In this document: positions 1 to 64,000 of the stretch, piece after piece | Position numbering within the stretch: the stretch's first letter is position 1 | Layout: each line of letters starts with the position of its first letter | NCBI GenBank assembly: GCA_946500615.1 | Contig: CAMMWP010000003.1 | Span: 20,756 to 84,755, forward strand | Direction: 5' to 3' | Length of the DNA: 64,000 nucleotides | Source: an uncultured Clostridium sp. | GTDB lineage: Bacteria; Bacillota; Clostridia; TANB77; CAG-508 | The notes under the pieces: model-generated | The model's database searches: none | What the model was told of the DNA's origin: nothing | Seen by the model: the letters and a program-made list of their open reading frames with translations, nothing else | Made by a program: the position numbers and the translations under genes

Positions 1-1692
1 AGAGAAGCTTTAAAAACATTGAGAACATTAAATGGAATTGCAGGATTTCCTAAAACAAATGAGTCCAAATATGATTGTTTCAATACAGGACATAGTAGTA
101 CATCTATATCAGCAGCTTTAGGAATGGCAAGAGCGAGAGATTTGAAACAAGAAAACTATTCTGTGTTAGCTGTGATTGGCGATGGAGCAATGACAGGAGG
201 TATGGCATTAGAAGCATTAAATGATGTGGGATATAGTAAAACAAAAATGACCATTATTTTAAATGATAATGAAATGAGCATTTCACCTAATATTGGTGGA
301 TTAAATATGCTACTTAGCAAATTACGAACCAAAAAGATGTATACCAGATCAAATGTTATAATGAAGAAAAGAATCAACCAAATACCAGTTGTTGGAAAAC
401 CAATTGTCAAAATGGTACAAATCGTAAAAAGAAGTATCAAACAATTGATTATACCAAAAATGTTTTTTGAAGATATTGGTTTTACATATTTAGGACCAGT
501 TGATGGGCATAACTTAGAAGAATTACAAAGTATCTTAACTTTAAGCAAACAAATTGACAATCCTGTACTGATTCATGTATTAACTAAAAAAGGAAAAGGA
601 TATGAAATAGCAGAAAAAAATCCAGATAAATTTCATGCAACTGGGCCATTTTATATAGAAACAGGAAAAAGTAGAAAAGAAAAAGGAAAAGATTATTCAA
701 AAGTATTTGGAGATAAAATCATTAAACTTGCAGAAAAAAATGAAAAGATTGTAGCCATTACAGCTTCTATGAAAGATGGAACAGGTTTAACAGCATTTAG
801 TAAAGCATTTCCTAGTCGATTTTTTGATATAGGTATTGCTGAACAGCATGCATTGGGAATGGCAGCAGGAATGGCAATCGATGGCATGATACCAATTGTT
901 CCGATATATTCTTCCTTTTATCAAAGAGCTTATGATCAAGTGATTCATGATATTGCTCTTCAAAATTTACCAGTGATTATGTGTGTAGATAGAGCAGGGG
1001 TAGTGGGAGCTGATGGAGAGACACATCAAGGAACCTTCGATATGGCATTTTTTAGATTAGTTCCCAATTTAACGATTATGGCACCAAAAGATTTCAAAGA
1101 ATTAGAGGATATGCTAGAATTTGCAGTAAATTTAAAAAAGCCAGTTGTCATTCGTTATCCAAGAGGAGGAGAAGATAAACAACCTTTTGAGAAACATGAA
1201 GGAATAGAAGAGGGAAAAGCAGAAATTTTAAAAGAAGGAAAAGATATATCCATCGTTACAATTGGAAAAACAGTATCAAAAGGAATAAAAATTGCTAAAA
1301 AACTTCAAAATATAAATATTGATGCAGAAGTGATAAATGTTCGATTTTTAAAACCATTAGATATAAAAACATTAACAGAGTCTATTGAAAAGACAAAGCA
1401 AGTGATTACGATAGAGGATGGAACCATTATGAATGGATTAGGTACAGCTATCAAAGAATGTATCATAGATAATCATATGGAAGATGTGAAAATAAAAGCA
1501 TATGCTTATCCAGATGAATTTATTAGGCATGGAAGTGTGGATGAATTGGAAAAAATATACTATTTAGATGAAGAATATATAGTAGAAGATATACAAAGAT
1601 TCATGGGATTAAGGACAAATGGAGAAAATCAAATGACAACAGAAACAGATAAGCAAGAAAATAAACAGGAAGAAGAAAGCCTTATGGTATAA
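1..1692 (+). CDS. dxs: 1-deoxy-D-xylulose-5-phosphate synthase (5' partial, gene starts upstream of window)
   Basis: Frame 1 is open from base 1. The translation carries Dxs/transketolase-type motifs (GHSSTSISAALGMA, AVIGDGAMTGGMALEALN, IAEQHA) followed by pyrimidine-binding and C-terminal domains. Confidence 0.92.
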   Translation, partial: REALKTLRTLNGIAGFPKTNESKYDCFNTGHSSTSISAALGMARARDLKQENYSVLAVIGDGAMTGGMALEALNDVGYSKTKMTIILNDNEMSISPNIGGLNMLLSKLRTKKMYTRSNVIMKKRINQIPVVGKPIVKMVQIVKRSIKQLIIPKMFFEDIGFTYLGPVDGHNLEELQSILTLSKQIDNPVLIHVLTKKGKGYEIAEKNPDKFHATGPFYIETGKSRKEKGKDYSKVFGDKIIKLAEKNEKIVAITASMKDGTGLTAFSKAFPSRFFDIGIAEQHALGMAAGMAIDGMIPIVPIYSSFYQRAYDQVIHDIALQNLPVIMCVDRAGVVGADGETHQGTFDMAFFRLVPNLTIMAPKDFKELEDMLEFAVNLKKPVVIRYPRGGEDKQPFEKHEGIEEGKAEILKEGKDISIVTIGKTVSKGIKIAKKLQNINIDAEVINVRFLKPLDIKTLTESIEKTKQVITIEDGTIMNGLGTAIKECIIDNHMEDVKIKAYAYPDEFIRHGSVDELEKIYYLDEEYIVEDIQRFMGLRTNGENQMTTETDKQENKQEEESLMV

Positions 1693-1737
1693 AGATAGAA
1701 AAAATGAAAAGGATATAATAGGAGAGAAGAAACATAT

Positions 1738-2541
1738 ATGAATAAACAAGAATTATTAAAAGATTATAAAAAGCAAGATGATAAATTATGTCTAGCACAA
1801 GTATTGGACAAAATAGAAATATCTTCTAAAAAAGACAAAATAGAATATACTGACTTTTTAGATATGTATCAAGTAGCCTTAGTGGAAAATTTTTTAAGAA
1901 AAATACAATTTCAACATTTTAAACTATATGGTGGATATGAGGAAGCTGAAAGAAAGATATTGATGATATATCCAGAAAGATATGATACTATCATGTTACA
2001 AAAAAACTATGATAAAATTTTGAAAGTAGTAAGAATCCAGTTACCAGAAGAGGAGAAAGGAAAATATTCACATAGAAATTATTTAGGCGGAATTGTAAAA
2101 CTAGGCTTAAAAAGGGAAAAAGTAGGAGATATTCTTGTAGGAGAAGAAGGAGCAGATATTGTAACAGTAAATGATTTTGCAGAAGTTTTAGAAACACAAT
2201 TGCCATCACTTACAAGATTTGAAAATGCAAGTATACAAATAGAGGAGATACAAAATATAAGAAATTTGGAAATAAAAGTAGAAGAAATTAGCATTATTGT
2301 TCCTTCATTACGATTAGATAATATCGTATCAGATTTGGCGAGAACTTCTAGAAGTAAGGCTTCGGAAATTATTTCACAGGAAAGGGTTTTTGTTAATGGG
2401 CAAAATGAAACGAAAAATTCAAAACAAGTGAAGTGTGGAGACATCATTACTATTAGAGGAAAGGGAAGATTTGTTGTTAAAGAGTTTACAGGTACTACTA
2501 GAAGTGGGAGAACGGTTGTATTAGTAGAGAAATATGTCTGA
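1738..2541 (+). CDS. ylmH: YlmH-like RNA-binding protein with C-terminal S4 domain
   Basis: GGAG-type RBS before the ATG. Collinear similarity to B. subtilis YlmH (GGY..AERK, LG.KR.K.GDI) and an S4 segment SLRLDNIVSDLARTSRSKASEII. Confidence 0.75.
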   Translation: MNKQELLKDYKKQDDKLCLAQVLDKIEISSKKDKIEYTDFLDMYQVALVENFLRKIQFQHFKLYGGYEEAERKILMIYPERYDTIMLQKNYDKILKVVRIQLPEEEKGKYSHRNYLGGIVKLGLKREKVGDILVGEEGADIVTVNDFAEVLETQLPSLTRFENASIQIEEIQNIRNLEIKVEEISIIVPSLRLDNIVSDLARTSRSKASEIISQERVFVNGQNETKNSKQVKCGDIITIRGKGRFVVKEFTGTTRSGRTVVLVEKYV

Positions 2542-2591
2542 ACATTGGGGACAGGCCAAAATGGACAAAAAATGTCCAAAAGTGACAGAAC
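2540..2591. repeat. Copy of the GGGGACAG / AAATGGACA intergenic repeat family
   Basis: gaacattggggacaggccaaaatggacaaaaaatgtcc. Related copies are at 5250, 11458, 25663, 42736 and 55066. Confidence 0.55.
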
Positions 2592-2656
2592 TTTTAGCAG
2601 TATTTTTGAGAATATAAAGTTGCAAGAAGATGAAAAAGAAAGAGGAAAATAGTGAA

Positions 2657-3778
2657 TTATTTTTCTCTTTCTTTTTTCATGAGAATAGCATCATAGGTAT
2701 TATTATAATATCGTTTCCTTCTGCCACACTCTGTAAAGCCAAATTTTTGATATAAAGAAATGGCGGAAAAATTTTCTTCATTTACTTCGAGATGGACAGT
2801 TTTAATATGTTTTTCTTCACAAAATGTAAAAATATTATGCAACAACAAAGAAGCAACTCCTTGTCTCCTATAATCTTTTTTAACAGCAATATTCATGATA
2901 TCAGCTTCATCTATCACTAGTTTTATTCCAGCAAATCCAACCAATTCATTTTCATATTTTGCACAAATAAATTGAGAAGTTTCACTTGATAATTCTTCTT
3001 CTAAAATATCCATATTCCAAAAATCATCAAATTGTTTCAAATCTAAATTTTCTAAATCAGAACACTTCATAACTTCAACAACCATACTTTTTTCTTCCAA
3101 CTGTCTTTGCGCTTGAGGCTTTTTTAAATAAAGGGGAAGAAGGCTTTTATCTTTACCAAATTGTGTATAATGATTGATGCCAGCGATTCCTAGAGAATAG
3201 ACATCAACATTAGCAGATTTTTTATTGTCATATACAACAAAATTAGATGAGGATATTTCAATTTTGTCTTTATATACTTCACAAGCATCTCCAACAAAAG
3301 TAATTGTTGTATGGGGATATTTGTAACTTAGAAACGTTAAACAGTTTTCAACACTATCTGCTTTAGGAGCTTGCAACAGAGTATAATGTTCATTTTCTAA
3401 TTGATAGACAGCAAAATAGCAATTATCATTTTTGCAATCAATCATACTACAAATCATACCATCTTCTTTTATAGAATAAGCGAATCCTTCAAGGGAGGAA
3501 ATGCCCACAGAAGGGATTTGCAAACTATCTGAGAAAGCTCTAACAGTTGCAACACCAATTCGAATACCAGTAAAAGAACCGGGACCGATATCACAAACCA
3601 ATAAATCCATTTGAGATAACGTGAAATTTGTTTCCTCTAATATTTCTTTTATGAGTGGCATTAAACTTTCTGAATGTGTTAACCCATTATTTCGTTCTAT
3701 TTTTTTTATTAAATTTTCATTTTCTAATATAGCGACACTACAAATTTTACTAGAAGTTTCAATACTTAATACTTTCAA
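2657..3778 (-). CDS. tsaB: Fusion of TsaB (t6A biosynthesis) with RimI-type GNAT acetyltransferase
   Basis: The N-terminal half reads KVLSIETSS...GPGSFTGIRIG (TsaB). The C-terminal half is a GNAT fold (RRQGVASLLL, LEVNEEN..AISLY.KFGF). Likely TTG start at 3778, 7 nt after GGAG. The ORF-track ATG at 3802 has no RBS. Confidence 0.75.
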   Translation of the reverse strand: MKVLSIETSSKICSVAILENENLIKKIERNNGLTHSESLMPLIKEILEETNFTLSQMDLLVCDIGPGSFTGIRIGVATVRAFSDSLQIPSVGISSLEGFAYSIKEDGMICSMIDCKNDNCYFAVYQLENEHYTLLQAPKADSVENCLTFLSYKYPHTTITFVGDACEVYKDKIEISSSNFVVYDNKKSANVDVYSLGIAGINHYTQFGKDKSLLPLYLKKPQAQRQLEEKSMVVEVMKCSDLENLDLKQFDDFWNMDILEEELSSETSQFICAKYENELVGFAGIKLVIDEADIMNIAVKKDYRRQGVASLLLHNIFTFCEEKHIKTVHLEVNEENFSAISLYQKFGFTECGRRKRYYNNTYDAILMKKEREK

Positions 3779-3814
3779 TTTTATTCTCCTTATACAATTC
3801 AAAAATACTATCTT

Positions 3815-4279
3815 TTATATCAATTTATTTAATATTTTATCATATTTTTTACCACAAGAAGTGATATATAAAATTCTAATATTTTCATCATGCTTATCTC
3901 TTTCAAATCGAATATGTATATAGTCGTTAGGAAGAGCATCTTGAATGATTTCTCCCCATTCAATGATACAAATTCCATTTTCAAAGTATTCTTCTCCACC
4001 AATAGCATAAAATTCAGAAGAATCTTCTAAACGATATACATCAAAGTGAAAAATGTTTATATCATCTTTTATATATTCATTTACGATGGTAAAAGTGGGA
4101 CTAGATATTTCATTTTCTAATCCATAATATGTTAAAAATCCTTCTGTCAATTTTGTTTTTCCTGACCCTAGCTCTCCGGTTAAAACAATTGTATCACCTT
4201 TTTTTAAGAAACTAGCTATGTTTTTTCCAAAATCTAATGTTTCTTTTTCGTTATGAGATATTAATGTTATTTGTTTCAT
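3815..4279 (-). CDS. tsaE: tRNA t6A biosynthesis ATPase TsaE
   Basis: Walker A GELGSGKTKLTEG, then SPTFTIVNEY and HFDVYRL motifs. Sits directly upstream of tsaB. ATG at 4279 follows an AGAGG RBS. Confidence 0.85.
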   Translation of the reverse strand: MKQITLISHNEKETLDFGKNIASFLKKGDTIVLTGELGSGKTKLTEGFLTYYGLENEISSPTFTIVNEYIKDDINIFHFDVYRLEDSSEFYAIGGEEYFENGICIIEWGEIIQDALPNDYIHIRFERDKHDENIRILYITSCGKKYDKILNKLI

Positions 4280-4461
4280 ATACACCTCTAATTTTATATT
4301 TTCAAGCAGTATTATACTATATATTTACAAAAAACACAAATAAAAATAAAATAGTAGTCATATTTTTATTACATTTCCATGACATTCAAAAAAAATGTTG
4401 AAATATGTGAATAGTTCATATATAATAAAATTGTATGAAACTTTAACAAAGGAGGAAGCAT

Positions 4462-5250
4462 ATGGATACATTTGCCAATTACATTTTAGACGAAAAAGAC
4501 ATAGCTTCTAAAATGGAAATAACCTATTACTTAGCCAAAAAAACAAGAATATTCTTTGACAAATCTGTTATTTTCAAAACAGAAATAGCAAGAATGTTTA
4601 TAGATTATATGAAAGTAGATGTAGACAAAAATTTAATTATAACAGCATGTCTATTATGTAATTGTAAGAAAATAGACAATGCACAAGACATAGAAAAAAT
4701 TCATACATATGCAAAAGAAGGAGCAGATTATTTATTAACATTAGGATTTGATAAAAGATTTTGCAAAATCTGTGAAGAAATTAATCGATATAGTAATAGC
4801 AATCCAAGAGAAAGAGAAAGTGATGTGTTAGAACTAGTAGACCAATTTGGAGGAATGTTATTAGATAGACCAGAAAGGATTGGGTTTCAGCCAGATGAAG
4901 CAATGGTATTACTAGAACATAGGAATTTGAAAAATCAATATAATCGATTTTTACATACATTTGGAGAATTTGTTCAAATGATGGAAAAATTGGAATTAAA
5001 TGAATTAACTTCTATGAAGGCATTAAGAAGACTTGTAAAAATACATAATCAATCACAAGATATAAAAACATTTATTAAAAAAGTATGTTATGAATATCAG
5101 CCGAAAATAGATAAAGTAGTATCAGAATATAGAAAAGAAATAAAAACAGAAATGTTTAAAGACGTTAATAGACCATTGTTTAGTGAAGAAACAACCAAAA
5201 AAATATTAGCACATATTGCAGAAGAAAATATGCAAGAAGAAAAACAATAG
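4462..5250 (+). CDS. Hypothetical protein (262 aa)
   Basis: Long ORF with an AGGAGG RBS. No motif recognised. Confidence 0.5.
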   Translation: MDTFANYILDEKDIASKMEITYYLAKKTRIFFDKSVIFKTEIARMFIDYMKVDVDKNLIITACLLCNCKKIDNAQDIEKIHTYAKEGADYLLTLGFDKRFCKICEEINRYSNSNPRERESDVLELVDQFGGMLLDRPERIGFQPDEAMVLLEHRNLKNQYNRFLHTFGEFVQMMEKLELNELTSMKALRRLVKIHNQSQDIKTFIKKVCYEYQPKIDKVVSEYRKEIKTEMFKDVNRPLFSEETTKKILAHIAEENMQEEKQ

Positions 5251-5389
5251 GGACGTGTCAAATCGTTCCATTTTTTATATAATAAGAAAGTTATTGTATA
5301 AAAAACGCTATGCGATACAGATGCACACAAATTTTGACTTACGTAAAATAGGACTGTTTTTATATAGAAATTAAAAGAGAGGTATAAAA

Positions 5390-6577
5390 ATGTACGAAAT
5401 ATTTGCAGATTTACATGTACACATAGGAAGAAGTGAAAATGGAAAACCAATAAAAATAACGGCCGCTAGGTCTTTGAATTTTGCAAACATTGCAAAAGAA
5501 TGTGTAGACAGAAAAGGAATTCAAGTAGTTGGAATCATAGATTGTGCTTCCCCATATGTTATAGAAGATATAGAGAAATTTTTAAAAACAGGAGATGCAT
5601 ATGAATTAAAAGATGGAGGAATTATCTATAAAGACAAAGTATGTATCCTTTTAGGAAGTGAAGTAGAAACATCAGAAGAGGGAAGAAATGGAAAAAAAGG
5701 TTCTGCACACAATATTTGTTTTTTCCCTCATCTAGTAGATATTAAAGGATTTTCTAATGAATTAAGTCATCATTTAAAAAACATCACACTAAGTACCCAA
5801 AGGTCTGATCTATCAGGATATGATTTAATAGATATGGTAGAGAGATATCATGGAATATTAATTCCAGCACATATATTTACACCACACAAAAGTTATTATG
5901 GAAACTGTACAGACCGATTGCAAACTATATTTAAAGAAAAATATGATAAAATATTTGCTGTTGAATTGGGATTAAGTTCAGATACCTATTTAGCAGATAT
6001 GATTTCAGAATTAGAAAATAAGACATTTGTGACCAATTCTGATGCCCACTCTTTACCTAAAATTGCAAGAGAATATAATAAAATGCAAGTAGAAGATATT
6101 TCATTCAAAGAAATTGTAAAGGCTTTAAAGAATGAAGATGGAAGAAAAGTAGTTGCGAATTATGGATTAGATCCAAAACTTGGAAAATATCACAGAACAT
6201 ATTGTGACGATTGTGAAAAAGCAATAGAAACAAAGGAACCTGTTGATATTTGTCCATATTGTGGAGGAAACAATGTGACTTTTGGGGTTTTTGATAGGAT
6301 AGAGCTAATTCGAGACAAAGAAGAATCAATCAGTCCCCCAAATAGACCACCATATGTTTATCAAGTGCCATTAGGATTTATTCCGGGTGTAGGAGGAAAA
6401 ACAATTACAAAACTGTTAGATACCTTTGATACAGAAATGAATATTTTACATAGATTATCAAAAGATGATATAGAAGCAGTGGTAGGAGAAAAGATTGCAG
6501 ATACCATTGAAAAAGCCAGAAATGGCAAATGTAAAGTACAATCCGGAGGCGGAGGAAATTACGGAAAAGTGATATAA
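5390..6577 (+). CDS. PHP-domain protein of the endonuclease Q (TIGR00375-like) family
   Basis: N-terminal ADLHVHIGR metal motif, further His/Asp motifs (SDAHS) and a C-terminal CxxC...CxxC zinc ribbon (YCDDCEK...CPYCGG). Confidence 0.6.
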   Translation: MYEIFADLHVHIGRSENGKPIKITAARSLNFANIAKECVDRKGIQVVGIIDCASPYVIEDIEKFLKTGDAYELKDGGIIYKDKVCILLGSEVETSEEGRNGKKGSAHNICFFPHLVDIKGFSNELSHHLKNITLSTQRSDLSGYDLIDMVERYHGILIPAHIFTPHKSYYGNCTDRLQTIFKEKYDKIFAVELGLSSDTYLADMISELENKTFVTNSDAHSLPKIAREYNKMQVEDISFKEIVKALKNEDGRKVVANYGLDPKLGKYHRTYCDDCEKAIETKEPVDICPYCGGNNVTFGVFDRIELIRDKEESISPPNRPPYVYQVPLGFIPGVGGKTITKLLDTFDTEMNILHRLSKDDIEAVVGEKIADTIEKARNGKCKVQSGGGGNYGKVI

Positions 6578-6661
6578 AGTGAATTAAAAATTAATTAAAA
6601 ATGTAGTTCTATAAATCTTCTTATTGAATACACATTATGTATAAACAATAAGGAGATTTTT

Positions 6662-7300
6662 ATGAAGGACAAAAAAGAGATTAAAGTATTAAAGGTTATA
6701 AAACAACATATTATAAACAATAAAAAGGAATATGCGATTGTATTTCTCATTTTTATCATAGGAATATTTAGTGGTGTTTTTTTTATAAACCATATGCAAG
6801 AACAAGCTAGAACAGAAATAACCAATTATTTAAATCAATTTATAGAAAAATTCAAATCATTAGAAAATATCAATCATATAGAATTATTGAAAAATTCTAT
6901 GATACAAAATGGTATACTAGCACTTATTATATGGTTTTTTGGCACAACCGTAATTGGAATACCAGTTGTTTTTGGAATCATTTTATATAGAGGATTTTGC
7001 TTAGGATATACCATTTCACTGTGTATAACAATTATGGGATTAGGTAAAGGATTAAGTTTTGTTTTTATAACATTATTCTTGCAAAATCTCTTATTGATTC
7101 CTGCCATTTTAGCATTGGCAGTTAGTGGTCTGAAATTATATAAATCAATTGTAAAAGATAAAAGAAAAGAAAATATAAAATTAGAAATTTTAAGACATAC
7201 AATGTTTTCTTTTATTATGTTGATAGTGATAATGATATCATCAGCAATCGAAATATTTATGTCAATAAATGGGCTTAAATTATTTATCAAATATTTTTAA
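6662..7300 (+). CDS. spoIIM: Stage II sporulation protein M
   Basis: Polytopic membrane protein collinear with B. subtilis SpoIIM, including FLQNLLLIPA (Bsu: LPQNLLLIPA). AGGAG RBS. Confidence 0.88.
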   Translation: MKDKKEIKVLKVIKQHIINNKKEYAIVFLIFIIGIFSGVFFINHMQEQARTEITNYLNQFIEKFKSLENINHIELLKNSMIQNGILALIIWFFGTTVIGIPVVFGIILYRGFCLGYTISLCITIMGLGKGLSFVFITLFLQNLLLIPAILALAVSGLKLYKSIVKDKRKENIKLEILRHTMFSFIMLIVIMISSAIEIFMSINGLKLFIKYF

Positions 7301-7399
7301 AAAATATTAGAAAATGTATTTACTTTTTCAAAATTCTTTGATATAACATATATAGTTTATGTAAATATAATTCAAAAAATATAGAGGTAGGGGAAAAAA

Positions 7400-8281
7400 A
7401 TGGAAAGACAATTAAAATTCTTTTTTAACTTTTTAGAGAATGATAAGAAATTATCAGAAAATACATTACAATCATATAAAAGGGATTTAAAACAATTCAG
7501 AAGATACTTGGAAGAATACGGAATTCACTATAATAGAGTGAAAGAAGAAGATATACAAAATTATATCAATGAATTACAAGAAAAGGGAAAAAAAGCTTCA
7601 AGTATTTCTAGATGTATCGCATCTATCAGATCTTTCTATCAATTTATATTAAAAAATAAAAAAGTAAAAGCAGATCCAACAGTGAATATACAATCACCAA
7701 AAATAGAAAAAAGAACACCAAATGTATTAACAGCAAAAGAAGTAGAACTTTTATTAAAACAACCAGACAATGTGGATTTAAAAGGAATAAGAGATAAAGC
7801 TATGCTAGAATTTGCATATGCTACAGGAATGAGAGTGACAGAAATTATTTCACTAAATATTGATGATGTGAACTTAGAAGAAGCCTATGTTATCTGTAAA
7901 AGTGGAAATAAACAAAGAATTATTCCATTAGGATCAATGTCATTAAAAGCATTGAAAGAATATATAGAAGAAGCAAGAGGAATTTTGATAAAGAATGAAA
8001 ATGAAAAAGCATTGTTTGTTAATATAAATGGTGGAAGACTTACAAGACAAGGATTTTGGAAAATTATTAAATTTTATAAAGAACAAGCACATATCACAAA
8101 AGATATTACACCGCATATATTAAGACATTCTTTTGCAACACATTTATTGCAGAATGGAGCAGATTTAAGAGCAATTCAAACAATGCTAGGACATTCTGAT
8201 ATATCTTCCACACAGGTATATATGCAATTTCAAGATGAAGGATTAAAAGATATTTATAGAAAAGCACATCCAAGAGCTTAA
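7400..8281 (+). CDS. xerD: Tyrosine recombinase XerD
   Basis: 293 aa. Catalytic region HILRHSFATHLLQNGADLRAIQTMLGHSDISSTQVY. The spoIIM neighbourhood matches Bacillus. Confidence 0.85.
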   Translation: MERQLKFFFNFLENDKKLSENTLQSYKRDLKQFRRYLEEYGIHYNRVKEEDIQNYINELQEKGKKASSISRCIASIRSFYQFILKNKKVKADPTVNIQSPKIEKRTPNVLTAKEVELLLKQPDNVDLKGIRDKAMLEFAYATGMRVTEIISLNIDDVNLEEAYVICKSGNKQRIIPLGSMSLKALKEYIEEARGILIKNENEKALFVNINGGRLTRQGFWKIIKFYKEQAHITKDITPHILRHSFATHLLQNGADLRAIQTMLGHSDISSTQVYMQFQDEGLKDIYRKAHPRA

Positions 8282-8300
8282 TATGAGAATATATAAAGGG

Positions 8301-8327
8301 AAAGGTAGCTATATAGTTACCTTTTTT
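8301..8327 (+). terminator. Rho-independent terminator after xerD
   Basis: aaaggtagc/gttaccttt stem followed by a T run. Confidence 0.6.
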
Positions 8328-8344
8328 GTTGCATTGTTCTTATA

Positions 8345-8574
8345 GTTACCATTCAGCCCTTCTCATCTGAGGGGATCTATATGGTATATTTTTAAGGTTC
8401 TCGGCTACCCTCCAATTGCCGTTTAAGAAATTCTAATATCTAAATCGTAACGATACCCGAAAACAGGACCCTTTACGACTTATATGTAAGAATTTCTAAA
8501 ACGATTCCGGTCGCATTCGAACTCTAAAAAATATACCATATAGATCCCTCAGATGAGAAGGGCTGAATGGTAAC
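8345..8574 (+). repeat. Foldback element copy A (conserved 124-nt core 8398-8521, ~50-bp complementary arms)
   Basis: Left arm gttaccattcagcccttctcatctgagggg... is the reverse complement of the right arm, apart from one bulge. The core is shared with copies at 39365 and 55128. Confidence 0.8.
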
Positions 8575-8679
8575 TTCGTATACAAAAAAATAAAGTGGCA
8601 CAGAAAAAAACTTGTGTATATTATAAAAGATATGATAAAATACTGTTTATATAATAAAAAAGAAAGAAAAGGATAAAAA

Positions 8680-9576
8680 ATGAAAAAAACAGATATTTTA
8701 AGAATGATTGTGGTACTTTTGGGATTATGTATGAGTATTTTAGCATTAGTCATAGCATATTTTTTTCATGCAGATATAAAAACCAGTGAGCCAAAAAAAA
8801 TAGTTGAAGAATGTAAAATTCATACATATAAATTTGAAGGAAGAAATGTATTTACCATTTCCCCAAACAGTATGAAAGAACATGAAAATGTTAATTATAT
8901 ACTATATTTTCATGGAGGGTCTTATGTAGCAGAAGCAACAGATAATCATTGGATATTTTTAGAAAAAATGGTAAAAGATACAGGATATACAGTGATTATG
9001 CCTGACTATCCCTTAACACCAAAATACAATTATAAAGATGTCTATCATATGGTAGAACCATTATATGAAAAAATAATAGAAAAGATAGGGAACAACAAAT
9101 TGATTATGATGGGAGATTCAGCAGGAGGAGGGTTAGCACTTGGATTATATGAAAAAATAGCAGAAGAAAATAAGAAACTTCCAATGAAAACGATGTTAAT
9201 ATCTCCATGGCTTGATGTGAAATTAGAAAATCAAAACATTCAAAAAATAGAAAAGAAGGATACAATCTTAAATAAAGAATTATTAAAACTAGCAGGGAGG
9301 GCCTATGCAGGAGAAGATGGTTTAAATAGTTATCTAGTAAATCCAATTGAGGGGAATTTAGGAATATTAAGAAATATTAAAATTTTTATAGGGACAGATG
9401 ATATATTAAATCCGGATTGTATAGACTTAAAAGAAAAAGCAGACATGGTAGAAGGAGAAGTAGAAATTAAAGAATATGAAAATGCAAAACATATATGGCT
9501 GATTGACAACAATTCAGAACAAAGCATAACACAGAAAGCATATAATGATATGATAGAAGAATTAAAAAATATATAA
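8680..9576 (+). CDS. Alpha/beta hydrolase, HSL/family IV esterase-like, N-terminal membrane anchor
   Basis: HGGS oxyanion-hole motif and GDSAGGGLA nucleophile elbow. N-terminal TM helix. Confidence 0.7.
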   Translation: MKKTDILRMIVVLLGLCMSILALVIAYFFHADIKTSEPKKIVEECKIHTYKFEGRNVFTISPNSMKEHENVNYILYFHGGSYVAEATDNHWIFLEKMVKDTGYTVIMPDYPLTPKYNYKDVYHMVEPLYEKIIEKIGNNKLIMMGDSAGGGLALGLYEKIAEENKKLPMKTMLISPWLDVKLENQNIQKIEKKDTILNKELLKLAGRAYAGEDGLNSYLVNPIEGNLGILRNIKIFIGTDDILNPDCIDLKEKADMVEGEVEIKEYENAKHIWLIDNNSEQSITQKAYNDMIEELKNI

Positions 9577-9589
9577 GGAGAAATATCGT

Positions 9590-10873
9590 ATGAATGATAA
9601 GAAAGAAAAACTATACTGGAGAAGGTTAGATAATTCAGCAAAAATATTTCCCATATCTGCTGGTAAAAAATATAGTACGGTTTTTAGATTGTCAGTTGTA
9701 TTAAAAGAAAAAATACAGCCCCCAATATTACAGATAGCTGTAGAAAAGGCTTTAGAGCAATATGCACTTTTTAAAGTTCGCCTAAAAAATGGATTTTTTT
9801 GGAACTATTTTGAATATAATCCTAAAAAAATATTGATAGAAGAGGAAAAAGAATATCCTTGTAAGTATATAGAGCCAAAAGAAAATAATCATTATTTGTT
9901 TAAAGTAACATATTTCGACAAAAAAATAAATATTGATATATTTCATTCACTAACAGACGGAAATAGTGGTGTCATGTTTTTTAGAGAAATTGTATATAAT
10001 TATATAGAATTAGCACACAAAGAAGAATTTCAAGAAGAACTAAGAAGAAAAAGAAAGTTTGATATATCCACAGAAGACAGTTATATTAAAAATTATGATA
10101 AGAAGGCAAAAGGAAATAATTCTTCCAAAAAAGCATATAAATTAGTAGGAAGAATGATAAAACTAGGAGCCATTTCGGCTATTCATGAAATAATTGATTT
10201 GCCACAGTTAAAGCAAGAAGCAAAAGAGCATGAAGCAACAATAACACAATACTTAACGGCTGTTTTAATATATGCAATCTATCAAGCCAATTACATAAAA
10301 AATAAAGGGAAAAAACCAATAAAAGTATGTATACCTGTTAATTTAAAAAAATATTTTCCGTCTAATACAATTTCGAATTTCTTTTCATATATAACAATAG
10401 AAGCTGAAATGAAAAAAGACCAAATAGATACATTTGATAAAATATTACATTTTGTCAAAAAGGAATTTGCCAAAAAACTTGAACCCCAAGAAATACAAAA
10501 AACAATGTCTGGAAATGTAAAATTAGGGACAAATCCGTTTATTAAATTAATACCATTAGTTTTAAAAAAGCCCATTGTTCGATTAAGCTATTTAGAAATT
10601 AGAAAATATACAACAACAACTTTTTCTAATATAGGGAGAATAGGGATTATTGGTAAATATCAAAAATATATTGAAGACTTTTTGATGTTAATTGCTCCAG
10701 AACCAGTAGAAAAAATTAAATGTTCTGCTTGCTCATTTGAAAACCATATTGTATTTACATTTACATCTATTCTAGATGATTGTGCAATAGAAAAAGAGTT
10801 TTATAAATTTTTAAAAGAAAAACATATTACAGTAAAAATAGAGAGTAATGCAATTTTAGACATAGAAAAATAG
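9590..10873 (+). CDS. Condensation-domain-like acyltransferase (HxxxDG motif)
   Basis: FHSLTDGNSG matches the HHxxxDG catalytic motif of condensation / alcohol-acyltransferase-like enzymes. The start lies 13 nt after the esterase stop. Confidence 0.55.
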   Translation: MNDKKEKLYWRRLDNSAKIFPISAGKKYSTVFRLSVVLKEKIQPPILQIAVEKALEQYALFKVRLKNGFFWNYFEYNPKKILIEEEKEYPCKYIEPKENNHYLFKVTYFDKKINIDIFHSLTDGNSGVMFFREIVYNYIELAHKEEFQEELRRKRKFDISTEDSYIKNYDKKAKGNNSSKKAYKLVGRMIKLGAISAIHEIIDLPQLKQEAKEHEATITQYLTAVLIYAIYQANYIKNKGKKPIKVCIPVNLKKYFPSNTISNFFSYITIEAEMKKDQIDTFDKILHFVKKEFAKKLEPQEIQKTMSGNVKLGTNPFIKLIPLVLKKPIVRLSYLEIRKYTTTTFSNIGRIGIIGKYQKYIEDFLMLIAPEPVEKIKCSACSFENHIVFTFTSILDDCAIEKEFYKFLKEKHITVKIESNAILDIEK

Positions 10874-10886
10874 GGGAAGAAAGGAA

Positions 10887-11456
10887 ATGTATATGCTTTA
10901 TCCTAAAAAATTAAGTAGTAAAAAAAGTAATGTATTAATAAAAATATTATTAGGTGTTTCATTGTTAATAGCAATTATTTTAACGATAGTAAATAAATTG
11001 ACAACACCTAATATACACTGGGCTGCACTTGTAAATGGTGGTATTATTTATGCGTGGATCACAGTAAGATATTCAATCAATAAGAGAACCAACATTGCAG
11101 GACATGTTATGATACAAGCAATTGCCATTTCACTTTTAACGACATATATAGATTATAATTTTGGGTTTAAGGGCTGGTCTTTAGAAATTTCTATTCCTAT
11201 TATTATTATGATAGCCAATGTGACAATGCTAGTATTAACAATTGTTAGTCATAGAAAATATGTTAGATATGCGATTTACCAATTAGTGATTTGTATTTAT
11301 AGCTTGATACCGATTTATTTTATGCAAAAAGCCTTAATTAATCATTTCATTTTAAGTTATATTGCAATAGGGATATCTATTTTGAATTTTATTTTAACAA
11401 TTATCCTTTCTGCTAGAGATGTAAAAGAAGCGATTATAAGGAAATTTCATATTTGA
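10887..11456 (+). CDS. Integral membrane protein, unknown function
   Basis: About 5 predicted TM helices. Third gene of the 8680-11456 operon. The start could instead be the ATG at 10893. Confidence 0.6.
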   Translation: MYMLYPKKLSSKKSNVLIKILLGVSLLIAIILTIVNKLTTPNIHWAALVNGGIIYAWITVRYSINKRTNIAGHVMIQAIAISLLTTYIDYNFGFKGWSLEISIPIIIMIANVTMLVLTIVSHRKYVRYAIYQLVICIYSLIPIYFMQKALINHFILSYIAIGISILNFILTIILSARDVKEAIIRKFHI

Positions 11457-11457
11457 T

Positions 11458-11516
11458 CGTTTGGGACATGCCAAAATGGACAAAAAATGTCCAATTTGGC
11501 ATGTCCCCAATGGTTC
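11458..11516. repeat. Palindromic copy of the GGGACA / AAATGGACA repeat family
   Basis: gggacatgccaaaatggaca aaaaaa tgtccaatttggcatgtccc (20-bp arms, 1 mismatch). Confidence 0.6.
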
Positions 11517-11524
11517 AAAAACGC

Positions 11525-11563
11525 AAAAAACTTCTTAGAATTCAGTACTCTAAGAAGTTTTTT
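11525..11563 (+). terminator. Bidirectional-type terminator hairpin (also the left copy of an inverted repeat pair)
   Basis: aaaaaacttcttaga - attcagtac - tctaagaagtttttt. Confidence 0.7.
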
Positions 11564-11721
11564 ACAAGTCAATTTTAACAATAAAATATAGTGAAGTCAA
11601 TAAAAAATATCAAAAAAATTTATTTCAAAAATGGAATTAAAATTTAAAAATTTAAGAAAGTTTAACAATTTAAAAATTTAATAAAAATCAGTAATATCAA
11701 TGATTTAAGAGAATGATATAT

Positions 11722-11745
11722 CTTCTTAGAGTACTGAAATCTAAG
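11722..11745. repeat. Inverted copy of the 11535-11557 sequence
   Basis: The reverse complement of cttcttagagtactgaaatctaa matches ttagaattcagtactctaagaag at 22 of 23 positions. Confidence 0.5.
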
Positions 11746-11776
11746 TAAAAAACAAGAAATATAATACAATTATATG

Positions 11777-11805
11777 TTGACTTAATACAAAAAAACAGAT
11801 AAAAT
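11777..11805 (+). promoter_or_regulatory. Candidate sigma-A promoter upstream of the orphan pilin-like gene
   Basis: TTGACT - 17 nt - TAAAAT. Confidence 0.45.
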
Positions 11806-11981
11806 AAAAATGTATAAAAAAGTTTGTAAATAGAAAGAATATAGAAGAATATAAATCATTATTTATATTAAGCATAAAAACATGTAAGTCTATTTACAAA
11901 AATTTTCAAGCACTCTAAGAATACAAATATTATAAAAAAAGCATAAATTAAAGTATGTAAAACGAGAGAGGAGAAGAAAAA

Positions 11982-13133
11982 ATGAGAAAAACAGAAAAGA
12001 AAAAAAAGAAAAATGATGATGGTATTACATTAATAGCATTAGTTATAACAATCATAGTGCTATTAATCTTAACAGGTGTAACGATGGCAATGTTATTAGG
12101 AGATAATGGAATTATAACAAAGGCACAAGAAGCCAAAACACAAACAGAAATAGCAGAATGGGAAGAAAGAATAGATTTGGTAATAGCAGGAGCAATGATT
12201 AAAGAAGATGCTACAATAGAAGATATCATAGAAGGGTTAAAAAAGGAAGAAATTATAGATGATGAAAGTCAAGTAAATAGAGAAACAGGAGATATAACAA
12301 CCAATAGTCCAAGTTACGTCATATCAGATAAATTAGATGATTATCTTTCGAATATAAAAATAAATATAAGCAAAATACCAGAAAGTGAAACATCAAGCAT
12401 TGTATACTTAGAAGTAGAAAGTGTAGAAGGAATAGAGGAGATAAATTTAAATAAATTAGATATTAGCAAATTAAGTCAAACAGAAAAGGAAAACTTACTT
12501 AAAGAGATAGTGCTATTTCAAGAAAATAACTTTGGAGGAGGACATTATTATGCAAGTTTTGAAGAATTTATAGAAAAGAATTTTGGAGGTAATGAGCAGT
12601 ATTTTTGGGAAGTGATAGAAGAATATGGAGGAATAGATAGTCAATTAGAAGAAATAATAGAAACATTAAAAGAAAAGAATGTTGAAACAATTAATGGTTA
12701 TAAAGTGATTAATCCAGAAGAAGAGGAAAGTAGCACATATTTTGCAACAGAAAATGCAACATATACATTTAAGATAAAAGATATAATAACAGGGCAAGTT
12801 TATACAAAAACTGTAGAAGTTACCAATATAGATACTAATCAAGAATATTATGTAAAAAGCTTAGAATTTGATATTTTTTTATTAGATAAAGAAAATAATG
12901 AAGTTGATTTTGAACAAGCATATATTATATATAAAGGAGAAAGAATAGATATAAGTTCGTGCATAGATAAGGAAGAAGTATCATATATGAGAATATATAA
13001 TGTTGCATGGTATTTAGAAGAGATACAAAAAGTAGATGATCAGGACGAATTAACAGAAACGAGACAAATTTTTGAAATAGTAAAAGATGGAAAAAGCTAT
13101 TTTGGAGCAGTGCTAATTCATTGGGAGGAATAG
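11982..13133 (+). CDS. Pilin-like protein with a large acidic C-terminal domain (383 aa)
   Basis: The N-terminus KKKKNDDG/ITLIALVITIIVLLILTGVTMAMLLGDNGIITKA is nearly identical to the two pilins at 48154 and 48585. GGAG RBS. Confidence 0.6.
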   Translation: MRKTEKKKKKNDDGITLIALVITIIVLLILTGVTMAMLLGDNGIITKAQEAKTQTEIAEWEERIDLVIAGAMIKEDATIEDIIEGLKKEEIIDDESQVNRETGDITTNSPSYVISDKLDDYLSNIKINISKIPESETSSIVYLEVESVEGIEEINLNKLDISKLSQTEKENLLKEIVLFQENNFGGGHYYASFEEFIEKNFGGNEQYFWEVIEEYGGIDSQLEEIIETLKEKNVETINGYKVINPEEEESSTYFATENATYTFKIKDIITGQVYTKTVEVTNIDTNQEYYVKSLEFDIFLLDKENNEVDFEQAYIIYKGERIDISSCIDKEEVSYMRIYNVAWYLEEIQKVDDQDELTETRQIFEIVKDGKSYFGAVLIHWEE

Positions 13134-13198
13134 TATAGAGAGTAAGAAAAAGTTTTGTGTGCATTGCTAGAGTGAAGCATTTTCCTATAGTTAAAAAA

Positions 13199-13238
13199 AT
13201 AGACATAAAAATTTTTGGATTTTTATGTCTATTTTTTT
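13199..13238 (+). terminator. Rho-independent terminator after the pilin-like gene
   Basis: Perfect 14-bp stem atagacataaaaat/atttttatgtctat followed by a T run. Confidence 0.75.
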
Positions 13239-13451
13239 GATGATGAAAAGAAAGAGTTTATTTTGAGAAAGTCTATAAGAATATAAGAAATACTACAATG
13301 AAAAATACATATAAAAATTTTATTTAAAAAATGAATATTCCACATATAACTGACACAATCATCTCCATAAAATGATGTATAAGTAACTGTTAGATTGATA
13401 AAAAAGGTATAAAAGTGATATAGTTTACTAGGGGATAGGAAAGGAGGGAAT

Positions 13452-14386
13452 ATGTGGATATTAGATAAAATAATAAGTAGAAGTTACACCATTAAGTTTG
13501 AAGAACTTTCAGAAGAATGGCTAGAACTAAAAAAAAATACCATCAAACAATCTACATATTATAAATATGCATATTGCATAGAAAAGTATTTAAAAGAAAG
13601 ACTAGGAAAATTAAAAAAGAAAGATTTGGAAAAGTATAATTATAATCAAATGACAAATGAATTAACAAAAGAATTATCCCCAAAATCAGTAAAAGAAATA
13701 TTAAATGTTTTGAAATCGATATTAAAATATGCAAATCAAAAATATGATATGAATATACATTTGGATTTGATTATTTCACCTAAAGTGCGTGTAAAAGAAA
13801 TTAATGTACTGTCGAAAAAAGAAGAGAACAGGTTAGAAAAATACTGTTTAAAAGAAAATAGTTTGAAAAGTCTAGGTATATTGATCTGTCTTAATACAGG
13901 GTTGAGAATAGGAGAGATTTGTGCTTTAAAATGGGAAAATATAGACTTGGACAAAAGAGTTATTTATATCAGAAAAACATTGCAAAGAGTATATACAATT
14001 GAAAAGAAAACACAAATTATTATTGATAGTAGCAAAACAGAATCTTCAATAAGAGCAATCCCTATGTCAGATAAAATTTATCATTTATTAAAAGAGATAT
14101 ATAAAAAAGAATATGTAGAGTCTTTTTTTTTTTAACAGGCTCAAAATTGCAATATGTAGAGCCAAGATGTTATCAAAATGCTTTCAAAAGGATTTTAAAA
14201 GCAAGTAGAGTAAAAGAATACAATTTCCACATTTTAAGACATACTTTTGCAACCAACTGTATCAAAGTTGGGATGGATATCAAATCGCTTAGTGAAATTT
14301 TAGGACATGCTAGTGTGGATGTTACATTAAATCGTTATGTGCATTCTTCATATGAAATGAAAAAGAAGTTTTTGGAAAGATTGTAG
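13452..14386 (+). pseudogene. Phage-type tyrosine integrase interrupted by a frameshift in a T11 homopolymer
   Basis: ORFs 13452-14135 and 14147-14386 together form an integrase (SAM-like N-domain, RIGEICALKWENID, HILRHTFAT, LGHASVDVTLNRYVH). The frames join at the T run 14123-14133. A run of 12 or 9 T would restore the frame. Confidence 0.75.
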
Positions 14387-14638
14387 CAAAATGAATTATT
14401 TTAATAAAGCATATGCAATTTTATCTGACTTGCGAAAGCGAGACAGAAGAAAAATTGAGTCTCGAGGTTTTATACTTTAAGGACGAAAGACAGAGTGGGT
14501 ACAATAATTTCAAATTCCGCATAAAATGTCGATTCCTTTCCAAAAGATGGGAAGCGACAAGAATGAACGGAATTTGCTGGAACAGTATTCGTAAAAATTA
14601 TATCTAGAGGATTACCGTTCTGATAACTACAAACGACA

Positions 14639-14661
14639 GGGGCGACTGCCCCCGTTTTTTT
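14639..14661 (+). terminator. Short GC-rich terminator
   Basis: ggggc-gact-gcccc followed by 7 T. Confidence 0.5.
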
Positions 14662-14662
14662 A

Positions 14663-14823
14663 TACAATAGGAAAGTAACCCTTTCCTATTGTAAAAAAAA
14701 CGCTTCGCGCTAACGATTGCACACAATTTTACATACGTAAAATTGGCGCTGAACAAATTTACGGAAAGCCAAAGAGAAAAGTTAAAGATTACACAAATGT
14801 TAAGGCTTTCCGATTTGTTCTAC
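14663..14823. repeat. Mosaic intergenic repeat (hairpin module + gcacacaaattttac..gtaaaat module + gaacaa..ttgttc module)
   Basis: Modules recur at 5301-5352, 22166-22235, 25483-25756, 27305-27345 and 33894-34059. Confidence 0.6.
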
Positions 14824-14845
14824 AAGAGGAAAGTAAGTCTTGCTA

Positions 14846-14874
14846 TTGACAAACAAAAAATATTGTACTAAAAT
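14846..14874 (+). promoter_or_regulatory. Candidate sigma-A promoter of the MarR/ABC operon
   Basis: TTGACA - 17 nt - TAAAAT. Confidence 0.6.
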
Positions 14875-14905
14875 AGTTAGGTCACGAACTAAAAGAGGTG
14901 TTGAA

Positions 14906-15352
14906 ATGGAAAAAAAAGAAATAGGAAAATATATTCAAATTGTCTCAAGACAACTAAAAAGAAATATGGACGAAACCCTAAATAAATACAATGTAACAGG
15001 AGTACAGTCCATGCTCATAGGATATATTTATAAAAAATCAAAAAACGAAGAAGTTTTTGCCAAAGATATTGAAGAAGAATTTGAAATGAGAAAAGCAACC
15101 GTTGCAGGTATTATCCAACTAATGGAAACAAATGGGCTTATTGAAAGAAGAGCCAAAGAAGGAGATTGTAGACTAAAAAGTATTGTCTTAACACAAAAAG
15201 CATTAGAAATCCAAAAAATTGCCAAAAAACAAATTGACATAACAGAAAAAAACATTGTAAAAGAGATGACAAAAGAAGAACAAATACAATTTTTACAGCT
15301 ATTAAAAAAAGCATCAAGCAATTTAGAAAACTGTAAAAAAAGTATGCATTAG
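14906..15352 (+). CDS. MarR-family transcriptional regulator
   Basis: Winged-helix region (FAKDIEEEFEMRKATVAGIIQLMETNGLIERR). ATG at 14906 follows AGAGGTG. The ORF-track start at 14840 overlaps the promoter. Confidence 0.8.
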   Translation: MEKKEIGKYIQIVSRQLKRNMDETLNKYNVTGVQSMLIGYIYKKSKNEEVFAKDIEEEFEMRKATVAGIIQLMETNGLIERRAKEGDCRLKSIVLTQKALEIQKIAKKQIDITEKNIVKEMTKEEQIQFLQLLKKASSNLENCKKSMH

Positions 15353-15388
15353 TAAACAATAAAAAAACATAAGGAAAGGAGAAAAATC

Positions 15389-17128
15389 ATGTTAAAAAAA
15401 TTAGCAAGTTATATTAAAGAATACAAAAAAGACACCATATTAACACCTATCTTTGTTATTTTAGAAGTGGTTATGGAGGTAATTATACCTTTACTAATGG
15501 CTAGAATTATAGATATCGGCATTCAAAATGGAGATGTTCACTACATTCTAAAAATGGGTGCTTTATTAATCGTTTCAGCCATATTGTCTCTAACATTTGG
15601 GATGTTATCGGGAAGATTTGCGGCAAAAGCTTCAGCAGGATATGCAAAAAATTTAAGAAAAGCAATGTTTCATAAAATACAAGACTATTCATTTGAAAAT
15701 ATAGACAAATTTTCAACATCTAGTTTAGTTACACGTATGACAACAGATGTAACCAATGTACAGATGGCCTTTCAAATGATTATTAGAATCTTAGTAAGAG
15801 GACCAATCATGATGATATTTGCCTTATTGATGGTTATGTCTATCAGTTTAAAATTATCCGCAGTATTTTTTGTAGCAATACCAGTTTTAGGAGCTATCTT
15901 ATTTTATATTGCCATAAAAGCACACCCTAATTTTGAAAGAGTATTTAAGAAATATGATAAATTAAACCGAGTTGTCCAAGAAAATGTATCAGCAATCAGA
16001 GTGGTAAAAGCATATGTTAGAGAATCATTTGAAGAAAAGAAATTTAAAGAAGTCAATGACGAAGTATATGAAAACTTCAAAAAAGCAGAAAAAATAGTTG
16101 CATTTAATGGACCAGTGATGCAATTTACCATTTATGCCTGTATCTTATTAATTTCATGGATTGGTACCCAATTAATTGTAGGGGGAGAAATGGGAACAGG
16201 TCAATTGTCAAGTATTATTACATACGCATGGCAAATTCTAGCAAGTTTAATGATGTTATCATTTGTATTTGTTATGATTATTATGGCACAATCATCAGCA
16301 GAAAGAATTGTTGAAGTAATTGATGAAGAACCAACCATAAAAGATAAAGAAAAACCAGTGACAGAAGTAAAAGATGGATCTATTACATTTGAAAATGTAA
16401 GTTTCCAATATAGTGATGAGCAAAAAGATGATAAATATGCACTGGAAAATATTAATTTAGAAATCAAAGCAGGAGAAACCATAGGAATTATTGGAGGAAC
16501 AGGAAGTTCAAAATCAACACTTGTGCAATTAATTCCAAGACTATATGATGTTACCAAAGGAACCATTAAAGTCGGTGGTATTGATGTAAAAGATTATGAA
16601 ATCCATAGCTTAAGAGACGCTGTCGCAATGGTATTACAAAAAAATGTCTTATTTTCTGGAACGATTGCAGAAAATTTACGTTGGGGAAACAAAGAAGCAG
16701 ACCAAGAAGAATTAGAAGAAGCATGTAAATTAGCACAAGCAGATGGATTTATCAAAGAATTCCCAAGTAAATATGAAACCGTATTAGATCAAGGTGGTAC
16801 AAATGTTTCGGGAGGGCAAAAACAAAGAATTTGTATCGCAAGAGCTATGCTGAAAAAACCAAAAATATTAATTTTAGATGATTCAACAAGTGCAGTAGAT
16901 ACCAAAACAGATGCATTAATCAGAAAAGCATTTAGAGAAGAAATTCCCAATACAACCAAAATTATCATTGCACAAAGAGTTTCATCAGTAGAAGATGCCG
17001 ATAAAATCATTGTCTTAAATGAAGGAAAAATAGATGGAATAGGAACATCAGAAGAATTGTTAAAGACGAATGAAATTTATAGAGAAGTATATGAATCACA
17101 GATGAAAGGAGGAGACGAAGATGCCTAA
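15389..17128 (+). CDS. ABC exporter, fused permease/ATPase subunit 1
   Basis: Six-TM domain followed by Walker A GGTGSSKST, signature VSGGQKQR and Walker B ILILDDSTS. Confidence 0.9.
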   Translation: MLKKLASYIKEYKKDTILTPIFVILEVVMEVIIPLLMARIIDIGIQNGDVHYILKMGALLIVSAILSLTFGMLSGRFAAKASAGYAKNLRKAMFHKIQDYSFENIDKFSTSSLVTRMTTDVTNVQMAFQMIIRILVRGPIMMIFALLMVMSISLKLSAVFFVAIPVLGAILFYIAIKAHPNFERVFKKYDKLNRVVQENVSAIRVVKAYVRESFEEKKFKEVNDEVYENFKKAEKIVAFNGPVMQFTIYACILLISWIGTQLIVGGEMGTGQLSSIITYAWQILASLMMLSFVFVMIIMAQSSAERIVEVIDEEPTIKDKEKPVTEVKDGSITFENVSFQYSDEQKDDKYALENINLEIKAGETIGIIGGTGSSKSTLVQLIPRLYDVTKGTIKVGGIDVKDYEIHSLRDAVAMVLQKNVLFSGTIAENLRWGNKEADQEELEEACKLAQADGFIKEFPSKYETVLDQGGTNVSGGQKQRICIARAMLKKPKILILDDSTSAVDTKTDALIRKAFREEIPNTTKIIIAQRVSSVEDADKIIVLNEGKIDGIGTSEELLKTNEIYREVYESQMKGGDEDA

Positions 17129-18983
17129 AATGAAAGGAAAGAAAAGAAAAACAATAAAAAGATTATTAAAATATGTAACAGAAGGATATAAATTACAGTT
17201 AGCGATTGTATTAATTAGTATTGTGATTAGTGCCTTAGTAGGGGTTATAGGTACACAATTTATAAAGTACCTAATTGATGATTTTATCACACCACTTTTA
17301 GGAAGTCAGTCTCCTAATTATTCAAACTTGTTAAATGTGATTATGATTATGGCAGGAATATATTTAATAGGGGTAATTTGTACATTTACCTATAACCGAT
17401 TGATGGTTAATATATCACAAGGTGTGTTAAACAAAATTCGTACACAAATGTTTAATCATATGCAAAAATTACCAATTCGATATTTTGATAGTAGAACACA
17501 TGGAGACATTATGAGTACCTATACAAATGATGTAGACACATTAAGACAAATGCTAAGCCAAAGTATTCCACAAGTATTTTCAGCTTGTGTTTCAATGGTA
17601 GCAGTATTAATTGCTATGTTTGCAACAAATATCTATTTAACATTTGTCGTATTAGCCATGGTTGTATTAATGATATTTGTATCAAGATATTTAGGAGGAA
17701 ACAGTTCTAGATTTTTCGTTAAACAACAAGAAGATATCGGAAAAGTAAACGGATATATTGAAGAAATGATGGAAGGACAAGAAGTAGTCAAAGTATTCAA
17801 CTATGAAGAAGATTCAAAAGCAAGATTTGATGACCTAAATGAACAATTATGTGATAGTATGACAAAAGCCAATATGTATGCTAATATCTTAATGCCATGT
17901 ATTATGAATATTGGAAATTTAGGTTATGTATTAGTTGCTGTAATAGGTGGAATCTTATCTGTTAATGGAATTTTGAGTATAGGAAGTATTGCCGCCTTTT
18001 TACAATATGTAAAAGCATTTACAAATCCATTAGGGCAAGTTTCACAACAAATGAACTCTATTATTATGGCATTAGCTGGTGCAGAAAGAATATTTGAATT
18101 AATTGACCAAGAAGAAGAAATAGATGAAGGATATGTAACACTAGTGAATGCAAAAATGGAAAATGGAAAAATTGTAGAAGCAGAAGAAAGAACAGGAATG
18201 TGGGCATGGAAACATCCTCATAAAGACGGAAGAATTACCTATACAAGACTTCGTGGTCAAGTAGAATTTGAAAATGTACAATTTGGATATGAAGAAAAGA
18301 AAAGAATATTACACGATATTACACTTTCAGCAAAAGAAGGGCAAAAAGTATCCTTTGTTGGAGCAACAGGAGCAGGAAAAACAACGATTACAAATTTAAT
18401 TAACAGATTTTATGATATCCAAGACGGAAAAATCCGTTATGATAGAATTAACATTAGAAAAATCAAAAAAGATGACTTAAGAAGATCCTTAGGAATGGTA
18501 TTACAAGACACAAGTCTATTTACAGGAACAATCAAAGATAACATTCGTTATGGAAAACTAAATGCAACAGATGAGGAAGTAGAAGCAGCAGCAAAACTTT
18601 CCAATGCACATACATTCATAAAACACTTACCACATGGATATGACACCATGATAACAGGAAATGGAGAAGGATTATCACAAGGGCAAAGGCAGTTATTATC
18701 CATTGCAAGAGCAGCATTAAACAATCCGCCAGTACTAATCTTGGACGAAGCAACATCAAGTATAGACACAAGAACAGAAAAAATTGTTCAAGAAGGAATG
18801 GATAAATTGATGAAGGGAAGAACGGTATTTGTCATAGCGCATAGACTTTCTACAATCAAAAACTCTGATTTAATTATGGTATTAGATCATGGAAGAATCA
18901 TAGAAAGAGGAAATCATGAAGAATTAATTGCACAAAAAGGAACCTATTATGGATTATACACAGGAGCAATAGAAATAGATTAG
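17121..18983 (+). CDS. ABC exporter, fused permease/ATPase subunit 2
   Basis: Walker A GATGAGKTT, signature LSQGQRQ, Walker B LILDEATS. Overlaps the previous gene by 8 nt, consistent with a heterodimeric pair. Confidence 0.9.
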   Translation: MPKMKGKKRKTIKRLLKYVTEGYKLQLAIVLISIVISALVGVIGTQFIKYLIDDFITPLLGSQSPNYSNLLNVIMIMAGIYLIGVICTFTYNRLMVNISQGVLNKIRTQMFNHMQKLPIRYFDSRTHGDIMSTYTNDVDTLRQMLSQSIPQVFSACVSMVAVLIAMFATNIYLTFVVLAMVVLMIFVSRYLGGNSSRFFVKQQEDIGKVNGYIEEMMEGQEVVKVFNYEEDSKARFDDLNEQLCDSMTKANMYANILMPCIMNIGNLGYVLVAVIGGILSVNGILSIGSIAAFLQYVKAFTNPLGQVSQQMNSIIMALAGAERIFELIDQEEEIDEGYVTLVNAKMENGKIVEAEERTGMWAWKHPHKDGRITYTRLRGQVEFENVQFGYEEKKRILHDITLSAKEGQKVSFVGATGAGKTTITNLINRFYDIQDGKIRYDRINIRKIKKDDLRRSLGMVLQDTSLFTGTIKDNIRYGKLNATDEEVEAAAKLSNAHTFIKHLPHGYDTMITGNGEGLSQGQRQLLSIARAALNNPPVLILDEATSSIDTRTEKIVQEGMDKLMKGRTVFVIAHRLSTIKNSDLIMVLDHGRIIERGNHEELIAQKGTYYGLYTGAIEID

Positions 18984-19036
18984 TGACTTTTAAGGGGTAT
19001 TGTATGTACAATGCCCCTTAAAAATGTACTGAGATG

Positions 19037-19108
19037 TTCCGGTCGCATTTGAACGCATTAAAAATATACCATATAGTTACTCTCAAATGGAAAGGTCTAA
19101 ACGATAAC
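19037..19108 (+). repeat. Truncated foldback element copy D (3' end of core plus right arm only)
   Basis: ttccggtcgcatttgaacgc followed by an arm homologous to the right arms of copies A and C. Confidence 0.7.
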
Positions 19109-19240
19109 TTTAAATTTAAAAAAATTTATAAAATGTATACAAATGTTAATTGTTATGATACAATGAACAAAATAAGATAGTGAAGTAACTGATACAAAAA
19201 AAGGATCATGCAAAACTATCAATAAGAAGGGGGAAAACAA

Positions 19241-20944
19241 ATGAAGGAAAAAATGGTAAAAAAATTAATCATTATATTAATCGTATTAATTATTGTTTTA
19301 GGAGGCGTTTTTGCATATTTATATTTCGCAACAGATGTCTTAAAAACAAATGCACAATTATTTTTTAAATATGCAGCTCAAATAGTAGATGAACAAGATG
19401 GATTTATAGATAGTCAATTACTAGAATATTCAAAGAAAAAACAAGCAGGAAAATATGAAGACAGTGGGAAATTTTATATGGACATTGATATAACTGGAAT
19501 GGATTCAGAACTATTGCAAACACTAAATGATTTTAATATAGAATATTCGGGAAAAATTGATAATACAACAAGAAAAAATGAACAAGAAATTTCTATCAAT
19601 TATTCAAATGATACAAAATTTCCATTTAAGTATAAATATGCAGATGAGACATTAGGATTACAAACAGATTATGTTTCTGGTAAATATATTGGAATAGAAA
19701 ATAGAAACTTAAAAGAATTAGCTGAAAAATTTGGAATAACAGATACAACAGAATTTCCAGATACAATTGACTTATTTAGTAATTCTACAAATCAAGAGGC
19801 AATAAACTTTACAAAAGAAGAAAAAGAGCAAATAATCAATACATATAAATCTATAATAGAGGGAAAACTAGGAGAAAAAGAATTTACAAAAACGCAAGAA
19901 GATAAAACAACCAGTTATTCTGTAGAAATTACCAATCAAGAATTAAAAGACTTGATGGTCGCTGTTTTAGAAGCACTAAAAAATGATCAAATAATATTAC
20001 CAAAATTAGAAGAAGCAACAAAAGAAATAATAGAAAGTATGAACGCAACTACGACAGAAGAAATAACGGTACAACAAATTGTCCAAGAAATGATAGATGA
20101 TTTAAATGCATCAAAAATAGAAGAAGGAACTAATCGTATAACCATATCACAAACAGATAAAAAATTATCAAGTATAGCTGTGAAAACAGAAGAAGTAGAA
20201 TTAAAAATAACAAAAACGAATACAAATGGGACTTTAACATATGGAATGGAAATGAATGCAGTAGATGCAGAAACACAAGATGATATGAAATATTTTTTTA
20301 CAGCAAGTTATCAAGGTTTAGAACAATTAGCAAGTATAAATGAAGTATATCAATATGGTTTAATAGGAACAATAGATGGACAAGAACAAAAAATGGTATA
20401 TAATTTAAATTGCACAGATACTTTTAATGATGGAATCACAATTGCAGATTATGACCCAGATGAAGTACAAATATTGAATCAATATAATGCTGAGCAAATA
20501 GTGGTATTAATCACATCAATTGTTGAAAGAATTGGACAAGTAAATGTAATGCAAATGGAAGAAATAGGATTTAGTGAATATGGAAATCCACTTTTGTTTA
20601 CAATTCCAACAATGCCACTTAGTATGTTAATCTATAATCAAGCATCAGATGTTATTCATGAAAGTTCTATGTCTGATATGGAAATGGAATTGTTTAACCA
20701 AAGATTCATGCAATATGAAGGAGAACAAAATGGAATCAATGTGAAAGCATTATTACAATCAGTTGTTACGAATAATGTAAGCGAAACAGAAGAAAATAGA
20801 AAAGTAGAAGTTAGTGGAGCTGTAACCATAGGAAAAGATGACACAGAAGCACCACTAAGTGAGATTGATACAGCTTCAACATATGATGTACAGATAGAAT
20901 ATAATGAAGGATTAGTCAGTCAAATAATAATTACGGAGCAGTAA
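19241..20944 (+). CDS. Membrane-anchored hypothetical protein (567 aa)
   Basis: Good RBS (GGGGGA), N-terminal TM helix, long acidic extracytoplasmic region. No motif recognised. Confidence 0.6.
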   Translation: MKEKMVKKLIIILIVLIIVLGGVFAYLYFATDVLKTNAQLFFKYAAQIVDEQDGFIDSQLLEYSKKKQAGKYEDSGKFYMDIDITGMDSELLQTLNDFNIEYSGKIDNTTRKNEQEISINYSNDTKFPFKYKYADETLGLQTDYVSGKYIGIENRNLKELAEKFGITDTTEFPDTIDLFSNSTNQEAINFTKEEKEQIINTYKSIIEGKLGEKEFTKTQEDKTTSYSVEITNQELKDLMVAVLEALKNDQIILPKLEEATKEIIESMNATTTEEITVQQIVQEMIDDLNASKIEEGTNRITISQTDKKLSSIAVKTEEVELKITKTNTNGTLTYGMEMNAVDAETQDDMKYFFTASYQGLEQLASINEVYQYGLIGTIDGQEQKMVYNLNCTDTFNDGITIADYDPDEVQILNQYNAEQIVVLITSIVERIGQVNVMQMEEIGFSEYGNPLLFTIPTMPLSMLIYNQASDVIHESSMSDMEMELFNQRFMQYEGEQNGINVKALLQSVVTNNVSETEENRKVEVSGAVTIGKDDTEAPLSEIDTASTYDVQIEYNEGLVSQIIITEQ

Positions 20945-21004
20945 TTTTACTATAAAAAGTTATTAGAATTTTCAATTGAATTTAGGGTAGAGGAGTAGAT
21001 TTTT

Positions 21005-22165
21005 ATGAGTGATATGACAATTTCAGAGGATATGATTCATATTGGTGCAAGTGACAAAAATATTAAAATATTTGAAAATCAATATGTATTAGAAAACGGA
21101 ATGAGTTATAACTCTTATGTAATAAAAGATCAAAAGAATGTTATATTAGATACTATTGATGAAAAATTAACAGATATATGGTTAGAAAATTTAGAAAAGG
21201 CATTAGATGGAGAAAAACCAGATTATCTAATTGTTTCTCATATGGAGCCAGACCATGCATATAATATAGGAGCATTAGCAAAAAAATATCCAGAAATGAA
21301 AATTGTTGGAAATCAGTTTACTTTTAATATGCTTGCAAATTTCTTTAAAGAAATCGATTTTTCTAATCGAAAATTTGTAGTAAAAGAGGGCGATGTCTTA
21401 GATATTGGAAAACATAAGTTACAATTTTTTATGGCACCAATGGTACATTGGCCAGAAGTTATGGTAACATATGAGCAAACAGAAAAAATCCTTTTTTCAG
21501 CAGATGGTTTTGGAAAATTTGGAGCAATCGAGGCAGAAGAAGAATGGGCTCCAGAAGCAAGAAGATATTATTTTGGAATTGTGGGAAAATATGGCATGCA
21601 AGTACAAGCATTACTAAAAAAAGCTGCCAACTTAGATATTCAAATGATTTGTCCTCTACATGGACCAATTTTAAAAGAAAATTTAGGGTATTATATAGAA
21701 AAATATGATACATGGAGTAGTTATCAACCAGAGGAAGAGGGAATTTTTATTGCTTGTAGTTCTATCTATGGAAATACATTGAAAGCTGCACAAAAACTAG
21801 CAGAGATATTAAAAGAAAAAGGAAATAAAAAGGTTGTAATAGCAGATTTAACAAAAGAAGACTGGGCAGAATCAGTGGCAAATGCTTTCAAGTATTCTCA
21901 TTTAATTGTTGCATCTTCTAGTTATAATGCAGGGATATTTCCTCCTATGAAACAATTTTTAAATCATTTAAAGGAAAGAAATTATCAAAATAGAACAGTA
22001 GGTATGATAGAAAATGGCTCATGGGCACCATCAGCAGGAAAAGAAATGAAGCGTATTTTAGAAGAAATGAAAAATATCAATATTATAGAACCGATGATTA
22101 CAATTAAATCAACAATGAGCAACGAAAATATCTCACAAATGGAACAATTAGCAAATGAACTTTAG
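21005..22165 (+). CDS. Flavodiiron-type protein (metallo-beta-lactamase fold + flavodoxin-like domain)
   Basis: SHMEPDHA metal motif in the N-terminal MBL-like domain. The C-terminal segment is flavodoxin-like (IFIACSSIYGNT). Confidence 0.7.
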   Translation: MSDMTISEDMIHIGASDKNIKIFENQYVLENGMSYNSYVIKDQKNVILDTIDEKLTDIWLENLEKALDGEKPDYLIVSHMEPDHAYNIGALAKKYPEMKIVGNQFTFNMLANFFKEIDFSNRKFVVKEGDVLDIGKHKLQFFMAPMVHWPEVMVTYEQTEKILFSADGFGKFGAIEAEEEWAPEARRYYFGIVGKYGMQVQALLKKAANLDIQMICPLHGPILKENLGYYIEKYDTWSSYQPEEEGIFIACSSIYGNTLKAAQKLAEILKEKGNKKVVIADLTKEDWAESVANAFKYSHLIVASSSYNAGIFPPMKQFLNHLKERNYQNRTVGMIENGSWAPSAGKEMKRILEEMKNINIIEPMITIKSTMSNENISQMEQLANEL

Positions 22166-22235
22166 GGACTGACACGGGCTTTAAACATGTTATAAACAGA
22201 GAAAATGTTCAAATAAGCCCGCTATTGTTTAAATC
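22166..22235. repeat. Copy of the cgggctttaaa..cagagaaaatgtt..cccgctattgtt repeat module
   Basis: Near-identical module at 33995-34045. Confidence 0.45.
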
Positions 22236-22243
22236 AAAGGCTG

Positions 22244-22438
22244 GTGATTTCTATGTTACGTAAAAAAATGGAAACAGGATTAATTGTTGTTAGACAAACA
22301 AAATTTGATAAAATCAGAAGAGGTTTGCTAATGTTTTTTTATGGAAATGATTATAAAATATTTGAGAATTACCAACAACTAATAAAAGTAAATCGACCAA
22401 AAAATATAATCATACCAAAAGAAATCAAAAACCTTTAA
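22244..22438 (+). CDS. Small hypothetical protein (64 aa), doubtful
   Basis: ORF only. GTG start with a weak RBS. Confidence 0.25.
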   Translation: MISMLRKKMETGLIVVRQTKFDKIRRGLLMFFYGNDYKIFENYQQLIKVNRPKNIIIPKEIKNL

Positions 22439-22628
22439 AGTAAATAAAAGAAATATATGCATATATAAAAGATGGTTTGCTAAAGGCAAATACATCTTTT
22501 TTCTATATTGTGATGAAAAATGTGAGAAAACATGATATAATGAGATATGGTTATTACTTTTATGTTACCATTTTTACAAGAAATGATAATTACAACAGTT
22601 ATTTGAAGAATATATGAGAGGATAGAAA

Positions 22629-23654
22629 ATGAAAAATATCAAAGATTATACGTTAGAGGAATTAAAAGAAGTGTTAAAAGAAATTGGAGAAAAACCATTT
22701 CGTGCTGAACAAATTTATAAATGGATATATGGAGCTAGAGTTTCCGATTTTGAAGATATGACAAATTTATCTTTAGAATTGAGAGAAAAGCTAAGAAAAA
22801 ACTTTGAAATCAAAGAATTTAAAATATTGAAAAAACAAGAAGCATCAGATGGAACGAAGAAATATTTATTTGATGTCTTAGATGGAAATGCAATTGAAAC
22901 AGTATTAATGCAATATCATCACGGATATAGTATTTGTGTATCCTCACAAATTGGATGTAAAATGGGATGCAAATTTTGCGCATCTACTGGAATTCCTTTT
23001 GCAAGAAATTTAAGTTCAGGAGAAATTATTGAACAAATTATGGCAGTGGAAAGAGATGCCAATGTTAGAATCTCTAATATTGTATTCATGGGAATTGGAG
23101 AGCCATTAGATAATTATGATAATGTTGTAAAAGCGATTCGAATCATTAATCATCCAAAAGGGTTAAACATAGGAGCAAGACATATTAGTATTTCTACAAG
23201 TGGTTTAGTTCCTAAAATTTATCAATTAGCAGAAGAAAATATACAATGTACTTTATCGATATCTTTACATGCAACAACAAATGAGCAAAGAAGTAACATG
23301 ATGCCAGTAAACAATACATATCCTATAGAAGAGCTATTACAAGCATGTAAGGATTATATTGAAAAAACGCATAGAAGAATTTCTTTTGAATATGCATTGG
23401 CAAAGGAAAATAATGATAATTTAGAAGATGCTAAACGATTAGTAAAGTTACTAAAAGGAATGCTTTGCCATGTCAATTTAATTCCAATTAATAAAATTGA
23501 AAATGGAACATATACAAAAAGTTCAAATGAGAATGTTATGAAGTTTAGAGATTATTTAAATGATCATGGCATTGTGGCAACTATTAGAAGAGAATTAGGG
23601 TCAGACATAGATGCAGCTTGTGGACAGTTAAGAAGAAAAAATCTGAAAGGATAG
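22629..23654 (+). CDS. rlmN: 23S rRNA/tRNA A2503 C2 methyltransferase RlmN (radical SAM)
   Basis: CKMGCKFCASTG radical-SAM cluster motif, GIGEPLDN, C-terminal CGQL. Confidence 0.92.
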   Translation: MKNIKDYTLEELKEVLKEIGEKPFRAEQIYKWIYGARVSDFEDMTNLSLELREKLRKNFEIKEFKILKKQEASDGTKKYLFDVLDGNAIETVLMQYHHGYSICVSSQIGCKMGCKFCASTGIPFARNLSSGEIIEQIMAVERDANVRISNIVFMGIGEPLDNYDNVVKAIRIINHPKGLNIGARHISISTSGLVPKIYQLAEENIQCTLSISLHATTNEQRSNMMPVNNTYPIEELLQACKDYIEKTHRRISFEYALAKENNDNLEDAKRLVKLLKGMLCHVNLIPINKIENGTYTKSSNENVMKFRDYLNDHGIVATIRRELGSDIDAACGQLRRKNLKG

Positions 23655-23656
23655 AT

Positions 23657-24079
23657 ATGAAAGATTTAATCTATATAGAACAAGAACAAATAAATAAATT
23701 TGATACTTTACAAAAATTGTATGAATTTATATTTGGAGCGAAATACTTTACTTTAACAGAAAAAGAAAAATTTATTAGAAGATATGAGATTGCTTTTTAT
23801 AAAATTAAATTTTATGGTTTAGATTTGGATATTGTGCATACTATGATGGGAACATTAGGGGAACAATATAAAATTATAGATAAAAAATATAATCCAGAAA
23901 AAGCATTTATAATTGATGATGAAAAACAATTTGTAATATCTTTATGTAAAATTCCTAATATTACAATATTGGAGAGCAAATTAAGTAATAATATATTAAC
24001 AATAGGAGATAAAAAAGAATATAAGGGAAATTATATTGTAATTAATGAATTTTATGGATTTAGAAGGTTGATAAAATGA
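23657..24079 (+). CDS. Hypothetical protein (140 aa), partner of the amidoligase-like gene
   Basis: The ATG follows directly after the rlmN stop codon (TAG ATA TGA context). The stop overlaps the next start (ATGA). Confidence 0.55.
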   Translation: MKDLIYIEQEQINKFDTLQKLYEFIFGAKYFTLTEKEKFIRRYEIAFYKIKFYGLDLDIVHTMMGTLGEQYKIIDKKYNPEKAFIIDDEKQFVISLCKIPNITILESKLSNNILTIGDKKEYKGNYIVINEFYGFRRLIK

Positions 24080-25401
24080 ATCGTAGAGAAACTGATAATT
24101 TTTTAGAGAATATAAATGAATATACAGAGCAAGAAATAATAACAAATATGTCAGATATTAAGGAATATTTACGTTGGCTTCCATGGGATTTTAAAAAAGA
24201 ATATTTCAAAAAACTCATTAAAGTTGCTGATAAAAGCAAAATATTGTATGAATTATTTAAGGATGAAAAGAAATTTTTGTATTGGGAAGAAAAATTAGAT
24301 TTTCCAAAAAGATTAAAATTTGGATTGGAAATAGAAGTAACAGATGTACCTTTAGATGAAATTCGATTTCTTTTTGAAACAAGTTCTATAATGGAAATTA
24401 TGAATATTTTAGAGGTTCCTACTGATGTCTCAAATGTAATTATTGGAAATTCGGATTTTGAAAAGAAAAATGAATTTAGTAAGTGGATTTTTTCATCAGA
24501 AGCACAGATGGATTCATCAGAAGTATCAACACCAATTTTAGAAAATACTCTTTTTGATCTGAATCAAATTGTTGCTATTTGTACATTATATAAAGCTTTA
24601 AATGCTCGATTAAATGGAGGGACAGGTCTCCATATAAATGTTGGTGCTGATTATTTAGAATGTAATGAAAAAGCAATAGAAAATTTACTTAAAATCTGGG
24701 GAGAATGTGAAGAGGTATTTTTTAAAATTGCAAATCCAGAAGGCGAAGAAATAAGAGTAGATGCACGTATTATGGCAGTACCAATAAAAGAAAATATCCA
24801 AAATTTTTTTGAGGAAGATGGTAGTGTAACTTTTAATACAGAAGAGGATATGGAAAAATTTCTATATCAAATTCAAGCACGAAATAGAATGGCTGATGTT
24901 ATTGAAGGATCAAGGTTTGGACCAGAGAATGATGTGGAATATGATTTACGTTATGCAAAAACAGATGAAGAAATATTTGATATTTATCATAGATATAATA
25001 TGGAAATGAAAAAGAGGCCTAATGAAGATGATAAAGTAAGATGGACAAGCATAAATTTTAATCATATGAAATGGAATGATAATAATCCGGGAAGAATTGA
25101 AATAAGAATATTTAATTCTTCTTTAGAACCAGAAATTATTTTCCAAAATTTATTATTAGTAGGGAAAATGTTTGAAGTAAGTATAAAAAATGCCAAAGAC
25201 CCAAAATATAAAAAAGATGAGTTTGAAAAATTATTTTTGCGAGATGTAACGGAAGAAGATAAAGTAAATAATTTATTAAATTTGTTGTTTGATAAGAGTA
25301 AAGAAAAAGAGATATTCAAAAAGCGATGGAATTCAGTTAGTCAAAAAAGAAGCTTTCAAAATTATAGTTCAAGAAAAGATACTTTTGAGAAATTATTATA
25401 A
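24076..25401 (+). CDS. Glutamine-synthetase-like amidoligase (Amidoligase_2-type) protein
   Basis: Motif series KFGLEIEV, W..SSEAQMDSSEVSTPIL, GTGLHINVG, SINFNHM...GRIEIRIFNSSL. This follows the ExE / D.S..E..SP / GLHxH / ExR pattern of that family. Confidence 0.65.
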   Translation: MNRRETDNFLENINEYTEQEIITNMSDIKEYLRWLPWDFKKEYFKKLIKVADKSKILYELFKDEKKFLYWEEKLDFPKRLKFGLEIEVTDVPLDEIRFLFETSSIMEIMNILEVPTDVSNVIIGNSDFEKKNEFSKWIFSSEAQMDSSEVSTPILENTLFDLNQIVAICTLYKALNARLNGGTGLHINVGADYLECNEKAIENLLKIWGECEEVFFKIANPEGEEIRVDARIMAVPIKENIQNFFEEDGSVTFNTEEDMEKFLYQIQARNRMADVIEGSRFGPENDVEYDLRYAKTDEEIFDIYHRYNMEMKKRPNEDDKVRWTSINFNHMKWNDNNPGRIEIRIFNSSLEPEIIFQNLLLVGKMFEVSIKNAKDPKYKKDEFEKLFLRDVTEEDKVNNLLNLLFDKSKEKEIFKKRWNSVSQKRSFQNYSSRKDTFEKLL

Positions 25402-25482
25402 ATAAAATAAATTTAAATTTTATAAAATAGATGACTCATGAATCAGAAATAGAATATACTATATAAAACGGTTAACAAATCT

Positions 25483-25756
25483 ATAAGTTAGAAAAAATCA
25501 CACAAATATTGATTTTTTCTAACTTATAAGGCATCTGTTGAGCGTAGCGTTTGTTCTGTTATAGGAAAAATCGAAGATTTTCCTATAACATCAATCATTG
25601 CACACAAATTTTGACTCACGTAAAATTGTGTACTTTCCTATTGTAGAACATAGGACGTGTCAAATCGTTCAAAAATATCCCCAAAGGACAGGTATGCGAT
25701 GTTATCGTCTGTCCCTTTTGAACAAAAAATGTCCATTTTGGCACGTCCCCAAAGAA
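25483..25756. repeat. Composite of hairpin and mosaic repeat modules
   Basis: Contains a 19-bp perfect hairpin (tataagttagaaaaaatca), an ataggaaaaatcgaag..cctat hairpin, a gcacacaaattttgac..gtaaaat module, a ggacgtgtcaaatcgttc module and a ggacagg..tgtccc palindrome. Confidence 0.6.
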
Positions 25757-27235
25757 CTAAAGAATAATACAAATTAATCCACCACTACCCTCATTAACAA
25801 TTCTTTCTAATGTTTCTTGTAACTTAATCTGTGCTTCTTCCGGCATCTTAGCAAGTTTCGTTTGAAGTCCTTCATTTACTAGCTCATGTAAACTCTTTCC
25901 AAAAATATTAGATTCCCAGATTTTTTGAGGATCACTTTCAAATCCAGAAAGTAAGTAATTTACTAATTCTTCTGACTGTTTTTCAGAGCCAACAATTGGG
26001 CATACTTCAGTTGCAACATTTGTCTTAATAAGATGAATAGAAGGTGCCATAGCTTTTAGTTTAACCCCAAATTTAGAACCTTGTTTTACCATTTCTGGTT
26101 CTTCTAAAATTAATTCATCCATTGAAGGAGTTACAATTCCATATCCTTTTCGATTGACTTCATCTAATGCATAAGCAATTTTATCATACTTTCTTTTTAT
26201 ACCGGCCAATTCAGTAATAATGCTAAACAAATCTCCTTCGTTAGAAACAGGGACACCTGTAATTTCTGTAAGAACTTGATAAAATAATTCTTCTTTTAAA
26301 GTGATTTCAACATTTACCTTTCCAGTTCCTAATTGTATATCTGAAATAGAAGTTTTAGAAATAATTTCTGTTTGCTTAATTGTATCTGCACAACTTGATA
26401 TTTCTTTTAAAACATTCACATTAGAAAAAGCATCTCTAATTTCTTTGAAAAGTTCTGCTTTCAAAGGATGTGACATATCTAAGCCATCAATCCATCTAGG
26501 AAATTTAATGCAAACTTGGTCAACAGGGAATTCATATAAAACTTTTGAAAACATCGTATTAATATTTTCAATTGTTAAGTATTCGCAATTAAGAGGCATA
26601 ACAGAGGTATTGTATTTTTCACTTAAGCTATCTGCAAGTTCTTTGGTGTAGTCTGAATTAGGGTCATTTGAATTTAGTAGAATAATAAAAGGTTTGTTCA
26701 AAGCTTTTAATTCATTGACAACTCTTTCTTCAGCTTTAATATAATCTTCTCTAGGGATATCTGTAATACTTCCATCGGTTGTTACTAATATACCAATTGT
26801 GGAATGTTCTTCAATTACTTTTTTTGTTCCGATTTCGGCAGCAGTTTCAAAAGGAATTTCTTCTTCAGACCAAGGGGTTTTTACCATTCTAGGCATGTCA
26901 TCTTCTAAGTAGCCAATCGCATTATCTACTAAATAGCCAACACAATCAACAAGTCTGGTTTTGAATTTTAAATTATCATTTAAAGTAATTTCTATTGCTT
27001 CATTAGGAACAAATTTTGGCTCTGTTGTCATAATTGTTCTACCACCAGCACTCTGTGGTAATTCATCTTTAGCCCTTTCTTTTTTATATTCATTATCAAT
27101 ATTTGGAATGACTAATAGGTCCATAAATCTTTTGATGAATGTGGACTTACCAGTTCGTACTGGTCCAACAACACCTACATAAATATCCCCATCAGTTCTT
27201 TTTGCGATGTCTTGATACAATCTTGTATTTTCCAT
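25757..27235 (-). CDS. spoIVA: Stage IV sporulation protein A (spore coat morphogenetic ATPase)
   Basis: Collinear with B. subtilis SpoIVA over the full length: GVVGPVRTGKSTFIKRFM, ELPQSAGGRTIMTTEPKFVPN, C-terminal NEGSGGLICIIL. Confidence 0.97.
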   Translation of the reverse strand: MENTRLYQDIAKRTDGDIYVGVVGPVRTGKSTFIKRFMDLLVIPNIDNEYKKERAKDELPQSAGGRTIMTTEPKFVPNEAIEITLNDNLKFKTRLVDCVGYLVDNAIGYLEDDMPRMVKTPWSEEEIPFETAAEIGTKKVIEEHSTIGILVTTDGSITDIPREDYIKAEERVVNELKALNKPFIILLNSNDPNSDYTKELADSLSEKYNTSVMPLNCEYLTIENINTMFSKVLYEFPVDQVCIKFPRWIDGLDMSHPLKAELFKEIRDAFSNVNVLKEISSCADTIKQTEIISKTSISDIQLGTGKVNVEITLKEELFYQVLTEITGVPVSNEGDLFSIITELAGIKRKYDKIAYALDEVNRKGYGIVTPSMDELILEEPEMVKQGSKFGVKLKAMAPSIHLIKTNVATEVCPIVGSEKQSEELVNYLLSGFESDPQKIWESNIFGKSLHELVNEGLQTKLAKMPEEAQIKLQETLERIVNEGSGGLICIIL

Positions 27236-27476
27236 CTATATACCTCCTTCTAATTACTTTCAAAATGTTTGTATACTTTCAGATGATGTGTCATGTTCTA
27301 AAAGTAAAATCGTCGCACGCAAATTTTATTTCTTAAAATTTGGTACATAAGCAACAGACGTGACATGTGAAGTTGTCTAAAAGGATAAGAGATTGATATA
27401 TGCCACTGTTGTTTTCATTGCTTTAATTAATGTATATTGGACTTTTTTTAGGTTTATGACAAGTTTTCTAAAAAAC

Positions 27477-27505
27477 TTGATAAAAATAATTGGTTATGAT
27501 AAAAT
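27477..27505 (+). promoter_or_regulatory. Candidate sigma-A promoter
   Basis: TTGATA - 17 nt - TAAAAT. Confidence 0.5.
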
Positions 27506-27563
27506 AGCAATATTAAAATCAAAACATATACTATATTATATTAGCTAAAAGGAGCGAAACAAA

Positions 27564-28829
27564 ATGGATAAAGTACAAGATACCATAGACTTGTTAAAAA
27601 TATACAATCAAGAACATGTGATAAAATTATTAGAAACAATGAATAAAGAAGAAAAACAAGCACTCATAGAACAAATTAGTAAAATTGATTTTCACCAATT
27701 GAGAGAATTATATGATAATACCAAAAAAGAAATAGAAATAAAAGAAAATAAAATAGAACCATTGCCATATATGGATAAAAAGAAATTATCAGAAGAACAA
27801 AAAGAAACATTTCAAAAGTTAGGAGAAAACATTTTAAGAGATGGAAAATATGCAGTGGTAACAATGGCAGGTGGTCAAGGAACCAGACTAGGACATCAAG
27901 GTCCAAAAGGAACTTTTAAGCTAGATGTATATGGGAAGGGAAAATATTTATTTGAGATATTAGCAGAAAATCTAAAAGAAGCTAACCAAAAATATGAAAA
28001 AATCATACCATGGTATATCATGACTAGCAAAGAAAATAATGAAGAAACAATAAAATTTATGGAAAAACATAATTATTTTGGCTATGATAAATCATCAGTA
28101 AGATTTTTTACGCAAAGTGAGTTACCATTGTTAGATGTCAATGGAAAATTATTGATAGGAAAAGATAAGAAAATTAAAGAAGCATCTGACGGAAATGGTG
28201 GGACATATGCATCTTTAAGAGCAAGCGGAGCATTAGCTGAAATGAAAGAAAAAGGAATTAAATGGGTGTTTATTGGTGGAGTAGATAATGCTTTGCTAAA
28301 AATGGCTGATACGATTTTGCTAGGGATGGCAATTGATAAGAAAGTACAAATTGCTTCAAAATCCATTGTAAAAGCAGGTCCACATGAGCGAGTTGGTGTA
28401 TTTGGAAAAATGAATGGTCATCCTAAAGTTATCGAATATTCAGAAATGCCAGATAAAATGGCAGAAGAGGTAGATAATGATGGCGAATTAAAATATGGAG
28501 AAGCCCATATTATGTGCAATTTATATACCATAGAAGCAATTGAAAAAATAAGTAAAGAAATCTTAATTTATCATAGTGCTTTTAAGAAAAATACATATAT
28601 AGATGAAAATGGTAAAGAAATAATTCCAACAGAGCCAAATTCATATAAATTTGAATCTTTTATATTTGATGCCTTTGAACTATTTGATGATATTGCCATA
28701 TTACGAGGAAAAAGAGAAGATGACTTTGCACCAGTAAAGAATAAAGAAGGAGTAGATAGTCCGAAAACGGCAAAAGAATTATATGAAAAGTTTTGGAACA
28801 AAAATGTCAATAGGGATGGAGCTTTTTGA
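27564..28829 (+). CDS. UDPGP-family (UAP1-like) UDP-N-acetylhexosamine/UDP-sugar pyrophosphorylase
   Basis: MAGGQGTRLGHQGPKGTF nucleotide-binding loop typical of the eukaryote-type UDPGP family. Confidence 0.8.
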   Translation: MDKVQDTIDLLKIYNQEHVIKLLETMNKEEKQALIEQISKIDFHQLRELYDNTKKEIEIKENKIEPLPYMDKKKLSEEQKETFQKLGENILRDGKYAVVTMAGGQGTRLGHQGPKGTFKLDVYGKGKYLFEILAENLKEANQKYEKIIPWYIMTSKENNEETIKFMEKHNYFGYDKSSVRFFTQSELPLLDVNGKLLIGKDKKIKEASDGNGGTYASLRASGALAEMKEKGIKWVFIGGVDNALLKMADTILLGMAIDKKVQIASKSIVKAGPHERVGVFGKMNGHPKVIEYSEMPDKMAEEVDNDGELKYGEAHIMCNLYTIEAIEKISKEILIYHSAFKKNTYIDENGKEIIPTEPNSYKFESFIFDAFELFDDIAILRGKREDDFAPVKNKEGVDSPKTAKELYEKFWNKNVNRDGAF

Positions 28830-28898
28830 CACATGATTTTTGGACAGAGGAAAACATGTATGTCTTAACTTCAATATTGGTGACTTGGAAAGGAATGG

Positions 28899-29576
28899 AT
28901 GAAGATGGAAGAATGTAAAATAAAAAACTTATATAATCTAGACGAAACAATTGCAAAAAAATTATTAGAAAAAAGTACATATCCATGGGAAGTATTAGCT
29001 AATATAGGGCAATATATATTAGAATTGGGAGAAAAACTAGATAAAAATGATTATGAAAAAGTAAGAGAAAATGTTTGGATTGCCAAAAGTGCAAAAGTAG
29101 CACCAACAGCATATATCAATGGACCTGCCATTATTGGAAAAGATGCAGAGATAAGACATTGTGCATTTATTAGAGGAAATGCGATTGTAGGAGAAGGTGC
29201 AGTTGTCGGAAATTCGACAGAATTAAAAAATGTTATTTTATTTAATAAAGTCCAAGTGCCACATTATAATTATGTTGGAGATTCTATTTTAGGATATAAA
29301 GCACATATGGGTGCAGGCTCTATCACATCTAATGTAAAGTCTGATAAACAATTAGTAATGATTAAAAATGGAACAGAGACAATAGAAACCAATAGAAAGA
29401 AAGTAGGAGCAATGCTTGGAGATAATGTAGAAGTAGGGTGTGGTTCTGTATTAAATCCGGGAACGATTATTGGTAGAAATTCCAATATTTATCCATTGTC
29501 TTCTGTTAGAGGGGTTATTCCAGAAAATAGTATTTATAAAAATAGAAATGAAATTGTTGAAAAACAATGTCAATAG
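28899..29576 (+). CDS. Left-handed beta-helix (hexapeptide) acyltransferase resembling the GlmU C-terminal domain
   Basis: Hexapeptide repeats. HYNYVGDSILGYKAHMGAGSITSNVKSDK resembles the GlmU acetyltransferase active-site region. Confidence 0.7.
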   Translation: MKMEECKIKNLYNLDETIAKKLLEKSTYPWEVLANIGQYILELGEKLDKNDYEKVRENVWIAKSAKVAPTAYINGPAIIGKDAEIRHCAFIRGNAIVGEGAVVGNSTELKNVILFNKVQVPHYNYVGDSILGYKAHMGAGSITSNVKSDKQLVMIKNGTETIETNRKKVGAMLGDNVEVGCGSVLNPGTIIGRNSNIYPLSSVRGVIPENSIYKNRNEIVEKQCQ

Positions 29577-29654
29577 GGGAGAATGCTTTAGTTAAGTACA
29601 CTAAAAAAGATTTTGATTTTCTAACTTTATTTTACATTTTTCAGTGACTATTAA

Positions 29655-30074
29655 AATGAAGATTATATATCATTAACGGACATGCTAAAGTCAAAAGATG
29701 GAGAATTTTTTATATCAGATTGGTTAAGAAATAGAAATATTATTGAATTTTTAGGAATATGGGAAGAATTACACAATCCTAATTTTAATTATGGCGAATT
29801 CGCCATAATTAAAAGTCAAGCAGGTTTAAATAGTTATAAGCTAAGTGTAAAAGAATGGGTTAATAAGACAAATAGTATTGGAATTGTTGCTAAAACTGGT
29901 AGGTATGGTGGAACATATGCTCATAAAGACATTGCTTTTGAGTTTGGGATGTGGATAAGTCCAAAATTTAAATTGCTTTTAATAAAGGAATTTGAAAGAT
30001 TAATAAGATTAAATAAAATTGCAATTTCTCAAATGGAAGTATTAACAGAAACTAATAAAAAAATGATTAAATAA
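29655..30074 (+). pseudogene. 5'-truncated KilA-N-family gene remnant
   Basis: The frame is open from 29655 (NEDYISLTDMLKSKDGEFFISDWLRNRNIIEFLGIWE...GRYGGTYAHKDIAFEFGMWISP) with no N-terminal part and no RBS. It is short for the family. Confidence 0.5.
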
Positions 30075-30478
30075 CATATTGATTTAATATATTTTTTTAA
30101 TCATATATTGTAAAGATAATTGCTCCACTTGTTTTAGGTTCTACTATTGAACTATACTCTTTTACTAAAATAGCAATATATGTCTTTGCATTATCAGTTA
30201 TTCAAATTGTTATTTCTTTACAAATTAGTCCAAATGTAAGTAAAAAAACAAGAAATATAATATGACAACTTTGTTCTACAAAAAGAGAATGATTTTGTAA
30301 ATAGTAGAACATTGAAAAATACATATCATTATTCGAATTAAAATGCAGACCTGTAACCTAGTTGTAACATTTTTTATAAAGGATTTTTAAAAATTCCTTT
30401 ATTTTTTTTTGCAAATTGTATATAATAAGAAAAAATAATTTGTTCTATTCTTTGCTCTAATGATTAAGTAAGGGCTAG

Positions 30479-32515
<2,037 letters not shown>

Positions 32516-32527
32516 TAGGAGGAAAAA

Positions 32528-32776
32528 ATGGACAAAAACTATACATTTGAGATGATGTGGGAGGATTTAGACGATGGATATCAAATTTATTATACGTATG
32601 TAAGAAATCGTTATTTGTTATTCAAAACAGCACCAAATTGCTATACACAAAAATTGTTATCTACGAACCCGAAAAACCCGCAACCTAAAATGACGATGCT
32701 AACTCTGAAAAGGGTAAAAGAAATGTTTCCACACATGGAAGATATTGAATATCGTATAGGCATATCTGATGAATAA
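32528..32776 (+). CDS. Small hypothetical protein (82 aa)
   Basis: AGGAGG RBS 12 nt after the ligA stop. Confidence 0.4.
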   Translation: MDKNYTFEMMWEDLDDGYQIYYTYVRNRYLLFKTAPNCYTQKLLSTNPKNPQPKMTMLTLKRVKEMFPHMEDIEYRIGISDE

Positions 32777-32871
32777 AGTTAAAATGTTAATTCACATACA
32801 ATTCACATTTCAAGCAAAAAATATACATATATAGAGAGTATATTAATAATCATAAACATCCCCTTTTTTTC

Positions 32872-32916
32872 AAAAGCTATTCTGTTAAATAGAATAAAAA
32901 AACAGAATAGCTTTTT
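32872..32916 (+). terminator. Rho-independent terminator
   Basis: 15-bp stem aaaagctattctgtt/aacagaatagctttt followed by a T run. Confidence 0.7.
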
Positions 32917-32927
32917 GTTATTTTTTA

Positions 32928-32956
32928 TTGCAAAAAAAAAAGTATTAGTATATAAT
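32928..32956 (+). promoter_or_regulatory. Candidate sigma-A promoter of folD
   Basis: TTGCAA - 17 nt - TATAAT. Confidence 0.55.
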
Positions 32957-33013
32957 CAGTTGAGTAAACAAAGAAAGGAGATATAGAGACAAATACTCTA
33001 TAAAATAGAAACA

Positions 33014-33862
33014 ATGGCAGTAATTATAGATGGAAAAGAATTATCAAAAAAAGTAAGAGAAAATTTAAAAATAGAATGTGAAAATTTAAGAAAAAAGGGA
33101 ATTATACCAAAATTTGCAGTGATTATGGTAGGAAATGATCCAGCTTCAAAAGTATATGTAAAAACAAAAAGCAAGGCATGTAACGAAATTGGAGTAGAAT
33201 ATGAAGAACATATTTTAAATGAAAACATAACACAAAAAGAGCTTATTGCATTAATACACAAATTAAATGAAGATAAATCTGTTAATGGTATCTTATTACA
33301 AAGTCCTATTCCAAAACATTTAGATATAGATGAAGCATTTAGAGAGATTTCTCATGAAAAAGATGTAGATGGATTTAATCCCGTAAATGTAGGAAAATTA
33401 TTATTAAACCAAGATACATTCGTATCATGTACACCATATGGAATTATGAAAATGTTTGAGGAATATAATATAGATTTAGAAGGAAAAAATTTAGTCATTA
33501 TTGGAAGAAGCAATATTGTAGGAAAACCATTGATGGCATGTTGCTTGAACAAACATGCAACAGTAACGATTTGTCATTCAAGAACAAAAGATCTAAAAGA
33601 AAAAACAAGAAATGCAGATATATTAGTAGCTGCTATTGGAAAACCAAACTATGTAACAGCTGATATGATAAAAGAAGGTGCAGTTGTAATCGATGTTGGA
33701 ATTAATAGAGGAGAAGATAAAAAGATAACAGGTGATGTGGATTTTGAAAATGTAAAAGAAAAAGCAAGCTATATTACGCCAGTTCCGGGGGGAGTAGGAC
33801 CAATGACAGTGGCTATGCTTATGAATAATGTGATTAAAGCAACAATGAATCAAAATAGATAA
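33014..33862 (+). CDS. folD: Bifunctional methylene-THF dehydrogenase/methenyl-THF cyclohydrolase
   Basis: AVIMVGNDPASKVYV, DVDGFNPVN, GRSNIVGKP, ITPVPGGVGPMT. Confidence 0.93.
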   Translation: MAVIIDGKELSKKVRENLKIECENLRKKGIIPKFAVIMVGNDPASKVYVKTKSKACNEIGVEYEEHILNENITQKELIALIHKLNEDKSVNGILLQSPIPKHLDIDEAFREISHEKDVDGFNPVNVGKLLLNQDTFVSCTPYGIMKMFEEYNIDLEGKNLVIIGRSNIVGKPLMACCLNKHATVTICHSRTKDLKEKTRNADILVAAIGKPNYVTADMIKEGAVVIDVGINRGEDKKITGDVDFENVKEKASYITPVPGGVGPMTVAMLMNNVIKATMNQNR

Positions 33863-33870
33863 AAATGGGG

Positions 33871-33893
33871 GCACTTTTTAAAAGTGCTTTTTT
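33871..33893 (+). terminator. Terminator after folD
   Basis: gcacttt-tta-aaagtgc followed by 6 T. Confidence 0.7.
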
Positions 33894-34059
33894 CTTGAAT
33901 AGGAAAAATCGAGTTTTTCCTATTCAAGAACATCGCTTCGCTCTAATGATTGCACACAAATTTTACTTACGTAAAATTTGGCGCCGAACAATAACGCGGG
34001 CTTTAAAATGTTGTAGACAGAGAAAATGTTACCCGCTATTGTTCTAACATCAATCATTG
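33894..34059. repeat. Mosaic intergenic repeat (same modules as 14663-14823 and 25483-25756)
   Basis: aataggaaaaatcgag..cctatt hairpin, cgcttcgctctaatgattgcacacaaattttacttacgtaaaatttggcgc, gaacaata..cgggc...cccgctattgttc. Confidence 0.6.
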
Positions 34060-34085
34060 TATCATAATAGGGAAAGGAGAAAAAC

Positions 34086-34955
34086 ATTAACAATTTAGAG
34101 AATAAAAAATATTGGATATGGTTATCATTAATAGAAAAGTTAGGACCTAAACACAAACATAAATTATTAGAAATATATAAAACACCTAAAAACATATACA
34201 ATTTGAAAAAACAAGAAATTATAAAGATAAAGGGATTTAATGAAATACTAGCTAATAATATATTAGATAAAGGAAAAAGAGAAAATTTAGGAACATACAT
34301 AGAAAATATGCAAAAACAAGCAGTTGACATAGTAACTATAGAGGATGAGGAATACCCGCAAATATTAAAGAATATATATGATTATCCTGTATCATTATAT
34401 TGTAAAGGAAACAAAAACATTTTAAATGAAATATCATTTGGAATAATTGGGTGTAGAGAAGCAAGTTCATATGGTATCAAGGCAGCACAATATTTTTCAT
34501 ATCATTTGGCACAAAAAGGAAGTAATGTTATCAGTGGATTAGCAAAAGGAATAGATAGTTATGCACATATAGGCGCTTTGAAGGCAAATGGAAAAACAAT
34601 AGGTGTTATAGGATGTGGATTAGATATCATTTACCCAAAGGAAAATCAGTATGTATATGAAAAAATACTAAAACAAAATGGTGCGATCGTATCGGAATAT
34701 CCATTAGGAGAAGAAGTTAAAAAAATGCATTTTCCTCAAAGAAATAGAATTATCAGTGGAATTAGCAAAGGAATTATTGTTATTGAAGCCAAAAAGAAGA
34801 GTGGAACTTTGATAACGGTAGATTTTGCATTGGAACAAGGAAAAGATGTTTATGTGGTTCCGGGAAATATTAATTCTATCAATTCTGTTGGTACAAATAA
34901 TTTAATAAAACAAGGTGCAAAAATTGTAACAACTGTTGAAGATATAGATTTTTGA
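34086..34955 (+). CDS. dprA: DNA processing protein DprA
   Basis: Rossmann-type DprA core (GCREASSYG, SGLAKGIDS.AH, YPKEN, FPQRNRIISG). The frame is open from 34071 and encodes the expected N-terminal helical region (WIWLSLIEKLGPK). There is no in-frame ATG. ATT at 34086 follows GGAGA, and the ORF track uses TTG at 34203. Confidence 0.75.
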   Translation: MNNLENKKYWIWLSLIEKLGPKHKHKLLEIYKTPKNIYNLKKQEIIKIKGFNEILANNILDKGKRENLGTYIENMQKQAVDIVTIEDEEYPQILKNIYDYPVSLYCKGNKNILNEISFGIIGCREASSYGIKAAQYFSYHLAQKGSNVISGLAKGIDSYAHIGALKANGKTIGVIGCGLDIIYPKENQYVYEKILKQNGAIVSEYPLGEEVKKMHFPQRNRIISGISKGIIVIEAKKKSGTLITVDFALEQGKDVYVVPGNINSINSVGTNNLIKQGAKIVTTVEDIDF

Positions 34956-35103
34956 GTTAATGGTAAAATATACCATATGCTCTACCACTAGATATAAGAA
35001 TTATAACAGGTGCTAATGTTTTCAGAAGAAATTCACATTATGAATATTTACTTATTATCATGTAAATGATATAATAACAAAAATATAAAAATAGGAGAGA
35101 ATA

Positions 35104-35778
35104 ATGACAAGAGTAAAATTAAAAGATAGAATATTGCCTCAATATACAAAAGGGGAAGAAATATTTAATATGACATCCCATATTGTAGGTGCAGTTTTGG
35201 GGATAGTGGCAACTGTATTGTGTATCGTTTTCTCTGCAATTCACGGAAATGGTTATGGTGTCGTTAGTGGATCTATTTATGGTATCACAATGATTATATT
35301 ATATACCATGTCTAGTATTTATCATGGATTAAGTCCTAAAAGATATTCTAAAAGAGTATTTCAAGTATTAGACCACTGTTCTATTTTTTTACTAATTGCA
35401 GGATCCTATACGCCTTTTGCATTATGCACTTTGAGAGAATATGATACAGCAACAGGATGGACAATATTTGGAATTATATGGGCGATGGCAATATTAGGAA
35501 TTGTTTTAAATTCTATAGATATAAAAGCATATAAGAAATTTTCAATGATATGCTATTTAGTTATGGGATGGTGTATCGTGATAAAAATCAATTTATTACC
35601 TCAATTACTAGGAATAGCAGGATTTAGCTTGTTGTTAATTGGAGGAGTGGCATATTCTATAGGAGCCATATTATATGGTGTTGGAAAAAAACATAAATGG
35701 ATGCATTCTGTTTTTCACATGTTTATATTGCTAGGAAGTCTATTGCAATTTTTCTGTATATTATTATATGTTATGTAA
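35104..35778 (+). CDS. Hemolysin III / PAQR-family membrane protein
   Basis: 7 TM helices with the family His/Asp motifs (SSIYH, LDH, HxxxH-like HSVFH). Confidence 0.85.
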   Translation: MTRVKLKDRILPQYTKGEEIFNMTSHIVGAVLGIVATVLCIVFSAIHGNGYGVVSGSIYGITMIILYTMSSIYHGLSPKRYSKRVFQVLDHCSIFLLIAGSYTPFALCTLREYDTATGWTIFGIIWAMAILGIVLNSIDIKAYKKFSMICYLVMGWCIVIKINLLPQLLGIAGFSLLLIGGVAYSIGAILYGVGKKHKWMHSVFHMFILLGSLLQFFCILLYVM

Positions 35779-35989
35779 AAAAAAAGAAGGTTTTAAAACC
35801 TTCTAAGCACTCACAAATATAAATATATTTTAGCATAAAAGGACAGAAAAATCAAATTAAAAAAATTAAAAGAAAAAGAGAATATACATGAAAAAATGAG
35901 ATATAATTATATAGAGAAAGAAAAAGAATCTTTTAAAAAGAAATTTTTATTTGTAAAAAGTAATTAAATATGTTACTATATAAATAATC

Positions 35990-36203
35990 TAATAAAGTTT
36001 GCAAATCCCTGCATAGTACGTAAGAGCATAATTTTTAGAACCAACAAATTATAAGAGGGGCCAATCTCTCAAATATGGCGTGCAAGCTCACATCAAATAG
36101 TGAGAAGCCCATGAATATTTAGGTAGGCACCCACCTGTTTTTAGGAGCAGGTCCTTAAAAATTAGAAGGCTGACGGCTAAGGCGGGGCTTTTAAATTTTA
36201 TAA
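35990..36203 (+). ncRNA. Candidate rod-shaped sRNA, possibly 6S-like
   Basis: The 5' segment ataaagtttg-c-aaatccctgc pairs with the 3' segment gcggggcttt-taaattttat (about 20 bp including GU pairs). Further internal helices and an apical hairpin ctcac/gtgag are present. Candidate promoter TTGTAA-17-TACTAT at 35951-35979, terminator at 36233-36258. No ORF. Confidence 0.35.
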
Positions 36204-36232
36204 ATAGAGAAGTATAAAAAGCTCACTAACAA

Positions 36233-36258
36233 AATAGCAAGATTTTCTTGCTATTTTT
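36233..36258 (+). terminator. Rho-independent terminator upstream of prmC
   Basis: aatagcaag/cttgctatt stem followed by a T run. Confidence 0.7.
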
Positions 36259-36301
36259 ATGTTAATAGTATAAAATGAACAAAAGAAAGAAGGTGTATCA
36301 T

Positions 36302-37147
36302 ATGACAATCAAACAAGCCATGATAAAAGGAATAACCTTATTGAAATTAGAAAAAGTGTCAACACCAAAACTAAAAGCAAGGTTATTGTTACAATATGTA
36401 CTAAAGAAGCCAAGACAATATTTAATTGTATATGATAACCAAAAATTAACCGATCAAGAAGAGCAAGACTATTTAAAATATATAGAACAACTAAAGCAAG
36501 GAGAACCAATCGAACATATTACACATCAAAAGGAATTCATGAAATTGAATTTTTATGTAGATGAAAATGTATTAATACCAAGACAAGACACAGAAATATT
36601 AGTAGAAGAAGCAATAAAAATAGCAAAAAAAATAAAGGCAAAAAAAATACTAGACTTATGCACAGGAAGTGGTGCGATTGCAATCTCTTTAGCAAAATAT
36701 TTAGAAAATGTAGACTTAACAGCTTTAGATATCAGTGGAAAGGCGTTAGATGTAGCAATTTCCAATGCAAAAAATAATCATGTGCAAGATAAAATTACAT
36801 TTATAGAATCTAATCTTTTTCAAAATTTAGGAAAACAAAAATATGACATGATTGTATCAAATCCTCCATATATAAAAAGAAAAGAGCTAGAAACATTAGA
36901 TAAAGAAGTAAAAAAAGAACCCAAATTGGCATTGGATGGAGGGGAAGATGGATTAGCATTTTATAGAACAATCATAGAGCAAGGATATGAATATTTAAAA
37001 TATGGTGGATATATTTGTTTAGAAATTGGATATGACCAAAAAGAAGAAGTTATGCAAATGATAGAAGGCAAAAAACAATATATGGGAACATATTGTAAAA
37101 AAGATTTATATGATAATGACAGGGTAATTGTAACAAAATTAGGATAG
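36302..37147 (+). CDS. prmC: Release-factor glutamine N5-methyltransferase
   Basis: DLCTGSGAI SAM motif and NPPY catalytic motif. ATG at 36302 follows GAAGGTG. Confidence 0.88.
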   Translation: MTIKQAMIKGITLLKLEKVSTPKLKARLLLQYVLKKPRQYLIVYDNQKLTDQEEQDYLKYIEQLKQGEPIEHITHQKEFMKLNFYVDENVLIPRQDTEILVEEAIKIAKKIKAKKILDLCTGSGAIAISLAKYLENVDLTALDISGKALDVAISNAKNNHVQDKITFIESNLFQNLGKQKYDMIVSNPPYIKRKELETLDKEVKKEPKLALDGGEDGLAFYRTIIEQGYEYLKYGGYICLEIGYDQKEEVMQMIEGKKQYMGTYCKKDLYDNDRVIVTKLG

Positions 37148-37201
37148 ATTTACATAGAGTTGACCGATTTGGCTGTCCCAAACGGACTGGAAGGAGGATA
37201 C

Positions 37202-38101
37202 ATGTCTTTTTCATCAGATATAAAACAAGAATTAAATAAAACAAATAGTTTAGCGAATAAAGAAAATGTGAAATTTGAGTTGATAGGATATTGTATTTCT
37301 GGAAATACGTCTGTTGTAAAAGGAAAAAATATTAAATTTTCAACAGAAAGTGATTATAATATTAATCGATTTTCAAAATTGTTATCAAATTTAGAAATAA
37401 ATCATGATATAGATGTGAATGGAAAAAACTTTAATATTGTGACAAAAGGATTAAATATCGATAAAGTGACATTTTTAGAAATACGAGAAGAGGAACTATT
37501 TTTAAAAAATGAAATAAAAGATATAGGAATGGATGGGAAAATAGAAGAAAGAAAAAGAGCTTTCATTAGAGGTAGTTTCTTAGGTGCTGGTTCAGTAAAT
37601 AACCCAGAAAATTCTTATCATCTAGAAATTGTCATATCAAATCAACATAATTTAAAAATATTACAAGAGATACTACATGAATTTGACATACAATGTAAAG
37701 AATTGATGACTCAAAATCGATATTCTCTATATATTAAAGACGGAGAAGAGATTTCAAAATTGTTGGCATTAATCGGTGCCAATAAAGCAGTGATGAAATT
37801 TGAAGAAATTAGAATCCAGAAAGAAATGCGTGGGAAAGTGAATCGAATTGTCAATTGCGAAACAGCTAATTTAAATAAAACGATTAATGCAGCAATTGAG
37901 CAAATTGCTGCGATTGAAAAATTACAAAAGGAAGGAAGATTTAGCAAGCTAGATGATAATTTAAGAGAAATTGCAACTTTAAGGCTGAAAAATCCAGATA
38001 TTTCATTAGTAGCGTTAGGAAAGTTGTTAAAAGAGCCTTTAGGAAAATCGGGTGTAAATTACAGATTAAAGAAAATAGTGGAGATAGCAAATGGAAAATA
38101 G
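37202..38101 (+). CDS. whiA: DNA-binding protein WhiA
   Basis: Typical N-terminus MSFSSDIKQEL, LAGLIDADG-like middle domain, C-terminal HTH. ATG at 37202 follows GGAGGA. Confidence 0.9.
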   Translation: MSFSSDIKQELNKTNSLANKENVKFELIGYCISGNTSVVKGKNIKFSTESDYNINRFSKLLSNLEINHDIDVNGKNFNIVTKGLNIDKVTFLEIREEELFLKNEIKDIGMDGKIEERKRAFIRGSFLGAGSVNNPENSYHLEIVISNQHNLKILQEILHEFDIQCKELMTQNRYSLYIKDGEEISKLLALIGANKAVMKFEEIRIQKEMRGKVNRIVNCETANLNKTINAAIEQIAAIEKLQKEGRFSKLDDNLREIATLRLKNPDISLVALGKLLKEPLGKSGVNYRLKKIVEIANGK

Positions 38102-39344
38102 GGAACTAGGAATCTATATCCATATACCTTTTTGTCAGCATAAATGTGATTATTGTGATTTTGTTTCTTTTTCAGATAAACAAACATACATAAAAAGCTA
38201 TATGGAAGCAGTAAAAAAGGAAATTCAAAATTATTTTAATAATAAAGAAATGTTAGAAAACTATACGATCACAACAATTTATATAGGTGGTGGAACACCA
38301 TCTTATATTGATAGTCAATACATTTTAGAAATGATGAAACTATTGGAAAGTAAACTAAAAGAGAATAAAATAAAAATAGAAGATATGGAAATTACTATAG
38401 AAGTAAATCCGGGAACAGTCAATAAAGAGAAATTGGAACAATATAGAAAAGCAAAAATTAATCGACTAAGTATTGGTTTACAAAGTGCTACAAATACAAT
38501 GCTAAAACAAATTGGAAGAATTCATACATTTGAACAATTTTTAAAAACATATCAACTGGCAAAAGAGGTTGGATTTGAAAATATAAACGTAGATTTGATG
38601 ATAGGGTTACCAAACCAAACGATAGCGGATATAAAAAGAAGCTTAAAAGAAGTGATACAATTAGAACCGACACATATAAGTGTATATTCGTTAATAATAG
38701 AAGAAAATACTAAGATAGCACAAAAGATAGAAAAGCATGAATTACAAGAAATAGACGAAGAATTGGAACGCAATATGTATTGGTATGTTAAAAATACATT
38801 AGAATTAAATGGATATGTACATTATGAAATCTCTAATTTTGCAAAAAAAGGCAAAGAATCAAAACATAATATGAATTGTTGGAAACAAAAAGAATATATA
38901 GGAATGGGACTATCTGCTCATTCATATCTAAATTATGTGAGATATACCAATACTTCAGAAATGGAACAATATATTGCTCAAATGAATCAATTAGAGGGAC
39001 AAGCTGTAAAAGATATATTAGATTTAGTGGAAAAGGAGGATATGTCGGAAAAAACAGATATAAAAGAAAATTTAATCTCTCATATACAAAATGTATATGA
39101 GATAGAAGAAATACAAAGTATAGAAGACAGAAAAAGAGAATACATGTTATTAGGATTGAGAACAATGGAAGGTGTATCAATAGCTAATTTTAAAGAAAAA
39201 TATATGGATAATCCGATATTTCTATTCAGAAAAGAGTTACAAACATTAGTTGAAGAAAAATTGCTTATAATAGATGGAGATTATATAAGACTTACGAATA
39301 AAGGTTTAGATTTGGCAAATCTAGTATGGGAAGCGTTTGTTTGA
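38091..39344 (+). CDS. hemW: Radical SAM heme chaperone HemW (HemN-like)
   Basis: YIHIPFCQHKCDYCDF cluster motif, GGGTPS, HemN_C-type C-terminus. Confidence 0.88.
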   Translation: MENRELGIYIHIPFCQHKCDYCDFVSFSDKQTYIKSYMEAVKKEIQNYFNNKEMLENYTITTIYIGGGTPSYIDSQYILEMMKLLESKLKENKIKIEDMEITIEVNPGTVNKEKLEQYRKAKINRLSIGLQSATNTMLKQIGRIHTFEQFLKTYQLAKEVGFENINVDLMIGLPNQTIADIKRSLKEVIQLEPTHISVYSLIIEENTKIAQKIEKHELQEIDEELERNMYWYVKNTLELNGYVHYEISNFAKKGKESKHNMNCWKQKEYIGMGLSAHSYLNYVRYTNTSEMEQYIAQMNQLEGQAVKDILDLVEKEDMSEKTDIKENLISHIQNVYEIEEIQSIEDRKREYMLLGLRTMEGVSIANFKEKYMDNPIFLFRKELQTLVEEKLLIIDGDYIRLTNKGLDLANLVWEAFV

Positions 39345-39364
39345 GTTTTAAGGATAGTCCTTAA

Positions 39365-39592
39365 GTTACAGTTCAGACTTTCCACCTCAAGAGTAGTCAT
39401 ATAGTATATTCTAAGATTCTCGGCTACCCTCCAATTTTCGTTTAAGAAATTCTAATATCTAAATCGTAACAATACCCGGAAACAGGACCCTTTACGACTT
39501 ATATATAAGAATTTCTAAAACGATTCCGGTCGCATTCGAATCTTAAAATATACTATATGACTACTCTTGAGGTGGAAAGCCTGAACTGTAAC
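39365..39592 (+). repeat. Foldback element copy B
   Basis: Same core as copies A and C. The 57-bp arms have 2 mismatches. Flanked by the direct repeat gtccttaa on both sides. Confidence 0.8.
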
Positions 39593-39630
39593 GTCCTTAA
39601 AGTTCAATCTATAAAAAAATAAAAAAATGC

Positions 39631-39660
39631 TTGACAAAAAGCCAACAAATATGATAAGAT
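39631..39660 (+). promoter_or_regulatory. Candidate promoter of the infC operon (extended -10)
   Basis: TTGACA - 18 nt - TAAGAT with TG at -15/-14. Confidence 0.6.
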
Positions 39661-39666
39661 ATTAAG

Positions 39667-39795
39667 CGTTACAAGAAGAAGTCAAACTTCTCACCTTATC
39701 CAAAAGAGGAAAAAGGTTGGAAATTAAATAATTTTAGCATTTTATTATGCTAGTTTTATTTTAGATTTGACTTGTAACAAAAGTCAAATTTTTTT
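39667..39795 (+). promoter_or_regulatory. infC leader with terminator/antiterminator potential (L20-leader-like)
   Basis: Terminator tttgact-tgtaacaaa-agtcaaa followed by 7 T at 39766-39795. The upstream segment gttacaag..gtcaaa can alternatively pair with tttgacttgtaac. Confidence 0.5.
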
Positions 39796-39811
39796 ATTGG
39801 AGGTGTTTTGT

Positions 39812-40327
39812 ATAAAACAAGAATTACCAATTAATGGTCAAATAAGAGCAAAAGAAGTTCAATTAATAGGAGACAATGGAGAAAAAATAGGTATTATTTC
39901 TTTAAATGAAGCTTTAGGAAAAGCCGAAGAAAAGAACTTAGACTTAGTTTTAGTAGCTCCAAATACAAATCCACCAGTTTGTAAAATTATGAACTATGGA
40001 AAATATAAATTTGAACAAGCTAAAAAAGAAAAAGAAGCAAAAAAGAAACAAAAAAGTTTTGAAGTCAAAGAAATAAGAGTAACTCCTAATATTGAAGAAC
40101 ATGATTTTAGTTTTAAATCAAAAAATGCAAAAAAATTTATACAAGATGGAAATAAAGTAAAAATAACAGTCAGATTTAGAGGAAGAGAAGTAAATAATTC
40201 TAAAGCAGGTGAATTGGTACTAAACAAATTTATAGAAGATATGAGTGATGTAGCAGTAGTAGAAAAGGCACCAAAACTTGAAGGAAGAAATATGTTTACA
40301 ATTCTAGCTAAAAAGACTGAAAAATAA
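39812..40327 (+). CDS. infC: Translation initiation factor IF-3
   Basis: INGQIRAKEVQLIGDNGEKIGI... is typical IF-3. There is no ATG, GTG or TTG at a sensible distance from GGAGGTG. ATA at 39812 is the best-placed codon, and infC is known to use atypical start codons. The ORF-track TTG at 39767 lies inside the terminator. Confidence 0.85.
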   Translation: MKQELPINGQIRAKEVQLIGDNGEKIGIISLNEALGKAEEKNLDLVLVAPNTNPPVCKIMNYGKYKFEQAKKEKEAKKKQKSFEVKEIRVTPNIEEHDFSFKSKNAKKFIQDGNKVKITVRFRGREVNNSKAGELVLNKFIEDMSDVAVVEKAPKLEGRNMFTILAKKTEK

Positions 40328-40349
40328 AAATAGGAAGGAGAATCATATT

Positions 40350-40553
40350 ATGCCAAAACTAAAAACAAATAAAGCTGCTAAAAAAAGATATTCTTTAACA
40401 GCAACAGGAAAAGTAAAAAGAACAAAATCAAATAGGAGACATTTATTAGCAAACAAGACAAAAAGACAAAAAAAATCAGGAAAAGTACAAAATGGTTATG
40501 CAGACAAAACATGTGTCAATACAATCAAAAAATTATTACCATATGGTAACTAA
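40350..40553 (+). CDS. rpmI: 50S ribosomal protein L35
   Basis: MPKLKTNKAAKKRY..TATGKVKR. Confidence 0.9.
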   Translation: MPKLKTNKAAKKRYSLTATGKVKRTKSNRRHLLANKTKRQKKSGKVQNGYADKTCVNTIKKLLPYGN

Positions 40554-40665
40554 AATAATGAAGGTAATATATATTCACAAGGGGAGGGGGATAGAGTTTA
40601 TCCCTAGATAATTTGCCACAAAGAAAAAAGTGTCCCCTGTTAAATAAAAAAGGAAGGTGATAGAT

Positions 40666-41016
40666 ATGGCAAGAGTAAAAACAGCAAGAACAACAAGAGC
40701 AAGACACAAAAAAATATTAAAACAAGCTAAAGGATATTTTGGAGCAAAACATTATAGATTTAGAAATGCAAATCAAGCAGTGTTAAAATCTTTATCATAT
40801 GCGTATGTAGGAAGAAAAGATAAAAAGAGTAATTTTAGAAAATTATGGATAGCAAGAATTAATGCGGCTGCTAGAATGAATGGAACAACATATAGTAAAT
40901 TAATTGCTGGATTAAAAAAAGCAAATGTAACAATTAATAGAAAAATGTTAGCAGAGATTGCAGTAACAGATCCAAAAGCTTTTACAGAAATTGCAGATAT
41001 TGCAAAAAAAGCGTAA
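40666..41016 (+). CDS. rplT: 50S ribosomal protein L20
   Basis: [32 protein letters not shown] at 40666 follows GGAAGGTG. Confidence 0.95.
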
Positions 41017-41065
41017 AAATAATAAGTGGTATAAAAAATTAAATTTTATACGATAAAAAAAGATG

Positions 41066-41097
41066 AAGTTATTTTATAAAAATAGCTTTATTTTTTT
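41066..41097 (+). terminator. Terminator after rplT
   Basis: aagttatttt/aaaatagctt stem followed by a T run. Confidence 0.65.
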
Positions 41098-41238
41098 GAC
41101 TAAAGATATGAATTTTGGTAAAATAATCTCATAAAAATCAAGCAGAAAGGTGGAAAACAGTATGAAATTGAAAGATGTAAATTGGCGGAAAAAATACCCC
41201 AACAAATTGGAGAATGAACAATTTTTCCCGCCCGTTTT

Positions 41239-41652
41239 CTATTGCTTTTTCATTTTAGGTTTAGAAATTAGAGAAGCCAAATATCCAAAGAAGATAGCAG
41301 CGGCAATGCCACCAGCAGCAGCCTTTACGCCTCCAGTAAAAGCACCAATAAGTCCTATATTTTTAACTTCTTCAATAGCCCCTTTAGCCAAATTATACCC
41401 AAAGCCAGTTAAAGGAACAGTAGCCCCAGCCCCAGCAAACTCTACAAGATATTGATAAATGCCTAGCCCTCCTAGAATAGCACCCACAGTTACAAAAATA
41501 ACTAAAATTCTAGCAGGTGTTAATTTTGTCTTATCTATTAAAATTTGACCAATTACACAAATCAACCCGCCAACTACGAAGCATTTAAGAAGGGTAGACC
41601 ACTCAAAAATAGAACCCCAATCAACTTCATTCATATTCTTCATTCCTTTCAT
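41239..41652 (-). CDS. spoVAE: Stage V sporulation protein AE (AEb-type)
   Basis: Small 4-TM protein (VVGGLICVIGQILID) downstream of spoVAD. Confidence 0.8.
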   Translation of the reverse strand: MKGMKNMNEVDWGSIFEWSTLLKCFVVGGLICVIGQILIDKTKLTPARILVIFVTVGAILGGLGIYQYLVEFAGAGATVPLTGFGYNLAKGAIEEVKNIGLIGAFTGGVKAAAGGIAAAIFFGYLASLISKPKMKKQ

Positions 41653-41704
41653 ACTTTAAAAAATTGCATTATATATAACGAATATAATATTCTGATTAAA
41701 AATT

Positions 41705-42709
41705 TTATAAATTTTCAATGCTGATTGCATGAGCAATACCCGGAATAGATTCTCCCTGTTGAGAACTTGTAGAATTCATTAAAGCACCAGTAGCAATTAG
41801 TAAAATTCTTTTCATTTTTCTTTCTTTTAATTGTTTAAAGAAATATCCAGAAAATACAGTACCACAACAAGCACATCCACTGCCACCACTATGTGTATCT
41901 TGATTTTCTTTATCAAAAATTAAAACACCGCAATCATTATAATTATTTTTTATGTTATAACCATTGTTTTTTAACAAATCAATAGCAATTTCTTTGCCAA
42001 CATATCCTAAATCACCGCTAATAATAGCATCATAATAATTAGGACTTCTGCCAGTATCTGAAAAATGCATTACTAATGTATCTGCAAAACTTGGTGCCAT
42101 AGCAGCTCCCATATTATTACCATCTTTTATTCCCATATCTACAATCTTACCGGGGGTAATATGTGTAATATAAGGACCAGTACCATTTTTAGAAACAATA
42201 GCACTACCAGCACCTGTCACTGTCCATTGGCTAGTTGGTGGTCTTTGATTTCCAAGTTCGAGAGGAAAACGGAATTGTTTTTCAGCACTACAAAAATGAC
42301 TAGAAGTTGCACATACTACATTTTTAGCAAAACTTTCAACACAAATCGCACCTAAAGTCAAAGATTCTACAAAAGTTGAACAAGCACCAAAAACACCAAA
42401 GAAAGGTATATTTAATTCTCGTAATCCAAAACTAGAAGAAATACATTGATTTAATAAATCTCCTGCAAACATGCAATCTATTTCACTTGCAGATATACCA
42501 GCTTTTTGAATAACCATACTGACAGTTTCTTTAATAATTTTACTTTCTGCTTTTTCCCATGTTTTTTCACCCCAAAACTCATCTTCTAATGTTTGGTCAA
42601 AATACTTAGCCAAAGGACCTTCAGCTTCTTTTGGACCAACAATAGAAGCACATTCTAAAATAGAAGGGGGTGTTGTAAATTTGATAGTTTGTTTTCCTAA
42701 TTTTTCCAA
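41705..42709 (-). CDS. spoVAD: Stage V sporulation protein AD
   Basis: Thiolase-like fold collinear with B. subtilis SpoVAD (GPKE..GPL, FGACST, GGSGCACS, ATGALMN). Probable TTG start at 42709, 9 nt after AAAGGAG. The ATG at 42742 lies inside the palindromic repeat. Confidence 0.88.
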   Translation of the reverse strand: MEKLGKQTIKFTTPPSILECASIVGPKEAEGPLAKYFDQTLEDEFWGEKTWEKAESKIIKETVSMVIQKAGISASEIDCMFAGDLLNQCISSSFGLRELNIPFFGVFGACSTFVESLTLGAICVESFAKNVVCATSSHFCSAEKQFRFPLELGNQRPPTSQWTVTGAGSAIVSKNGTGPYITHITPGKIVDMGIKDGNNMGAAMAPSFADTLVMHFSDTGRSPNYYDAIISGDLGYVGKEIAIDLLKNNGYNIKNNYNDCGVLIFDKENQDTHSGGSGCACCGTVFSGYFFKQLKERKMKRILLIATGALMNSTSSQQGESIPGIAHAISIENL

Positions 42710-42735
42710 TTTATTTAACTCCTTTCTGCTCTTTT

Positions 42736-42926
42736 GGAACATTGGGGACAGGTTAAATCGGTCAATTTTTGGAACATTAGGGACAGACCAAATTGTTCAC
42801 ATTTTAGTTTTTTAATATAGAATTGTTTATGTTTTAAATATTTTGATACATCTCCAACATTTCAATGTTCAAAATGTGAACAATTTGGTCTGTCCCTAAT
42901 GTTCCAAAAATTGACCTGTCCCCATT
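42736..42926. repeat. Nested palindromic element filling the spoVAC-spoVAD intergenic gap
   Basis: Perfect 35-bp inverted repeat (42771-42805 / 42871-42905) nested inside outer arms ggggacagg..tcaattttt. Belongs to the GGGGACAG repeat family. Confidence 0.8.
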
Positions 42927-43392
42927 AAACTAAAGTAACGTTCTGTGTATTAAATATTAAATAAATAATGCCAACTAATATAGAGGCTGAGATACCAAAA
43001 ACTAAAACAGGTCCAGCGACAGTAAACATTTTTCCACCTACACCCATAACATAACCTTCTGATTTATATTCCATAGCAGGAGAGACAATAGAGTTGGAAA
43101 ATCCTGTTATAGGAATTAAGGAACCAGCTCCGGCAAACTTACCAATTTTATTAAAAATGTTTAATCCAGTAAGAAAAGCAGATAAACCGATTAATAAAAT
43201 GGAAACAATTGTCCCGGAAATTTGTGTATCAAATCCTCTTTCTTTGCAAATATTAAGTATAATCTGACCGATTGTACAAATGAATCCACCAACCCAAAAT
43301 GCATTGAAACAATTCTTTACAATAGGGGAATTTGGTGATTTTTTATCAACATACTCTTGATATGCTTTTTTTGTCTCTGTTGGATTTTCCAT
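42925..43392 (-). CDS. spoVAC: Stage V sporulation protein AC
   Basis: FNAFWVGGFICTIGQ and 4 TM helices. First gene of the spoVAC-AD-AE set. Confidence 0.88.
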   Translation of the reverse strand: MENPTETKKAYQEYVDKKSPNSPIVKNCFNAFWVGGFICTIGQIILNICKERGFDTQISGTIVSILLIGLSAFLTGLNIFNKIGKFAGAGSLIPITGFSNSIVSPAMEYKSEGYVMGVGGKMFTVAGPVLVFGISASILVGIIYLIFNTQNVTLV

Positions 43393-43413
43393 GATATATA
43401 ATTCCTTTCTTGA

Positions 43414-43641
43414 TTAAGCATCTTTATTATCTTTTCTATTTAAATCGATAGAAAATGAAATATCTAAGTCAACAAAATATTCGGAAATTTTGTCACCACT
43501 AATGCTTGCTCTTTGCTCTAAAATTTTTACATCAGACAAATAATCAATTGTTTTAGAAGCTTCTGCAACTGCTTTGACAATTGCATCTTTCCAAGAAACA
43601 GTTGAATTGCCAGTAATGATTAAATGTTTTTTAATTTCCAT
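43414..43641 (-). CDS. Dodecin-family protein
   Basis: 75 aa. The pattern IITGNSTVSWKDAIVKAVAEASKTI..L...KILE resembles dodecin flavin-binding proteins. Confidence 0.6.
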   Translation of the reverse strand: MEIKKHLIITGNSTVSWKDAIVKAVAEASKTIDYLSDVKILEQRASISGDKISEYFVDLDISFSIDLNRKDNKDA

Positions 43642-43768
43642 AAAATTACCTCCAAATCTTTTAAAGCTATGATTTCCAAAAATATAAAAAAATATACAAA
43701 AATGGTAGAAAAAATATAAATAAAATTATATAATTTAGAAAAAATAAGAAAAGAAGGAAATCAAACAA

Positions 43769-45097
43769 ATGGATAAGGTAAGAGAAATTGCGTTAAAAAC
43801 AATTTATAAAATTGATAAAGAAGAAGCATATGCCAATATTGCTTTAGATGAGATGATAAAAGAGCATAGGAACGAATTAGATGAGCGAGATATTGGGTTT
43901 ATATCAGAATTAACATATGGTGTCATTACATGGAAGTTAACATTAGACGAAATCATTAAAAAATATTCTCATTTAAAAATAAAAAAAATTTCTACATGGG
44001 TTTTGAACATATTGAGAATGGGAATTTATCAAATTGTATTTTTAGATAAAGTTCCAAAGTCAGCAAGTGTTAATGAAAGTGTGAACTTAGCCAAGCGATA
44101 TGGACATAGAGGCAGTTCTAATTTTGTAAATGCTATATTAAGAAAAGTAGAGAAACGTGATTATGAAGAATTATGGAATATACAAGATGATGTTGAAAGG
44201 ATTTCTAAAACCACATCTATGCCAGTTTGGATGGTAGAAGAATTACGAAAACAAAAAGATATAAAAGAAGTAGAACAAATTTGTAAAAATTCAAATATAA
44301 AACCAAAGGTAACCATCAGAATCAATACATTAAAAACCAGTAAGAAGGAATTAGAAAAGTTATTAGAAGATAGAAATATTCAATATGAAGAAGGCAAACT
44401 AGAGGATTTTTTCATGTTAGATAAGATAAAAAATATAGAAAAGTTAGACATATTTCAAAAAGGACTTTTTACGATTCAAGACGAAGGGGCTGGATTAATT
44501 GCTTATGCATTAGATGCGAAACCTCATGAAACCATATTAGATGCTTGTAGTAGCCCTGGAGGAAAAACTACCTATTTAGCAGAAATGATGAAAAACAAAG
44601 GAGAAATACAAGCATGGGATTTGCATGAACACAGAGTAAAACTAGTAGAAGAAAATGCAAAAAGATTAGGAATCAATATAATAAAAACCAAATGCCAAGA
44701 TGCAAGTATATATAAAGAAGAATATAAAGAAATGTTTGATAAAATTCTTTTAGATGTACCATGTTCGGGAAGTGGTGCATTAAAAAGAAAGCCAGATATC
44801 AAATGGAAAAGAAAAAAAGAAGATATTACAGAATTGATACATATACAAAAAAAGATTTTAGAAACCTGTTCAAAATATTTAAAACAAAAAGGAGAAATAC
44901 TATATGCGACATGTAGTATTTTTAGTGAGGAAAATGAAAAAATAATAGAAGAATTTTTGCAAGAAAATTCGAATTTTAAGCAGATAAAATTGTCGATACA
45001 AGAGTATATGGACTACATAGATGAAATGGGAAATATACAATTATATCAAGGAATAGAAAATGATGGATTTTTTATTAGTAAGTTATATAAAAAATAA
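43769..45097 (+). CDS. rsmB: 16S rRNA m5C967 methyltransferase
   Basis: NusB-like N-domain followed by a SAM MTase (DACSSPGGKT, DVPCSGSG, ATCS). Confidence 0.88.
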   Translation: MDKVREIALKTIYKIDKEEAYANIALDEMIKEHRNELDERDIGFISELTYGVITWKLTLDEIIKKYSHLKIKKISTWVLNILRMGIYQIVFLDKVPKSASVNESVNLAKRYGHRGSSNFVNAILRKVEKRDYEELWNIQDDVERISKTTSMPVWMVEELRKQKDIKEVEQICKNSNIKPKVTIRINTLKTSKKELEKLLEDRNIQYEEGKLEDFFMLDKIKNIEKLDIFQKGLFTIQDEGAGLIAYALDAKPHETILDACSSPGGKTTYLAEMMKNKGEIQAWDLHEHRVKLVEENAKRLGINIIKTKCQDASIYKEEYKEMFDKILLDVPCSGSGALKRKPDIKWKRKKEDITELIHIQKKILETCSKYLKQKGEILYATCSIFSEENEKIIEEFLQENSNFKQIKLSIQEYMDYIDEMGNIQLYQGIENDGFFISKLYKK

Positions 45098-45287
45098 ATA
45101 TTACAATTACATTACACTTGGATTACAATTGTATTAAAGATATTGATTTTTAAACCAGAAATGGTAGAATAAATTAGGATAAATTAGGAAATTTGTTAAA
45201 GATTGTTGGAAAATAGAAATTATTCAAGTATCAAAATTTGTTAAGTGCAAAAAATATAGATAAATAAAATAGAAAAAGGAGCAAAAG

Positions 45288-46907
45288 ATGGCTAACTGTT
45301 TAGGATTGTATGTAGAGAACAATATAATTAAATATGCGAAAGTTTCAAAAGAACATGAAAAAATAAAAGTAGAAGCTTTTGGAGTAAAGTTTTATGATAA
45401 TTTAGAAAAAGCAATAGACCAAATTGTAGAAGAAACATATAGTTATAAAACGCCAATAAGTATTAATTTGTCAGAAGAAGTATACAATTATTTTAATATG
45501 TTTGCAATGTTAAGTAATAAAGATTTATCAAAGGCAATTAAAACAGAATTTGAAATGTATTGTACTGACCAAGGATATAATTCAAATGTTTTTGAAACAC
45601 GATATGTGGCTTCAGAAAATCCATCAGATAAAGAAAAATTAAAAATTATTCATATTGCAGCCAATAAGATAGAATTAACAAAAAAACTTCAAGTGTTAGA
45701 AAAATATAAATTATCTAATATTATGCCAATTTCTATGACAATTGCTAATTTAATAGAAACAAAGCCAAAAGAAAATTGTATCATTGTAAATATGGAAGAA
45801 AATACAACAGTAACAACTATACTAAATGAAAATATATATAATATCCATGTGTTTGAGGAAGGAAGCCAAGAGTTTTTAAGAAAAATTAACTTAAAAGAAA
45901 ATTCTTTGGCAAAATCTTATGAAATTTGTAAAAATACCACAATCTATACATCAGAAGGTAAAGAACTTCAAGAAAATGAAATTGGTTATTTAGAAGATAT
46001 TATGCCAACACTATATACCATTGTTGGAAATGTAAGAAAAATCATCAATGAAAGTGAAGAAAAAATAGACAAGGTATATTTAACAGGTACAGCAACGTTA
46101 ATTAATAATTTGGATTTATATTTCCAAGAATATTTAAGTGAAATCAATTGTGAAATATTAAAACCCTATTTTATTAGTGCAACAAAGGATATTAGTGTAC
46201 AAGATTATATAGAAGTGAATTCAGCAATATCACTAGCATTATCCGGATTAGGACAAGGGGTACAAGGAATCAACTTTAAGAAGCAGAACTTTAATGATAA
46301 GATCCCAGATTGGTTAAAAATAGAAGTAAGCCCAGGAAAAGAAAAGAAAGGTAAATTAGCAACATCAGGATGGTTTACAAATGACTTAAAAGAAAAATTA
46401 GATAAAACAGAGATTAGTTTATTAAGAACAGCAGGCGGATTAGGTATTTTACTGATTGTATATACTTGTTTTTCAATATTACTAAATAACCAAATGGATA
46501 AGAAAGAACAACAAGCGCAAGAATCTATACGTAGTACGACAGCACAAATTCAACGTGTAGAAAGTGATAAAACAAAAATAGAATCAAGAACGAATGATTA
46601 TACGGAAATGATACAAAATTTACAAGATTTAAATGACAGAATTACAGATGCAAGTAAAACAAGAGATGCCATACCAAATTTATTGGATCGAATTATGTTT
46701 ATTATACCAGAGAATGTACAATTAACATCCATAAAAAATACAACAGGAACACATATTGTAATTCAAGCACAATCAAACAAATATGAACAATTAGGTATGT
46801 TCAAAGCAAAACTAGATACAGAAATGTATTTGACAAATGTCATTTCTACTTCAGGGCAACAAGAAAACAATGTTATTAAAGTAACGATAGAAGGAGATTT
46901 ACCATGA
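45288..46907 (+). CDS. pilM: Type IV pilus assembly protein, PilM-PilN fusion
   Basis: About 330 aa of actin-like PilM region, then a TM helix (GGLGILLIVYTCFSILL), a coiled coil and a PilN-like C-terminal domain. Confidence 0.65.
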   Translation: MANCLGLYVENNIIKYAKVSKEHEKIKVEAFGVKFYDNLEKAIDQIVEETYSYKTPISINLSEEVYNYFNMFAMLSNKDLSKAIKTEFEMYCTDQGYNSNVFETRYVASENPSDKEKLKIIHIAANKIELTKKLQVLEKYKLSNIMPISMTIANLIETKPKENCIIVNMEENTTVTTILNENIYNIHVFEEGSQEFLRKINLKENSLAKSYEICKNTTIYTSEGKELQENEIGYLEDIMPTLYTIVGNVRKIINESEEKIDKVYLTGTATLINNLDLYFQEYLSEINCEILKPYFISATKDISVQDYIEVNSAISLALSGLGQGVQGINFKKQNFNDKIPDWLKIEVSPGKEKKGKLATSGWFTNDLKEKLDKTEISLLRTAGGLGILLIVYTCFSILLNNQMDKKEQQAQESIRSTTAQIQRVESDKTKIESRTNDYTEMIQNLQDLNDRITDASKTRDAIPNLLDRIMFIIPENVQLTSIKNTTGTHIVIQAQSNKYEQLGMFKAKLDTEMYLTNVISTSGQQENNVIKVTIEGDLP

Positions 46908-47620
46908 AAAAATTACTAATACTAATATTGATTGCACTTGTATTAACATTAACAATTTTTACAATTGTAAAAGGATTAGAAATTGGTAGCTTTCAAATAT
47001 TAGGAATCAAACAAATACAAGACAAAAATGCAGAACTAGAAGATAGTGTAACACAGGCTACTAAATTAGCTAGTTCTAATTTTCCAAGTACAGTCAGTGA
47101 ATTAAATGCTAGTATGAATAATTTACAAAAACAAAAAACAGCATATGAAGACATGGTAGCAGTTAGTGAAACTGATGATGTTGAAACAGCTAGTCAATTA
47201 TCAAATTATAATTTGGATTTCTTATGGACGCAAATTGGTACACATGCAACTAGTGAAGGTGTTAACATAGATATGGCATTGACACAAGGTGCAGGGGGAC
47301 AAAATGTTTATAATATTAATTTTACAGCAGTAGGAAGTTATGTAGGAATATCTGAATTTATACGAGATATAGAAGATGATTCTGATTTGGCATTTAAAAT
47401 AGAAGAATTTTCTATGTCAGCAGGGGAATCTACTTCACAGTTAAGAGCTACATTTGTTTGTAAAAACATACCAATAGAAGGAATTTCTTCAATAGATACA
47501 CAAACACAAAATAATTCACAAAACACAACAAATACAACAAATACAACGAATACAACCAATACAGCTAACACGACAAATACAACAAATGCAACTAATACAG
47601 CAAATACAACAACTGAATAA
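46904..47620 (+). CDS. pilO: PilO-like pilus assembly protein with an N/T-rich repeat tail
   Basis: N-terminal TM, coiled coil and ferredoxin-like region (GSYVGISEFIRDIE). The start overlaps the pilMN stop (ATGA). Confidence 0.5.
   Translation: MKKLLILILIALVLTLTIFTIVKGLEIGSFQILGIKQIQDKNAELEDSVTQATKLASSNFPSTVSELNASMNNLQKQKTAYEDMVAVSETDDVETASQLSNYNLDFLWTQIGTHATSEGVNIDMALTQGAGGQNVYNINFTAVGSYVGISEFIRDIEDDSDLAFKIEEFSMSAGESTSQLRATFVCKNIPIEGISSIDTQTQNNSQNTTNTTNTTNTTNTANTTNTTNATNTANTTTE
47521..47614 (+). repeat. Imperfect 9-bp tandem repeat (aatacaaca) encoding (NTT)n
   Basis: About 10 units at the 3' end of the pilO-like gene. Confidence 0.7.
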
Positions 47621-47631
47621 AGGAGGCTAAA

Positions 47632-48066
47632 ATGGCTAAAAAAGTAATAAAAGAAATCATTATTATGCTATTATTGTGTCTGGCAATCATCTTAGTATTA
47701 GGAGTTTTATTATATGAATATGTACCAAGTAATAAGATTATACCAGAAGAAGTGTCATATACAACACCACAAGAAGTGCAAGAAGAATTAAGCAAGAGTG
47801 AAGATGTTGAAAATGACCAAGTAATTTTGACATATAGTATTGATGCAACAGATTTAAATAATTATGAAAGAATCAACAGTTATGTTCCTGGAAAGACAAA
47901 TCCATTTTCATCTTATGATACATCATCAACAAGTGGAAATGGTAGCAGTTCAAATGGATCTAATAATCAATCAAATAATTCTAACAATTCAAATAATACT
48001 AGCAATTCAGAAGAAACAGATGATAATACAAATACAGGATATTTCCCAAATAAAGGGACAAAATAA
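47632..48066 (+). CDS. Membrane-anchored hypothetical protein with an S/N-rich tail (pilus locus)
   Basis: AGGAGG RBS, N-terminal TM helix, low-complexity SSNGSNNQSNNSNNSNN tail. Confidence 0.5.
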   Translation: MAKKVIKEIIIMLLLCLAIILVLGVLLYEYVPSNKIIPEEVSYTTPQEVQEELSKSEDVENDQVILTYSIDATDLNNYERINSYVPGKTNPFSSYDTSSTSGNGSSSNGSNNQSNNSNNSNNTSNSEETDDNTNTGYFPNKGTK

Positions 48067-48153
48067 TTAATAAGTTATTAATGTTATGTTTTTTAAACAT
48101 AAAAACATAAATAAAATATATATATTTATTTCAAAAGAAAAGGAGGATAAACA

Positions 48154-48552
48154 ATGAGAAACCAAAGAGGTATTACTTTAATCGCATTAGTTATCACAAT
48201 TATTGTTTTATTAATTTTAGCAGGAGTGTCAATTGCAATGCTTACAGGTGACAATGGAATTTTAACAAAAGCAACACAAAGTAGCGAAGATACTCAAAAA
48301 GCAGAAATTTCAGAAAAGGTAAATATGGCTATTCAAGCAGCATATGCAGATGCAGTTCTTGAAAATACAGCTGACCCAGACTTAACAGTTGATGATATAG
48401 CAACTCAATATAAAGCTGATAATCCAAGCGCTACTGCAACAGCAAGTGGTACAACACTTTCAATTACAGAAGATAGTAAAACATATAGTGTAACTTTAGA
48501 AGCAAAAAATAATTCTTATGTAACAAGTGCAGATAACGTTACAATTCAATAA
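48154..48552 (+). CDS. Pilin-like protein 1 (non-canonical class III signal)
   Basis: MRNQRG/ITLIALVITIIVLLILAGVSIAMLTGDNGILTKA. AGGAGG RBS. Confidence 0.7.
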   Translation: MRNQRGITLIALVITIIVLLILAGVSIAMLTGDNGILTKATQSSEDTQKAEISEKVNMAIQAAYADAVLENTADPDLTVDDIATQYKADNPSATATASGTTLSITEDSKTYSVTLEAKNNSYVTSADNVTIQ

Positions 48553-48584
48553 AAAAGAAAAAATAAGAGAAAGGAAATTTGATT

Positions 48585-49031
48585 ATGAAAAAACAAAATG
48601 GTATTACATTAATCGCTTTAGTTATTACAATTATCGTATTGCTAATTTTGGCAGGGGTATCAATTGCAATGCTTACAGGGGATAATGGAATTTTAACAAA
48701 AGCAAGAAATGCAACTTCAGCAACAGACTTAGCAGAAGCCTTAGAAAGAGTAAATTTGGAATTAAATGCACAACTTGCCAACGCAATGTCTGGATCAGCA
48801 TTTGATGCTCAAGCAGATATCCAAGCAAACGTAAGCACAATGCCAGATGGCTACACAGCAACAGCTACTGTAACAAGTTCTGATTCTTATAGTACATCAA
48901 ATACAGTGACAATTAAACTTGCAGGACCAGAAGGTGTAACAATAACCCCAGCAGCTGGCGGAACAGTAAAATATGACAGTACAGATAAAGTTTGGGAAGT
49001 AACACCAGTTGAAGGTTCAGTTAATGAATAA
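48585..49031 (+). CDS. Pilin-like protein 2 (non-canonical class III signal)
   Basis: MKKQNG/ITLIALVITIIVLLILAGVSIAMLTGDNGILTKA. The N-terminus matches pilin 1 but with synonymous DNA differences. Confidence 0.7.
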   Translation: MKKQNGITLIALVITIIVLLILAGVSIAMLTGDNGILTKARNATSATDLAEALERVNLELNAQLANAMSGSAFDAQADIQANVSTMPDGYTATATVTSSDSYSTSNTVTIKLAGPEGVTITPAAGGTVKYDSTDKVWEVTPVEGSVNE

Positions 49032-49046
49032 AAAGTGTTTTACAAA

Positions 49047-49078
49047 AAGCCATACGCACACTAAAGTGTGTATGGCTT
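49047..49078 (+). terminator. Hairpin after the pilin genes (possible partial terminator)
   Basis: aagccatac..gtatggctt stem. The downstream T tract is weak. Confidence 0.4.
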
Positions 49079-49137
49079 AATTAATAAAAATGAAGCTAAA
49101 AAATAGTTTTAATTCACGCAAAATAGAAGGAGAAAAA

Positions 49138-49953
49138 ATGGATATACTACTATATATAATCATATTCATAATGGGAACGGTATTTGGTAGTTTCTTTACA
49201 TTAGCAATATATAGAATACCTAAAAATCAAGATATAACACATACACATTCATATTGTCCTAATTGTAATCATAAATTGGGATTTTTAGACTTGATTCCTG
49301 TATTTAGTTATATTTTTTTACTAGGAAAATGCAGATACTGTAAACAAAAAATAAGACCAAGATATTTTATTATAGAAATATTGTCAGGTATCACATTTGT
49401 ACTAGTAGCATATTTGATGAATATACATGTGGATAATTTAAAACTAATGATTTTAGCAGAAGGTGCATTTATGGCACTTTATTTGTGTTTCATTTTTATA
49501 ATGGCCGGAATTGACTTAGAAAATAGAAAAATTGATAAAATGATTTCTATGTATGGAATTATCTTATCTATCGCATATATCATATATCTATGTGTAATAG
49601 AAAATGCTAGTATATATAGATATATCATATATTTATTATTCTATATATTTATTTTGATTTTAGATTCTGTAACGCTAAAAAAGTATGCAAAAAATAGCTA
49701 TGTAAATGGTATTATAATGGCAGCAATCACGATGAGTATATTTACAGGAGAATATGTCATGATCAATACAATTATTATGACTTCGCTTGCTGTTTCATTT
49801 AATTTATTATTACATAAAATCCAAAATATAAAAAAAAGAGTAAGAAGAGAAAAAAAGGAATATGGTAAAAACATAAATTATGGATTTTATTTAGGAATTG
49901 CCAATGTTTTTAATGTTATATTTGCATTAGCTTGTTATCAATTTTTAATTTAG
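49138..49953 (+). CDS. pilD: Prepilin peptidase (A24 family), divergent
   Basis: N-terminal zinc-finger region CPNC...CRYC, LIPVFSY and the first Asp box AGIDLEN. C-terminal INYGFYLGIA resembles IPFGPFL. Confidence 0.8.
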   Translation: MDILLYIIIFIMGTVFGSFFTLAIYRIPKNQDITHTHSYCPNCNHKLGFLDLIPVFSYIFLLGKCRYCKQKIRPRYFIIEILSGITFVLVAYLMNIHVDNLKLMILAEGAFMALYLCFIFIMAGIDLENRKIDKMISMYGIILSIAYIIYLCVIENASIYRYIIYLLFYIFILILDSVTLKKYAKNSYVNGIIMAAITMSIFTGEYVMINTIIMTSLAVSFNLLLHKIQNIKKRVRREKKEYGKNINYGFYLGIANVFNVIFALACYQFLI

Positions 49954-49975
49954 CAAAATAAAGAAGGGAAAATTT

Positions 49976-50407
49976 ATGGATAGAAAAAGTGAAAAAGGAA
50001 TTACAACCATTGATGTTACGGTAGCAGTTATACTAATTACCATATTTGTAGCAATTATTACAACTCTGATGTATTATGTGAATACAAACCAAAAAGAGAT
50101 AGAAAGAAAATCTGAGGCAACAAATTATGCGATAAATGAAATAGAAGCAATCAAACAACAAGATTTCGAAACATTACAAGATACAGATGAAACTGCAAAT
50201 GATTATGAAAATATAGTAGATAGTACAGGTCATGCAACAGGATATGCTAAAAAAGTTACGATTATAGATTATTCCAATTTACCGGAAAATCAAGGAAATA
50301 CAGCTATTGTGTCTGGATTGGTAAAAAAGGTAACGGTACAAGTATCTTATAAAGATGCAGGTTTGACACAAACGATTGAATTATCTACTGTCATAACTAA
50401 AAAATAA
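49976..50407 (+). CDS. Minor pilin-like protein
   Basis: MDRKSEKG/ITTIDVTVAVILITIFVAII leader plus hydrophobic helix. Confidence 0.55.
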   Translation: MDRKSEKGITTIDVTVAVILITIFVAIITTLMYYVNTNQKEIERKSEATNYAINEIEAIKQQDFETLQDTDETANDYENIVDSTGHATGYAKKVTIIDYSNLPENQGNTAIVSGLVKKVTVQVSYKDAGLTQTIELSTVITKK

Positions 50408-50456
50408 TGATAACAAAGGTTGAAAGATATTGTGCTTAGTGAAAGGAATGAGATTA

Positions 50457-50909
50457 ATGATGAAAACACAAAAAGGTGTAACATTAATATCTGTAACAAT
50501 ATATGTAATTGTTATGTTGATAGTTGTTTCTGTTATAACAGTTTTAACTTCGTATTTTTATACAAATGTAGATGTGAGTTCTACAAGTCAAGATTTAAAT
50601 CAGCAATATACTCGATTTAATACATATTTTGTAGAAGAGACTAATAAAAGAGAAAATAAATTAGTAGAAATCAATGAAATAAAAGATAATAACGGAAATG
50701 TACAACAAAAATGTATTATATTTACGAGTGGAAACCAATACACATATATACCAGAAAATAAAGCAATATACATGAACAAAGTAAAAATAGCACAAAATAT
50801 TACAGATTGTTTGATGACAACTGAAGAGAATAATGACAAGACTACTATCAGTGTTACGATAAAGGGAGAAAATTTTGAGAGAACTACGAAATATACTTTA
50901 GCAGGATAA
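50457..50909 (+). CDS. Minor pilin-like protein
   Basis: MMKTQKG/VTLISVTIYVIVMLIVVSVI. ATG at 50457 lies 9 nt after AAAGGA. Confidence 0.55.
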   Translation: MMKTQKGVTLISVTIYVIVMLIVVSVITVLTSYFYTNVDVSSTSQDLNQQYTRFNTYFVEETNKRENKLVEINEIKDNNGNVQQKCIIFTSGNQYTYIPENKAIYMNKVKIAQNITDCLMTTEENNDKTTISVTIKGENFERTTKYTLAG

Positions 50910-50931
50910 ATTGCGAAAGAGGTGTTTTAAA

Positions 50932-52563
50932 ATGGAATTTAAGAAAAGACAACCAATAGGTGTAGAATTAGTAAAAAGAGGAATCATAGATGAAGAAGAC
51001 ATCGAAAGAGCATTAGAATATCAAAAAAATCATCCAAATACAAAAATAGGTGATTGTTTATATGAGTTAGAAATATGCGATCCATATATATTAATCACAA
51101 CAATAGGAGAAATTTTAGGTGAAAAAGGTATGCTTTTGAGTAAAAACATTATAAAGATTAATGTTGAAGACTATATTTCTTTAGACATTGCTAAGAAAAA
51201 TAAGGCAATTCCATTTGAAATAGAAAATGGTAAAATCAAAGTATGCTTTGCCAATACAGTTAATAGAAGAAGTGTAGAAACCATAAGATTGTTACTACTA
51301 AATAAAGGACTTATTATGGATGCCTATATTACTTTTGAAAAAGACATTATGAAAGTGTTAAAATCATTAGAAGGAAAGGCAAATACAGACATTAATGAGA
51401 CTGGAATTACTACAATTAATTTAGTAGATAGTATTATTAAAACAGGTATTGAAAAAAGAGCAAGTGATATTCATATAGAGCCAATGGCAACGACTGTCCG
51501 TGTTAGATATAGAATTGATGGTGAATTATTTACAGCAGCAAACCTTGATAAAGAAAAACAACAGCAAATTATTGGAAGACTAAAAGCTATTTCAAATATG
51601 CACCAAGAGAAACAAGAATCACAAGATGGTAGAATATTACTTTATGAGGACTACAATATTCGTGTGTCTTCACAGCCAAATGTGTATGGAGAAAAATTTG
51701 TTTTAAGATTATTGAAGAAAAATGCAAATATTAAAAATATATTTGATTTAGGATTTTATGGCGAAGAAGAAGAATTTAAAAAAAGTGTAAACAAAAAAAA
51801 TAGTATAACAATTATAGCAGCCCCAACAGGAGAAGGAAAAACAACTTCTTTGTATAGTATCATTGATTATTTGAATAAACCAGAAATTAATATTACAACG
51901 ATTGAAGATCCTGTAGAAATCAGAATACCAGGATTAAACCAAATAGAAATTAATAATAAGACCAGTTTTGCAGGTGCATTAAGAACCGTATTAAGACAAG
52001 ACCCAGATATTATTTTAGTAGGAGAAATTAGAGACAGAGAAACAGCTGAAATAGCAGTACAAGCAGGACAAACAGGGCATTATGTATTATCAACCATTCA
52101 TACAATTGATAGTATAGAAGTTATTAACAGATTAAGAAAAATAGGTGTATCTGATTATGATATTGCAAGTACTCTGGCAACAGCCATTTCTCAAAGATTA
52201 GTAAGAAGAATTTGTCCAAAATGTAAACGTGAAAGAGAATTTACGAAAGAAGAAAAAGATATCATAACAAGCATATTAGAAAAATATGGTGAAAAAGTAG
52301 ATTTTAAAGATATAAAAACATATGATTCACTTGGCTGTGAGTACTGTAATGGTTCTGGTTTTTATGACAGAATCGGTGTTTTTGAAATTTTAGATATTAC
52401 AGATGAGTTAAAAGAATTAATTGTTTCGGGAGCATCTAGTATGGAAATAAGGAACAAAGCATTAGAACAAAGTTATCAACCATTAATTGTCGATGGCATT
52501 AAAAAGGTGCTAAAAGGAGAAACAACCATAGAAGAATTAAATAAAAAGTTATTATTTTTCTAA
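50932..52563 (+). CDS. pilB: Type IV pilus extension ATPase (GspE/PilB family)
   Basis: MshEN-like N-domain, Walker A APTGEGKTT, Asp/His boxes, tetracysteine motif CPKC...CEYCNGSG. Confidence 0.9.
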   Translation: MEFKKRQPIGVELVKRGIIDEEDIERALEYQKNHPNTKIGDCLYELEICDPYILITTIGEILGEKGMLLSKNIIKINVEDYISLDIAKKNKAIPFEIENGKIKVCFANTVNRRSVETIRLLLLNKGLIMDAYITFEKDIMKVLKSLEGKANTDINETGITTINLVDSIIKTGIEKRASDIHIEPMATTVRVRYRIDGELFTAANLDKEKQQQIIGRLKAISNMHQEKQESQDGRILLYEDYNIRVSSQPNVYGEKFVLRLLKKNANIKNIFDLGFYGEEEEFKKSVNKKNSITIIAAPTGEGKTTSLYSIIDYLNKPEINITTIEDPVEIRIPGLNQIEINNKTSFAGALRTVLRQDPDIILVGEIRDRETAEIAVQAGQTGHYVLSTIHTIDSIEVINRLRKIGVSDYDIASTLATAISQRLVRRICPKCKREREFTKEEKDIITSILEKYGEKVDFKDIKTYDSLGCEYCNGSGFYDRIGVFEILDITDELKELIVSGASSMEIRNKALEQSYQPLIVDGIKKVLKGETTIEELNKKLLFF

Positions 52564-52590
52564 TAAACAATTGCCAAGGAGGAAAAGAAA

Positions 52591-53697
52591 ATGAATATAG
52601 ATAAAATTCTAGATATTGCAATGGAAAAAGATGCATCAGATGTTCATATGATATGTGGAAATAAGCCAATTCTTAGAATTACTAGAGATTTAGTAGAAAT
52701 AGAAGAGATGAAAGAATTGACAGAAGAAGATATGGTAGAAGTATATGATTATTTAGTAAAAGGAAATGTAGATAAAGATGAGGTATATCATTCGACAAAA
52801 AAATTGGACTTGTCATATGAATATAAAGACATCCGTTTAAGGGTCAATATTTCATCATCAGATGAAATTCCTACATGCACATTAAGACTAATAAAAAATG
52901 AACTGCCACCCTATGAATCTTTAGGAATTCCAGATGTGGTAAGAAGAATGACATATCAACCACAAGGGCTAATATTGGTTACAGGAAAGACCAATTCGGG
53001 TAAAAGTACAACATTAAATTCTATGATTGATTATATTAATGAAAATCAAAATAAAAAAATATTAACATTAGAAAACCCAATTGAATATAAACATCATTCT
53101 AAAAAATCATTAATTGTTCAAAAAGAAGTTGGAAAAGGAAGAGATGCCCTAACATTTAGTGATGGTGTAAAAAACTCTTTAAGAGAGGACTGCGATATTC
53201 TAGTGATTGGAGAGATTAGAGATAGAACAACCATGGAAGCAGCAATTGAAATGGCAGAATCAGGACATTTGGTTGTAGGAACTTTACACACAAAATCATG
53301 TGCAGAAACAATTGATAGAATGATAAACTTTTATGAAGTAAGAGATCAAGCAAGTATAAAATATCTTTTATCAGCACTATTAAAATTAGTTGTGTCACAG
53401 AGACTATTAAAAGGAACGGATGGAAGTTTGGTTTTAGTACCAGAAGTTATGGTAGTCGATAATATAGTAGCAGGAATTATCAGAAAAGAAAAATTAAGTG
53501 TATCAGAAATAGAAGATGCCATACAAAGTAATTTAGAAAAGGGAAGTATTGGACTTATTAATTCATTAGCAGAACTTTTTGTAGAGGATAGAATTACACT
53601 AGAACAAGCTAAATCTCAAATTGAAGAGAAAAATCAAGAAATTTTAAATAGAACAATTATGCAATTAAGAATAAAAAAAGGCACAAAAAACAATTAA
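52591..53697 (+). CDS. pilT: Twitching-motility retraction ATPase
   Basis: ASDVHM, Walker A GKTNSGKSTT, GEIRD, GHLVVGTLHT. Confidence 0.9.
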   Translation: MNIDKILDIAMEKDASDVHMICGNKPILRITRDLVEIEEMKELTEEDMVEVYDYLVKGNVDKDEVYHSTKKLDLSYEYKDIRLRVNISSSDEIPTCTLRLIKNELPPYESLGIPDVVRRMTYQPQGLILVTGKTNSGKSTTLNSMIDYINENQNKKILTLENPIEYKHHSKKSLIVQKEVGKGRDALTFSDGVKNSLREDCDILVIGEIRDRTTMEAAIEMAESGHLVVGTLHTKSCAETIDRMINFYEVRDQASIKYLLSALLKLVVSQRLLKGTDGSLVLVPEVMVVDNIVAGIIRKEKLSVSEIEDAIQSNLEKGSIGLINSLAELFVEDRITLEQAKSQIEEKNQEILNRTIMQLRIKKGTKNN

Positions 53698-53709
53698 AGG
53701 AGGTAAAAC

Positions 53710-55056
53710 ATGCCAACTTATATATATAGGGCAATGACTGAAACAGGATTAATTGTTAGGAATAAAATCGAATCACCTAGTAGACAAAACCTACTAAAAA
53801 CATTAAAGGGAAATGGACTATTGCCAATAGACGTTCAGCAAATTCGATATGTAGGAAAACAACCAAAAAAAGCAAAGAAAAATATAACCAATATTGAAGA
53901 GATTATGAAAAATATAAATACCACAAATATTGGAAAAAGTAAACCAAAACAATTATCGACTAAAGAAAAAATTAATCTATACTTTGCTAAAACAGAAAAG
54001 ATCACAAATAGAGATATTATTATATTCACTCAAAACTTTTATCTACTAAAAAAGGCAAATTTTAATAATATTCATGCATTAGATACCATTATTCAAAGTA
54101 CGGAAAATGTATCTTTTAAAGGGATATTAGAAGATATATTAGCAGGTGTTGAAGCTGGTGAAAATATGTATTCAACAATGGAATACTATTCAAATATATT
54201 TCCATATATCTACATCAATATGATAAAAGTAGGAGAACTTTCTGGTTCATTAACCAATTCTTTAGAACAAGCAGTAAAATATTTGGAAGAATCAGATTCT
54301 TTAACTAGAAAGTTAAAATCTATCTTAATACCAAACATTGTACAATTTATATTATTATTGGTAATGTTATTTGTAGGAACAATGGTTGCAATTCCTACAA
54401 TTCAAGGAATATTCGATGAGATGGGAACAGAAGAAGAATTACCAGCAGTTACTTTATGGTTCGCAGATGTAGTAGATGGCATAATTGCGTATTGGTATAT
54501 ACCAGTCATGATTCTGGTAGTGATTGCGGCAGGGATTTTATTTTATATTAACACACCAAAAGGTAAATATAATTTCCATTATTTTAAATATAAAATGCCA
54601 ATATTTGGAGAATTGATTTTTGCTTTAGACTTTTCAAGATTTTTAAAGGCGATGTTATTAAATTTAAGAAATGGAATGAGAATACAGGATTCTATTGAAG
54701 TTAGTAAAAACGTTATAAAAAATTACGTAATGCTATCTATGATAGAAACATCAATTAATAACATGCTTACTGGATCATCATGGATAGAACCATTTGAAGA
54801 ATCTGGTTTGGCTAAACCAATGATAACAGAAATGTTAAAAATAGGTATGCAAACAGACTTAGCAGAAATGATGGAAAAATTGGTGGAATATATGCAAATC
54901 GATATAGATAATATTATGCAAAAAATAATGAAAGTACTACCACAAGTAGTTTATGCAATTGTTGGAGTGGTGTTAATCTTCTTCGTATTAGTTGTACTAG
55001 TGCCATGTATTCAAGTATATATGGGAAATTTCTTATTCTCAGCATATGGTGTTTAA
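53710..55056 (+). CDS. pilC: Type IV pilus platform protein (GspF/PilC family)
   Basis: Two GspF-type repeats with 3 TM segments. 448 aa. Confidence 0.88.
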   Translation: MPTYIYRAMTETGLIVRNKIESPSRQNLLKTLKGNGLLPIDVQQIRYVGKQPKKAKKNITNIEEIMKNINTTNIGKSKPKQLSTKEKINLYFAKTEKITNRDIIIFTQNFYLLKKANFNNIHALDTIIQSTENVSFKGILEDILAGVEAGENMYSTMEYYSNIFPYIYINMIKVGELSGSLTNSLEQAVKYLEESDSLTRKLKSILIPNIVQFILLLVMLFVGTMVAIPTIQGIFDEMGTEEELPAVTLWFADVVDGIIAYWYIPVMILVVIAAGILFYINTPKGKYNFHYFKYKMPIFGELIFALDFSRFLKAMLLNLRNGMRIQDSIEVSKNVIKNYVMLSMIETSINNMLTGSSWIEPFEESGLAKPMITEMLKIGMQTDLAEMMEKLVEYMQIDIDNIMQKIMKVLPQVVYAIVGVVLIFFVLVVLVPCIQVYMGNFLFSAYGV

Positions 55057-55127
55057 AAAGGGAATTTGGGGACAGACTCATTTTCCCCTTTTTTGTTTCC
55101 TATATCACAAAAAATAACGTTGCACAG

Positions 55128-55381
55128 TAAAAACTGGTTACCATTCAGAGTTTCCCATCTGAGGGGATTTATATGGTATGGTTTTATAAGCGTTCTCGGC
55201 TACCCTCCAAGTTTCGTTTAAGAAATTCTAATATCTAAATCGTAACGATACCCGGAAACAGGACCCTTTACGACTTATATATAAGAATTTCTAAAACGAT
55301 TCCGGTCGCATTCGAACGCTTATAAAACCATACCATATAAATCCCCTCAGATGGGAAACTCTGAATGGTAACCAGTTTTTA
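55128..55381 (+). repeat. Foldback element copy C (perfect >60-bp arms)
   Basis: Left arm taaaaactggttaccattcagagtttcccatctgaggggatttatatggtatggttttataagcgttc is the exact reverse complement of the right arm. The core is as in copies A and B. Confidence 0.85.
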
Positions 55382-55482
55382 TGAAATATTATATAAATTT
55401 TTAATAATATGATGAAATTTTAGAAACCATATGATATAATCAAAAAGAAAAGTACACGATTCAAGAAAGTGGTGAGCCTAAA

Positions 55483-56385
55483 ATGAAAATAGGAATTGAT
55501 TTAGGTGGTAGTCATATTGCCATAGGTGTAGTAGATAACAAAGGAAAAATACTAGAAAAAGTAGAAAAACGAATTACCAAAGCAGAAAAAAACACCATCA
55601 AAAAAGTAATAGAAGAATATATTATTGAAAAAACAGCAAATTTTTTAGAACAATATAAAATCACAGAAATGGGAATTGCTATACCGGGAACAGTAGAAAA
55701 TGAAAAGGTTACAAAATCTGTTAACTTAGGATTAAAAAATTATGAGATTGTGAAAAATTTACAAGAAAACATATCATTGCCAATAACCATTCGAAATGAT
55801 GCAAAATGTGCAGCACTTGCTGAAAACACATATGGATCATTAAAATCTTATGATAGAAGTATATTTTTAACTTTAGGAACAGGAATTGGAGGAGCCGTTA
55901 TCATTAAAGACCAATTATTAGATACAGGTAGTTTGCCGGGATGTGAATTTGGGCATATGATGATAGAAAAAAATGGAAGAATTTGCAATTGTGGAAAAAA
56001 AGGCTGTTGGGAAACATATGCTTCTATGAAGGCTTTTAAGGATCATTTAAGAGAAATTTTAAATTTAGATGAAAAAACAAGTGGAAAAGAATTGTTACAA
56101 ATATTAAGAAAAATGGATAAAGAGAACCCCAAATATGCTAAAACAAATCAATTAATAGAGCAATATGTAGAATTTTTAAGTATAGGAATATCGAATTTGA
56201 TAAATATTTTTGAACCAGAAGCCATTGGAATTGGTGGAAGTTTTGTATTTTATGAAGAGATCTTTTTAGAAAAACTAAAAACAAAATTGTTGAAGGATAA
56301 CGTATTGTTTAATGAAAGAAAAGAAATGAATATTCAAACTGCTATATTAGACAATGATGCAGGCATTATTGGAGCAACTTTATAA
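55483..56385 (+). CDS. ROK-family glucokinase
   Basis: IGIDLGGSHI, NDAKCAALAE, zinc motif GHM...C.CG..GCWE. Confidence 0.8.
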   Translation: MKIGIDLGGSHIAIGVVDNKGKILEKVEKRITKAEKNTIKKVIEEYIIEKTANFLEQYKITEMGIAIPGTVENEKVTKSVNLGLKNYEIVKNLQENISLPITIRNDAKCAALAENTYGSLKSYDRSIFLTLGTGIGGAVIIKDQLLDTGSLPGCEFGHMMIEKNGRICNCGKKGCWETYASMKAFKDHLREILNLDEKTSGKELLQILRKMDKENPKYAKTNQLIEQYVEFLSIGISNLINIFEPEAIGIGGSFVFYEEIFLEKLKTKLLKDNVLFNERKEMNIQTAILDNDAGIIGATL

Positions 56386-56464
56386 GGTATATGGAAAATA
56401 TCATATCTATCATCACTAGATGTTAAATGCAATAAAATAAAAGAGAATGAAGGGAGAATTTTTT

Positions 56465-57400
56465 ATGAAAGAAGAAAAAAAAGCCACTAGACAAAGTTAT
56501 GGAGAAATATTAGAAACGTTAGGAGAAAAAAATGAAAAAATTGTTGTATTAGATGCAGACTTGTCAGCAGCAACGAAAACAAGTATTTTTGCAAAAAAAA
56601 TTCCAGACAGATTTTTCGATATGGGAATTGCAGAAGCAAATATGATGGGAGTAGCTGCTGGAATGGCATCATGTGGAAAAATTCCATTTGTAAGTACATT
56701 TGCAGCTTTTGCAGCAGGACGTGCCTATGACCAAATACGTTCAAGTATTTGTTATCCAAATCTAAATGTGAAAATATGTGCAACACATTGTGGAATTACC
56801 GTAGGAGAAGATGGAGCAACACATCAAATGCTAGAAGATTTAGCTTTGATGAGAGCTTTACCTAATATGACAGTGATATCCCCATCTGATGATGTACAAA
56901 CAAAATGGTTAATAGAAGAAATTTCTAAAGTAGATGGACCAGTATATGTAAGATTGGCAAGATTGGCAACACCAGTGATTTATGAGGAAACACAAAAATT
57001 TGAAATAGGAAAAGCTATACAAATAGGAGAAGGAACAGATGCCACTGTTTTTGCAACAGGTGTGGTTGTACCAGAGGCTATAAAAGCAAAAGAAATTTTA
57101 GAAAAAGAAGGGATTCATATCCGTGTTGTAGATGTACATACAATTAAACCAATTGATAAAGAAATGATTATAAAATCAGCAAAGGAAACGAAAAAACTGA
57201 TATCTATAGAAGACCATAGTATCATTGGTGGATTGGGAAGTGCCATTGCAGAAGTTTTAACAGAGGAATATCCTTGTAAATTGCTTAGAATGGGAATGAA
57301 AGATGTGTTTGGAAAATCTGGAAATGCAGTTGAATTATTAAAATATTTTGGGTTGACGAGTGAAGAAATCATCAAGGTTATCAAAAATAAAGATTTGTAA
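56465..57400 (+). CDS. Transketolase, C-terminal (pyrimidine-binding) subunit
   Basis: ATRQSYGE, DADLS..T, GIAEANM, ATHCGITVGEDGATHQ. ATG at 56465 follows GAAGGGAG. Confidence 0.85.
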   Translation: MKEEKKATRQSYGEILETLGEKNEKIVVLDADLSAATKTSIFAKKIPDRFFDMGIAEANMMGVAAGMASCGKIPFVSTFAAFAAGRAYDQIRSSICYPNLNVKICATHCGITVGEDGATHQMLEDLALMRALPNMTVISPSDDVQTKWLIEEISKVDGPVYVRLARLATPVIYEETQKFEIGKAIQIGEGTDATVFATGVVVPEAIKAKEILEKEGIHIRVVDVHTIKPIDKEMIIKSAKETKKLISIEDHSIIGGLGSAIAEVLTEEYPCKLLRMGMKDVFGKSGNAVELLKYFGLTSEEIIKVIKNKDL

Positions 57401-57440
57401 ATTTTGTGTGAATTTTTCAAAATAAAGAAAAAGGAAGAAA

Positions 57441-57485
57441 AACAATAGAAAAGGTAAAAAAACCAACATTTTCTATTGTTTTTTT
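57441..57485 (+). terminator. Rho-independent terminator
   Basis: 12-bp stem aacaatagaaaa/ttttctattgtt followed by a T run. Confidence 0.7.
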
Positions 57486-57585
57486 ATATAATACCTATTG
57501 CAAATTTTGTTCTTTATTGTTATGATTAGAGAGAATAAATGATATAATAGAATATTATGCAAAAAACATATAAGGAGAGCAAAAG

Positions 57586-58266
57586 ATGATTGAATTTAGA
57601 AATGTCACAAAGACATATAGTACAGGAACAAAAGCAGTAAAAAACGCAAATTTTAGAATAGAAAAAGGAGAATTTGCTTTTTTAGTTGGCTCTTCAGGAA
57701 GTGGAAAATCAACACTAATCAAATTGATATTAAAAGAAGAAGAACCAACATCAGGCAATATTATTATCAATGGAAAAGATACAACATTTTTAAAACCAAG
57801 TAGAATTCCATATTTAAGAAGAAGTATGGGGGTTGTATTTCAAGATTTCAGACTATTACCAGACAAAACCGTATATGACAATGTAGCTTATGCCATGTAT
57901 ATTGTAAGAGCGACACCAAGACATATTAGGAGACAAGTTCCAATGGTGCTTTCATTAGTAGGATTAAGCGGAAAAGCAAAAATGTATCCAAACGAATTAT
58001 CTGGAGGAGAACAACAAAGAGTGGCTTTAGCAAGAGCATTAGTCAACAATCCATCTATGTTAATTGCAGACGAGCCAACAGGAAACTTGGACCCAGACAC
58101 AGCATGGGATATTATGACATTATTAAATGACATCAATATGAGAGGAACAACAGTAGTTGTAGCAACACATGCGAAAGACATTGTAGACAAAATGAAAAAA
58201 AGAGTGATTCATGTTAGAAAAGGTGAAATTATAAAAGACGATAAAAAAGGTGGGTATGAACTGTGA
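57586..58266 (+). CDS. ftsE: Cell division ATP-binding protein FtsE
   Basis: Walker A GSSGSGKST, LSGGEQQR, LIADEPTGNLD. Confidence 0.93.
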   Translation: MIEFRNVTKTYSTGTKAVKNANFRIEKGEFAFLVGSSGSGKSTLIKLILKEEEPTSGNIIINGKDTTFLKPSRIPYLRRSMGVVFQDFRLLPDKTVYDNVAYAMYIVRATPRHIRRQVPMVLSLVGLSGKAKMYPNELSGGEQQRVALARALVNNPSMLIADEPTGNLDPDTAWDIMTLLNDINMRGTTVVVATHAKDIVDKMKKRVIHVRKGEIIKDDKKGGYEL

Positions 58267-59165
58267 AATATAATATATTAGGATATTTAATCGGAGAAGG
58301 ATTTAGCAATGTATTTAAAAATAAAAAATCTACTGGTGCTTCACTTATGATTATGTGTGCAACCATGATTATATTTGGTGTATTTCTAATATTAGGAGAA
58401 AATATTAATCATTTTGTACGAGAAGTAGAAGATGCACAAGGAATACAAGTATTTGCAACGAGAGAAGCAACAACAGAACAAGTGCAAAAACTAGGTGAAG
58501 ACATAAAAAAAATAAATGGTGTCAACACAACACAATATGTATCAAAAGAAACAGCATTAGATCAAATGAAAGAAAAATTTTCAGAGCATGAAGAATTTTT
58601 AGAAGGATACGAAGGAGAAAATAATATATTTAGTGATTCTTATATTGTTACATTAACAGATTTAAATTTATTAGAACAAGTACAAAAAGAAATAGCAACA
58701 TTGGAAAATGTAAAAGAAATCACGAGCTCAAATGAAACCGTATCCACATTAATTGATTTAGCAAATGGAATTAAGATTGTAACAGGCGTGATTTTAGTAT
58801 TACTAATTATCATATCTGTATTTATTATTGCTAACACAATTAAATTAACTGTACATGCCAGAAGAAAAGAAATATCTATCATGAAATATGTTGGTGCGAC
58901 AAATGGATTTATCAGATGGCCTTTTATTGTAGAAGGTATGATTATTGGAATGATATCAAGTGGTATCTCTATTTTACTAGTTGCAGTGGCATATAACTTT
59001 ATTGCAGAACAAATGGTAAATTCACAATTCATGAAAATGGTAGGCGTTAGTTTAGTAGGATTTTCAGACATGTTTAGTTCAATCATATTTGTATATATGT
59101 TATTAGGAATAGGAATAGGTGCCATAGGTAGTATCATTTCTATGAGAAAATATTTAAAAGTATAA
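58263..59165 (+). CDS. ftsX: Cell division permease FtsX
   Basis: GTG start overlapping the ftsE stop. Topology is 1 TM + extracytoplasmic loop + 3 TM, with MKYVGAT motif. Confidence 0.9.
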   Translation: MKYNILGYLIGEGFSNVFKNKKSTGASLMIMCATMIIFGVFLILGENINHFVREVEDAQGIQVFATREATTEQVQKLGEDIKKINGVNTTQYVSKETALDQMKEKFSEHEEFLEGYEGENNIFSDSYIVTLTDLNLLEQVQKEIATLENVKEITSSNETVSTLIDLANGIKIVTGVILVLLIIISVFIIANTIKLTVHARRKEISIMKYVGATNGFIRWPFIVEGMIIGMISSGISILLVAVAYNFIAEQMVNSQFMKMVGVSLVGFSDMFSSIIFVYMLLGIGIGAIGSIISMRKYLKV

Positions 59166-59176
59166 AGGAGTAGAGC

Positions 59177-60379
59177 ATGCGTAAATTTTTATGTATTGTT
59201 TTAGCTTTTATCATCATTTGTACATATATAACTGTTGTATATGCAGACGATAATAACTTAACAAACTTGCAAAATCAGCAACAAGATTTACAAAACCAAC
59301 TTGACGAATCAAATAATGAATTAGAAGAAGTACAAAGTCAATTGTCAGAAAATTTGCAACAAATTGAAAAACTAGACGAAAAAATACAACAATCAGAAGA
59401 TAAAATAACAAAATTAAATGAAGAAGTGACACAATTACAAACAGAAATTTCAGATATTGAAGCAAAATTAGAAGTAGCAGAAAAAAATTATGAAACACAA
59501 AAACAAATTATGGAAAAAAGACTTGTCGCAATATATGAAGCAGGAGAAACAAAATATATTGATGTTCTTTTAAAATCAAATAATATTTCTGATTTTCTAT
59601 CAAGTTATTATTTGATTACAGAAATTACCTCAATGGATCAAAGTTTGTTGAATGAAGTAGAAACCCAAAAAAAAGAAATTGAATCAGCAAAACAGAAGTT
59701 GCAAAAAAATAGAACATCTTTAGCAACAGCTTTAAAAACACAGACACAAACTTCAACAGTATTGCAGAACACAAAAACATTAAGAGAAAACTATATAACA
59801 AGATTATCAGATGAAGAAAAGGCAAAACAAGCCAAAATAGATGAAATCACTGCACAATATAAAGCAGTTAATAATCAAATATTAGAACTTGCTAAGCAAG
59901 GATTAGATACCGTATATATAGGAGGCGTGCTTGCTTGGCCAGTACCGGGATATACCAAAATTACCTCAAATTATGGAATGAGGGTACATCCTATCACAGG
60001 ACAGTATAAATTACATACAGGAGTAGATATCAGTGCACCAATTGGTGCAAACTTTGTAGCAGCTAATGACGGAATTGTCACAAAAGCAGAATATAATACA
60101 GCATATGGAAACATGGTAATCATAGATCATGGGGGAGGAATCTCAACACTATATGCACATGGTTCAGAAATTTTAGTAACTGTTGGACAAACAGTAAAAC
60201 GAAATGATGCTATTTTAAAAGTTGGTTCTACAGGATATTCAACAGGTCCACATGCCCATTTTGAAGTAAGAATGAATGGTGTGGTCACAAATCCGATAGA
60301 ATATATAACCAATGGTGTCATTCCAGAATCACAAAATGAGAAAGAAAACACAACAGAAACGCAAAACACAACACAATAA
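59177..60379 (+). CDS. Coiled-coil M23 (LytM) peptidase, paralog 1
   Basis: Signal/anchor, about 230 aa of coiled coil, then M23 motifs HTGVD and GPHAHFE. Confidence 0.85.
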   Translation: MRKFLCIVLAFIIICTYITVVYADDNNLTNLQNQQQDLQNQLDESNNELEEVQSQLSENLQQIEKLDEKIQQSEDKITKLNEEVTQLQTEISDIEAKLEVAEKNYETQKQIMEKRLVAIYEAGETKYIDVLLKSNNISDFLSSYYLITEITSMDQSLLNEVETQKKEIESAKQKLQKNRTSLATALKTQTQTSTVLQNTKTLRENYITRLSDEEKAKQAKIDEITAQYKAVNNQILELAKQGLDTVYIGGVLAWPVPGYTKITSNYGMRVHPITGQYKLHTGVDISAPIGANFVAANDGIVTKAEYNTAYGNMVIIDHGGGISTLYAHGSEILVTVGQTVKRNDAILKVGSTGYSTGPHAHFEVRMNGVVTNPIEYITNGVIPESQNEKENTTETQNTTQ

Positions 60380-60525
60380 GACAACATTTGATGTTATAAG
60401 AAATACTTTGAGACGGTTCATTTATAACACAAAGTAAAAATAACAAAATAAAGTATGCAATTTTTCTTATAACATAAAAAATACAAAGTGTTAGACAAAA
60501 ATAGAATAAAAAGGAGAGAAACAAA

Positions 60526-61704
60526 ATGAAAAAAATTGGTCTCAAAATCTGTGGGATAGGATTAGTCGTAAGTATTTTATTGCAATATCATGTAGTAGTG
60601 GCAGTAACAAAATCAGAATTAAATGCAAGTAGTAATGAAACAGATAAGAAAATCGAGGAAGCTAAAGAAGAGCTAGAAAATATTCAGTCTGAAAAATCAG
60701 AAACATTACAACAAGTAGAGGATTTAATTACACAAATTTCATCATATCAATCAGAGATTGATTCATTAGATACAAAAATATCAGATATGAATTCCCAAAT
60801 AGAAGAGGCTCAAAGCAAAATAGAGCAAAAACAAGAAGATTATGATAAACAACAAGAATTATTAGAAAAAAGATTAGTAGCAACTTATGAAGCAGGTGAA
60901 ACTTCTTATTTAGATGTATTGCTTTCTTCAGAAAGTATAACAGATTTAATCTCAAATTATTATTTAATATCTGAAATTACAGAAAATGATATGAAGTTGA
61001 TGGATTCAATTAAACAAGAACAAGAAGAAATAGAAAAGGCAAAACAGACTTTGGAGACAAGCAAACAAGAATTGGATAGTATGAAAGCACAAAAACAACA
61101 AAAAGCAACAGAATTGAAAAATGCAAAAAATCAAAAAGATAGTTATGTAGCACAATTAAATGAAGAAGAAAAAAATACACAGGCAGAATTAGAACAATTT
61201 GAACAAGACAAAAGAGATATACAAGCACAATTAGCAGAAATAGCCAGAAAGGAAAGTGCTAATGCAGGAAATTCAAATGTTTCAAATATTACCAATAATC
61301 CAAGTGCTAGTGGATACATAAGACCAATTGTGGGATATAGTATTACAACTGGCTGGATGGGATATAGTGGACATACAGGTGTGGACTTTAGTGGGGCTGG
61401 AATTTCTGGAAAGCCAGTGTTAGCAGCAAAAGCAGGAACAGTCGTAACATCAATTGCATTGAAATATCCTAATGGTAATTATAGAAGTTATGGAGAATAT
61501 ATTGTCATTAATCACCATGACGGAACAATGACCCTATATGCACATGGAGCACCGGGATCAAGATTAGTAAGAGAAGGACAATCTGTTAGTCAAGGTCAGC
61601 AAATTATGAGTGTAGGAACAACAGGAAATTCAACAGGTTACCATTTACATTTTGAAGTAAGAGTAAATGGTGTGCCAGTTAATCCAACACCATATCTACC
61701 ATAA
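60526..61704 (+). CDS. Coiled-coil M23 (LytM) peptidase, paralog 2
   Basis: Same architecture. HTGVD and GYHLHFE. Confidence 0.85.
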   Translation: MKKIGLKICGIGLVVSILLQYHVVVAVTKSELNASSNETDKKIEEAKEELENIQSEKSETLQQVEDLITQISSYQSEIDSLDTKISDMNSQIEEAQSKIEQKQEDYDKQQELLEKRLVATYEAGETSYLDVLLSSESITDLISNYYLISEITENDMKLMDSIKQEQEEIEKAKQTLETSKQELDSMKAQKQQKATELKNAKNQKDSYVAQLNEEEKNTQAELEQFEQDKRDIQAQLAEIARKESANAGNSNVSNITNNPSASGYIRPIVGYSITTGWMGYSGHTGVDFSGAGISGKPVLAAKAGTVVTSIALKYPNGNYRSYGEYIVINHHDGTMTLYAHGAPGSRLVREGQSVSQGQQIMSVGTTGNSTGYHLHFEVRVNGVPVNPTPYLP

Positions 61705-61740
61705 TTAGAATATACAAGATGAAAAAAGAAGGAGGAACTT

Positions 61741-63003
61741 ATGAAAAAAGTATGGTATAAAATACTTGGAGGATTCGTCATTATTATATGTTTATTACAA
61801 TATAATATGATTGTATATGCAAATGAAATAACGGATTTAGAGAAGGAACAATTAAATAATCAAAAAAAGATAGATGAAACAAAAGAACAAAAAGACCAAG
61901 TTTCTCAAGAAAAGACAGATGTGCAAAAACAGGTAGATGAATTAAATAATCAAATATCAGAATATGAAGGACAAATAGCAGATTTAGATTATAAAATAAG
62001 TGATTTGAATACACAAATAACAGATGCACAAAATAAAATCAATGAAAAACAAACAAGTTATGATAAACAGCAGGAATTATTAGAAAAAAGATTAGTAGCA
62101 ACTTACGAAGCAGGAGAAACATCTTTTTTAGATGTATTACTTTCTTCAGAAAATATAATAGATTTAATTTCTAACTATTATTATGTGTCTCAAATCGCTG
62201 AAGCAGATATTAGTTTAATGGAAAAACTAGAAAATGAAAAGAAGGAAATTGAAGAGGCAAAGACAACATTAGAAAATAATAAAAAAGAATTAGATAATTC
62301 TAAAGTAGAAAAAGAAAGTAAATCTGTACAGTTGCAAACAGCAAAAAATGAGAAAAGTAAATATGTATCACAATTGTCACAAGAAGAGCAAGATTTACAA
62401 AAAGAAATAGACGAATTGACAAGAGATAACCAACAAATATTGAATGATATAAAAATAGCACAAGAAAGATATAAAAAGCAATTAGAAGAATTAGCAAACC
62501 AAAAGCCAGCAACAGGAGGATCATCATCAAATAGTTCTAGTGGTTCTGGAACTTCAGCAGGAGGCGCAACTAGTGGAACTTCAAATGCAGGTGGATTTAT
62601 AAGACCTGTCAATGGAGGAACGGTTACATGTAATGGACGTTATTCAAGTGGTAAATTTCATGGAGCAATTGATTATGGGGTAAGTATAGGAACACCAGTG
62701 TATGCAGCAGCTGATGGGGTGGTATTAACAACAAAAAGTATTACAACAAGTTATGGAACATATGTGGTTATTCAACATGCCAACGGTTTACAGACTTGGT
62801 ATGCACACGGTACACCCGGTTCAATTTGTGTATCGCCGGGACAAAGTGTAAAACAAGGTCAGATGATTATGAAAAGTGGAAATTCGGGAAACTCATCTGG
62901 AGCACATTTACATTTTGAAGTAAGAAAAGCACCGTATACATATAGTTATAGTGCTACGCAATATGGAGATGACTGTAGAGTGGATCCTAATTTGTATTTT
63001 TAA
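61741..63003 (+). CDS. Coiled-coil M23 (LytM) peptidase, paralog 3
   Basis: Same architecture with a G/S-rich linker. HGAID and GAHLHFE. Confidence 0.85.
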   Translation: MKKVWYKILGGFVIIICLLQYNMIVYANEITDLEKEQLNNQKKIDETKEQKDQVSQEKTDVQKQVDELNNQISEYEGQIADLDYKISDLNTQITDAQNKINEKQTSYDKQQELLEKRLVATYEAGETSFLDVLLSSENIIDLISNYYYVSQIAEADISLMEKLENEKKEIEEAKTTLENNKKELDNSKVEKESKSVQLQTAKNEKSKYVSQLSQEEQDLQKEIDELTRDNQQILNDIKIAQERYKKQLEELANQKPATGGSSSNSSSGSGTSAGGATSGTSNAGGFIRPVNGGTVTCNGRYSSGKFHGAIDYGVSIGTPVYAAADGVVLTTKSITTSYGTYVVIQHANGLQTWYAHGTPGSICVSPGQSVKQGQMIMKSGNSGNSSGAHLHFEVRKAPYTYSYSATQYGDDCRVDPNLYF

Positions 63004-63123
63004 ATATAAATATTATCAAAAAGAGGGATTGAGGAATATTCCTTAAATCCTTCTTTTTGGAATTTGTAGTTGGATTGTGAAATATAATAGATAAAAGAAC
63101 ATGAAACGAAAGGAAGGAACATA

Positions 63124-64000
63124 ATGGAAGAGAGAAAAAAATATAAAGTGTATAGAACAATTATGCTAATTGTTCTAGTTGCATTTATAACATTTATATT
63201 AACATCAGTAGGATTTTATCAATACTTTGTAAAAGGAGATAGTTTGAACAAATATTTAGCACTCATGACATCTGATGAAAGTCAAGATATTTCGCAAACA
63301 CTAGACACATATCATTCGCTAATCGAAAAATACTATTTAGGAGAAATAGATGAAGAAGGACTAAAAGAAGGTGCAATAAAAGGATATATAGAAGGTCTAA
63401 ATGATCCATATACAGAATATATTTCTAAAGAAGATATGGAAGATTATTTAGAAGATACAATGGGAAACTTTGTAGGAATTGGCATATACATGGTACAAGA
63501 TACAGATTCCAATAGAATTATGGTATTGGCTCCTATTAAAAATAGTCCAGCAGAAAAAGCAGGAATACAACCGGGAGATCTTATTTTATCTGTTAATGAA
63601 GAAGAATGTACAGCAGAAGATATGACAGTGATTTCAACCAAAATAAAAGGGGAAGAGGGAACAACTGTTAAATTACAAATTTTAAGAGGGGAACAAACAC
63701 TTGATTTTGAAATAAAAAGAGAAAATGTTATTGTAAACCCTGTAGAAGGAGAAGTTTTAGAAAATCATATTGGCTATATAGAATTTTCATCTTTTGATGA
63801 GAATACAGCAGAGGAATTTAAAACAAAATTTGAAGAATTGCAAACACAAGGAATTACTTCATTGATTATTGATTTAAGAAATAATGGAGGCGGAATTGTT
63901 GATGAAGCATTACAAATAGCAGGATATATTGCAGACAAAGATTCTGTACTTTTATATGAAGTGGATAAAGATAATCATGAAACTGTAGAAAAAAACAAAA
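63124..64000 (+). CDS. S41 carboxy-terminal processing protease (3' partial)
   Basis: Not in the ORF track because it runs off the window. ATG at 63124 follows AAGGAAGG. Has a TM anchor, a PDZ region (GIGIYM...SPAEKAGIQPGDLILSVN) and DLRNNGGG. Confidence 0.85.
   Translation, partial: MEERKKYKVYRTIMLIVLVAFITFILTSVGFYQYFVKGDSLNKYLALMTSDESQDISQTLDTYHSLIEKYYLGEIDEEGLKEGAIKGYIEGLNDPYTEYISKEDMEDYLEDTMGNFVGIGIYMVQDTDSNRIMVLAPIKNSPAEKAGIQPGDLILSVNEEECTAEDMTVISTKIKGEEGTTVKLQILRGEQTLDFEIKRENVIVNPVEGEVLENHIGYIEFSSFDENTAEEFKTKFEELQTQGITSLIIDLRNNGGGIVDEALQIAGYIADKDSVLLYEVDKDNHETVEKNK

Follow-up and report, generated by a model that had tools for sequence, protein, structure and literature searches.

A putative MITE-like foldback repeat of uncultured Clostridia with a near-invariant core and variable, self-complementary arms

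Introduction

How can a dispersed repeat keep its center almost unchanged while its two ends diverge from copy to copy and still remain complementary to each other? This question is raised by a foldback repeat found in a 64,000-nucleotide stretch of DNA from an uncultured Clostridium sp., which was analyzed as a whole and is here called the window. The window has a G+C content of ~29% and a positive GC skew throughout, and nearly all of its genes are located on the plus strand. It contains three full copies of the repeat, each 228-254 bp long, and a fourth copy that is truncated at its 5' end, all in one orientation. The original prediction had described these copies as an unclassified family with an invariant core and hypervariable but self-complementary arms, had called this pattern the opposite of a classical MITE, and had offered two explanations for it, selection on a long hairpin or intramolecular templated repair.

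Results

Copies and gene context

The window contains the following copies of the element.

8345-8574: copy A, full element, with arms at 8345-8397 and 8522-8574 and the core at 8398-8521; located between XerD and an alpha/beta-hydrolase.
19037-19108: copy D, 5'-truncated relic consisting of the last 17 nt of the core and the 3' arm; located between an ABC exporter and DUF6583.
39365-39592: copy B, full element, with the core at 39417-39540; located between HemW and InfC.
55137-55372: copy C, canonical GTTAC...GTAAC element with perfect arms and the core at 55193-55316; located between T2SSF (PilC) and a ROK kinase (glucokinase).

All four copies are found where they had been predicted, in a common direction and between the predicted neighbors. 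The boundaries of copy C had been placed at 55128-55381; the copy is indeed located there, but the canonical element is shorter, and the outer 9 bp on each side represent an inverted extension into the flanks. Each copy is positioned 3' of a terminator-like hairpin of the upstream gene and 5' of a promoter-like site of the downstream gene, with copy B being inserted into the 3' half of a small hairpin. In the relic, copy D, core and arm are still joined. The core motifs TTCTCGGCTACCCTCCAA and TTCCGGTCGCATTYGAA occur three and four times in the window, with 0 and 0.12 occurrences expected. The element had been thought to contain no ORF on either strand. This holds, for ORFs of the listed sizes, in copies B and C, but an 85-aa minus-strand ORF (8496-8753) clips copy A; no ORF is conserved in the element.

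Outside the window, a two-block exact pattern had one match in each of five species-level MAGs (L007-L011, assigned to uncultured Eubacteriales, Clostridia, or Bacillota). A second, diverged copy (L011b) is present in L011, and a metagenome scan added the copies L012 and L013. Together, eight further copies come from uncultured Clostridia (seven MAGs or metagenome contigs), which gives 11 full copies when those of the window are included. The non-window copies were retrieved by an exact match to 22-27 core bases, so that copies with diverged cores remain invisible and core conservation looks inflated; the three window copies, which come from self-comparison, and the remaining ~100 core bases outside the pattern are free of this bias. 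A covariance model (R1) run over ~0.56 Mb of fetched loci returned no further or more diverged copies and only a weak match to a second foldback family, described below. The copy number is 3.3 per 64 kb in the window versus 1-2 pattern matches per MAG elsewhere. In the window's own species, short-read metagenome contigs break off within copies A and C (the end of L015 and the starts of L062-L065), as expected for a multi-copy hairpin repeat, and MAGs thus probably under-report it. Seven of approximately nine independent insertions are co-directional with their neighboring genes, and the copy in L009 has the opposite orientation.

Conservation and covariation

The 124-nt core is 96-98% identical among the window copies, the arms of which are 68-84% identical. 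When eight full-length copies are compared, core identity is 92-98% for the main subfamily and falls to 77-82% against L011b. The arms of these eight copies are 57-84% identical between copies, whereas the two arms within a copy are 85-100% complementary. The predicted contrast between a near-invariant core and variable, complementary arms thus stands, and the unbiased window copies on their own show the same pattern. The boundary between arm and core is sharp. At the other end of the arms, the outermost GTTAC..TT and AA..GTAAC are conserved between copies, and therefore the element does have conserved tips.

The pairing defects of the arms were described accurately for two of the three full copies: copy C is 100% complementary over 68 bp, and copy B is 96% complementary with two mismatches (A.C and C.A). 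Copy A, also 96% complementary, has the expected bulge and in addition an indel and an A.A mismatch beside the core. In the full-length alignment, 43 of the 100 predicted pairs show compensatory changes, and 96% of the cells are paired; any of the five measures was reached by 0 of 500 shuffles. Compensatory changes are found at 33 of 53 pairs when the arms are considered alone. The covariation noted for the arm bases adjacent to the core (GTTC/GAAC versus ATTC/GAAT) is real, with a GC pair in six copies and an AU pair in five.

Target duplications and element-free sites

The sequences that immediately flank the three full window copies are as follows.

8337-8344: left target-site duplication of copy A, TTCTTATA, identical to the right one at 7 of 8 positions.
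8575-8582: right target-site duplication of copy A, TTCGTATA.
39357-39364: left target-site duplication of copy B, GTCCTTAA, identical to the right one at 8 of 8 positions.
39593-39600: right target-site duplication of copy B, GTCCTTAA.
55128-55136: left flank of copy C, TAAAAACTG, exact reverse complement of the right flank, with no direct duplication.
55373-55381: right flank of copy C, CAGTTTTTA, inverted copy of the left flank.

The copy in L009 is likewise flanked by 8-bp direct repeats (AAAAAAGT and AAAAAAAT, 7 of 8 positions). We estimate, from a binomial calculation, that a direct repeat of at least 7 of 8 positions would arise by chance with a probability of ~0.003 per copy. The duplication has decayed to 4-5 of 8 positions in L007 and L010, and it is absent or unreadable in at least five copies. 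Inverted flanks as in copy C, if less clean, are also present in L008 (over ~14 nt, with a 2-nt indel) and in L011b (over ~8 nt). Either the palindrome has grown into the flanks in these cases, as arm-to-arm templated synthesis predicts, or the element has landed inside host hairpins.

We compared the insertion sites with those of related species, from many of which 10-20 kb of syntenic DNA (80-87% nucleotide identity) were fetched by InfC look-ups. None of these fetched loci contains the element. The hemW/infC spacer measures 447 nt in the window versus 218-270 nt, without the element, in seven loci of relatives, and a single GTCCTTAA is found in this spacer in the relatives L018, L026, and L028. 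The spacer between mscS and a response-regulator gene is occupied in L007 and L010 (362 nt) and is 128-168 nt long without the element in four other species. Absence is concluded here from spacer length together with the lack of a match, the spacers being too diverged for the exact pre-insertion sequence to be read, except for the single GTCCTTAA. In the nearest relative, L069, the pilC/glk spacer is 156 nt long, contains a different repeat, and is not alignable to the copy C site. As judged from these sequence comparisons, the element behaves as a mobile, MITE-like insertion. The notion that it is the opposite of a classical MITE hence does not extend to its mobility features, that is, the conserved 5-nt termini, the 8-bp duplications of three copies, the element-free sites in relatives, and the truncated relic.

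Across the genus, the hemW/infC spacer is a hot spot for insertions, and other relatives carry unrelated ones there. A 350-aa ORF without a Pfam match is found in this spacer in many relatives (among the loci listed, L020, L026, L027, L029, L035, L037, L039, and L040), two small ORFs are present in L034, and ~250 nt of extra noncoding DNA in L066 (2597-3084). The 350-aa ORF lacks inverted ends like those of the element, and we consider it unrelated rather than a mobilizing partner. In the rpoD-mscS gap of one related species (L055-L060, ~2213-2501), there are ~250 nt of extra structured noncoding DNA, again unrelated to the element.

Fold, strand, and core structure

Each full copy is predicted to fold into one long hairpin of 230-254 nt, with minimum free energies of -114 to -151 kcal/mol and z-scores of -16 to -24; a fold this stable was reached by none of 200 shuffled sequences. 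A REPIN-like "clover" fold was considered and rejected, as an arm-local hairpin is supported in copy A only (z-score -3.4) and not in the other copies. The strand that had originally been written out does not appear to be the one that folds: all ten copies tested fold more stably on its reverse, with a gain of 4-19 kcal/mol, and this reverse strand has G.U pairs where the written strand has A.C. When the same structure is mirrored, 97.0% of the inner helix is paired on the minus strand versus 86.9% on the plus strand. At four pairs of the inner helix, G.U predominates among the minus strands of the copies, with A.C at the plus-strand counterparts, and several positions run through C-G, U.G, and U-A across copies. 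This asymmetry amounts to ~10 columns versus 4, many of them inherited rather than independent, and the arms alone contain 4 G.U versus 9 A.C mismatches, too few to call a strand. We thus regard the evidence for strand asymmetry as moderate, and the folding strand is probably the reverse of the one previously written. Neither a double-stranded protein site nor a purely DNA-level palindrome would favor one strand.

8398-8521, minus strand: core of copy A on its best-folding strand, comprising a loop region, a ~34-pair helix, and an apical hairpin.

On the minus strand, the core has an invariant asymmetric internal-loop region, in which UUCGAAUGCGACCGGA is located opposite AGGGUAGCCGAGAA, followed by a helix of ~34 pairs that includes G.U pairs and a conserved U.U mismatch. 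A CCUG-UUUY-CGGG hairpin forms the apex. The internal 15-bp helix of the original prediction is present, but 14 of its 15 positions are paired, the exception being the conserved mismatch (A.A on one strand, U.U on the other), and it forms part of the longer helix that reaches the apical loop. The core also contains two copies of the 9-bp palindrome AGAAWTTCT as well as TTCGAA and CCGG palindromes. Scans for promoters and terminators around copies A, B, and C gave counts as in shuffled sequences, and no site is conserved between these copies.

The apical core helix (8438-8451 with 8471-8484, and at the same positions in copies B and C) reads ATCTAAATCGTAAC [loop] TTACGACTTAKAT. It resembles the element termini placed end to end (GTCTGAATGGTAAC / GTTACCATTCAGAC; 11 of 14 positions), a likeness that hints at an ancient nested or duplicated origin.

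Rates of change in place

The copies in L007 and L010 represent one insertion after mscS, with flanks that are 88-91% identical and with copy-specific arm sequence in common. Because they share these arms, any difference in rate between core and arms must have arisen after insertion. The differences between the two copies are as follows.

Core: 2 of 124 positions.
5' arm: 12 of 55 positions.
3' arm: 11 of 54 positions.
Right flank: 12 of 57 positions.
Four-fold degenerate sites of the response-regulator gene: 21%.
Four-fold degenerate sites of mscS: 40%.

Since insertion, changes have thus accumulated in the core more than 10-fold more slowly than at neutral sites, with the arms (21%) changing at approximately the neutral rate. 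The changed arm pairs comprise five clean double changes (CG>TA, GC>TA, AT>CG, TA>AT, and GC>TA) and seven one-sided changes. Four of the five double changes are transversions without a G.U intermediate, and we estimate that ~0.75 compensated pairs would be expected by chance. These values come from a single orthologous pair. At mscS, the two host species do not group as closest relatives, so that the locus has a history of recombination.

Selection for pairing alone should hold the arms well below the neutral rate. Change at the neutral rate combined with an excess of compensation is instead consistent with one arm being copied from the other. For the arms, the comparison favors a templated component at the DNA level, and for the core, purifying selection. 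Hairpin selection and templated repair, the two original explanations, both remain viable, with the L007/L010 pair favoring the templated component as far as the arms are concerned.

Comparison with known families and search for a partner

A search of Rfam had been suggested for this element. At gathering thresholds, 6S RNA was the sole match in the whole window to Rfam 15, whose families include ribozymes, tRNA, HEARO, and group II intron domains, and the best matches of an E-value search with copy A were plant miRNA hairpins at 25 bits, versus thresholds of 83-140. The 6S RNA gene is located at 36003-36192 on the plus strand (91 bits). ARAGORN reported no tRNA, despite the resemblance of UUCGAAU and GGUAG to T- and D-loops. 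BLAST of copy A against plasmid and phage collections gave no match, and two scans of viral contigs gave six chance 17-mers and then zero matches, with no two-block match. The earlier description as unclassified is thus borne out in the Rfam, plasmid, phage, and viral collections, and the family appears to be a new, MITE-like one.

The element has several of the properties of bacterial MITEs as these have been defined and reviewed (PMC3184786). It is 228-254 bp long, below the limit of ~400-600 bp for a MITE, and without a transposase gene or conserved ORF; it has terminal inverted repeats, with arms of 52-68 bp and an outermost GTTAC/GTAAC that is kept between copies; and it is dispersed, with four copies in 64 kb and presence/absence variation among relatives. 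Like Correia/NEMIS, RUP, and ERIC-like elements, it is a small noncoding element of intergenic spacers that has terminal inverted repeats and, in three copies, a target-site duplication, and it shares with them a fold of the whole element into a long hairpin at the RNA level and a patchy distribution among relatives (PMC3184786). In contrast to these MITEs, its most conserved part is the internal core and not the terminal repeats, its long arms are near-perfectly complementary within a copy but diverged between copies, and it lacks a known parent IS.

Of the repeats described in Firmicutes, the closest analogue is bcr1 of the Bacillus cereus group, which has features of a mobile element and flanking direct repeats, is transcribed, and shows compensatory changes that keep its RNA structure (PMC3184786). 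Both are Firmicute intergenic repeats with mobile features, direct repeats, and compensatory changes. However, bcr1 is ~155 bp long, has 5-bp direct repeats, and forms a cruciform of two independent stem-loops, whereas the element here is 230-250 bp long, shows an 8-bp duplication in three copies, and forms one long rod with an invariant asymmetric core. Rfam and BLAST searches detected no sequence relationship between the two. REPINs are symmetric, hairpin-forming, non-autonomous elements as well; their compensatory changes keep the hairpin, their ends are conserved and their spacers vary and co-vary, and selection has been argued to act on the single-strand fold (PMC3116915). Here the center is conserved and the ends vary; REPINs, moreover, are linked to a RAYT gene and do not show an 8-bp duplication. 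The conservation pattern is thus inverted relative to most MITEs and to REPINs.

Other classes were rejected. REP-RAYT/REPIN elements have GTAG/CGTC-tagged ends and a linked RAYT, and here the ends vary, the center is conserved, 8-bp duplications are present, and the window contains no Y1 transposase. An IS200/IS605-derived PATE, which has subterminal hairpins on one strand but neither terminal inverted repeats nor a target duplication and inserts 3' of a fixed tetra- or pentanucleotide, does not fit the long inverted arms and the 8-bp duplications of unrelated sequence (GTCCTTAA, TTCTTATA, and AAAAAAGT). By inspection, the termini GTTACCA and TGGTAAC do not fit the GTTRRRY and RYYYAAC of integron attC sites, whose R''/L''...L'/R' boxes are found between cassette genes beside an integron integrase, and the neighbors are housekeeping genes. 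A retron msr-msd, which would have a reverse transcriptase gene alongside and a1/a2 repeats enclosing msr stem-loops and a long msd hairpin, is not supported, as no RT adjoins any of the four copies (their neighbors being XerD, hydrolase, HemW, InfC, PilC, glucokinase, and ABC genes).

A Pfam scan of the unassigned ORFs of the window found no transposase, only a split tyrosine recombinase, and neither TnpA nor RAYT was seen among the genes of the window. No autonomous IS with the termini of the element was found in the window or in the fetched loci, and other sequences with these termini in the fetched loci were chance matches with 3 mismatches. The split or truncated tyrosine recombinase (Phage_integrase; 13452-14135 and downstream) adjoins a 383-aa ORF without Pfam matches, diverged partial paralogues of which are located at 48156-48764.

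Three further palindromic sequences were noted. A second foldback family of ~300 nt (z-scores of -16 to -20) is present at L007:4999-5310, L010:2484-2780, and L066:20576-20880. Its terminal module, AAAAAGGGAnTTGGGGACGGACTCATTTTTCCCTTTT, is a 40-nt palindrome, and its inner helix, AGAAATTCT/AGAATTTCT, is also found in the core studied here (covariance model match, E 0.007); the two families may share a mobilizing system or an ancestor. The 40-nt module also occurs alone, in the window at 55055-55093, directly after pilC and ~35 nt upstream of copy C, where it looks like a bidirectional terminator, and in L015, L026, L027, and L009. A third, small palindromic repeat, TTGGGGACAKGCCAAAATGGACAAAAAATGTCCAATTTGGCATGTCCCC, is located at 2534-2579, 11449-11510, 25719-25752, and 42731-42899 in the window and in the pilC/glk spacer of L069.

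Discussion

We favor, with moderate confidence, a non-autonomous foldback family of MITE type, whose core would be selected as a folded single strand and whose arms would be kept complementary mainly by templated correction. The element would consist of ~55-bp inverted arms ending in GTTAC...GTAAC around a noncoding core and would integrate between genes, in most cases shortly after the terminator hairpin of the upstream gene, leaving an 8-bp duplication. From this duplication we infer a transposase that makes a staggered cut and is supplied in trans. Such a partner would be an ORF enclosed by GTTACNNTTCAGAC...GTCTGAANNGTAAC and flanked by an 8-bp duplication, possibly encoding a DDE transposase.

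The core would be under purifying selection in its folded form, on the reverse of the strand first written out. Its invariant asymmetric loops, co-varying helices, and G.U pairs suggest that it is either a minus-strand structured RNA or a single-strand recognition structure of the mobilizing machinery. The arms would require pairing only, drifting at about the neutral rate and serving as a clamp around the core; arm-to-arm templated correction, by palindrome gene conversion or template switching, may be the main process that maintains their complementarity, with selection for pairing possibly contributing. In quasipalindrome correction, mutations of one arm are copied to the other, so that the arms stay complementary while the pair drifts neutrally, and palindromes can grow into their flanks. 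The complementary, drifting arms and the palindrome extension in copy C are shared with this process and with inverted-repeat gene conversion. It is a mutational process rather than an element family, though, and here it would act on the arms only, with the asymmetric core resisting symmetrization.

It is conceivable, if fairly unlikely, that the core is a new structured RNA or ssDNA module (a ribozyme, a protein-recruiting RNA, or a guide-like RNA) riding in a self-repairing hairpin carrier, in which each arm would be rebuilt from the other and the palindrome could thereby also grow into the flanks. Such an arrangement would be novel both as a mobile RNA gene and as a means by which a transposable element maintains itself.

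A multi-copy structured ncRNA gene transcribed from the minus strand, with the long terminal stem as a processing or stability stem and dispersal as a secondary matter, would account for the invariant asymmetric internal loops and the apical hairpin, for the compensatory changes in the inner helix, for a core that is conserved in place in two species, and for G.U pairs that occur on one strand only, which is the more stable one in all copies. We nevertheless consider it unlikely. No promoter or terminator is conserved around copies A, B, and C, and Rfam holds no relative; the target duplications, the element-free sites in relatives, and the truncated relic are insertion behavior; and copy number is very uneven between species. 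Perfect stems of 52-68 bp and double changes by transversion at a near-neutral rate are also hard to obtain through RNA selection alone.

Less probable still is a relative of the single-strand DNA transposons (an IS200/IS605-type PATE or a REPIN-like element), mobilized by an HUH/Y1 transposase that recognizes hairpins of one strand. The hairpin architecture is strand-specific here too, with G.T tolerated on one strand, most independent insertions point in the direction of their neighbors, and REPINs show similar compensatory hairpin changes (PMC3116915). However, 8-bp direct duplications are not made by HUH transposition, and a TnpA or RAYT gene was not seen in the window. Given the positive GC skew of the plus strand, the strand that folds better is complementary to the lagging-strand template in the window, which is wrong for the IS608 model, and the conserved ends and variable spacer of a REPIN are the reverse of what the element displays. 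We also counted in favor of such a relative the TTAC at the element termini, which is reminiscent of the IS608 target.

Equally improbable, in our estimation, is a DNA site recruited by the host, such as an insulator between genes or a platform to which a nucleoid or regulatory protein binds, in which the core would be a double-stranded protein-binding module. The two AGAAWTTCT palindromes, TTCGAA, and CCGG in the core, its conservation in place, and a position that is always between a terminator and the next promoter would suit such a site, but double-stranded binding would not favor G.T over A.C on one strand, most related species have the same sites without the element, and copy number varies widely between species. 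Finally, a purely historical pattern, in which a young 124-bp sequence was inserted midway into an older, diverged palindromic repeat family, is suggested by the sharp boundary between arm and core and by the other palindromic repeat families in these genomes, but it is already disfavored and highly improbable, as neither BLAST nor the covariance model detected arm-only copies in the ~0.56 Mb of fetched loci, the relic D keeps its core joined to an arm, and the single insertion shared by L007 and L010 differs by 1.6% in the core and 21% in the arms.

The family described here is new, and its behavior is unusual but not unprecedented in kind. Bacterial MITEs have mostly been treated as decaying remnants that are constrained at their ends only; in the non-autonomous foldback family we favor, the constraint would reside in an internal, asymmetric, and strand-specific fold. 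If the core is an RNA, a new RNA family would be dispersed in gut Clostridia. If it is a recognition structure, transposition would read a folded strand and yet make 8-bp duplications. The arms, in turn, may provide a natural record of how a long palindrome is maintained in a bacterial chromosome, a process that is usually studied with engineered quasipalindromes only.
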